NCBI GenBank assembly: GCA_002713205.1
Contig: PAVW01000018.1
Location: 15,184 to 47,183, forward strand
Direction of reading: 5' to 3'
Source: Nitrososphaerota archaeon
GTDB lineage: Archaea; Thermoproteota; Nitrososphaeria; Nitrososphaerales; UBA57
DNA length: 32,000 nt
The notes under the pieces are model-generated. The model was not told the DNA's origin and did not search any database. It saw nothing but the letters and a program-made list of their open reading frames with translations. The position numbers were made by a program, and so were the translations under genes. Numbering within the stretch: position 1 is the stretch's first letter; each line of letters opens with the position of its first letter. This document shows positions 1-32,000 of this stretch, piece after piece.

Positions 1-895
1 TGAAGATATAACAACCATGTCTGTTGAGGCTGCACGTCATGCTATTATCATGGCAAATAATCCTGATATAGGTGCTGTATTTGTTGGAAGTGAATCAAAA
101 CCATATGCAGTTAAACCTACTAGTACAATTGTAGCACAAGCGTTAGGCATTCATAAAACTTTAGCTGCTGATTTTGAATTTGCGTGTAAAGCTGGTACTG
201 AAGCAATGCAAGTTATCACTGGATTAATTGGTTCAGGTATGATAAATAATGGAATAGCTTTAGGTGTAGACACTGCACAAGGTAGGCCCGGAGATAGTCT
301 TGAATACACTGCTAGTAGTGGTGCTGCTGCTTTTGTTTTATCATCAGAAAATAACCATGGACTTGCATATGTTGAAGCCAGTACCTCTTTCGTTAGTGAT
401 ACGGGTGATTTTTGGAGACGACAAGGTGAATCATATCCTAGACATCTTTCTCGCTTTACTGGTGATCCTGCTTATTTCTTTCATGTAGAATCTTCTGTTC
501 GAACTCTGCTTGAAGAAATTAATGCAAAACCTACTGATTTTACTTATGCTGTATTCCACCAACCTAATCCTAAATTTCCTCTAGAAGTAGCTAAACGTTT
601 AGGATTTACTAAAGAACAACTCGAAGTTGGTTTGTTGAATCCTGAAATTGGTAATCCATATTCGGCAAGTTCCCCTTTAGGATTAATTGCTACATTAGAT
701 GTTGCTAAACCTGGTGATAAAATTTTACTTGCTTCATTTGGATCAGGTGCTGGAAGTGATGCTTTTTCAATAATTGTTGAAGATAATATATTGAATAAAA
801 GAAAGAATATTGTTCCTCTCCGTCAGCAAATCGATGATAATATAGAAATTAATTACTCTACTTACACAAAACTTCGAGGAATTCTAAATAAATAA
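1..895 (+). CDS. 3-hydroxy-3-methylglutaryl-CoA synthase (archaeal type), 5'-truncated by the window edge
   Basis: The reading frame is open to position 2 (..EDITTMSVEAARHAI..), so the M at 17 is internal. Thiolase-fold condensing-enzyme patterns are present (GSESKPYAVKP, FEFACKAGTEA, NPYSASSPLGL, SFGSGAGSD). It is the first gene of the conserved archaeal HMGCS-thiolase-DUF35 trio. Confidence 0.85.
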   Translation, partial: EDITTMSVEAARHAIIMANNPDIGAVFVGSESKPYAVKPTSTIVAQALGIHKTLAADFEFACKAGTEAMQVITGLIGSGMINNGIALGVDTAQGRPGDSLEYTASSGAAAFVLSSENNHGLAYVEASTSFVSDTGDFWRRQGESYPRHLSRFTGDPAYFFHVESSVRTLLEEINAKPTDFTYAVFHQPNPKFPLEVAKRLGFTKEQLEVGLLNPEIGNPYSASSPLGLIATLDVAKPGDKILLASFGSGAGSDAFSIIVEDNILNKRKNIVPLRQQIDDNIEINYSTYTKLRGILNK

Positions 896-901
896 TTTTT
901 T

Positions 902-908
902 AGGTGAT
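902..908 (+). promoter_or_regulatory. Shine-Dalgarno-like AGGTGAT 4 nt upstream of the thiolase ATG
   Basis: taGGTGATttttATG matches the core of the archaeal anti-SD complement (GGAGGTGATC). It lies inside an operon, where internal genes typically use SD. Confidence 0.45.
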
Positions 909-912
909 TTTT

Positions 913-2076
913 ATGTCTGTAAATATTGCAGGAACTGGCTTGACAAAAATTTCTGAACATTGGTCTAAGTCACTAATTGATCTTGCCGTTATGTCTGGTA
1001 GACAAGCGTTATCTGAATCTAATATTTCTCCAGATATGATTATCATAGGTAATATGCTCTCATCCTATGCTTCAAATCAAGAAAATCTTGGTTCAATAAT
1101 ATCTGAAAAATTAGGCCTGCAAGGCACTACTACATTTAAAATTGAATCATCTTCATGTTCAGGTGCAATGGCTGTCCATGTAGCAAATAACATTCTCAAT
1201 GGCAAAGATCGTAGTACTTCTGGTATTAACTCTATTTTAGTTATTGGAGTTGAAAAAATGTCTGATCTTTCACCATCCCAATTAGTTCAAGCAATTTCTT
1301 TAGGTGAAAGTTATGAATATCTACAATTTTTTGGGGTTAGTATGACTTCTCTTTATGCCTTATTTTCTAACTTGTACATGGAACGTTATAATATTTCTAA
1401 AAATGATTTATCTTATTTTCCAGCATTATCGCATAAGAATTCAGTTTCATGTAAACATGCTCAATTTAATCGTGAATTTTCTGTTGAATCAATATCGAGG
1501 TCTCCAATTATTTCATCACCTATTCGTTTACTTGATTGTTCGCCCATTGGAGATGGGTCTGCAGCTGTAGTTTTGACTAGATCAGAATCTAGTAATAATA
1601 ACAATCCTAATACTGTTAAAATTCTTTCTTCTTCTGCATCAAATTCTCCTGTAAACTTTTTTGAAAGATCAGATATGTTAAAATTTTATTCCACTGAACA
1701 ATGTATTTCTAATGCATTATCTGAATCTCAAATAAAATTATCTGATATTGATCTAATTGAAGTTCATGATGTTGTACCTGCAATTACTGCAAATATTTTG
1801 GAATCCTTAGGTTTCTCAAAACCAGGTAAGGCTGTTTTGGATGTCATTTCTGGAAAATACACTCTAGATTCTAGACCTTTTCTTTCAACATCTGGCGGAT
1901 TGAAAGCACGTGGAAATCCACTCTCAGCAACTGGAATATATCAAATTATTGAAATTACTAGACAACTTCAGAATAGATCTGATAATAATATTAATAAAAC
2001 ACAAATTGGTTTATCTCAAAATATGTCTGGTATTGATTCAAATAGTGTGATTCATATTTTAGGAGTTGTAAATTAA
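913..2076 (+). CDS. acetyl-CoA acetyltransferase (archaeal acetoacetyl-CoA thiolase)
   Basis: Thiolase-like pattern with the active-site Cys context SSSCSGAMAVH, LSHKNS..KHAQF, and the C-terminal catalytic region. ATG 913 has an SD-like site upstream, so the ORF-track GTG at 904 is less likely. It sits between HMGCS and DUF35. Confidence 0.85.
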   Translation: MSVNIAGTGLTKISEHWSKSLIDLAVMSGRQALSESNISPDMIIIGNMLSSYASNQENLGSIISEKLGLQGTTTFKIESSSCSGAMAVHVANNILNGKDRSTSGINSILVIGVEKMSDLSPSQLVQAISLGESYEYLQFFGVSMTSLYALFSNLYMERYNISKNDLSYFPALSHKNSVSCKHAQFNREFSVESISRSPIISSPIRLLDCSPIGDGSAAVVLTRSESSNNNNPNTVKILSSSASNSPVNFFERSDMLKFYSTEQCISNALSESQIKLSDIDLIEVHDVVPAITANILESLGFSKPGKAVLDVISGKYTLDSRPFLSTSGGLKARGNPLSATGIYQIIEITRQLQNRSDNNINKTQIGLSQNMSGIDSNSVIHILGVVN

Positions 2077-2471
2077 TGTCAATTTCCTATTGGAGAACAC
2101 GAGATAGATATTATAGAATTATTGGTTCAATTTGCGAAAATTGTAAAAGCGAATTTTTTCCTCCTGTTTATACATGTTCTAAATGTAATTCAACTGATAA
2201 ATCAAAAATTAAAGATAAAGAGATGCCCAATCAAGGAATAATTATTTCTTACACTGTTCTTTATGAACCTATGCTGGGATTTGAAGATGAAATTCCTATG
2301 CAAATTGCATTAATTCAACTCAATAATGGCGTTCGATTAGTAAGTCAAATTGTAGATTGTAAAATTGATGATATTGCAATAGGAAAAAATGTTAAACGTG
2401 TTTTTAGAAAAATAAAATCCGAAAGTAAATCTGGACAAATTTGGTATGGCTATAAATTTCGATTATGTTAA
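2076..2471 (+). CDS. DUF35 zinc-ribbon/OB-fold protein (scaffold subunit of the thiolase/HMGCS complex)
   Basis: CxxC...CxxC ribbon (CENCKSEFFPPVYTCSKCNS) followed by an OB-fold-like C-terminal half. The start overlaps the thiolase stop (TAATG). The position in the trio is conserved. Confidence 0.85.
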   Translation: MSISYWRTRDRYYRIIGSICENCKSEFFPPVYTCSKCNSTDKSKIKDKEMPNQGIIISYTVLYEPMLGFEDEIPMQIALIQLNNGVRLVSQIVDCKIDDIAIGKNVKRVFRKIKSESKSGQIWYGYKFRLC

Positions 2472-2484
2472 TAAATTTAACAAT

Positions 2485-2533
2485 GGGAGATTGGATAGAT
2501 AATACAAATAGGGGGAAATATCTATCCGCTCCC
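2485..2533 (+). other. Interrupted 14-bp stem-loop, G+C-rich relative to its surroundings (candidate structured RNA / 3'-UTR element)
   Basis: GGGAG(2485-2489)/CTCCC(2529-2533) plus GGATAGATA(2493-2501)/TATCTATCC(2519-2527). The internal loop is ATT versus G. The 17-nt loop is ATACAAATAGGGGGAAA. Confidence 0.6.
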
Positions 2534-2547
2534 GAAGCTCGACTATG

Positions 2548-2566
2548 AATATCTATCGATATTTTT
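2548..2566 (+). terminator. Small hairpin AATATC-tatc-GATATT followed by a T run
   Basis: 6-bp inverted repeat 2548-2553/2558-2563, running into TTTTT (2562-2566). It lies about 90 nt after the DUF35 stop. Archaeal termination at oligo-T is established. Confidence 0.4.
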
Positions 2567-2633
2567 AGTTACAAACTACTTTAACAAAAATAATTGACAA
2601 ATTAATCTTATAAATTTACATTATTAATTAGAA

Positions 2634-2990
2634 TTAAATAATTAGCGCATTCAAATTAAATAAAATAAAAATTAAGTTCAAAAATAGAATTAAAACCATG
2701 ACTGTATTTTTTTCTTCAATATATTTTCCTGAAATATTGATTATTGCATAAATTAACATACCTAATGATATATATATTAATAATAACGTGATTTTTTCTG
2801 CAATAAAATAGTATGATAAACTTGATAAAATAAGTAATATCGACGTTGTGAATTCCGCAAAAATATGCATTTGAACTTTTACATCATGACTATTATTCCT
2901 TGATTGATTATTGAAAAGAAAATTTACCCAATAGATAAAAATTGATATTCCTGCAATTAGACAATAAAATATTAATATATTAGAAATCAT
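2634..2990 (-). CDS. small integral membrane protein, unknown function
   Basis: 118 aa with about four hydrophobic helices. No recognisable motif. Confidence 0.5.
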   Translation of the reverse strand: MISNILIFYCLIAGISIFIYWVNFLFNNQSRNNSHDVKVQMHIFAEFTTSILLILSSLSYYFIAEKITLLLIYISLGMLIYAIINISGKYIEEKNTVMVLILFLNLIFILFNLNALII

Positions 2991-2995
2991 TATGA

Positions 2996-3403
2996 TTATT
3001 CTTCCGATAATTTAATTATATAATTCCAATATTTTTGTGATACTGGCATTACAGAAAGTCTTGGCAGTCTCACAAGTTCAAAATCTTTAAAAATACTATT
3101 TGATTTAATTTCTTTTAAACTAATGGCTCTCTTTAATCTTTTTTTAATTTTAATATCAAAAACAAGTAGTTTTTCATTATTTTGATTTGGATCTGGATAT
3201 GGTTTGGAAATTGCTTTTGCAATGCCAATTATTAACTTTTCCACACCCGAATGGTATATGAATAACTCATCTCCTTTTTTAATTTGTTTTATATGTTTTA
3301 ATGCTAAATTATTTTTTATTCCATCCCACGTTGTATTTTTTTCTTTTTCTAATATATCAAATGAATAATTTTTTGGCTCTTCTTTTAATAACCAATAATT
3401 CAT
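2996..3403 (-). CDS. EVE (PUA-like, DUF55) domain protein
   Basis: N-terminal YWLLKEEP, then WDGIKNNLALKHIKQIKKGDELFIYHSG and LVRLPRLSVMPVS. This matches the EVE domain pattern YWL.K.eP...WdGVRN..A...l..m..GD..lfYHS...L.r..RLSV.pv. Confidence 0.8.
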   Translation of the reverse strand: MNYWLLKEEPKNYSFDILEKEKNTTWDGIKNNLALKHIKQIKKGDELFIYHSGVEKLIIGIAKAISKPYPDPNQNNEKLLVFDIKIKKRLKRAISLKEIKSNSIFKDFELVRLPRLSVMPVSQKYWNYIIKLSEE

Positions 3404-3490
3404 ATGATTATTGATAAATTAATAAATAAAATTATTACTGTATTTGTTAAATTATATATATTTAAGACCTAATTGTATTATTACTGTAGC

Positions 3491-4939
3491 ATGAAATATG
3501 AAGAGATTCAAAAATTATTTTTAGAACGTGGTTTTTTTTTCCCAAGTTCTGAAATATATCCGGATTCTCCTGCAGGATTTTGGGATTATGGTCCACTTGG
3601 TGTTTCTTTTCGTAATAAATTTATTGATTTGTGGAGAAAAGAACTAGTTCGAAGAGATGATATGTTGGAAATTGACGGAAGTCAAATTTTATCTAAAAAT
3701 GTATTTGTTGCTTCAGGCCATTTAGAAAATTTTTCTGATCCAATAGTTAATTGCGCATCTTGTAATTCAGTATTTCGTGCTGATCGTATGATATCTGATA
3801 TTCTTGGGAAAAATCTTTCAGAAAAATTACCTACTGATCTTTATGATAAGTATATTTCTGATAATAATATTAATTGTCCAAATTGTAATAATAAATTCTC
3901 ACTTGTTTCTAATTTTAATATGATGTATAAAGTTGGTATTGGTCCAAAACAAGAAGAATCTTTTTTACGACCTGAAACATGTCAAACTATTTTTGTGGAT
4001 TTTTTAAGATTATTTAAAACTATGCGAATTAAATTACCAATAGGTATAGCTCAATTTGGAAAAAGTTTTAGAAATGAAATATCTCCTCGTCAAAGTTTAT
4101 TACGTTTAAGAGAATTTTATCAAGCTGAAATCGAAGTTTTTTTTAATCCTGCAAAAGTTGATAATTATTCTAAATTTTCTTCTATTAGTGATTTTGAAAT
4201 TCCTATTTGTTTGGACGACGAAAAAATTGTTGTCAAATCATGTCATGATTTTGTTAAAGATGGTATAATTCCGAATCAATTTATTGCTTATTATTTAGCT
4301 ATTTTAAAACAATTTTTTGATAAAACCGGTATTGATACTTCTAAAATGCGATTTAGAAAGTTACTTGATGATGATAGGGCATTTTATTCATCTCATGCTT
4401 TTGATTTTGAAGTTTTAACTTCTCTTGGCTGGATAGAACTTGTTGCTTGTAATGACCGTTCTGATTTTGATTTAAGTCGACATTCAAATCTTAGCGGTAA
4501 AGATATTACTGTAATGGATGACGAATCAAAAATTTTACCTAATGTATTTGAAATTTCTATGGGTATAGAACGTAGTTTATATTCTATATTTGAACATTCA
4601 TTTAAGTATGAAGATCAAAGATCTTTATTAACTTTAAAATCTTATTTATCACCTTTTTTCATTGCTATTTTTCCATTAGTTAATAAAAACAATTTACCAG
4701 AATTAGCACATAATATCTATGAAGATCTTAAACTCGATTTTAATGTATTTTATGACGAATCAGGTTCTATTGGACGACGATATAGACGACAAGATGAAAT
4801 CGGAACTCCTTTTTGTATAACTGTTGATTTCGAAACTCTTGAATCTGAAACTGTAACATTAAGAAATCGAGATTCTATGGAGCAAATTCGAATACCTATA
4901 AAAGATCTCAAAGTTAAATTACAAGATATTAAATTATAA
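3491..4939 (+). CDS. glyS: glycine--tRNA ligase (archaeal/eukaryotic alpha2 type)
   Basis: RGFFFPSSEIY..GFWDYGPLG, class II motifs (FRNEISPRQSLLRLREF, GIERS) and the C-terminal anticodon-binding domain (DESGSIGRRYRRQDEIGTPF). ATG 3491 is preferred over the ORF-track TTG at 3473. Confidence 0.92.
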   Translation: MKYEEIQKLFLERGFFFPSSEIYPDSPAGFWDYGPLGVSFRNKFIDLWRKELVRRDDMLEIDGSQILSKNVFVASGHLENFSDPIVNCASCNSVFRADRMISDILGKNLSEKLPTDLYDKYISDNNINCPNCNNKFSLVSNFNMMYKVGIGPKQEESFLRPETCQTIFVDFLRLFKTMRIKLPIGIAQFGKSFRNEISPRQSLLRLREFYQAEIEVFFNPAKVDNYSKFSSISDFEIPICLDDEKIVVKSCHDFVKDGIIPNQFIAYYLAILKQFFDKTGIDTSKMRFRKLLDDDRAFYSSHAFDFEVLTSLGWIELVACNDRSDFDLSRHSNLSGKDITVMDDESKILPNVFEISMGIERSLYSIFEHSFKYEDQRSLLTLKSYLSPFFIAIFPLVNKNNLPELAHNIYEDLKLDFNVFYDESGSIGRRYRRQDEIGTPFCITVDFETLESETVTLRNRDSMEQIRIPIKDLKVKLQDIKL

Positions 4940-5729
4940 GATAAATCAGAAATACTGAACTACATGCACCTATGAAGATTGAAAATAAATTAACTATATT
5001 GTTGTCTATATATGCATACCCATTTTTTAAATTAGTGTATCTATAATGATGAATTTTTGATTCAGTTAATTGATTACAACTTCTACATATATAATTTGCT
5101 TGAATCGCAGCTCCAAAATAACTGTCTATAATTATTCCTATTATACCGCCAATTCCTGCTGCTAATAAATAATTATAATTTTGATTTATATTTAAAAAAT
5201 AAGCAAATAATATTATTGAACATATGCCTAATATTCCAGATATTGTTCCTAAAAATGTAATTGCCCCAGAACGACCCGATTCTACTTTTTTAAAAGTGGT
5301 TATTAATCTTGGTTTATGTTTACTTAATAATCCAATTTCTGTTGATATTGTATCTCCAGTTGCTATCGATATTGATGTAATAAATGGAATTAATAGAATC
5401 TCTAAATTTAGAAAATAATATGATAATGCAAATAATGACGTAATGATTCCATTGGCCAATACATTGGTCCATGCTCTTGTTCCTCCTTTACTTTGCGCTA
5501 ATCCTGTTTTTCTTTTTTCATGATATCTGAATTTTGTTAGTATGTAAGTCAAAAAAAAGAATACAAATAATAATATTAATCCATTTAATCCAATTCCAAA
5601 TAATACTGTTATTCCAATAAAACTTGCAATTAAACATCCATAAATATCTAAAATTTTTAATTTAATTACTAATATTGCAAGTACAATCAAAATTAAAATT
5701 GTTACTATATCTAAATATTCTATAATCAT
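4929..5729 (-). CDS. DUF92/TMEM19-family integral membrane protein
   Basis: Polytopic, with the motif KGGTRAWTNVLANG as I recall for DUF92. The C-terminal part has a CxxC. The 3' end overlaps the glyS 3' end by 11 nt. Confidence 0.55.
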   Translation of the reverse strand: MIIEYLDIVTILILIVLAILVIKLKILDIYGCLIASFIGITVLFGIGLNGLILLFVFFFLTYILTKFRYHEKRKTGLAQSKGGTRAWTNVLANGIITSLFALSYYFLNLEILLIPFITSISIATGDTISTEIGLLSKHKPRLITTFKKVESGRSGAITFLGTISGILGICSIILFAYFLNINQNYNYLLAAGIGGIIGIIIDSYFGAAIQANYICRSCNQLTESKIHHYRYTNLKNGYAYIDNNIVNLFSIFIGACSSVFLIYLII

Positions 5730-5766
5730 TATATTATGAAAATTCCATCCTGTTAATAAAGTACTA

Positions 5767-6453
5767 TTATAATTGTGAAAATATTGATTTTATCTTCTCT
5801 TCATTATTTTTTTTAGTTATTCCGAGAATGATATTTTCTCGTTTTGATAATTCTATTGCTAAATCGTCAACCTGATCTGGTCCATGTAGTATTACCATTC
5901 GAGGTTTTAATCGTGAAACTCTTATTGCAACTAATGGAGACCTTCCAAGTCCAACTCTGGTAAAAATTAGAACGCGTTCGGTTGTAGCTCCAAATATTTT
6001 ATAAAAATCAATTCCTGATAGAAGATAAATTGTGTTTATGCTATCTAAAATTGTATATCCATATAATTTTGTTTTTAATTGATCTTCACCATTCAATATT
6101 TTTGCATTTAATAGTGTTTTAAGTTTTAATGCTGTTAATGGTTTGTTAAATTCTCCTATTCCTATTATTGCTGAATGTTCTTCTTTTAATAATCGATTTA
6201 ATGTTTTATTATTTGTTTTATCAACTTCTACAAGTGCTTTAATATATTTTTTTATAAATATGACGCCCGGTGAACTTCTTCTTCCACTTTCATAATCACT
6301 TAGTACTGAAGGTGACATATTCATTTGTTTCGCTAAAATTATTTGTTTAATTTTTAATCTTTGTCTCCATATCTTTAACATTTGTCCTGGATTATTATTT
6401 ATTACAACATCTCCTGCAATTTTTGATATTATTTCAAGATCTGTTTGTGACAC
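5767..6453 (-). CDS. archaeal XRE-type HTH transcriptional regulator with C-terminal domain (COG1395-like)
   Basis: HTH segment LKIKQIILAKQMNMSPSVLSDYESGRR followed by an approximately 140-aa C-terminal domain. GTG start, since the only nearby upstream ATG is out of frame. It begins 45 nt downstream of herA. Confidence 0.55.
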   Translation of the reverse strand: MSQTDLEIISKIAGDVVINNNPGQMLKIWRQRLKIKQIILAKQMNMSPSVLSDYESGRRSSPGVIFIKKYIKALVEVDKTNNKTLNRLLKEEHSAIIGIGEFNKPLTALKLKTLLNAKILNGEDQLKTKLYGYTILDSINTIYLLSGIDFYKIFGATTERVLIFTRVGLGRSPLVAIRVSRLKPRMVILHGPDQVDDLAIELSKRENIILGITKKNNEEKIKSIFSQL

Positions 6454-6498
6454 ACATTAATTATATCTGATGTTCTATTAATATCTAAATAATATTAA

Positions 6499-7941
6499 TT
6501 AATTAAAAAATAATTTTGTTTCGCCCATTGCATGCCATTTACTTTCTGATATTTTTACAACTACTGGTAGATCATTGACTGTTTTTCCTAAAACTAAGCA
6601 ATTTTTTGATGGTAGTGTGCGCACTATTGATTTTACTGTATCTGCATCAACCATACTGGCTTTTGATACTAATTCAATATCAGTATCATTAGTAAAATTA
6701 AATAGAAAAATATTATCTGCTTGTCTATATATTCCTTGATCTATGGCATCGGGTTGATTTGTAATAAAAGTTGTAAATATTCCAAAATGTCTCATTCTTG
6801 TAATTATATCATCCCAATATGTATCTCGTAAGTATAGATGTGCTTCCTCTGCAAATAAAAATACCGGTTTAATGTCTTTTTTTTCTAATAAATTGACTAA
6901 TTTCGATAAAATTATTTCTACAGTAATTCTTCGTAATAGTGGTGATGCTTCAGATAACGAAATTATAATTATATTTCCATCGGGTTGTGTATTTAGTAAT
7001 TCTTCTAATTTAATCGAATTATTGTTATCTGTTAAAATACCTGTTGATTGTAAAGTATGAAATCGTGATATTAATGCATCTCTGACAAATTCATTGCCTT
7101 TCCAATTAAAAATATGATTTCTCAATTCATCTATATTTAATGAATTCTTCGTTTTTAATAATTTGAAAATACGTAAAAATTCTCGTAATGACGCTCCTGG
7201 TAATTGTAATGAATGAGTTAAAATATTACATAAGCAATTTAGTTCAAGATATTGCAAGTTGAATTTTAATGATTTACCGGGAACTAATCTTGTTATTTTT
7301 CTTGATAAATTACTAGTCGTTCCATTTTTATTTTTTGTTAATCCCTTGTATTCATCATTTAAATCAAAAATAATTATTGGGGCCCCTAATTCTGCTAAAT
7401 TAGCTGCTAATAGTTTAGATAAATGTGATTTTCCAGATTCTTTTTTCCCAGTTATTATATTTAATTTTCCATCTAAAGCTTCTGCATAAATTTTAAATAT
7501 TTCATTTGATGCACCTGTTCCTAATTCTATTTCTCTTTTTCCTTCTCTTTTTGCAATTTCAAATAATTCATTATATGATATTTTTTTAATTTTTGTATAA
7601 ACTCTTGATGGCAGTAAATTATTTGAATATGTTAACGTTGAATTTTTTATCATTCCTCTGATTTTACATTTTAATATTCTTGAATCTCTAATAAACATTG
7701 AAATATTTTCTATTTCTAATGATTCTCCTTGAATTCCTTCTAACGTAGATTCTATTACTTCGTCTCTTAAGATTTCTTCAGATAATCCTGGAATGTCAAT
7801 ATATGTTTCTTCATATATTTGCGCTAAAATATTTATTTTTTTTGATGTATCTTCTAACTGTAAATAATCTCCTTGATGTACTTGTTCACTTGGAGTTGAT
7901 AATATTAATACTTCATTACCTGATTTTCCTAATATTTTCAT
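6499..7941 (-). CDS. herA: HerA-type hexameric DNA translocase/helicase ATPase
   Basis: HAS-barrel-like N-terminus, Walker A GKKESGKS, IIIFDLNDEY, Walker B FLFAEEAHLY, FITNQP, and C-terminal LGKTVNDLPVVVKI. These parallel Sulfolobus HerA segments as I remember them (ATGSGKS, LIFDYHGEY, VIEEAHVF, IVSQRP, IGKIVKLPAVVKI). Confidence 0.85.
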   Translation of the reverse strand: MKILGKSGNEVLILSTPSEQVHQGDYLQLEDTSKKINILAQIYEETYIDIPGLSEEILRDEVIESTLEGIQGESLEIENISMFIRDSRILKCKIRGMIKNSTLTYSNNLLPSRVYTKIKKISYNELFEIAKREGKREIELGTGASNEIFKIYAEALDGKLNIITGKKESGKSHLSKLLAANLAELGAPIIIFDLNDEYKGLTKNKNGTTSNLSRKITRLVPGKSLKFNLQYLELNCLCNILTHSLQLPGASLREFLRIFKLLKTKNSLNIDELRNHIFNWKGNEFVRDALISRFHTLQSTGILTDNNNSIKLEELLNTQPDGNIIIISLSEASPLLRRITVEIILSKLVNLLEKKDIKPVFLFAEEAHLYLRDTYWDDIITRMRHFGIFTTFITNQPDAIDQGIYRQADNIFLFNFTNDTDIELVSKASMVDADTVKSIVRTLPSKNCLVLGKTVNDLPVVVKISESKWHAMGETKLFFN

Positions 7942-8198
7942 TTTTTAAAATCCATATTTTTGTATATTTCAAATTTTAATATTTTATTTTCAATTTGATT
8001 TAATTTTAATTCTGTTTCTTCAATTAATAGTTCGTTTTTTTCTCTCTTATAATTTTCAATTCCAATAATATCGAATTCATTTTCTTTTTGATAATATTCT
8101 GTAAGTTTTTCATATAGATATTTATATTCTATTATATTTTTGTTATGTTCTTTTTCTTTTATTTCTGTTAATAATATGTAATTTTTCATTTTTATCAA
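7938..8198 (-). CDS. 83-86 aa K/E/N-rich predicted coiled-coil protein, unknown function
   Basis: The ORF sits exactly between nurA and herA. Its stop overlaps the herA ATG (ATGA, 7938-7941). Start is either TTG 8198, overlapping the nurA stop, or ATG 8189. No motif recognised. Confidence 0.55.
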   Translation of the reverse strand: MIKMKNYILLTEIKEKEHNKNIIEYKYLYEKLTEYYQKENEFDIIGIENYKREKNELLIEETELKLNQIENKILKFEIYKNMDFKK

Positions 8199-9205
8199 TT
8201 TTTATTTTTTAATGTCCAATACCATCTAAGTATTGTATTTCGTGTATTTTCACTTGGTATTTCTTTTAATGAAAAATTTTTACATAAATAGCTTTTAAAG
8301 CATACATCTTCAAAATTTGTAAATATTGATATATTATGCGCTAATATTAATGATTCAGGATATCCTCTATAATATGAATCGTTATAACTTAAATAACCTA
8401 ATTCAAATTTTATATTTTTTGCTATACTTTCCGTTTTAAATACTAATCCATTATCTCTCATTTTTAATAACATTAATTCTTTTTTTATGATGTTTTTTTT
8501 ATTTGATTTTATTCTGAATATAAATGGTGATCCTTTTATTGATTTTAATTTAGGAAATGTAAAAATTATTGATTTATCTTTTGTTGTTTTTGATATTCCA
8601 ATTAAACTATTATTATTTTCATTTGCTTTTTTTAATATTATATCTCCATCTTGGGCTGAAGTAATAATATTTAATGTTCCATCAACTAATATTATGCAAT
8701 TATTTAACGAATTTGATAATTCTTTAATTAAGATTTTTTCTAATGTATTTCTAATATGTGATTCAATTATAGATGAATTATTATTAAATTGACTTAATTT
8801 AATAAATTGAAATTGTGTTAATGTCTTTTCATTATAATAATTTAAAAATGGTCCAAATTGTAAATATTTTATTGGTTTTCCATTTAATGATAAAACAGCA
8901 GCTACTCTCGAAGCATAAATTGTTCCACTATCTAAATCATATATTGGAATACATGATGAATCGATTGCAACAATTAATTTTTTTTCTTTTATTGTTTTAA
9001 CATGTTCTATATTGAAATTATGTGAATTGGTATGTTCTATTATTGGTTGACGATGAGCAGAGGAGCTGAAAATAACGTTTTTCCCCGTTATTTCCTTCAT
9101 ATTGAACTTTATTTTATTATTAATTTCTTTATTTATTTTATCAATGATTAAGGTTGGTTCGTTTTTTAAAAAATTTATTTGTATATTGTTTAATTGCGTG
9201 GCCAT
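8195..9205 (-). CDS. nurA: NurA-family 5'-3' nuclease
   Basis: Three NurA signature segments: LIVAIDSSC (cf. FVAIDGGS), CIILVDGTLN (cf. YILMDGSLS) and RGYPESLILAHNISIF (cf. KGYPFPLLKAHMDVRF). The start is taken at ATG 9205, with 9217 as an alternative. The ORF-track extension to 9295 overlaps the divergent gene. Confidence 0.8.
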   Translation of the reverse strand: MATQLNNIQINFLKNEPTLIIDKINKEINNKIKFNMKEITGKNVIFSSSAHRQPIIEHTNSHNFNIEHVKTIKEKKLIVAIDSSCIPIYDLDSGTIYASRVAAVLSLNGKPIKYLQFGPFLNYYNEKTLTQFQFIKLSQFNNNSSIIESHIRNTLEKILIKELSNSLNNCIILVDGTLNIITSAQDGDIILKKANENNNSLIGISKTTKDKSIIFTFPKLKSIKGSPFIFRIKSNKKNIIKKELMLLKMRDNGLVFKTESIAKNIKFELGYLSYNDSYYRGYPESLILAHNISIFTNFEDVCFKSYLCKNFSLKEIPSENTRNTILRWYWTLKNKN

Positions 9206-9260
9206 GTTGAACAACATGAATAAGAAACATTCAAATATAAATGTTGTGCAACATGCACAA
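9203..9260. promoter_or_regulatory. Bidirectional control region with a duplicated 16-bp palindrome (operator-like)
   Basis: CATGTTG-aa-CAACATG (9203-9218) and AATGTTG-tg-CAACATG (9240-9255) are 37 bp apart centre to centre. A TTGTGCA-aca-TGCACAA palindrome (9244-9260) overlaps the second site. An AAATATAAA TATA-like element lies at 9233-9241. Confidence 0.6.
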
Positions 9261-9279
9261 TTAATGGATTTGTTATGAT

Positions 9280-9726
9280 TTGGATTTAGAAACAAATAAA
9301 GTTACTATAAAATTAAAACGAGGAAGTTGGGAAGTTGAAATCACTTGCCCAGAGGATAAAGTAAAACAAATTGTCGAAAATGTATTAAGTGGCTTGGATA
9401 AGGACAAATCTATTAAACAGGAAATTCAAGATCTTCCAGCTGTTCATTCTATGACCAATGATGAAATTATGAAAGCCGACGTAGTAACAAAATCCAAAGA
9501 TCATGTTATTTGTAGGGATTTAATTCAATTATTATGGCAGGAAAATTGGTTTCAAACTGAAAAAAATCTTTCTAATGTTTATGAGGAATTGGCCAGACGT
9601 GGTTATCATTATGATAAAACTAGTATATCGCATTCATTAGCTGATTTAGTTAGAGAAACTACTTTAACACGTGTTGGTTCTATAAGAAATTATCGATATA
9701 TACAAAAAAGACCTCCATCACCATAA
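9280..9726 (+). CDS. two-domain protein, N-terminal beta-rich module + C-terminal winged-helix (paralog 1 of 3)
   Basis: 148 aa. TTG is the only canonical start after the in-frame TAA at 9262-9264. The N-terminus is VTIKLKRGSWEVEITCPEDKVKQIVENVL. The C-terminus LSNVYEELARRGYHYDKTSISHSLADLVRETTLTRVGSIRNYRYI has a wHTH pattern. Confidence 0.6.
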   Translation: MDLETNKVTIKLKRGSWEVEITCPEDKVKQIVENVLSGLDKDKSIKQEIQDLPAVHSMTNDEIMKADVVTKSKDHVICRDLIQLLWQENWFQTEKNLSNVYEELARRGYHYDKTSISHSLADLVRETTLTRVGSIRNYRYIQKRPPSP

Positions 9727-9758
9727 AAGTATATTAATTTATTTTAGAAATATATAGT

Positions 9759-10250
9759 ATGAAAGAATCTCCTATTAAAATAAAACTTCATATATCTAAT
9801 GCTGAAATTGAATTAGAATGTGCTTTAGAAGAAATGTCTGAAGTCCTCAAATTTATTCCTGAATTAATTGGTATTCTTTCTAATAATGTAAAAAGTATTC
9901 CAAAATCGTTAACACCTGTTTTAAACAAGTCTGATATTAGTGATGATCTTCCTGATATTTCTGTTAGTAGATCAGATTCTCTAACTGCCATTTTAATTAA
10001 ATTGTTTAGTAGTTCGTGGTCATCTAGTCCAAAAAAATTAAATGAAATTCGCGAAGCTCTTAACTCTTATGGACTAATATATCCGAAACAATCCGTTGCA
10101 GTAACTCTTTTACGAATGGCTCAGTCTGGTAAATTACGACGATTTAAAAGTAGTAGCGGTGAATATGTTTATACTCCATCAACTTCTCTTTTTTCAACTT
10201 CTAATTCATTAGTCTCTAATTCATTAAATATTTCATCTAAATCAGCATGA
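9759..10250 (+). CDS. two-domain protein, N-terminal beta-rich module + C-terminal winged-helix (paralog 2 of 3)
   Basis: 163 aa. IKIKLHISNAEIELECALEEMSEVLKFIPEL aligns to paralog 1. The C-terminus W..SPKKLNEIREALNSYGLIYPKQSVAVTLLRMAQSGKLRRFKSSSGEYVYT aligns to the paralog 1 wHTH. The tail is Ser-rich. Confidence 0.65.
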   Translation: MKESPIKIKLHISNAEIELECALEEMSEVLKFIPELIGILSNNVKSIPKSLTPVLNKSDISDDLPDISVSRSDSLTAILIKLFSSSWSSSPKKLNEIREALNSYGLIYPKQSVAVTLLRMAQSGKLRRFKSSSGEYVYTPSTSLFSTSNSLVSNSLNISSKSA

Positions 10251-10257
10251 TTATGGA

Positions 10258-10758
10258 ATGATAAAATTGACTGATATTATTGTTTCAATAACATTTGAAG
10301 ACACAAAAATTGATTTTAAAGGAGAACCTAATGATGTTCTAGTTTCAATAAATGAATTCTTTTTAAAACAAATTCCAAATCTTGATTTAGCTAAAAAAAT
10401 TTCTGTAAATTATTCATTGGAACAATTAATATCTATTTTTTCTGAATATATCAAATTAACTCCAGAAGGTCCTAGAATCTGGATAGAAAATAAGAAATTA
10501 AGTGATAGGGAGAAAATATGTTTGCAATTAATTGCTTTTCATATAGGTTATTTGGCTAAAAATTCAAATAATTCACAAATTAGTATGAATATTATTTCAA
10601 ATCTTACAGGTCTTAACTCTAAATCAATTAGTTCCAGATTAAGTGAATTACAAAAATTGGGTTATGTCAAAAAACATAATATTGATAATAAAATTTTATT
10701 TCAAATAACAACACAAGGTATTTATTGGTTTGAACAAATTATTATTAAAAAAGTATGA
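10258..10758 (+). CDS. two-domain protein, N-terminal beta-rich module + C-terminal winged-helix (paralog 3 of 3, more divergent)
   Basis: 166 aa. IIVSITFEDTKIDFKGEPNDVLVSINEFFLKQI, and a C-terminal MNIISNLTGLNSKSISSRLSELQKLGYVKKHNIDNKILFQIT (helix-turn-helix plus wing). It begins 7 nt after paralog 2. Confidence 0.65.
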   Translation: MIKLTDIIVSITFEDTKIDFKGEPNDVLVSINEFFLKQIPNLDLAKKISVNYSLEQLISIFSEYIKLTPEGPRIWIENKKLSDREKICLQLIAFHIGYLAKNSNNSQISMNIISNLTGLNSKSISSRLSELQKLGYVKKHNIDNKILFQITTQGIYWFEQIIIKKV

Positions 10759-10785
10759 TTATGTATTTTTAATGTGAGTTGTGTT

Positions 10786-11175
10786 ATGAAAAAATTAACT
10801 ATAGTTTTGAGTTTATTAACAATATCCCTTGGTCTTTTAGGCGGACAAGCAGCTAATAATATATTTGAAGAAGTTGAAATGTTAGAAGAACAAAATCTGA
10901 ATCCAGCTAATAATGAAAATAGAGCTCCTGCTTCACCAGAATATATTGGAGCCCTTTATGACGAAGGATCTTTTGTTGCATTTTTTAGCCGAGCTTTAAT
11001 ATTTCTTGGTGTATTTTTCACCCTTTATGGTTTTATCGATGACTTAAAAAAACTTAAACGAAAAGATATATCAAAAAATTCTGAGAATACAGTAAAACTT
11101 GAAGAAACATATGAAGAATTTAAACTAAGAAAGAAAAAATTTCGAGAAGCGCAGCGAAAACAAGTTTCTAATTAA
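10786..11175 (+). CDS. secreted/type-I membrane protein (signal peptide, one C-proximal TM helix, K/R/E-rich cytoplasmic tail)
   Basis: MKKLTIVLSLLTISLGLLGG signal-like N-terminus, an acidic ectodomain, the TM helix ALIFLGVFFTLYGFI, then KKLKRKD..KKKFREAQRK. ATG 10786 is preferred over the ORF-track GTG at 10774. It is the last gene of the wHTH operon. Confidence 0.6.
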   Translation: MKKLTIVLSLLTISLGLLGGQAANNIFEEVEMLEEQNLNPANNENRAPASPEYIGALYDEGSFVAFFSRALIFLGVFFTLYGFIDDLKKLKRKDISKNSENTVKLEETYEEFKLRKKKFREAQRKQVSN

Positions 11176-11179
11176 ATAT

Positions 11180-13006
11180 TTATTTCGAATCTGTAACAAT
11201 TATATTTTTTTGTTGTACTAATGCTTTTATTATATTCTTTCCTAAATCTGAAGATTTTGATACTCGAATTTTATTTTTTTTACCAACTGTAGCTGAAAAA
11301 ATATATTCATTGTTTATATATACATTTAGTTTTTTACTATGTAATTTTCTATTAAATAAAAAATCTAATGAATTTCCTGATTCATGAATAGTATGATTAA
11401 TTTTTTTTCCTAATGAATTATCAAACGGTAATACATCTATACTGATTCCTAATTGCGCTTCTATTTTGTTTATTTCTGATCCTCCTTTACCTATTATTCT
11501 TGGAATAAATGATTTATCTATTTTTACAATTGCATGTGATGCTGATGTGAATTTAATTTCTGCTTGTGTGTTATAATCATTAAAAATATTCTGTAATTCT
11601 TTTTTCACAAATTTTATTTTACTAGTTTCTTTTTCTTCTAATAACGCAACCGGTATGATAATATTTTCATCTCCATATGTATAAATCTCATATTCCAGTT
11701 TTTCATTTTCAAAATCTCGAATTTCTACAACTGGCCTTGTTAAATCTCTTTCAGTCATTCCAGTTGGAACTTTCATAACTAATTCTAATTGATAAATTTT
11801 TGAAATATCTCCATTATTTATGAATATTACAGTATCGATTATGTTACATATCATGCCTATTTCTATACGTCCGATGAATCTTTGGATAGAATTAACAGGA
11901 TTACTTGCATGAACAACACCTATCATTCCTACTCCTGAAAGGCGAAGATCTGAAAAAATCATAAAATCTTTTGATTTTCTAACTTCATCAAATACAGTAT
12001 AATCTGGTCTTACTAATAATAGTACTTCTGCTGTTTTTTCAAAATCACCTTCTAATGGCCCGTATTGTGAAATTTCTGAATCAACTTGTAAATCTTTTGG
12101 AGATTCTATTGTTTTTACAATTTTATTTTTTTTTGAATAAAATTCAGCTAAACTTGATGCAAATGTGCTTTTACCTGAACCAGGAGGTCCTGATACCAAA
12201 ATTCCTTCTGCTGCTGATTCAATTCTATTTTGTAATTTTGGTGAAATTGTATAGTCATCTAGTTTGAGTTTTTTTATTGGTTTTATTATAGTTACTTCTA
12301 TTTTATCTGAAAATGGAGGATTTGTAATAGCAATTCTAAATGAATCAAGTTGAATTACTTTTGCACCATTCTTCATTATTGGCCTATCAACTTTTTTTGC
12401 AATTCTACTAAATTCTTCAATTTCTTTAATAATTTTTTCTATTTCTTCTTTGGTAACTGAATTACCTATCGATTTCATTTTTACTTTACCTGGTTTTCCT
12501 ATTTTAATTCGCACAGGAATTCCTTCAGTTATATGAACACTTGTTGTATTCTTTTCAAAAAATTTTAAAAATTTTAATTCATTTCTATCGATTTTAGTTT
12601 CTATATATTTGACTTCTGCTCCTAATACTTCTGCAACAATTGCTTGTACATAATCTCCTGTATACAATAATGCTTTGTTTTTTATTGCTTCATCTCTAAT
12701 TATTCCATCAATTCTTCCACTTTTTGCTAATTTAATATCTTCTAATGATGGTTTTGAACCTAAATATTTGAATATAATTTTTTTCTGATCTGATAATTTT
12801 CTAAGTTTTTTTAATTCTTCTAAACCTAAAAATCCCACTTCTCTATGTTTTGATGCTTGTGATTGTAATTCATCTAATACGGCTATTGGAATTATAATTT
12901 CACAGTTTTTTAATTCTTTTTTATTTATATTATTTGACAGAATGCCATTAATAATTATACTTGTATCCGGCACAATTTTAATTTTTTTAGTTTTATTTTT
13001 TACCAA
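11180..13006 (-). CDS. PIN domain - PilT-like ATPase - KH domain protein (COG1855 family)
   Basis: N-terminal PIN (KIVPDTSIIINGIL...IIPIAVLDELQ), Walker A SGPPGSGKSTFA, VFDEVR, and a C-terminal KH motif RIIGKGGSEINKIE. TTG start, with in-frame stops immediately upstream. Confidence 0.85.
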   Translation of the reverse strand: MVKNKTKKIKIVPDTSIIINGILSNNINKKELKNCEIIIPIAVLDELQSQASKHREVGFLGLEELKKLRKLSDQKKIIFKYLGSKPSLEDIKLAKSGRIDGIIRDEAIKNKALLYTGDYVQAIVAEVLGAEVKYIETKIDRNELKFLKFFEKNTTSVHITEGIPVRIKIGKPGKVKMKSIGNSVTKEEIEKIIKEIEEFSRIAKKVDRPIMKNGAKVIQLDSFRIAITNPPFSDKIEVTIIKPIKKLKLDDYTISPKLQNRIESAAEGILVSGPPGSGKSTFASSLAEFYSKKNKIVKTIESPKDLQVDSEISQYGPLEGDFEKTAEVLLLVRPDYTVFDEVRKSKDFMIFSDLRLSGVGMIGVVHASNPVNSIQRFIGRIEIGMICNIIDTVIFINNGDISKIYQLELVMKVPTGMTERDLTRPVVEIRDFENEKLEYEIYTYGDENIIIPVALLEEKETSKIKFVKKELQNIFNDYNTQAEIKFTSASHAIVKIDKSFIPRIIGKGGSEINKIEAQLGISIDVLPFDNSLGKKINHTIHESGNSLDFLFNRKLHSKKLNVYINNEYIFSATVGKKNKIRVSKSSDLGKNIIKALVQQKNIIVTDSK

Positions 13007-13098
13007 ATATTATCATCATGTGTATTTTTTTTAATAATTTTAACTTTAATTCGTTATTTATCTTAAGGTTAATATTTTTCTAATAATTATAAAGTATA

Positions 13099-14577
13099 TT
13101 GAATTCATTAACAAAATATGAAGATATATTAATATCTGTAATTAAAGAGGCTCAAAAACACAATGTTGAATTTGTTGAGGCTAGATTTCATTCTACTTGG
13201 AATTTAGTGGCAATATTGAATAATGGTAAATCTGAACCATCAATTTCTTCTGAAACTCAGGGTATTGGAATTCGTATTATTTATGACGGTGTGATGATTT
13301 TTGCTTCAATTAATTCTTATGATTCAATTCCACAACTTATTGAAAAATCAATTTCAACCGCAAAGTCTTCTAAGAAACTTTCAAAAAATCCTATTAAATT
13401 TTCTTCTGAAAAATCAATAAATAAAACATGGGCTGCAGAAGAAAAAGAAAATTTAAAAAATGTAAATATAGATGAAATGATTTCTGAACTTAATAATATT
13501 GATGAATATGTAAAATCATTTAGTTCTGATGTTTCTTTTCCAAAACGAACTCTTATTCTTTCGAATTCAATTGAAGAAAAGTTCTATATTAATAGTGAAG
13601 GCAGTCGTATATTAAGTCGAGTACCTAGAGTTGAATTTCATAGTTATTTAGCTGCTAAAACTAATGGTTCTTTATCAGCAATTTCTATTCCTGCAGGGTA
13701 TGCAGGACTTGGTGGAACTGGTGGTTGGGAAACTATCAAAACATTTAATTTTGATTCATACATTCCTGAACAATTAAAAAATTCTTCTAAATCTATTACA
13801 TCAAAATTAGTAAAATTTGATAATGATGTTGATGTAATTGTTGGCCCTGAGATTGCAGGAATAGTTGCACATGAATCATGTGGACATCCATTTGAAGCTG
13901 ATCGTATTCTGGGTCGAGAAGCAGCTCAAGCAGGTGAATCATACTTAGACTTCGATAGTGTTGAAAAAAAATTTAATTTTGGTACTATTGAAGAAATTGA
14001 TAAATCTGAAGCTTTTGTTAGTGACGATCCAACACTTTCTGGTTCTATGGGTTTTTATTTATTTGATGATGAAGGTGTCGAAGCACACAAACGCACTTTA
14101 CTTCAAGGTGGAATTGTCACTGATCTATTACATAATCGTGAAACATCATTTCAAAAAGATATTCAAAGTAATGCTTCATCACGAAGTGTCGACTATGACC
14201 GTGAACCTATAATCAGAATGTCTAATACATTTATTGAACCAGGGGATTATGATTTTGAAGAATTGGTCGCTGATATAAAATATGGAATTTATATTAAGAA
14301 TTTTATGGAATGGAATATTAATGATACACGAGAGCATCAGAAATATGTTGGTTTGGAAGCATATCTTATTAAAAATGGTATTAAGGATGTTAATGTAAAA
14401 TCTCCTGTTCTTGAACTAACTGCCAAAAAATTCTGGTCTAGTATAGATGGACGTTCTAAAACTTTGAAATTTTCTTCTGCTACATGTGGTAAAGGAGAAC
14501 CAATGCAAGGAGCTCCAGTTTGGACTGGTGGCCCTCACGTCAGGCTGCGAAATCTTCGGGTGGGAAGTCATTCATGA
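13099..14577 (+). CDS. tldD: TldD-family metalloprotease (peptidase U62)
   Basis: HExxxGH motif (AHESCGHPFEAD), FDDEG, and the C-terminal GxC..G..VWTGGP pattern. TTG start, with an in-frame TAA at 13090-13092. Confidence 0.88.
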   Translation: MNSLTKYEDILISVIKEAQKHNVEFVEARFHSTWNLVAILNNGKSEPSISSETQGIGIRIIYDGVMIFASINSYDSIPQLIEKSISTAKSSKKLSKNPIKFSSEKSINKTWAAEEKENLKNVNIDEMISELNNIDEYVKSFSSDVSFPKRTLILSNSIEEKFYINSEGSRILSRVPRVEFHSYLAAKTNGSLSAISIPAGYAGLGGTGGWETIKTFNFDSYIPEQLKNSSKSITSKLVKFDNDVDVIVGPEIAGIVAHESCGHPFEADRILGREAAQAGESYLDFDSVEKKFNFGTIEEIDKSEAFVSDDPTLSGSMGFYLFDDEGVEAHKRTLLQGGIVTDLLHNRETSFQKDIQSNASSRSVDYDREPIIRMSNTFIEPGDYDFEELVADIKYGIYIKNFMEWNINDTREHQKYVGLEAYLIKNGIKDVNVKSPVLELTAKKFWSSIDGRSKTLKFSSATCGKGEPMQGAPVWTGGPHVRLRNLRVGSHS

Positions 14578-15902
14578 CATTGGATTATCTTTTATCTCTT
14601 CTTGAAAATAAAATTTCATCTATTACTTATGACGATTTTTCATTTATTATTGTTAAAGATGTTGAAGATTTGATAAGATTTAGTAATAATGAAATTACCG
14701 TTTTTGCTACAACTGAAAATATTAGTATTGAAATATACATAGGTAAAGATAAAAAACGCACTATTGGCGAAACAACAAATCTTGACGAACAATCTATTTC
14801 AAATTTTATAAATTTATTGTCTAAACAATGTGCTGATTCTCCAATAAATAATGATTATACTAGCCTTCCTCCTGGTCCATTTAATTATGATCATAAAAAT
14901 ATGATTAATGATGAACTGTCAATTGATCATGAATCTATGATTGATCATGTCGAGGTTTCAATTAATTCTGCGTTGAAAGCTGGTGCTTCAAGAGTTTCTG
15001 GTTCTCTCACGAGTTCCAAGTCTGAAATATTATTAAAAACATCTAATGGTACCGAATTAACGGATAAATATAATACCAATTTATTAAATCTTCGAGCATT
15101 TAGCACAACTAATTCAAGTGGTCATGGTTTATCTTGTTCTTCATCTATACGAGATATTGATTCAGAAAATGCAGGTATAAAAGCAGGCGAATATGCAAAA
15201 TTATCTATTAATCCAAAAAATTGTGATATTGGTAAATATGATATATTGTTTACACCTACAGTTGCCGCGGATATATTTCAACATGTTGGATATTCGGCAT
15301 CTGCTTTTTCTGTAGATGCAGGAACATCATTTCTCACAAATAAAATAAATGAAAAAATTTCATCAGACAAACTTTCCATAACTGATGTTGGTAACCCAAT
15401 TAATGGTATATATGGACGTATTTTTGATAATGAAGGCATGCCTACAAAATCTACTACTATAATTAAAAATGGTTTTATGAAAAGTTATCTTCATAATATA
15501 ACCACATCAAATAAGTATAACGTTGAATCTACTGGAAATGCAGGAATAATTGATCCTAGTTGTTGGAATTTAGATGTTTCTTCTGGTGATATGACTTTTG
15601 ATGAACAATTATCATCTATTAAAAATGGATTATTGATTACTAATAATTGGTATACTAGATTTCAAAATCAAATTCTTGGATTATATTCAACCATTCCACG
15701 AGATGCATGTTTTGTAATTAAAAATGGGGAAATTAGTGATTCTATTCATAATATTCGTATCAGTGATAACTTGCCCAGACAATTATTAAATATTGAATCA
15801 TTGTCAAAACAACGTGAATGGATTAAATGGTGGGAAGTAGAAATTCCAACATTATCCCCTTCAGTAATAATTAATAATGTACCTATTACTCGTTCTATGT
15901 AA
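14574..15902 (+). CDS. pmbA: PmbA/TldE-family protein (peptidase U62, TldD partner)
   Basis: Paralogous U62 fold without HExxxGH (FDNEGMPT, NNWYTRF). ATG 14574 overlaps the tldD stop (ATGA). The ORF-track start at 14520 lies inside tldD. Confidence 0.85.
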   Translation: MTLDYLLSLLENKISSITYDDFSFIIVKDVEDLIRFSNNEITVFATTENISIEIYIGKDKKRTIGETTNLDEQSISNFINLLSKQCADSPINNDYTSLPPGPFNYDHKNMINDELSIDHESMIDHVEVSINSALKAGASRVSGSLTSSKSEILLKTSNGTELTDKYNTNLLNLRAFSTTNSSGHGLSCSSSIRDIDSENAGIKAGEYAKLSINPKNCDIGKYDILFTPTVAADIFQHVGYSASAFSVDAGTSFLTNKINEKISSDKLSITDVGNPINGIYGRIFDNEGMPTKSTTIIKNGFMKSYLHNITTSNKYNVESTGNAGIIDPSCWNLDVSSGDMTFDEQLSSIKNGLLITNNWYTRFQNQILGLYSTIPRDACFVIKNGEISDSIHNIRISDNLPRQLLNIESLSKQREWIKWWEVEIPTLSPSVIINNVPITRSM

Positions 15903-15942
15903 AATTATTAATAATAAATATTAGCATGCGGATATAAAAATT

Positions 15943-16089
15943 ATGAATAATTGTTCTATTTGCGGTGAATCGTATTTGCCACAAACTGAAGCACATATTA
16001 TTGAAAATATGTGTTATAGTTGTTTATTTGATCCTGATAGAGAGGACGATGAATCTACTTGTAATTATGATAATGGTAGTAATGTTTAA
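15943..16089 (+). CDS. 48-aa CxxC...CxxC zinc-ribbon-like protein with acidic tail (not in the ORF track)
   Basis: MNNCSICGESYLPQTEAHIIENMCYSCLFDPDREDDESTCNYDNGSNV, translated by hand. It fills an otherwise empty 225-nt gap between pmbA and the thermosome gene. Confidence 0.45.
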   Translation: MNNCSICGESYLPQTEAHIIENMCYSCLFDPDREDDESTCNYDNGSNV

Positions 16090-16127
16090 TTACATAATAC
16101 TTTAAATTACTAACATACAGTGAGATT

Positions 16128-17816
16128 ATGGCACAGAATGCAAGCGTTGGTATGACACCGAGTGGTCAACCAATTATAATATTAAAAGAAGGTACTTCTC
16201 AGACTAAAGGTCGAGAAGCTCAAAAAAATAACATTATGGCTGCAAAAGTTATTTCAGAAATTGTTCGAAGTTCTTTGGGTCCGCGTGGTATGGATAAAAT
16301 GTTAGTTGATAGTATGGGCGATGTCACTATTACTAATGATGGCGCTACTATTCTTAAAGAAATTGATGTACAACACCCTGCTGCTAAAATGATGGTTGAG
16401 CTATCTAAAACTGCTGATACTGAAGTTGGTGATGGTACTACTTCCGTAGTGATTTTAGCTGGTTCTCTTATTGAAAAAGCTGAAGAATTGATTGAAAAAG
16501 AAGTTCATCCTACTATTGTTGTTGATGGTTATAAAAAAGCCGCAGCTCAAGCAATGAAAATTCTTGAAAATATATCTATAAAAATTTCTCCAGGAGATAA
16601 AGTTTGGTTAAATAAAGTTGCAAAAACAAGTATGGCGTCTAAATTAATTTGGCGAGAGTCTGATTTACTTTCTAGTATTGTTACTGATGCTGTTTTGGCC
16701 GTAGCTGATAAGGATAATGGAAAATATAAAGTTGATATTGATGATATTAAAGTTGAAAAGAAAGCAGGAGAATCATTGAAGGATACTAAATTGATTCAAG
16801 GTATAGTTTTAGATAAAGAAGTTGTTCATGCAGGAATGCCTAAAAAAATTCAAAAAGCAAAAATAGCTCTTGTTGCTTCTGCTCTTGAAATTGAAAAAAC
16901 TGAATTTGATGCAAAAATTAATATTAGTAATCCAGACCAGATTAAAGCATTCTTAGATCAAGAAAGCAACATGTTGAAAGACATGGTTGACAAAATTGAA
17001 TCTACAGGTGCAACTGTTCTTGTTTGTCAAAAAGGAATTGATGATACTGCTCAACATTATTTAGCAAAAGCTGGAATTCTATCTGTACGTAGAGTTAAGC
17101 AGAGTGATATGGAAAAACTTGGAAGAGCAACAGGTGCTAATATAGTTTCTACGCTTGATGATTTATCCAAAACTGATTTAGGATTTTCTCTTGTGGTAGA
17201 AGAACGTAAAATTGAAGAAGATAAATGGGTGTTTGTTGAAGGTTGTAAAAATCCAAAATCAGTAACAATTTTAATTCGAGGTGGAACACAACGTGTAGTT
17301 GATGAAGCAGATAGATCTATACATGATTCTTTAATGGTTGTTAAAGATGTTCTTGTAAAACCATCTGTTGTTGTTGGAGGTGGAGCTCCAGAAGCTGAAC
17401 TTTCTATGCAATTAAAAAATTATGCAAATAAATTAGGTGGTCGAGAACAATTAGCTGTTCAAAAGTTTGCTGAAGCATTGGAAATTATACCATTGACATT
17501 AGCTGAAAATGCAGGTCTTGATCCTATTGATACTCAAGTTCAAATTGGTGCAGCTCATGGTCAAGGACATAAATGGTTTGGTGTTAATGTCCATCAAGGT
17601 AAAGTTGCTGATTGCGCTAAACTTGGAATTTATGAACCAACAATAGTTAAAGAACAAATCATTAAAGCTGCAACTGAAACTGCCGGAATGATATTAAGAA
17701 TAGATGATGTTGTAGCAGCTGCTAAATCCGCAGGTCCTCCACCAGGTGAAGGTGGAATGCCTCCTGGTATGGGTGGCGGTATGGGAGGAATGCCTCCTGG
17801 TATGATGGGTATGTAA
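16128..17816 (+). CDS. ths: thermosome subunit (group II chaperonin)
   Basis: LGPRGMDKM, ITNDGATILKE, GDGTTSVV, VVGGGAPE, and a C-terminal GGM/PPGM repeat tail. Confidence 0.96.
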   Translation: MAQNASVGMTPSGQPIIILKEGTSQTKGREAQKNNIMAAKVISEIVRSSLGPRGMDKMLVDSMGDVTITNDGATILKEIDVQHPAAKMMVELSKTADTEVGDGTTSVVILAGSLIEKAEELIEKEVHPTIVVDGYKKAAAQAMKILENISIKISPGDKVWLNKVAKTSMASKLIWRESDLLSSIVTDAVLAVADKDNGKYKVDIDDIKVEKKAGESLKDTKLIQGIVLDKEVVHAGMPKKIQKAKIALVASALEIEKTEFDAKINISNPDQIKAFLDQESNMLKDMVDKIESTGATVLVCQKGIDDTAQHYLAKAGILSVRRVKQSDMEKLGRATGANIVSTLDDLSKTDLGFSLVVEERKIEEDKWVFVEGCKNPKSVTILIRGGTQRVVDEADRSIHDSLMVVKDVLVKPSVVVGGGAPEAELSMQLKNYANKLGGREQLAVQKFAEALEIIPLTLAENAGLDPIDTQVQIGAAHGQGHKWFGVNVHQGKVADCAKLGIYEPTIVKEQIIKAATETAGMILRIDDVVAAAKSAGPPPGEGGMPPGMGGGMGGMPPGMMGM

Positions 17817-17833
17817 TATTTTTTATAAATTAT

Positions 17834-18352
17834 TTATTCAAGAATTAAAGGAATTAAATTTAGTGATATATCTCCTAAATATACTATGATTATGCTTCGT
17901 ATAAGCGCTCCAATAAATGCTAATATAATAAATATGGTAATATTCATCTTTGTAAGACCTGCAGCATAAGATACTGCGTCACTTGAAAGAAATGGCGCTG
18001 CTCTTCCAAACACTACTACATAATATCCCCATTTCTCAAACCAGTTTTCTAATTTATTTATTCTTTTTTCTCCAATAAATTTTATTGCTACTGGTTTACC
18101 GCCTTTTCTTGTAATTAAAAATGCGAAAACTCCTCCAATTGTTGACCCTAATGCAGAAATTGTAATAATTGTAACTGAATCCATTTTGAGTATTACTGCT
18201 GCTAAAATAACTGCATCTGAAGGTAATGCTATTGGTATTAATGATTGTACAATCATTATTATTAATAGTCCTAATGTACCATAATTTTCTACAATGTTAT
18301 TTAGATTTAAAATTATTTTTTCAATAATTTGAACAATTAATATTAATTCCAT
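17834..18352 (-). CDS. DedA/SNARE-associated (VTT domain) membrane protein
   Basis: 172 aa and polytopic. The segment F.RAAPFLSSDAVSYAAGLTKMN resembles the DedA core motif. Confidence 0.65.
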   Translation of the reverse strand: MELILIVQIIEKIILNLNNIVENYGTLGLLIIMIVQSLIPIALPSDAVILAAVILKMDSVTIITISALGSTIGGVFAFLITRKGGKPVAIKFIGEKRINKLENWFEKWGYYVVVFGRAAPFLSSDAVSYAAGLTKMNITIFIILAFIGALIRSIIIVYLGDISLNLIPLILE

Positions 18353-18439
18353 GTCTAATTTGCCAATTAAGTTTGTTTATTAAAACATTTTTGATAATTT
18401 TGAATTATTGTTATATGTTAATTGTACATTATTTAATTT

Positions 18440-18946
18440 ATGCTTGCTATAGCCGGTTCTAATTTTAGTCGACAAAAAGGACGATTTAGCGTGGTTAAAA
18501 AAATGATTGAATTGGGTCTTTCTATTACTCCTAGTGGTAAATTAATGATAAAAGATGTTAAAATACAAGATTCCTCATTGGCTAATGCTGTTGGTGTTGA
18601 CAGACGCGTAGTTCGTGACACTGTAATACAATTGCTTGAAGATCCAGTCCTGCAAAATATTTTTTGTAATACAAAGCCTGTTGGTACTAGTTTAGTTGAA
18701 ATAGCTACTTTATTGGGTTATAGTGTTTTATTGATTTCTGGTAATTCATTAGAACCAGGAGTTATTTCTGAAGTTACTGGTGCATTAGCTACTAAGGGAA
18801 TTGTAATTCGGCAAGCCTTAGCTGATGATCCTGATACTGTAATTGAACCAAAATTAACATTAGTTATAGAGGGAAAACTCCCTGATGAAATTATTGCTAA
18901 AATACGAAATTTAAAATGCGTTCGAGGTTTAACGCTTCTTAATTAG
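18440..18946 (+). CDS. ACT-domain regulator of amino-acid metabolism (COG2150-like)
   Basis: N-terminal HTH-like part (VVKKMIELGLSITPSG...LANAVGVDRRVV) and a C-terminal ACT-like part (LEPGVISEVTGALATKGIVIRQALADDP). The size is typical for COG2150. Confidence 0.6.
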   Translation: MLAIAGSNFSRQKGRFSVVKKMIELGLSITPSGKLMIKDVKIQDSSLANAVGVDRRVVRDTVIQLLEDPVLQNIFCNTKPVGTSLVEIATLLGYSVLLISGNSLEPGVISEVTGALATKGIVIRQALADDPDTVIEPKLTLVIEGKLPDEIIAKIRNLKCVRGLTLLN

Positions 18947-19120
18947 TTCACATGATTACTTTTACTGACTATACAGATATTACGTTTTGTCCTCAATGTG
19001 GTAAAAAAATTCAAAACACTTACTGTCAAATATTTAGATGAATACATTTTACAATGTAATGATATTGATGAAGAACATCGTGGTGAAATTGATAATAGTT
19101 CTATTGAAAATATTTGATAA

Positions 19121-21427
<2,307 letters not shown>

Positions 21428-21625
21428 TTTCTATCTTACTCGTTTATTCGGTTATTTATAGAATATATAAATTTGTTACGCCTTTAATACTATTCAAGTT
21501 ACTCACCTTTAGTGAGTGAGTATTACATATAAATTTATGGCATCATGAAAACCATTTTAATTATAATATAAACTTATTTTAGGCTGTTTTTTCTAAATAC
21601 AACTGTTTTTACTGGAAGATTATAT

Positions 21626-23416
21626 ATGGAACACAGAATTGCAGCTTTAGATAAGGATAATTGTTTTTCTAAGAAATGCCATACTGAATGTATAACATTT
21701 TGTCCCGTTAACAAGGATGGCAGTGAATGTATAATATTAGGTTCTGATAACAAAGCAGTAATTAGTGAACCATTATGTACAGGCTGTGGAATTTGCGTTA
21801 ACAAATGCCCATTTGAAGCAATAACTATTGTTAACATGGCACATGAACTCGGTTTTGATAAGATACATCAATATGACATAAACAGTTTTCGATTATATCG
21901 CCTTCCTACACCTATTCCAGGTAAAATAATTGGATTAGTTGGAAAAAATGGTGTGGGTAAAACTACTGCTTTGAATATTCTCTCTGGGAATTTAAAACCG
22001 AATCTTGGTAATTATGAAAATTCTTCTTCTTGGAATGATATTTTTGATCATTTTCATGGCAATGAATTAAAGAAATATTTCCAAAAACTTAGTGAAAATA
22101 AACTTAATGTCTCAATTAAACCCCAAGCAGTGTATAAACTGAAAGATTATTGGAGAAAGAGTGGTTTAGAATTATTAGAAAAAGTTTCTGATCTAGATAA
22201 TATTGAAACTTTGATAAATGATCTTAATTTAGATAAATGCGTTACTAAACCAGTTTCTGAATTAAGTGGAGGTGAATTACAACGACTTTCTATTGCTGTA
22301 GCTTCAGCGAAAGATGCTGATGTATATTTTTTTGATGAACCTTCTTCTTATAATGATGTTTTCCAACGATTATCTGTTTCAAAAGTTATTCAAAAATTAG
22401 CCGAGAAGGGAAAAAGTGTAATTCTAGTTGAACATGACATAACATTTCTTGATTATCTAAGTGATTACATACATATAATTTATGGAGAAGCAGGAGCGTA
22501 TGGTGTCGTTTCTTCATCTTTACCTTCTCGTACAGGAATTAATGTTTTGATTGATGGTTATTTACCTAATGAAAATATTCAATTCCGAGATTCAAAAATT
22601 AAATTTAACTTATATAGCCCAGAAGAACTTGAAAATCAAACTTCTATTATTTTAAAATATAATTCATTTTCAAAAACCTTTGATAATTTTAAACTTAATG
22701 TATATGAGGGGGAAATAAAGTCAGGTCAAATTTTAGGTGTGATAGGTGGAAATTCACTTGGAAAGACAACATTTATGAAAATATTAGCTGGATTTGAAAA
22801 ATCCGATACTAATAATATAAATTCTCCTGTAAAAATATCTTACAAACCTCAATATCTTAATTCCGATTTTAATGACAATGTAAAAACTCTTTTACACAAT
22901 CTAAATAGTATAAAAATGGAAGATCAAACATTTAATTCTGAAATTCTTCGACCCTTGTCAATTCATAAAATATTAGAAAAAAATATAAAAAAACTTAGTG
23001 GTGGAGAATTACAAAAAGTTGCTATTGTTATGTGTCTTATGAATGATGCTGATATATATGCTCTTGATGAACCATCTGCCTTTATTGACGTGGAAGATCG
23101 TATTGTTCTTGCGAAATCAATTCAAAAATTTGTAAAATCTAATAATAAATCTGCAATTATAATCGATCATGATATTCAATTAATTGATATACTTTGTGAT
23201 TCTTTACTTCTTTTTACAGGTATTAATGGTGTTGAAGGAATTGCAAATTCTCCAAGTGGAAAACTTAAATCAATGAACAAATTTCTTCAAAATCTTCAAA
23301 TGACTTATAGAAGAGATCCTCAAAGCCATCGACCTCGAGTTAATAAAATTGGTAGTCGTCTTGATAAAGAACAAAAAAATTCTGGTATGTATTATTACCT
23401 ATCTCAAAATGAATAA
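21626..23416 (+). CDS. ABCE1 (RNase L inhibitor-type ribosome recycling ATPase)
   Basis: N-terminal Fe-S Cys clusters (C..C...CP and CTGCGICVNKCP), two NBDs with Walker A GKNGVGKT / GGNSLGKT, and two LSGGELQ signatures. Confidence 0.96.
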   Translation: MEHRIAALDKDNCFSKKCHTECITFCPVNKDGSECIILGSDNKAVISEPLCTGCGICVNKCPFEAITIVNMAHELGFDKIHQYDINSFRLYRLPTPIPGKIIGLVGKNGVGKTTALNILSGNLKPNLGNYENSSSWNDIFDHFHGNELKKYFQKLSENKLNVSIKPQAVYKLKDYWRKSGLELLEKVSDLDNIETLINDLNLDKCVTKPVSELSGGELQRLSIAVASAKDADVYFFDEPSSYNDVFQRLSVSKVIQKLAEKGKSVILVEHDITFLDYLSDYIHIIYGEAGAYGVVSSSLPSRTGINVLIDGYLPNENIQFRDSKIKFNLYSPEELENQTSIILKYNSFSKTFDNFKLNVYEGEIKSGQILGVIGGNSLGKTTFMKILAGFEKSDTNNINSPVKISYKPQYLNSDFNDNVKTLLHNLNSIKMEDQTFNSEILRPLSIHKILEKNIKKLSGGELQKVAIVMCLMNDADIYALDEPSAFIDVEDRIVLAKSIQKFVKSNNKSAIIIDHDIQLIDILCDSLLLFTGINGVEGIANSPSGKLKSMNKFLQNLQMTYRRDPQSHRPRVNKIGSRLDKEQKNSGMYYYLSQNE

Positions 23417-24255
23417 TGTGCTTAAATTTGAGTAAAATTCAACTATCTAATAATTTTAAAAAATCTCATTTAATTAATGGATTTGATATTATTGGGGATA
23501 TCGCAATCATTAAAATTAATTCTACTAATCGTTCTCAACAATCTAAAATTGGGCAAGAAATTCTCTCTCAATTTTCTAATATTAATTCTGTTTTTCTTCA
23601 AAAAGGCCAGGTTTCTGGAAAATTTCGTACAAAGACATTGTCCTATTTAGCTGGAAAAAACCGAACTAGTACTATTTATCGAGAATCTGGATGTCAATTT
23701 TTAATTGATGTGTCTCAAGTTTATTTTTCACCTCGATTATCCCATGAAAGATTGCGAATTGCTAATTTAGTTAATTCTGGTGAAAATATTCTTAATATGT
23801 TTGCTGGAATTGGTTCATTTTCAATTATTATAGCTAAAAATCAACCAAATTGCAAAATTATAGATATCGAAATTAATCCTCATGCGCATTTTTTAGCTAA
23901 TGAGAATTATAAATTAAATAAAGTATCAGATATTGTTGAATCGATATTAGGGGATTCAAGTAAAATAATAAAAACTCGATATCCAAAACATTTTTCAAGA
24001 ATATTAATGCCATTACCAGAAAATTCAATTGATTTTCTCGAGGATGCTTTATTTGCTTTAAAATCTCCAGGTGGTTGGATTCATTTATATACACATATTA
24101 TATCTGAAAAAAATCATTCTGTTCTAAGCAAAGCTACAAAAAAATTAAATTTGTTGTTAGATAATCGTGGCATTGTTACAAATTCACGTATTGTAAAACA
24201 AATTGGACCTAATAGCTATCAAATTGTATTGGATATAGAAGTCGATTTTTCATAA
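23416..24255 (+). CDS. Trm5/Taw2-family class I SAM-dependent tRNA methyltransferase (Met-10+ domain)
   Basis: YFSPRLSHER, SAM-binding NMFAGIGSFS, and the ILMPLP motif. The start overlaps the ABCE1 stop. Confidence 0.75.
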   Translation: MCLNLSKIQLSNNFKKSHLINGFDIIGDIAIIKINSTNRSQQSKIGQEILSQFSNINSVFLQKGQVSGKFRTKTLSYLAGKNRTSTIYRESGCQFLIDVSQVYFSPRLSHERLRIANLVNSGENILNMFAGIGSFSIIIAKNQPNCKIIDIEINPHAHFLANENYKLNKVSDIVESILGDSSKIIKTRYPKHFSRILMPLPENSIDFLEDALFALKSPGGWIHLYTHIISEKNHSVLSKATKKLNLLLDNRGIVTNSRIVKQIGPNSYQIVLDIEVDFS

Positions 24256-24768
24256 TTTTTCTTGAGTTTTATTTATGTCTTTAGACATTAATAATGCATT
24301 TTGCCCATCTCTGTAATATTTTTCTAATGTAGTTGTGATTGTAAAATCTATACTTTGGTATAAATTAATCGCTGCAAGATTATTTACTCTTACTTCTAGA
24401 TACGCTTCTGAACATTTTTTTGATTTCATACCGATTAAAGCTTGTTTAACTAATGTCTTTCCAACAGTTCGGTTTCTATATTCTTTTTTTACTGCAAACG
24501 ATACAATATGGCCTTTTCTGGATAATTTAATTTTTTTTAAACTTGAGAAACCATATTCAATTCTACACATGATGTATCCTATTATTGTTTTATCATGTTC
24601 AGCAACCAAAAATGTTTCAGGAGAATCTATTAATAATTCGATAAAAAAACTATTTGAATAATGCTCTGGTAGCGTTTCTAAATTCAATGAAATAATATCA
24701 TCTACATCGTAAATATTTGCTAATCTTACAATTATGTCTCCAATTTTACTTACAAATGCTTGTTGCAA
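24250..24768 (-). CDS. GNAT N-acetyltransferase (Ard1/RimI-type N-alpha-acetyltransferase)
   Basis: GHIVSFAVKKEYRNRTVGKTLV acetyl-CoA-binding motif, A..LEVRVNN..AI.LY, and a size of 172 aa. Confidence 0.8.
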   Translation of the reverse strand: MQQAFVSKIGDIIVRLANIYDVDDIISLNLETLPEHYSNSFFIELLIDSPETFLVAEHDKTIIGYIMCRIEYGFSSLKKIKLSRKGHIVSFAVKKEYRNRTVGKTLVKQALIGMKSKKCSEAYLEVRVNNLAAINLYQSIDFTITTTLEKYYRDGQNALLMSKDINKTQEKL

Positions 24769-24837
24769 TTATAATATATAATTTAGAATCACTTTTAAAT
24801 TTACAGGAATTATTTGTACCTTTTTAATTATTTTCCA

Positions 24838-25956
24838 TTATTTAAATAGAATATTAGAGGTATGAGGAATTATTACTATTTGTGAAGATTTTCCATGTCT
24901 TCTTATTGATGACGATACCGCATCATTGGCTTTTTTAAATGTTCTAAATTTAAATTTTTTTTCCATATAATAATTAGGCAAGGTTGATACTATGTTTATA
25001 ATAAAATTTTCTGATATATTCTTTAAGAAAATAATATTTTCTAATCCATCGATATATCTTTTTTCTTTAATAACATCTTTCATATTTAATTGATTATTTG
25101 CAAATAATTGTAATGCTTCTGAACCAAAACCATTTGATGACTCTGATAATATTGTAATAGTACTTTTTTCAGTGAATGATGTATATGTGTTCCATATTCC
25201 ATTTAATGATCTTGTTAATGATGAATTATATTTTTTATCACAGCTAAATATCCCACTTTGAAATTTTTTTTCAGAATTTCTTATATTATTATTTAATTTT
25301 TCTTTCATTAAATTATGTGTATAATTTAATTTTCCAATTTCGATTTCTGTTATATTCTCATTATTTTCTGAAATCAATTCGATTGATGTAATATTATCGT
25401 ATTCTTGATATTCTTTTTCAATTATATTTCCAATTTTATTATTTCCAGAATTTGGTAAAAATAATTCTTGATTATAAAATGCTTCACTGATTAATTGTTC
25501 ATTTATGATTTTTGCTAATGTTATTGGACCGCCATTAAATCCAAATAGTGGATTAAATGAGGCTTCAGAAATAAATATAATATTTTCAGAATGTATTTTT
25601 TCTTTAATTATTTTTTTTACTTGATTATTTATGTAAATTATTTTATTTAATTTATTTAATTTTAATAATGAATTTTGAAGTTCTTTGTTGTTTTTTATAG
25701 TATATACTTGAATTTTTTTAATTGTTTCTTCATCTTTAAAAATGTTTAATAATTCTTTACATATTAAAATTGTTTGTGTTGATACATCTCCTAATATGAT
25801 TGTAAATGTATGATTTAATTTTATTTTTTTAATTTTTTTAATTATTGTTTCAATATCTATATTTTTATTTTCATTTTTTATTACTCCGAGTAAATTTTCT
25901 GTATTTATATCTACTGATACTTCTACATCTCCATATGGAATCCAAATTTCAGGCAA
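24838..25956 (-). CDS. divergent LarA-like (DUF2088) domain protein, function unknown
   Basis: The N-terminus IWIPYGDVEVSVDI and ISEASFNPLFGFNGGPITLAKI resemble LarA ..LPYGK... and ISEGFIESHFFAGFSGGRKSVLPGI as I recall them. TTG start, with an in-frame TAG immediately upstream. Confidence 0.4.
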   Translation of the reverse strand: MPEIWIPYGDVEVSVDINTENLLGVIKNENKNIDIETIIKKIKKIKLNHTFTIILGDVSTQTILICKELLNIFKDEETIKKIQVYTIKNNKELQNSLLKLNKLNKIIYINNQVKKIIKEKIHSENIIFISEASFNPLFGFNGGPITLAKIINEQLISEAFYNQELFLPNSGNNKIGNIIEKEYQEYDNITSIELISENNENITEIEIGKLNYTHNLMKEKLNNNIRNSEKKFQSGIFSCDKKYNSSLTRSLNGIWNTYTSFTEKSTITILSESSNGFGSEALQLFANNQLNMKDVIKEKRYIDGLENIIFLKNISENFIINIVSTLPNYYMEKKFKFRTFKKANDAVSSSIRRHGKSSQIVIIPHTSNILFK

Positions 25957-26050
25957 ACTCTATTGATATATTTTATATTTTTTATAAAGGTTGAATTTTG
26001 ATAATCCTTAAACGTTTTAATTTATATTTTATTTTAGGCGTATTCAAATT

Positions 26051-26662
26051 TTGTCAATTGATCAGGATAAAATCAAGTTAATTGAATCACTTTATACTTC
26101 TAATATTTTAAAATTTGGAAATTTTAAATTAAGTAGTGGTAAAAATAGTCCATATTATCTTAATTTACGAATTATTCAAAGTTATCCTAATGTTTTTCAA
26201 GCTGTTGTTAAATCCTATCTTGATATGATTAATAAAATTGGTCTTGATAATTTTGATGTTATATGTGGGATAGCTTCTGCAGGTCTTGTATTTTCATCTC
26301 CATTATCTTTTCTCACACATAAATCTCATGTTTATGTTAGAAAATATGAAAAAACATATGGTTTAAAAAATAGTTTAGAGGGTTATTTTAAACCTAAGTC
26401 AAATGTGTTAGTTGTTGATGATATTTTTACAACTGGAAGTTCAATTCAAAAAACATTAGATGTAATTGATAAAAATTCTGGAATTATAAATAATGTATTG
26501 GTTTTAATTAATCGTATGGAAAATACTGATAACTTTTTAATTCAAAATAATATTAAACTTAATTATGTATTTTCTATTGTTGATTTTGCAAATATTCTTT
26601 ATGATAAATCTCTGATTACAAATACTCAAAAAGAAATTCTTTTATCACAATTTTATTTATAG
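26051..26662 (+). CDS. pyrE: orotate phosphoribosyltransferase
   Basis: LKFGNFKLSSGKNSPYYLNLR and the PRPP-binding loop VLVVDDIFTTGSS. TTG start, with an in-frame TAA at 26018-26020 and no ATG between. Confidence 0.9.
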   Translation: MSIDQDKIKLIESLYTSNILKFGNFKLSSGKNSPYYLNLRIIQSYPNVFQAVVKSYLDMINKIGLDNFDVICGIASAGLVFSSPLSFLTHKSHVYVRKYEKTYGLKNSLEGYFKPKSNVLVVDDIFTTGSSIQKTLDVIDKNSGIINNVLVLINRMENTDNFLIQNNIKLNYVFSIVDFANILYDKSLITNTQKEILLSQFYL

Positions 26663-27213
26663 ATCATTAATTCTTTTTTTTCTAATAATTTATGTAAATT
26701 ATTAACTGCTTGTTCTACCTGTTTTTCCATTTTTGCCCCAGTACAAACTAATTTTCCACTTGCAAATAATAATATTACAGTTTTTGGTTCTTTCATTCTA
26801 TGTATTAAACCTGGAAATTGTTCTGGTTCATACATGGAATGATTTAATTTTCTTGCCGCTTCTTCTAAATGCACTTTACCACCTAAATTTCCAGATGCAA
26901 CTATATTTTGAATTATTATTATTGCATTTTTTTTAATTTCAATTCCGCCTTTTTTTAATTCTAATACAACTTTTTTTACAGCTTTTTTTGATAATGCTTC
27001 TGATTTTGCTCCTGTGCACACCATCTTCCCTGAACTAAAAATTAATGTTGCTGTTTTTGGCGATTTAATTCGAAATACCAATCCAGGAAATTGTTTTGGA
27101 TTATATTCCACATGCTTGAATTTTTTTGTAATTTCAATTAAATCTACCTTTTGATTTATTGAAGCAGATGCTACTACGTTTTCAATATTAAATGTAGATT
27201 TTGTTAAAGGCAT
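26653..27213 (-). CDS. tbp: TATA-box binding protein
   Basis: Two direct repeats, each with NVVAS..L....L......EYNPEQFPGL..R...PK....LF.SGK.VCTGAK. Confidence 0.96.
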   Translation of the reverse strand: MPLTKSTFNIENVVASASINQKVDLIEITKKFKHVEYNPKQFPGLVFRIKSPKTATLIFSSGKMVCTGAKSEALSKKAVKKVVLELKKGGIEIKKNAIIIIQNIVASGNLGGKVHLEEAARKLNHSMYEPEQFPGLIHRMKEPKTVILLFASGKLVCTGAKMEKQVEQAVNNLHKLLEKKELMIYK

Positions 27214-27293
27214 TAATAACTAATCAAAAAATAGAGTTAAGATATTTAAATTTAATTTAATTAGTTGAAATTTTTACTTTACAGTAATTATTG

Positions 27294-27785
27294 CTATTTT
27301 TTTTGTTTTACTTCATTAGTAAGCATAATTAATAATATTACAAAGATTATATAATAATTTACAGGTGGCGATACCCATATTGTAATATTTCCAACATATG
27401 GAACTTTTGTAATTACTTTTCCTATGTAATTTGATTCTATAACTGTCCATCCATCAACATATGGATTGTTATCTCCTTTAGTTTTAATTTGTATTTGTTC
27501 GGACTCAGTTTTTATTTCTTGCACTCGGTGAACTATTACTCTTTTATAATCAGTTGGTAAATTAAAAACAATTATATCTTTATTTTTTAATTCATCAAAT
27601 TTATCTCTTCCACTTACTATTATTATGTCACCAATTTCTAATTCTGGTATCATGCTTCCACTACTAACTACAAATAATGGAGACGATGTTTGTAAAATTG
27701 TAGTTGCACTAAACCACATTCCAAATAATAATATTATAAAAACAAAAATACCTACAAATTCTTTAAATATAAATTTGTTTTCCAT
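27294..27785 (-). CDS. signal peptidase I, archaeal/Sec11 type
   Basis: N-terminal TM helix, catalytic SGSMIPELEIGDIIIV, VHRV, KGDNN, and a C-terminal TM helix. Confidence 0.82.
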   Translation of the reverse strand: MENKFIFKEFVGIFVFIILLFGMWFSATTILQTSSPLFVVSSGSMIPELEIGDIIIVSGRDKFDELKNKDIIVFNLPTDYKRVIVHRVQEIKTESEQIQIKTKGDNNPYVDGWTVIESNYIGKVITKVPYVGNITIWVSPPVNYYIIFVILLIMLTNEVKQKK

Positions 27786-27828
27786 TTTATCACTTTAAAA
27801 AATTTGATTAATTTATTATTATGCTATT

Positions 27829-28068
27829 TTACCACATAGCATTTGATTTTTCATGTTCTTTATTTGAAATTTCAATTCTTTTTTTATCCTTTCCATCCCA
27901 TCTTACAGATATTAAATTCATAATTTCTAAATGCAGTAATACTTTGTTAATATCTTTTTGACTTACGTCTATTTTTTCTTTTATTAATATTTTGAGTAAG
28001 TCTTTATCTGTAGTATGTTTTGCATTATTGATTTTTTCATAAATAATATTTTTTAATGGTAAAACCAT
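27829..28068 (-). CDS. small hypothetical protein (possible winged-helix)
   Basis: 79 aa. DKDLLKILIKEKIDVSQKDINKVLLHLEIMNLISVRWDGKDKKRIEI has an HTH-plus-wing-like pattern. There is no recognisable family. Confidence 0.4.
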   Translation of the reverse strand: MVLPLKNIIYEKINNAKHTTDKDLLKILIKEKIDVSQKDINKVLLHLEIMNLISVRWDGKDKKRIEISNKEHEKSNAMW

Positions 28069-28165
28069 GATTCATATTCAATTATATCTAATTTAAATAT
28101 GTATTTTTTATTTTTAATATGTTGTTGTAATAATTTTTAAATTTAATATTAATTATTTAGTGGTA

Positions 28166-28540
28166 TTATATAGTATCTGTTTTTGTTTCATTTTTATTTT
28201 CATGTTTTATTATATCCCAAATTTTGTTATAATTATTCAAATATTGCTTAATATTGGGAATTAGGCTGTTTTTAAGAATATCCGCGTTATTTTTTGAATT
28301 AATATTGTACCTATTTAATTCCTTTTTTATTATATTCCATATTTTAATCTGAGATTTAAATAATATATTTAATTCATTGTTTTTAATTATTGACGAATAT
28401 GGATTGTTTATATTTTTTTCAATAAATTTAATTTCATCATATAAAATTTTTAATTCTGGAAAATTTACCTCACGTGAAAAATCTTTAATTACAGATAATA
28501 AACTTTGATCTATTTCATGTAATATTTCAATATTTGTCAT
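28166..28540 (-). CDS. hypothetical helical protein with an internal repeat
   Basis: 124 aa, K/N/I-rich. KIWNIIKKE and KIWDIIKHE recur about 40 residues apart. No family recognised. Confidence 0.4.
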   Translation of the reverse strand: MTNIEILHEIDQSLLSVIKDFSREVNFPELKILYDEIKFIEKNINNPYSSIIKNNELNILFKSQIKIWNIIKKELNRYNINSKNNADILKNSLIPNIKQYLNNYNKIWDIIKHENKNETKTDTI

Positions 28541-28759
28541 AATTTTTAATATACATACTTACAAAAATTTGTTTTGTTTATTTATTTAATTCAATTATAT
28601 TGCTAAAATTTTAATTAAAAATTACTTATCATGATATTATTTTAATTATTTCACTATATTTCCATTATAATTTATTAAATTTGCGCCTAGTTGAACTAAC
28701 ATAATGGTTGATTTTTTTTAACCTAACTTGAATTAAACCTAATTGAATATCGATATTTT

Positions 28760-28975
28760 ATGGGAATAATGGGAATATTCAAAAGCGGTTCTACAGAAAT
28801 GATTGCTGGCGCACCAGCATCTTCACACAGCACTGAATTAAATTTCTATGATGTAAAAGGCAGACAGAAATTTAATTCAAGTAAATACAGCATTATCGTC
28901 AAAAGCGGACGTAAATTTGCTGTTTCAAAGGCTCCTTCTGGAATCGATGCATATCGAATAATCGGTAAAGCATAA
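28760..28975 (+). CDS. small basic protein, possibly a cysteine-less relative of the DUF5679 zinc-ribbon family
   Basis: 71 aa. FYDVKGRQKF..(10)..KSGRKFAVSKAPSGIDAYRIIGK resembles my recollection of the DUF5679 pattern aYCvKCr.K...(10)..KNGr.A..G.CP.CGt..fRIgK, with D, G, A and G at the four Cys positions. A strong hairpin plus T9 lies downstream. Confidence 0.5.
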   Translation: MGIMGIFKSGSTEMIAGAPASSHSTELNFYDVKGRQKFNSSKYSIIVKSGRKFAVSKAPSGIDAYRIIGKA

Positions 28976-29009
28976 AAATATTATATAGATATATTTTTAT
29001 AGCCTTCAA

Positions 29010-29043
29010 AGTTATGGCATTAAGCCATAACTGCTTTTTTTTT
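29010..29043 (+). terminator. 9-bp perfect hairpin followed by T9
   Basis: AGTTATGGC(29010-29018)-attaa-GCCATAACT(29024-29032), then T9 at 29035-29043. It lies 35 nt after the stop of the 71-aa gene and abuts the argS stop. Confidence 0.7.
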
Positions 29044-30934
29044 ATATTTTTTCTAAAGTATTAATTCCTATCATTTCTAAAATTAGTTTTATTGTATTTC
29101 TAAATGAATATACTAAAGCTAATCTTGCATTTTTAATATTATCATTTTGTTCATGTAATACATTACTTTTTTCATAAAATGAATTAAAATTACTCGACAG
29201 AGTAAATGCAAATTTTGATAATCTCATTGGTGATGTATTTCTAATAGATTCTTCAATAATTAGATTTAATTTTGATAATGTTTTTACTAAATTCTTTTCA
29301 TGATCTTGACTTAATGAATTACTGATGTTATTATTAATTTTAGGTTCAAATCCAGATTTTTCAATTATTCGTGATGCTCTGGCATATGAATATAGTAAGT
29401 ATGGACCTGTTTCTCCATCTAACCTTAGTGAATTTTCAATATCAAATATTATTAATTTATTCAGATCTTGTTTTAATAATTCATATCTAAATGCTGCTAA
29501 GGAAATTTTTTCTGAAATGTCATTAATCCACTCAATTGATTTTTCTGGATTTCGAGATTTTGTTTCTTGGATTGCTTTATTTTTAATAAAATTAACTGCT
29601 GTGTCTACATTTATGTATGTTCCTTTTCTTCCGGACATATGTATTGTTTCATTGTTTTCAATTTTAAATCCTAATGAAATTGCAGTTTTTTTACTTAGTG
29701 TTACAACTTCATATGGAAGATGTAAATATTCTTTTGAATTTTTGTAATTATTTAATTCATTTAATATATTTTGAATGATTTTTTGGAGTCGGTTTTGTCT
29801 AGCATCAATTATCGTTATTGCTGTATTATTATCTGTGAATTCCGGATGATTGTTGTTATGTTGATTTATTGCAGTGCACCAAAGTTCTTTTTGATTTAGT
29901 TGCTTGCCATATATTTTATAATTAAAAATATCTTTTATTAATCCAATTTTCCATGATGCTAATACTATATCTTTTGCTATGTAAGTGGAAGTTCCATCAC
30001 TTCGTACTATTACTTTATCTGATTCTTCTTTATTTTTTACTTTTATAATCCAAGCTCCAGCAAGTTCTCCTTTTGTTTCTAATTCTACAATTTTTAATTT
30101 TTTCATTTTTTCAAATATATCTTTCCAATTTTTAGAAAATATAATATGTGATTCAAATACTAATAGATCATAAAATGCTCCTAATCTCCAGGATGTTTCT
30201 AATTGATTTTTTAAAATTCGTGTTGTAATTTTTTGTGCATATTTTTGAATTTCCGATTCTTTTTCTAATTCTTGTAATATTTGTTTTCGTTTTTCTAAAA
30301 GTTCTGGTTTTTCTTTGTACAGTTCGTTTATTTTAACATATACGTTATCTCCTGCATAACTATCAAATTTTATATTATCTGGTGGTTCGTCACTCATTTT
30401 TGCATATTTAAAACCAACAATAAGATCTGCAACTTGCAATCCAGAATCATCAATATAATTCATTATTTTAACCTGATGACCTGTTTTTTTCAGCATTTTA
30501 CTTAACGCATCTCCAATAAACAGATTCCTAGCATGACCTATGTGGAGTGCTTTGTTCGGATTAACACTTGTATGCTCTAAAATTATTTTCTTTCCTTGTC
30601 CTAAATTAATTATGTTGATGGGTTCCTCTATTGTGTTTTTTATACTTTCATAACACAATATTTCATAATCTATTCGAAAATTAATATATCCTGGTTTTTG
30701 TACTTCGATTTTTATTGATTTATTTATTTTAATATTCTTAACTAACTTTTCTGCTATTTCTATGGGGTTCTTTTTTAATTTTTTTGCTAAAACAAATGGT
30801 AGATTACTATATAGCTCCCCATATTCAGGATTTGTTGTCTCTCTTACTTGAAAATTCATTTCTGAAAGATTTAGTTTCTTTAATCCTTCCTTTATTCCGT
30901 TTTCAATTTCTAATTTATACTTATACAGGGTCAA
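29042..30934 (-). CDS. argS: arginine--tRNA ligase
   Basis: Class I HIGH motif (NPNKALHIGHARN), IDDSGLQVADL, and a C-terminal DALR-type anticodon-binding domain. TTG start overlapping the stop of the upstream HAD gene (TTGA). Confidence 0.93.
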   Translation of the reverse strand: MTLYKYKLEIENGIKEGLKKLNLSEMNFQVRETTNPEYGELYSNLPFVLAKKLKKNPIEIAEKLVKNIKINKSIKIEVQKPGYINFRIDYEILCYESIKNTIEEPINIINLGQGKKIILEHTSVNPNKALHIGHARNLFIGDALSKMLKKTGHQVKIMNYIDDSGLQVADLIVGFKYAKMSDEPPDNIKFDSYAGDNVYVKINELYKEKPELLEKRKQILQELEKESEIQKYAQKITTRILKNQLETSWRLGAFYDLLVFESHIIFSKNWKDIFEKMKKLKIVELETKGELAGAWIIKVKNKEESDKVIVRSDGTSTYIAKDIVLASWKIGLIKDIFNYKIYGKQLNQKELWCTAINQHNNNHPEFTDNNTAITIIDARQNRLQKIIQNILNELNNYKNSKEYLHLPYEVVTLSKKTAISLGFKIENNETIHMSGRKGTYINVDTAVNFIKNKAIQETKSRNPEKSIEWINDISEKISLAAFRYELLKQDLNKLIIFDIENSLRLDGETGPYLLYSYARASRIIEKSGFEPKINNNISNSLSQDHEKNLVKTLSKLNLIIEESIRNTSPMRLSKFAFTLSSNFNSFYEKSNVLHEQNDNIKNARLALVYSFRNTIKLILEMIGINTLEKI

Positions 30935-31638
30935 TGTTGCCTATCATCTAAATTAATTTTAAGGAATTTATCTGCTACGTGTTGTAATGCTTCTACTGTT
31001 CCTTTTCCACGAGAGAATTTAGTAACATGCGTTGCTGTTTTTTTTACAGTTTCAGAAGCATTTTGTACTGCTATGGAATAACCGCACATCTCAAACAACG
31101 GCATGTCTGTTTCGCTGTCGCCAATTGCTATGCATTCATTGGCCTTTAATCCCAATTCATCAATTATCTTCTTGAAACCTGTCGATTTATTGACGTTCTT
31201 TTCTGTTATATGGAATGAATATTTACTATCAACCAAATCAACGTCCATGTTTTTTTCTTCCAGTAATTTTTTTCCAGCTTCTATATCGAAAGTTCTTTTC
31301 ATTACGATTTCAGTGTGACGTGGAAATGTATCAAGAATTTCTACATTATCTAAATTCTTTGATAAATATTCGAAAGCCATTGATGGTTTTTCTTTGCTTG
31401 CCAATAATTTTATTGTGCTCGGGGATGTTTGGATAGTCCCTCCGTTTTCACCCACTACGTAAGGAGAAAGTCCGGTATGCTTTGCCAAGAAAAACATCTC
31501 TTGCGAACTTCTTCCGCTCACCAGGATGACCTGAATTCCCATCCTTTCGATCATGCTTGCCGACCATATGGCTTCCAGGTTGATTTTATTGTCTTTTTCG
31601 GTCAGGGTGCCGTCAAAGTCCAACGCTATGCATTTCAT
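30931..31638 (-). CDS. HAD-superfamily (Cof/IIB-type) phosphatase, phosphoglycolate-phosphatase-like
   Basis: Motif I ALDFDGTLT, motif II VSGR, and motif IV IGDSETDMPLF. 235 aa. Confidence 0.78.
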   Translation of the reverse strand: MKCIALDFDGTLTEKDNKINLEAIWSASMIERMGIQVILVSGRSSQEMFFLAKHTGLSPYVVGENGGTIQTSPSTIKLLASKEKPSMAFEYLSKNLDNVEILDTFPRHTEIVMKRTFDIEAGKKLLEEKNMDVDLVDSKYSFHITEKNVNKSTGFKKIIDELGLKANECIAIGDSETDMPLFEMCGYSIAVQNASETVKKTATHVTKFSRGKGTVEALQHVADKFLKINLDDRQH

Positions 31639-31692
31639 TTAATTGAAACTAGAGAAATATTCCTTAATAATTCTATAATATATAATTAAATG

Positions 31693-31781
31693 GGGTTCGT
31701 AGTCTAGTTTGGATCAAGGCACTGATGAATAGTGTAGGCCTCCGGAGCCGGATATCGTGGGTTCAAGTCCCACCGAACCCG
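31693..31781 (+). tRNA. tRNA-Arg(CCG) with a 13-nt intron (31724-31736) inside the 5' strand of the anticodon stem
   Basis: Folded by hand. Acceptor GGGTTCG/CGAACCC, D stem GTCT/AGGC, T arm GTGGG-TTCAAGT-CCCAC, and discriminator G. After removing GATGAATAGTGTA the anticodon arm is CTGGC-CTCCGGA-GCCGG (anticodon CCG at 31742-31744). No CCA is encoded, and T runs follow. Confidence 0.8.
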
Positions 31782-31878
31782 TTTAGTTTTTTTTTAATTT
31801 TTTTTGTAGTGCGCGTTTTTCAACTGAGAATACATGTTCTTCACCATCTCCACTTTCATAAAGCCCTTGTAATCCAAG

Positions 31879-32000
31879 TCATTTCCAGGGCCCGGTATTA
31901 ATCAGCAACATAAAAGCAATTATACTTAAGACAATACAAATCCACAAGATACCACTACGTAGCAGAAGTCCACGGCGTTCTTTAGCCTCTTCTTTAGCCT
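31879..32000 (-). CDS. 3' end of an unidentified gene (C-terminal TM helix), truncated by the window edge
   Basis: Hand translation of the minus strand gives ..AKEEAKERRGLLLRSGILWICIVLSIIAFMLLINTGPWK*, with the stop at 31879-31881. It is too short to identify. Confidence 0.3.
   Translation of the reverse strand, partial: AKEEAKERRGLLLRSGILWICIVLSIIAFMLLINTGPWK

Follow-up and report, generated by a model that had tools for sequence, protein, structure and literature searches.

A NurA–HerA pair and divergently encoded small winged-helix proteins around a conserved palindrome pair in a marine thaumarchaeon

A NurA–HerA pair apart from mre11 and rad50

The HerA–NurA end-resection complex of Sulfolobus, Pyrococcus and Thermococcus is encoded together with mre11 and rad50. 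The locus described here lies in 32,000 nt of a Nitrososphaerota archaeon (contig PAVW01000018.1 of GCA_002713205.1, forward-strand positions 15,184 to 47,183; hereafter the window) and shares several features with that complex: nurA is directly upstream of herA, with translational coupling in the window's relatives; the NurA domain carries the D-E-D-H catalytic set; and the HerA-type ATPase has the N-terminal barrel, Walker A and B motifs and a similar length (480 vs 500 aa), aligning to SsoHerA over most of it. In contrast, neither mre11 nor rad50 occurs in the 32 kb, and housekeeping genes occupy both flanks, as the initial annotation had stated; the host is a marine thaumarchaeon whose NurA–HerA pair is divergent and Mre11/Rad50-independent. 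The pair is also accompanied by its own divergently oriented, putatively regulatory winged-helix genes and an operator pair, and we found none described for the operons of the thermophiles. The combination of a HerA-family ATPase with a nuclease-type partner, uncoupled from Mre11–Rad50, recalls SIR2–HerA and DUF4297–HerA, but here the partner is NurA, the context is the core genome, and HerA is shorter and scores only weakly against the models.

All seven open reading frames proposed by the initial annotation were recovered in place, as were the 74-bp nurA|P4 spacer and the gaps of 32, 7 and 15 nt between the plus-strand genes. HerA (6499..7941, minus strand, 480 aa) reached 44.5 bits against Pfam DUF87 (cut-off 23.2, E 2.6e-11), and Walker A residues G165, K171 and S172 and Walker B residues E365-E366 are among its 102 positions invariant in eight orthologues, upholding the earlier identification. 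The NCBIfam HerA equivalog models gave only 20-45 bits vs cut-offs of 800-970, and the best solved structure was SsoHerA 4D2I (E 9e-10, 41 bits), likewise far from a canonical HerA. Judged by its sequence, HerA is a divergent paralogue and not the canonical repair equivalog. The identity of NurA (8195..9205, minus strand, 336 aa) also stood: it passed the Pfam NurA cut-off (28 bits, cut-off 21) and keeps D82, E156, D175 and H290, invariant across ten orthologues and in the same order as D51/E105/D126/H411 of PfNurA (PMC3300031); its N-terminus, MxTQLN, is conserved. With its catalytic residues retained, the NurA–HerA pair is predicted to be catalytically intact. Table S3 of Abby et al. (2020) assigns two herA/nurA family sets to the ancestor of ammonia-oxidising archaea; one of the two, with a nurA that lacks an arCOG, disappeared in the Nitrosopumilales/Nitrosotaleales ancestor. 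Because HerA falls below the equivalog cut-offs and two such sets exist, we infer a divergent second pair, apart from the canonical herA-nurA-mre11-rad50 set, its assignment to the "second" families in that study being by distribution and not by sequence comparison.

Winged-helix proteins and the shared promoter

P4 (9280..9726, plus strand) has two domains joined by a disordered linker: a beta-hairpin with a helix at the N-terminus and a winged helix at the C-terminus. The winged helix was modelled by AlphaFold2 with pLDDT above 90 and is nearly invariant, including T114, S117, H118 and S119 of the recognition helix. Foldseek matched P4 to the winged helices of BlaI, Fur, PadR and Hop2; the last, a DNA-binding domain of a recombination factor, ranked first but at a weak E value of 0.014. 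Among the matches listed from a profile search (1749 matches), all were unnamed or 'hypothetical'. P5 (9759..10250, plus strand; dN/dS 0.22) is a divergent P4 paralogue (phmmer E 4e-6, BLASTP E 3e-4). P6 (10258..10758, plus strand) has the two-domain architecture of P4 with a MarR/ArsR-like winged helix (model pLDDT 81.9; Foldseek matches to MarR and the pNOB8 centromere-binding protein; Pfam HTH_24 at 22.3 bits, cut-off 21.9) and 191 representatives at E<=1e-10. The three had been called mutually similar, which holds for P4 and P5 by BLASTP and phmmer and for the whole trio in the architecture shared by the AlphaFold2 models, which place a winged helix C-terminal to a beta-hairpin and helix; it does not hold for pairwise comparison of P6 with P4 or P5, which was not significant, while profile comparison gave E 4e-4 over 34 N-terminal columns and E 0.008 over the full length. 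No curated family matches the N-terminal domain or the long disordered linker, and P4, P5 and P6 make up a family of small winged-helix proteins not described before.

The 74-bp spacer between nurA and P4 contains two ATGTTG-N2-CAACAT palindromes, with 37 bp between their centres, around one TATA-like box. Operator site 1 (ATGTTGAACAACAT, 9204..9217) is a 14-bp palindrome over the nurA ATG, and site 2 (ATGTTGTGCAACAT, 9241..9254) is a 14-bp palindrome abutting the A/T-rich TATA-like box (AAATATAAA, 9233..9241) between them, none of the three being assigned to a strand. The operator pair is absent from the initial annotation. Both copies of the exact core TGTTGNNCAACA in the window fall inside this spacer, and 87 copies were counted in 861 kb (window plus fetched loci) vs 0.78 expected from base composition. 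Wherever the position of a core copy was scored, a P4 gene follows just downstream of it; in the 80 metagenome loci this holds for 73 out of 73, all within 250 bp, and with up to one mismatch allowed in the 14-mer, 120 out of 124 copies lie that close ahead of P4. Non-redundant NurA-bearing loci all have at least one site at this tolerance (46/46) and 42 have at least two; site 1 and the nurA ATG overlap in 45 of the 46, and among 51 loci with two sites, 46 have them 37-38 bp apart. In a separate check, sites were present in the P4|NurA spacer of 13/13 Nitrososphaeria loci, most of them fetched via HerA. The footprint persists where P4 identity drops to 46%, and the TATA-like box keeps its position in an anchored comparison of 16 loci. 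The promoter with two operators is deeply conserved, and the operator appears strictly local. Bathyarchaeia loci, in which a P4 orthologue was not detectable, also lacked the palindrome, which speaks for P4 as the regulator.

By analogy with archaeal promoter geometry, the TATA-like box would serve both divergent genes, site 1 likely covering the start of a leaderless nurA transcript and site 2 the P4 transcription start. The locus resembles local repressors of the MarR, PadR, BlaI/MecI and ArsR types in its winged-helix fold, in a regulator gene divergent from its target and in short palindromes over promoter and start sites, and this layout makes autoregulation likely. It differs from them in the N-terminal domain and linker outside curated families, in its set of two or three paralogues, and in two operators around a single shared TATA-like box. 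Among the roles suggested earlier for the small proteins (targeting, regulation or anchoring), the conserved palindromic operator pair in the shared promoter agrees best with regulation, and the winged-helix proteins most likely switch nurA-herA on and off. We lean towards P4, possibly with P5 and P6, as a candidate dedicated regulator of nurA-herA and its own operon, and propose, with similar guarded confidence, that the locus is best explained as a self-contained DNA-processing unit under transcriptional control. One short bidirectional promoter would drive the P4-P5-P6-P7 operon on one side and nurA(-micro)-herA on the other; a P4 dimer would bind both palindromes, possibly joined by P5 and P6 through the common N-terminal domain, and this binding would prevent the transcription machinery from being recruited in either direction. 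Control would thus be repression rather than activation, the nuclease–helicase being kept off and the regulator auto-limited until a signal releases P4. If that signal is DNA damage, the locus would parallel Orc1-2, TFB3 and ArnA of Sulfolobales as transcriptional control of archaeal DNA-repair genes; those belong to unrelated protein families and are described as global regulators with motifs of their own (PMC6061795, PMC6101594, PMC10470591), whereas the operator here looks strictly local.

Linkage across archaea and competing roles

Across Nitrososphaeria, the nurA-herA pair is flanked by homologues of P4 and P6, in most cases also of P5, and the order GatDE-(P5)-P6-P4-NurA-HerA recurs. From the HerA side, family members were found beside nurA-herA in 10 out of 10 genome loci and in L099-L102, and the P6 and P4 queries led to the same arrangement in L016 and L018; from the P4 side, NurA was upstream in 40 of the 57 evaluable metagenome loci. 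The winged-helix genes had been considered possible lineage-specific partners of nurA-herA; the linkage is real, but it reaches far beyond the lineage. In a sister marine clade, nurA-herA is gone while the regulators and degenerate operators are kept, and no HerA among the best 120 HerA relatives listed could be assigned to this clade. The trio is therefore not strictly dependent on, or limited to, the enzymes, an observation that also counts against a regulator of nurA-herA, as does a lone P6 homologue in L011, away from any NurA or HerA. One regulon, moreover, has no obvious need of two or three paralogous regulators.

P4, P5 and P6 might instead be stoichiometric NurA–HerA partners, forming a DNA-recognition or loading module that replaces Mre11–Rad50, autoregulation then being no more than secondary. 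We regard this as unlikely, though the strongest of the competing readings. In Bathyarchaeia, three paralogues lie within one operon with nurA-herA, an arrangement equally typical of subunits; P6 adjoins P4 in 58/58 loci and P5 is present in 35/48 evaluable loci; the common N-terminal domain of the models would suggest hetero-oligomers; and the weak top match of P4 is to Hop2. However, the trio and operators remain in the clade without nurA-herA at the site, 17/57 loci have no NurA upstream of P4, and the palindromes alone suffice to account for the tight physical linkage.

A factor other than P4 could also bind the palindromes, the trio being unrelated regulators that merely neighbour nurA-herA. 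An HTH_3 protein encoded downstream of herA in many loci (behind an 85-aa gene in L017) would be a candidate, and the P6 homologue found elsewhere fits such independence. This is improbable, as Nitrososphaera (L018) has the operator although its HTH_3 gene is not adjacent, the operator-adjoining gene is P4 in every case with no other copy in the position-scored regions, and the arrangement holds all the way from hot-spring and Methylarchaceae loci (L002-L005) to Nitrososphaera.

Still more doubtful is an anti-phage or anti-plasmid system of the HerA-plus-effector kind, in which NurA would serve as effector and the winged-helix proteins would do the sensing. Among PADLOC models, HerA does match HerA and mad8 (E down to 7.7e-19), it matches the anti-phage HerA model of NCBIfam about as weakly as the repair models, and a toxic effector would go well with tight repression. 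The analogy to such systems drawn in the initial annotation is nevertheless unsupported: the core-genome synteny is common to marine lineages through Nitrososphaera, base composition is in line with that of the flanks, PADLOC gave no matches for NurA and the small proteins, a SIR2 or DUF4297 partner is absent, HerA has 480 aa like archaeal HerA vs 585-696 aa for the matching defence-type HerA-like PDB chains, and a search for viral relatives of P4 found none. Least credible is control of translation rather than transcription through RNA hairpins that mask the start codon of nurA, for although the AUG is inside site 1 and a hairpin resembling a terminator is predicted at 9244-9260, the 2-nt spacer would be a poor RNA loop and varies freely without compensatory changes while the half-sites alone are conserved, site 2 is equally conserved yet off the P4 start codon, and, by the geometry around the TATA-like box, transcription would likely start within the sites or beyond them.

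The micro-gene and membrane protein P7

The K/E/N-rich micro-gene between nurA and herA (7938..8189, minus strand, 83 aa) would encode 86 aa if the TTG at 8198 were used; this TTG reads CTA in the close relative L013, and the start is most likely the conserved ATG at 8189, 5 nt beyond the nurA stop. The three minus-strand genes had been described as chained by overlapping stop and start codons, which is true of the micro-gene and herA (ATGA) but not of nurA and the micro-gene. None of 20,000 shuffles remained open and dN/dS vs L013 is 0.13 (80% amino acid identity), so the micro-gene is real and not a chance ORF. It was found in the window's close relatives only (L013-L015, whose P6 is 89% identical to that of the window, and L020-L022); all more distant loci lack it, and there nurA and herA overlap or directly adjoin each other. 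Its product has no family in Pfam, PHROG or PADLOC.

P7 (10774..11175, plus strand), a small membrane protein with a basic tail, has two hydrophobic segments by hydropathy (about residues 1-27 and 64-88) instead of the signal peptide or single transmembrane segment first assigned, and alignment with L013 places its start probably at the ATG at 10786. It is weakly constrained and evolves fast (61% identity to L013, dN/dS 0.66). P7 closes the P4 operon in marine lineages only and is missing from terrestrial loci. The five small proteins had been viewed as parts of one candidate module, but they are not co-inherited as one: the micro-gene is confined to close relatives, the trio survives without nurA-herA, and P7, with a weak homologue (E 1e-4) in L017, a locus without nurA-herA, tracks the trio and not NurA–HerA.

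Predicted paired operators in the promoter shared by nurA and the winged-helix genes

The newest and most solid finding of this analysis is a deeply conserved two-operator bidirectional promoter that couples an undescribed winged-helix family, represented by the small two-domain proteins P4, P5 and P6 (the trio), to the divergent NurA-HerA genes. Two palindromes, written ATGTTGNNCAACAT, lie within the 74-bp nurA-P4 spacer: site 1 (9204-9217, ATGTTGAACAACAT), which takes in the nurA start codon, and site 2 (9241-9254, ATGTTGTGCAACAT), with an A/T-rich, TATA-like box at 9233-9241 between them. In the 861 kb formed by the window and the fetched relative loci, copies of the 10-base core TGTTGNNCAACA number 87 against 0.78 expected, and every one of the 73 in metagenome loci falls at most 250 bp upstream of P4. 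With at most one mismatch allowed in non-redundant loci, a site was found in 46 of the 46 NurA-bearing loci and two or more in 42; the two sites are 37-38 bp apart in 46 of 51 loci, and site 1 overlaps the nurA ATG in 45 of 46. A separate check recovered the sites in 13/13 Nitrososphaeria loci, most of them fetched through HerA. When 16 divergent loci were compared by anchoring, only the half-sites of both palindromes, the A/T box and the opening codons of nurA were conserved. Outside the region upstream of P4, the metagenome loci had no operator, at the P5-P6 promoter or anywhere else, except for one lineage's coding-sequence match. On this comparative evidence, the palindrome pair is a putative dedicated cis-element of a bidirectional promoter, seen as its phylogenetic footprint. 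It is precisely defined, deeply conserved and amenable to gel shift, and two operators around one TATA-like box offer a clean model for archaeal promoter control.

Binding of the palindromes by another factor, for example the HTH_3 protein encoded downstream of herA, would be less parsimonious, because that gene is not adjacent in Nitrososphaera although the operator persists there. Palindromes could also form RNA hairpins, a reading disfavoured by the 2-nt spacer and by half-sites that are conserved without compensatory change. A bacterial sigma-70 promoter scan, which is unsuited to archaea, returned only background (46 found versus 42 expected).

The ATGTTG-N2-CAACAT pattern is absent from the Bathyarchaeia loci, where a P4 orthologue is also undetectable. 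In two of these loci a direct repeat, GAGTAACACCTTG, is present as two copies some 73 bp from each other (L010, ~7580-7700; L012, ~7990-8110). It precedes the second of the three paralogous winged-helix genes and is closely followed by a TATA-like TTATAT; this repeat may be Bathyarchaeia's own operator.

A probable second NurA-HerA pair and its neighbours

The window is AT-rich (GC per kb 19-38%) and comes from a marine member of Nitrososphaeria (Thaumarchaeota). Its P6 is identical to a protein annotated in a 'Thaumarchaeota archaeon' MAG and shares ~98-99% identity with Tara Oceans sequences, and the related loci belong to Nitrososphaeria or Bathyarchaeia throughout. All seven ORFs of the initial annotation are present. 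HerA (6499-7941, minus strand) scored above the Pfam DUF87 gathering cut-off (44.5 bits, cut-off 23.2), which places it among HerA/FtsK-type ATPases, and its Walker A (G165, K171, S172) and Walker B (E365-E366) residues are invariant among the aligned orthologues. It reached 20-45 bits on the NCBIfam HerA equivalogs overall (cut-offs 800-970), falling below the canonical repair models NF040937 (42.7 bits versus 800) and NF040819 (19.6 bits versus 970) as well as the anti-phage model NF042943 (44.7 bits, cut-off 800), and scored 41 bits against Sulfolobus HerA. NurA (8195-9205, minus strand) is barely over the gathering score of Pfam PF09376 (28 bits, cut-off 21) and matched no NCBIfam model. 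Its D82, E156, D175 and H290 are invariant across 10 orthologues and probably correspond, by motif order rather than structural superposition, to the catalytic residues D51/E105/D126/H411 of Pyrococcus NurA (PMC3300031).

Two herA/nurA family sets are listed for the ancestor of ammonia oxidisers, of which one was kept alongside mre11 and rad50, and the other, with a nurA lacking an arCOG, was lost in the ancestor of Nitrosopumilales/Nitrosotaleales (Abby et al. 2020, Table S3). The window-type pair occurs in Nitrososphaera and in non-ammonia-oxidising lineages, and none of its named matches belongs to Nitrosopumilales. From the low HerA and NurA scores and this distribution, we infer that the window encodes the second, non-canonical NurA-HerA pair, mapped onto the families of Abby et al. 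by distribution and not by sequence comparison. Such a status would explain the absence of mre11 and rad50 nearby. In the thermophile herA-nurA-mre11-rad50 operon, mre11 and rad50 adjoin herA and nurA, whereas the window locus has neither within 32 kb: no Mre11 or Rad50 domain was detected in the scanned ORFs of at least 100 aa, in agreement with the initial annotation. The flanks are housekeeping genes, as also noted there (ProRS, DUF92, TldD/PmbA, thermosome, Cdc48, ABCE1, TBP and ArgRS). The locus is thus a handle on an unexplained second NurA-HerA pair that ammonia oxidisers have kept or lost.

A HerA scan of species-representative genomes yielded 10 loci (seven of Nitrososphaeria and three of Bathyarchaeia type). 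In all 10, herA immediately follows nurA, and the two genes mostly overlap by 4 bp, with no space for the micro-gene found between them in the window. A P4 homologue is divergent from nurA in 7/7 of the Nitrososphaeria loci and a P6 homologue adjoins in 2/7, while the Bathyarchaeia-type loci encode three paralogous two-domain proteins (166, 182 and 178 aa) ahead of nurA-herA on the same strand. Four loci picked from the HerA side (L099-L102) run GatD-GatE, (P5), P6, then P4 on the opposite strand, then NurA and HerA, and the same core arrangement was found in L016 and in the Nitrososphaera locus L018, reached via P6 and P4 queries. Across distant Nitrososphaeria, the other flank (HTH_3, DUF92, ProRS) is likewise kept together with the GatDE flank. 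Linkage was tested in reverse by scanning metagenomes with the P4 profile (80 loci): P6 adjoins P4 in 58/58 evaluable loci, P5 is adjacent in 35/48, and NurA is encoded upstream of P4 in 40/57. These counts bear out the conserved linkage that had been proposed. The winged-helix genes are class-wide conserved neighbours of this nurA-herA pair, in a core-genome synteny with strong, not absolute, linkage.

Locus L008 (DASPWZ010000005.1) is labelled 'Candidatus Dormiibacterota bacterium', but both its genes and its sequence are nearly the same as those of L009 and L010, which are Bathyarchaeota loci; its MAG is probably mis-binned or mislabelled. A 45-bp gap separates herA from the next gene downstream on its strand, which encodes the HTH_3 (XRE-type) protein (228 aa, 5767-6453, minus strand). 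This gene also follows herA in L002-L004, L013, L016 and L099 and may share the herA transcription unit; in L017, from a marine sister clade, it follows an 85-aa gene.

Predicted winged-helix regulators and their possible action

The AlphaFold2 model of P4, built on a 40-sequence alignment, places a beta-hairpin and helix at residues 7-43, joined by a disordered linker to a winged helix of pLDDT >90. The P6 model shares this N-terminal module and has a winged helix of MarR/ArsR-like type. In both proteins the winged helix consists of three helices and a beta wing, most of the domain being at pLDDT of about 90 or more. Foldseek placed P4 among DNA-binding winged helices such as BlaI, Fur, PadR and Hop2, and matches of P4 and P6 to BlaI, Fur, PadR and MarR had probability 1.0; P6 also scored just above Pfam HTH_24 (22.3 bits, cut-off 21.9). 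The models suggest that P4 and P6 have the fold of winged-helix DNA-binding regulators. The trio had been described as mutually similar. Predicted architecture is alike in P4, P5 and P6, and in sequence P6 is not clearly similar to the other two. P4 and P5 are related (E 3e-4 and 4e-6); P6 showed no significant pairwise similarity to either, and aligned profiles reached E 4e-4 (probability 34%), confined to the N-terminal domain, and E 0.008 (5%) across the entire length.

Searches of Pfam, NCBIfam, PADLOC and PHROGs with the five small proteins (the trio, P7 and the micro-gene product) returned generic winged-helix matches for P6 and none for the other four, and no curated family in these collections covers the two-domain architecture. 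The P4 profile retrieved 1749 proteins, including NVIE_013310 of Nitrososphaera viennensis and NTE_02726 of N. evergladensis; those listed are all unnamed or 'hypothetical' bar one evident mis-annotation. The P6 profile retrieved 1090. In an exhaustive search it found 191 representatives at E<=1e-10, most of which are 160-180 aa long and have a single domain set. Named P6 relatives belong to Nitrososphaeria or Bathyarchaeia, save two Dormibacteraeota-labelled MAGs that are probably mis-binned. With about 1,750 and 1,090 matches to its two profiles, unnamed or 'hypothetical' among those listed, the trio represents a candidate regulator family without a curated model. Literature searches found no known nurA/herA regulator in Thaumarchaeota, no mention of the N. 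viennensis locus tags and no description of the control of recombination/repair genes in Nitrososphaeria or Bathyarchaeia, which are among the most abundant archaea of soils, oceans and sediments; the archaeal DNA-damage regulators located were from Sulfolobales.

In the mechanism that we propose, P4, perhaps joined by P5 and P6 in a hetero-oligomer, would keep both nurA(-micro)-herA and its own operon repressed until it is released by a signal. Each likely transcription start would have one site over it, and the sites flank the shared TATA-like box. The palindromes would suit a dimeric winged-helix protein, and a regulator gene divergent from its target would be the classic layout of local regulators. 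The P4 winged helix is nearly invariant, in parallel with the invariance of the operators. In archaea, a repressor bound on the TATA box or immediately downstream of it prevents TBP/TFB or RNA polymerase from being recruited. What occupies the operators, whether it represses or activates, and what releases it are all matters of inference. In 40 P4-family members, C23 (end of the N-terminal hairpin), C78 (start of the winged helix) and the recognition-helix H118 are all invariant; these residues could form a redox or metal switch.

The trio might instead be subunits of NurA-HerA, which we consider unlikely. The Bathyarchaeia operon is the main support for subunits; the marine sister clade (L017, L024-L039; P4 63-66% identical), which has the flanking synteny of the window, points the other way. 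There P4-P5-P6-P7 are kept, nurA and herA are gone from the site, and both operators persist as one-mismatch versions; among the 120 best HerA relatives listed, none could be assigned to this clade. A lone P6-family gene, 43% identical (L011, 8001-8522), lies among lipoate-ligase and luciferase-like genes on a contig that also encodes CdhC, with none of NurA, HerA or P4 within 8 kb. Together, the sister clade and this lone homologue indicate that the trio is not strictly dependent on NurA-HerA, which argues against obligate subunits and fits a regulator able to acquire other targets. A broader scheme is more doubtful still: P4-P5-P6, hetero-oligomerising through their N-terminal beta-hairpins, might both gate transcription and target or load NurA-HerA on particular DNA, as an Mre11-Rad50-independent machine conserved across Nitrososphaeria and Bathyarchaeia and possibly switched by the two invariant P4 cysteines as a redox or damage sensor.

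The analogy with HerA-based anti-phage systems drawn in the initial annotation is not supported, and a defence role for the locus is very improbable given its core synteny and its lack of a known effector or viral links. In SIR2-HerA and DUF4297-HerA systems an effector adjoins HerA, whereas here there is neither such an effector nor an equivalog-level HerA; no SIR2 or DUF4297 domain was found in the locus, and NurA and the small proteins had no PADLOC matches. No P4 relatives were found in IMG/VR, so a viral or mobile-element origin was rejected, and the flanks conserved across distant Nitrososphaeria, with a P4 lacking viral relatives, are unlike a mobile or variable defence island.

Lineage-specific genes around the promoter

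The regulatory part of the initial proposal is partly supported by the operator pair; its grouping of five proteins into one module is not, since the micro-gene was found only in close relatives and P7 follows the trio. The conserved ATG 8189 is probably the start of the micro-gene, in place of the TTG 8198 first annotated. It is 80% identical to its copy in the close relative L013 with dN/dS 0.13, and it is real, given this ratio and an open frame that cannot arise by chance at the window's composition. Found only in the close relatives L013-L015 (P6 identity 89%) and L020-L022, it is a recent insertion between two otherwise translationally coupled genes. P7 has two hydrophobic segments instead of the single TM first described; it was found in marine lineages only and is weakly constrained (61% identity, dN/dS 0.66). 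Its listed start is GTG 10774, and ATG 10786 is likelier, as L013 starts at the corresponding Met (MKK…).

In the sister clade, an 85-86-aa gene (L017, 6675-6932, minus strand; also L024-L039 and L081) replaces nurA-herA. Its product is well conserved (…IKLNELGKTYFE…LNAWAIWLEEN) and received no family assignment, and its ATG lies inside the one-mismatch site 1, at the nurA ATG position. Homology of this gene to the micro-gene was rejected (hhalign E 0.29).

The gene convergent with P7 (11180-13006, minus strand) encodes a PIN-ATPase-KH protein that matched NCBIfam PRK13764 at 715 bits and the model of the Holliday-junction branch-migration ATPase PINA at 412 bits, the cut-off of the latter being 800. 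This gene is a second neighbour related to recombination, adjacent in marine lineages only (the window, L013 and L017). The sole Rfam match in the window is a tRNA gene (31693-31781, plus strand, 39.3 bits). The TldD/PmbA-type metallopeptidase pair (13099-14577 and 14520-15902, plus strand) overlaps by 58 bp in the ORF list, owing to an upstream TTG start of the second gene; that start probably lies further downstream, as the L013 pair overlaps by just 4 bp.

What the first reader, a model, noticed from the sequence alone, without database searches (positions are those of the whole stretch)
9280..10758. Tandem triplet of paralogous two-domain winged-helix proteins of an unrecognised family
Seen: three consecutive ORFs of 148, 163 and 166 aa share one architecture.
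- The N-termini have alternating-hydrophobic, beta-strand-like segments followed by a helix: VTIKLKRGSWEVEITCPEDKVKQIVENVL / IKIKLHISNAEIELECALEEMSEVLKFIPEL / IIVSITFEDTKIDFKGEPNDVLVSINEFFLKQI.
- A variable linker follows, Ser/Asp-rich in paralog 2.
- The C-termini have a helix-turn-helix plus wing: ..ELARRGYHYDKTSISHSLADLVRETTLTRVGSIRNYRYI / ..ALNSYGLIYPKQSVAVTLLRMAQSGKLRRFKSSSGEYVYT / ..NLTGLNSKSISSRLSELQKLGYVKKHNIDNKILFQIT.
Paralogs 1 and 2 align along their full length by eye, and paralog 3 is more distant.
Inference: local triplication of a DNA-binding protein suggests a hetero-oligomeric assembly or a set of related specificities rather than a single repressor.
Basis: partly seen in the sequence, partly recalled or inferred. 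Interest (0 to 1): 0.65.

Follow-up and report, generated by a model that had tools for sequence, protein, structure and literature searches.

The report
Archaeal winged-helix trio guarding nurA-herA promoter
Three neighbouring genes encode related, previously undescribed DNA-binding proteins, kept together across ammonia-oxidising archaea next to the DNA-end-processing genes nurA-herA, whose shared promoter carries a conserved pair of palindromic sites, so they probably control or guide that repair machine.

Summary
ORFs 9280-9726, 9759-10250 and 10258-10758 (+) are real genes with the same build: an acidic N-terminal beta-hairpin plus helix, a variable linker, and a basic C-terminal winged helix (wH).

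- **Relatedness.** P1 and P2 are clear paralogs (hhalign 98%, E 1e-13). P3 is a remote homolog, seen only with enlarged profiles (93%, E 2e-7).
- **Age.** "Local triplication" is wrong. The set is ancient and spread across Nitrososphaerota. The usual order is P2>P3> <P1 | nurA> herA>, and the tandem order in this window is derived.
- **Family.** No Pfam, PDB or PADLOC family claims P1 or P2. The nearest wH is BlaI/MecI, at marginal scores.
- **New finding.** The 74-bp P1/nurA divergent region holds two ATGTTG-NN-CAACAT palindromes flanking a TATA box. This pair is conserved at the P1 promoter across the phylum (281-fold enrichment).
- **Distant relatives.** One locus has three P3-like genes and one P2-like gene in the same operon as nurA-herA. 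An element-borne protein fuses a HerA-like ATPase to a P1-type wH. Tandem paralog pairs and a two-wH fusion also occur.

Best reading: a multi-paralog DNA-binding module dedicated to NurA-HerA, with P1 as an autoregulated repressor. Binding and hetero-oligomerisation are untested.

The parts
9280..9726 (+). P1: 148-aa protein with a beta-hairpin+helix module, a disordered linker and a winged helix. The wH is very conserved (RRGYHYD..SHSL.DLVRE..RNYRY.QKRPP).
   Evidence: ORF; 300 homologs; alignment A1 with 20 invariant positions; AF2; generic wH matches in Foldseek
9759..10250 (+). P2: 163-aa full-length paralog of P1 with a Ser/Asp-rich variable linker and a Ser/Asn-rich tail. The conserved wH motif is YPKQSVAV.LLR.AQSGKLRRFK.
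10258..10758 (+). P3: 166-aa remote homolog with the same hairpin+helix start, an inserted helix/mini-hairpin, a MarR/ArsR/AspA-like wH and a C-terminal helix. It starts 7 nt after the P2 stop, so it is probably co-transcribed with P2.
9204..9217 (.). PalA: palindrome ATGTTGAACAACAT. It overlaps the nurA start codon (ATG = 9205..9203 on the minus strand).
9233..9241 (.). TATA-like element AAATATAAA between the two palindromes. It is conserved as TATAAA / TAATAAA / TAATAAG directly abutting PalB in the other lineages. Inferred to be the core of a bidirectional P1/nurA promoter.
   Evidence: sequence; conserved layout. The promoter role is an inference.
9241..9254 (.). PalB: palindrome ATGTTGTGCAACAT, immediately downstream of the TATA element and 26 nt upstream of the P1 start.
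9254..9261 (.). Third, partial related site, TGCACAAT. In other lineages it reads TGCGCAATATG, TGCGCTTGCGCAAYA or TGTTCAACA.
   Evidence: weaker than PalA and PalB
9730..9737 (+). TATA-like TATATTAA 22-29 nt before the P2 ATG, taken as a separate promoter for P2-P3. No TGTTG..CAACA palindrome lies here.
   Evidence: The promoter role is an inference.
8195..9205 (-). nurA, corrected start (MATQLNN...), divergent from P1. The listed ORF extending to 9295 is over-extended.
   Evidence: Pfam NurA 27.6 bits vs cut-off 21; start; jackhmmer
6499..7941 (-). herA-type ATPase downstream of nurA.
   Evidence: Pfam DUF87 44.5 bits vs cut-off 23.2; PADLOC HerA and mad8 models

Best explanation
The three genes encode an ancient set of paralogs from an undescribed archaeal superfamily, spread across Nitrososphaerota. 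Each protein has an acidic beta-beta-alpha module, a flexible linker and a basic, BlaI-like winged helix. Together they form a DNA-binding module dedicated to the neighbouring NurA-HerA nuclease/helicase.

Proposed mechanism:
- The small N-terminal modules pair or stack, homo- and probably heterotypically, to bring two or more wH domains together.
- P1 is transcribed from a compact bidirectional promoter shared with nurA-herA. It binds the conserved T[G/C]TTG-N2-CAA[C/G]A palindromes.
- PalB abuts the TATA box and PalA covers the nurA start region. Binding there would repress both P1 itself and nurA-herA.
- P2 and P3 are made from their own promoter as an operon. They would act as partner subunits that either modulate P1 through mixed oligomers or help target NurA-HerA to DNA.

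Shown: gene reality, architecture, paralogy, phylum-wide synteny, the conserved operator pair and its position, and operon fusion with nurA-herA in a distant lineage.

Inferred: which protein binds the palindromes, that binding represses, oligomerisation through the N-module, and any physical contact with NurA-HerA.
For: 1. wH fold at high confidence, with basic wH and acidic N-modules.
2. The nearest known wH is that of the BlaI/MecI palindrome-binding repressors: PDB 1p6r at E 4.4e-4 with profile A5; PF03965 marginal in 12 of 46 and 6 of 52 members; Foldseek rank 2.
3. Operator. There are two exact palindromes in the window. Of 100 strict matches in 1.23 Mb of related loci, 76 fall in the 62 P1-upstream windows (13.7 kb), a 281-fold enrichment. 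49 of 62 loci have at least one site and 27 have at least two, mostly 37-38 bp apart.
4. The layout PalA - 22-26 nt - TATA - PalB is conserved in 48 distinct promoter sequences, from Nitrosocaldus and Conexivisphaerales to Nitrosopumilales.
5. The pair stays with P1 in marine loci that lack nurA-herA. In L066, where P1 and nurA lie 2.4 kb apart, nurA has a site at one mismatch and I read a weaker related palindrome in the P1 upstream sequence.
6. Only 10 other matches exist in the loci, 9 of them inside long ORFs, so the element is local.
7. Synteny: 53 of 83 sources have P1+P2+P3+NurA+HerA together.
8. Locus L087 (53% GC, taxon unknown) has three P3-like genes, one P2-like gene, nurA and herA in one tightly packed operon.
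9. P0400 fuses a HerA/FtsK-like ATPase and a coiled coil to a P1-type wH.
10. Multiplicity recurs: two tandem paralogs in L088, and two wH domains in one chain in P0369.
11. The P2-P3 gap has a median of 27 nt, and 11 pairs overlap by 4 nt.
Against: - No binding, oligomerisation or expression data exist, and no heteromer model could be run.
- The operator could be bound by another factor. The Xre-type HTH_3 gene sits downstream of herA in most lineages and stays in the leftward unit in marine loci without nurA-herA.
- Sixteen loci hold P2(-P3) with no P1, NurA or HerA within the flank. P2-P3 therefore need not depend on NurA-HerA.
- Conserved synteny within one phylum can be inherited rather than functional. 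The extra-phylum support rests mainly on one locus (L087) of unknown taxon.
- Family members also occur in element- or virus-like contexts without NurA-HerA.
- P3 homology relies on an enlarged-profile comparison in which part of the score may be generic wH similarity.
Confidence: 0.45

Rival explanations
1. Three independent, ordinary homodimeric wH transcription factors with separate regulons. Their clustering, and the neighbourhood with nurA-herA, is inherited gene order in a phylum with conserved synteny. P1 simply autoregulates.
For: - P2-P3 have their own promoter with no TGTTG..CAACA site.
- Each family has a different, strongly conserved recognition helix.
- Synteny extends to unrelated genes: gatD-gatE upstream, HTH_3-DUF92 downstream.
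- Some loci hold P2 alone or P2-P3 alone.
Against: - The distant locus L087 packs four paralogs into the nurA-herA operon with overlapping or abutting genes.
- Sets of 2-4 paralogs and a two-wH fusion recur outside the phylum.
- The shared small N-module is unlikely to be an independent fold.
- The wH surfaces are unusually invariant for private regulators.
Confidence: 0.22
2. P1-P3 are structural or targeting subunits of a distinct multi-subunit NurA-HerA machine. They would work as DNA-end or DNA-lesion adaptors or loaders rather than gene regulators. The conserved palindromes would be bound by another regulator, for example the Xre-type HTH_3 protein encoded downstream of herA, which co-regulates P1 with nurA-herA.
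For: - The L087 operon.
- The HerA-like ATPase + P1-type wH fusion P0400.
- The HTH_3 gene belongs to the operator-controlled leftward unit in most lineages, including those that lost nurA-herA.
- The window HerA and NurA are divergent from curated HerA/NurA models.
Against: - The operator pair persists where no HTH_3 gene is within range: Nitrosocaldus L001 and L016-L019, L022, L036, L044.
- P1 keeps the operator, and P1-P3 persist, in marine loci without nurA-herA at the locus.
- Sequence-specific BlaI-like wH domains sitting next to their own palindromes usually autoregulate (general knowledge).
Confidence: 0.22
3. Nucleoid-associated or segregation-type wH proteins, like AspA, that spread on DNA from the palindromes.
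For: The best compact structural match of the P3 wH is AspA of pNOB8 (4rs8, TM 0.78 on target, 84 columns). AspA also appears at E 0.012-0.02 in the profile search. Several adjacent related sites are present.
Against: - All matches are above E 1e-3 and are shared with MarR/ArsR regulators.
- No ParA/ParB-type partner is in the window or the loci.
- The sites are confined to one promoter.
Confidence: 0.05

Closest known systems
BlaI / MecI / CopY penicillinase-repressor family (Pfam PF03965)
   Same: These are the nearest detectable wH domains: 1p6r at E 4.4e-4 with profile A5, Foldseek rank 2 for P1, and marginal PF03965 hits in 18 relatives. They share a two-part build of a wH plus a separate dimerisation part joined by a linker. 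They act on palindromic operators that overlap their own promoter and that of a divergent gene (family knowledge).
   Different: The domain order is reversed: here the oligomerisation module is N-terminal and is a beta-hairpin+helix, not a helical domain. The window proteins do not hit PF03965 at all. No BlaR1/MecR1-type sensor protease is nearby. The operator sequence differs from the TACA/TGTA boxes.
MarR / ArsR / PadR-type wHTH regulators, including AspA of pNOB8
   Same: The P3 C-terminal half (wH plus a terminal helix) superposes on these: MftR and MarR at E 1.5e-3 to 6e-3, AspA at TM 0.78. P3 also has borderline Pfam HTH_24 (22.3 vs 21.9 bits) and weak MarR_2 hits.
   Different: P3 has no MarR-type N-terminal dimerisation helix. 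It carries the beta-hairpin+helix module and an inserted mini-domain instead. MarR_2 scores 14.1 bits against a cut-off of 27. P3 is conserved as part of a three-gene set rather than as a lone regulator.
LexA-type SOS logic, and archaeal DNA-damage regulators (TFB3, Orc1-2 in Sulfolobales)
   Same: Works-like resemblance only. A palindrome-binding repressor would sit on its own promoter and on DNA-repair genes, and a flexible linker between the oligomerisation and DNA-binding parts could be a point of control.
   Different: There is no homology to LexA, TFB3 or Orc1-2. No cleavage or induction data exist. The element appears local to one promoter, not a regulon, within the 1.2 Mb examined.
Canonical archaeal herA-mre11-rad50-nurA end-resection operon
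   Same: The neighbouring genes carry the NurA and HerA (DUF87) domains above Pfam cut-offs and are adjacent and co-directional.
   Different: No mre11 or rad50 is in the window or in the flanks examined. Scores against curated HerA models are far below cut-off. The constant companions are the wH proteins, which I have not seen described for the canonical system (own knowledge; the searches found no mention).

Membership tests
BlaI/MecI/CopY (PF03965 Penicillinase_R) | wH domain matches PF03965 at or above the gathering score | tested here: not met
   P1 and P2 have no PF03965 hit at E<=1. Hits at E<=0.01 occur in 6 of 52 and 12 of 46 family members, best E 2.4e-6.
BlaI/MecI/CopY (PF03965 Penicillinase_R) | N-terminal wH followed by a C-terminal helical dimerisation domain | tested here: not met
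   The AF2 model of P1 has the order reversed: beta-hairpin+helix at 7-47, linker, wH at 78-142.
BlaI/MecI/CopY (PF03965 Penicillinase_R) | Cognate membrane sensor-protease (BlaR1/MecR1, peptidase M56) encoded alongside | tested here: not met
   No such domain was found among the window ORFs scanned or among the gene families I screened for in related loci.
BlaI/MecI/CopY (PF03965 Penicillinase_R) | Dimer binds a palindromic operator overlapping its own promoter | tested here: inconclusive
   A conserved palindrome pair lies at the P1 promoter. Binding by P1 is not testable with these tools.
MarR family (for P3) | Pfam MarR / MarR_2 above the gathering score, with N- and C-terminal helices forming the dimer interface around the wH | tested here: not met
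   MarR_2 scores 14.1 bits vs 27. The AF2 model shows a beta-hairpin N-module instead of an N-terminal helix. Foldseek alignments to MarR proteins have rmsd 8-15 A outside the wH.
Generic winged helix-turn-helix DNA-binding fold | H1-(b1)-H2-H3-b2-b3 topology with a basic surface | tested here: met
   AF2 gives P1 78-142 at pLDDT >94 and P3 83-150 at pLDDT mostly >90. Foldseek gives probability 1.0 to many wH structures. The wH pI is 9.3-10.0. The P2 fold is inferred from its homology to P1.
   P1/P2: 98%, E 1.1e-13. P1/P2 superfamily vs P3 family: 93.4%, E 2.4e-7, 128 columns, but only with enlarged profiles. With thaumarchaeal-only profiles just the hairpin aligns, E 0.003-0.012.
Canonical HerA-NurA-Mre11-Rad50 repair operon (context) | mre11 and rad50 in the same gene cluster | tested here: not met
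   Neither was found in the 32-kb window. The related loci were screened with profiles for other gene families only, so absence there is not shown.
Known anti-phage defence systems (PADLOC) | Component proteins match PADLOC models of one system | tested here: not met
   P1, P2 and NurA have no hits. HerA hits only generic HerA/mad8 ATPase models. P3 hits only wH parts of CARF3 models.

The most novel reading that the evidence does not exclude
P1-P3 are not mere regulators. They would be integral subunits of a previously unrecognised multi-subunit DNA-processing machine. In this reading a hetero-oligomer of beta-beta-alpha/winged-helix paralogs recognises DNA (ends, lesions or specific sites) and loads or gates a divergent NurA-HerA nuclease-translocase. 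Mobile-element versions would have the wH fused directly to the HerA-like ATPase. P1 would double as the damage-responsive switch of the system, making this a thaumarchaeal counterpart of an SOS circuit.
Probability: 0.2. Interest if true: 0.75.

Novelty: new variant of a known kind. Interest (0 to 1): 0.55.

Why it matters
Ammonia-oxidising archaea are globally abundant, yet almost nothing is known about their gene regulation or about how they control DNA repair.

This locus offers a concrete and testable circuit:
- a defined 14-bp palindrome pair;
- a defined candidate binder (P1);
- two conserved partner proteins (P2, P3);
- a defined target, the nurA-herA promoter.

It also delineates a sizeable uncharacterised archaeal protein superfamily, with 1412 cluster representatives at E<=1e-3. 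That superfamily has a new small oligomerisation module and recurs in sets of 2-4 paralogs, in one case inside a nurA-herA operon and in another fused to a HerA-like ATPase.

If the proteins prove to be subunits or loaders of NurA-HerA, the accepted two-protein picture of that machine would need revising.

Tried and rejected
**Sequence and structure searches**
- Pfam, NCBIfam, PADLOC and PHROGs scans of P1 and P2 found nothing above a curated cut-off.
- PDB profile searches with A1 and A2 found nothing significant. The N-module matched only de novo designs, Alba-1 and Pcc1, at E 0.07-3, which I treat as noise.
- Foldseek against the PDB and BFVD with full models gave only generic wH matches, all above E 1e-3. 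No whole-protein analogue and no match for the N-module was found.
- I considered ESCRT-II (tandem wH), TFIIF/Dcc1-type triple-barrel + wH, RPA32/Stn1 wH, ScpB/MukE kleisin partners and PCI domains as architectural analogues. None appeared in any search, and the 40-residue N-module is far too small for a triple barrel. I dropped these without a formal test.

**Other searches**
- An IMG/VR scan for close relatives found none.
- Literature searches for the proteins, the operator sequence, or wH partners of HerA-NurA found nothing relevant. PMC5797428 only lists a HerA-NurA pair in Nitrosocaldus.
- The search for the palindrome upstream of P2 found none. Elsewhere in the 1.2 Mb of loci there were 10 matches, 9 of them inside long ORFs.

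**Side checks**
- The 86-aa ORF between nurA and herA is not similar to the 85-aa ORF that replaces nurA in marine loci.
- The taxon of the key distant locus L087 could not be established.
- A regulon scan of whole genomes or metagenomes was not attempted, because a 14-16-mer would be swamped by chance hits.
Full report
**1. The observation**

The window is AT-rich (about 27% GC). By its gene content and its homologs it is a chromosome segment of a marine member of Nitrososphaerota (Thaumarchaeota).

They are real genes. P1 has 300 relatives at E<=0.01, P2 has 197 and P3 has 67. All come from thaumarchaeal genomes or metagenomes, and nearly all are labelled hypothetical.

**2. Are they one family?**

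- P1 and P2 align over their full length: BLASTP E 3e-4 at 21% identity.
- Family profiles built from sequences under 70% identical (A1, A2) match at 98% probability, E 1.1e-13, over 128 columns.
- P3 is not detectably similar by BLASTP.
- With thaumarchaeal-only profiles, only the N-terminal hairpin aligns, in register, at E 0.003-0.012.
- I then enlarged the P1/P2 profile with 111 distant full-length relatives from the exhaustive search, and added three P3-like proteins from locus L087 to the P3 profile. The comparison became colinear over 128 columns covering both domains: 93.4% probability, E 2.4e-7.

I therefore accept P3 as a remote homolog. One caveat applies: part of that score may be generic wH similarity.

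**3. Structure**

AlphaFold2 on the family alignments gave the following.

- P1 (mean pLDDT 81): beta-hairpin 7-24, helix 25-47, a disordered stretch at 46-71, then a textbook winged helix at 78-142 with pLDDT above 94.
- P3 (mean pLDDT 85): the same hairpin (7-22) and helix (24-38), an inserted helix and mini-hairpin (54-74), a wH at 83-150, and a C-terminal helix.

In all three proteins the N-modules are acidic (pI 4.4-5.2) and the wH domains basic (pI 9.3-10.0).

Foldseek found only generic wH matches, none below E 1e-3. P1 matched Hop2, BlaI, Fur and PadR. P3 matched MarR, ArsR and AspA. The N-module matched nothing known.

Pfam does not cover P1 or P2. P3 has only a borderline HTH_24 hit. 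The nearest named family for the P1/P2-type wH is BlaI/MecI, at marginal scores: PF03965 hits at E<=0.01 in 18 relatives (best 2.4e-6), and PDB 1p6r at E 4.4e-4 with a diverse profile.

**4. Not a local triplication**

A scan of one genome per GTDB species found P2 relatives in 143 genomes. The 80 returned are all Nitrososphaerota by record title, or are unnamed archaeal MAGs. They include Nitrosopumilales, Nitrososphaerales, Nitrosocaldus, Conexivisphaerales, Gagatemarchaeum, Nitrosomirales and Methylarchaceae.

I searched six-frame ORFs of these loci with the family HMMs. Of 83 non-redundant sources, 53 hold P1, P2, P3, NurA and HerA together. The dominant order is P2> P3> <P1 | nurA> herA> (HTH_3> DUF92>), seen in 58 sources. 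The tandem P1>P2>P3 order of the window occurs in only 8, all marine relatives.

P1 is always divergent from nurA when both are present, and this holds in the window too. P2 and P3 behave as an operon: the median gap is 27 nt and 11 pairs overlap by 4 nt. P2 has its own TATA about 25-30 nt before its start codon, even in the window (TATATTAA, 9730-9737).

**5. A conserved operator**

The true nurA start is ATG 9205..9203 on the minus strand. The P1/nurA divergent region is therefore only 74 bp long.

It contains two exact copies of ATGTTG-NN-CAACAT, at 9204-9217 (PalA, overlapping the nurA start codon) and at 9241-9254 (PalB). A TATA-like AAATATAAA at 9233-9241 abuts PalB. Chance expectation is 0.11 copies in the window, and 0 of 100 shuffles reached 2.

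Across the related loci the degenerate form T[GC]TTG-N2-CAA[CG]A occurs 100 times in 1.23 Mb. Of these, 76 lie in the 62 P1-upstream windows (13.7 kb in total), a 281-fold enrichment. 49 of 62 loci have at least one site and 27 have at least two, mostly 37-38 bp apart.

Allowing two mismatches, 48 distinct promoter sequences show the same layout. These span Nitrosocaldus, Conexivisphaerales, Nitrososphaerales and Nitrosopumilales. The layout is: nurA start, PalA, 22-26 nt, TATA, PalB abutting the TATA, then a third related site before the P1 start.

The pair stays with P1 in marine loci that lack nurA-herA at the locus. In L066, where P1 and nurA are 2.4 kb apart, the nurA side has a site at one mismatch. 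In the P1 upstream sequence printed I read a weaker related palindrome (ACTTGCGCAAGA).

Only 10 other strict matches occur in the loci, 9 of them inside long ORFs. None lies upstream of P2. This is a phylogenetic footprint of a dedicated operator on a compact bidirectional promoter.

The promoter roles are inferred from general knowledge of archaeal promoters: a TATA about 25 nt upstream of the transcription start, with orientation set by BRE/TFB. On that basis, a protein on PalB would block polymerase recruitment for P1 and the BRE side for nurA. A protein on PalA would cover the nurA start region.

**6. Relatives outside the phylum-wide set**

An exhaustive profile search with merged P1+P2 (A4) found 1412 cluster representatives at E<=1e-3 and 233 at E<=1e-10. 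The contexts I could retrieve are informative.

- **L087** (53% GC, taxon unknown). A single tightly packed operon encodes three P3-like proteins (156, 169 and 171 aa), one P2-like protein (150 aa), a NurA (E 7.6e-63 after iteration) and a HerA (E 1e-119 to the window HerA). A different palindrome sits just upstream of its TATA.
- **P0400**. This protein fuses a HerA/FtsK-like ATPase and a coiled coil to a P1-type wH. It lies in a block of small unannotated ORFs.
- **L088**. Two tandem paralogs sit beside an integrase. A near-identical copy of that integrase is annotated as coming from a Thermoplasmata archaeon.
- **P0369**. One N-module and two wH domains are carried in a single chain.
- **L091**. 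A P2-like wH lies in a virus-like block of nucleotide-metabolism genes.

So two features recur beyond inherited thaumarchaeal synteny: sets of several paralogs, and a link to HerA-type ATPases.

**7. Mechanism**

The best-supported reading is a DNA-binding module dedicated to NurA-HerA.

- P1 most likely dimerises through the beta-beta-alpha module.
- It would bind PalA and PalB, and perhaps the third site, and repress itself and nurA-herA.
- P2-P3 are separately and probably constitutively expressed. They would be partner subunits that form mixed oligomers with P1 or help target NurA-HerA.

I put this at about 0.45. The rivals are:

- three independent regulators whose clustering is inherited (0.22);
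- structural or loader subunits of NurA-HerA, with the operator bound by another factor such as the Xre-type HTH_3 protein downstream of herA (0.22);
- an AspA-like nucleoid or segregation role (0.05).

The HTH_3 rival is weakened because the operator pair persists in lineages with no HTH_3 gene in range. It is not excluded.

**8. Comparison with known systems**

The module works most like a BlaI/MecI- or LexA-style autoregulated repressor on a divergent promoter. It fails membership of BlaI/MecI on score, on domain order and on the missing sensor protease. P3 fails MarR membership on score and architecture. No PADLOC system matches. The neighbouring NurA and HerA carry their Pfam domains but lack mre11-rad50 nearby and score far below curated HerA models.

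**9. Novelty and limits**

I found no description of these proteins, of the operator, or of wH partners of HerA-NurA in the searchable literature. That library is incomplete.

I rate this a new variant of a known kind. The proteins are winged-helix DNA binders, but with a new oligomerisation module, a multi-paralog organisation and a specific NurA-HerA association.

Nothing here demonstrates binding, repression, oligomerisation or contact with NurA-HerA.

Noticed in passing
window 8195-9295 (-): The mechanically listed nurA ORF (TTG at 9295) is over-extended and appears to overlap P1. The conserved start is ATG 9205..9203 (MATQLNN...), which leaves a 74-bp divergent intergenic region.
   Followed up: yes
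window 11180-13006 (-): A PIN + PilT-like ATPase + KH protein (NCBIfam PRK13764, 715 bits; related to the Holliday-junction migration ATPase PINA but below that model's cut-off) lies convergent to the triplet. The trio is therefore flanked by recombination/repair ATPases on both sides in this lineage and in marine relatives.
   Followed up: partly
window 7938-8198 (-); L005 9220-9474 (-): An 86-aa coiled-coil-like ORF sits between nurA and herA and has no relative in the other loci. Marine loci that lack nurA-herA carry an unrelated 85-aa coiled-coil ORF that starts exactly at PalA with the same 'MAT' as nurA, followed by the HTH_3 and DUF92 genes.
   Followed up: partly
window 5767-6453 (-) and 4929-5729 (-): A 228-aa Xre-type HTH_3 protein and a DUF92 membrane protein follow herA in most thaumarchaeal lineages (nurA-herA-HTH_3-DUF92). 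The HTH_3 protein is an alternative candidate for binding the palindromes.
   Followed up: partly
window 10774-11175 (+): A 133-aa ORF that looks like a membrane protein by eye starts 15 nt after the P3 stop. It has no counterpart in the related loci, and its function is unknown.
   Followed up: no
L025 about 11430-11520: A 9-bp tandem repeat (ATGAACAAT)n, which resembles the operator half-site, has expanded between PalB and the P1 start in one Nitrososphaerales genome.
   Followed up: no
L087 5551-5576: The distant wH-nurA-herA operon has its own, different inverted repeat (ACGTTAGATTCAC / GTCATTCTAACGT) just upstream of a TATA-like AAAGCTTTTAAG. This suggests the same regulatory logic with another specificity.
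   Followed up: partly
L085 8001-9500: A 499-aa protein joins a HerA/FtsK-like ATPase (Walker A GGPGSGKS), a long coiled coil and a P1-type winged helix. It lies in a run of small unannotated ORFs that looks like a mobile element or provirus.
   Followed up: partly
window 13099-15902 (+): Two adjacent TldD/PmbA-type metalloprotease genes follow the PINA-like gene. This pairing is conserved in the marine relatives. No link to the trio was examined.
   Followed up: no
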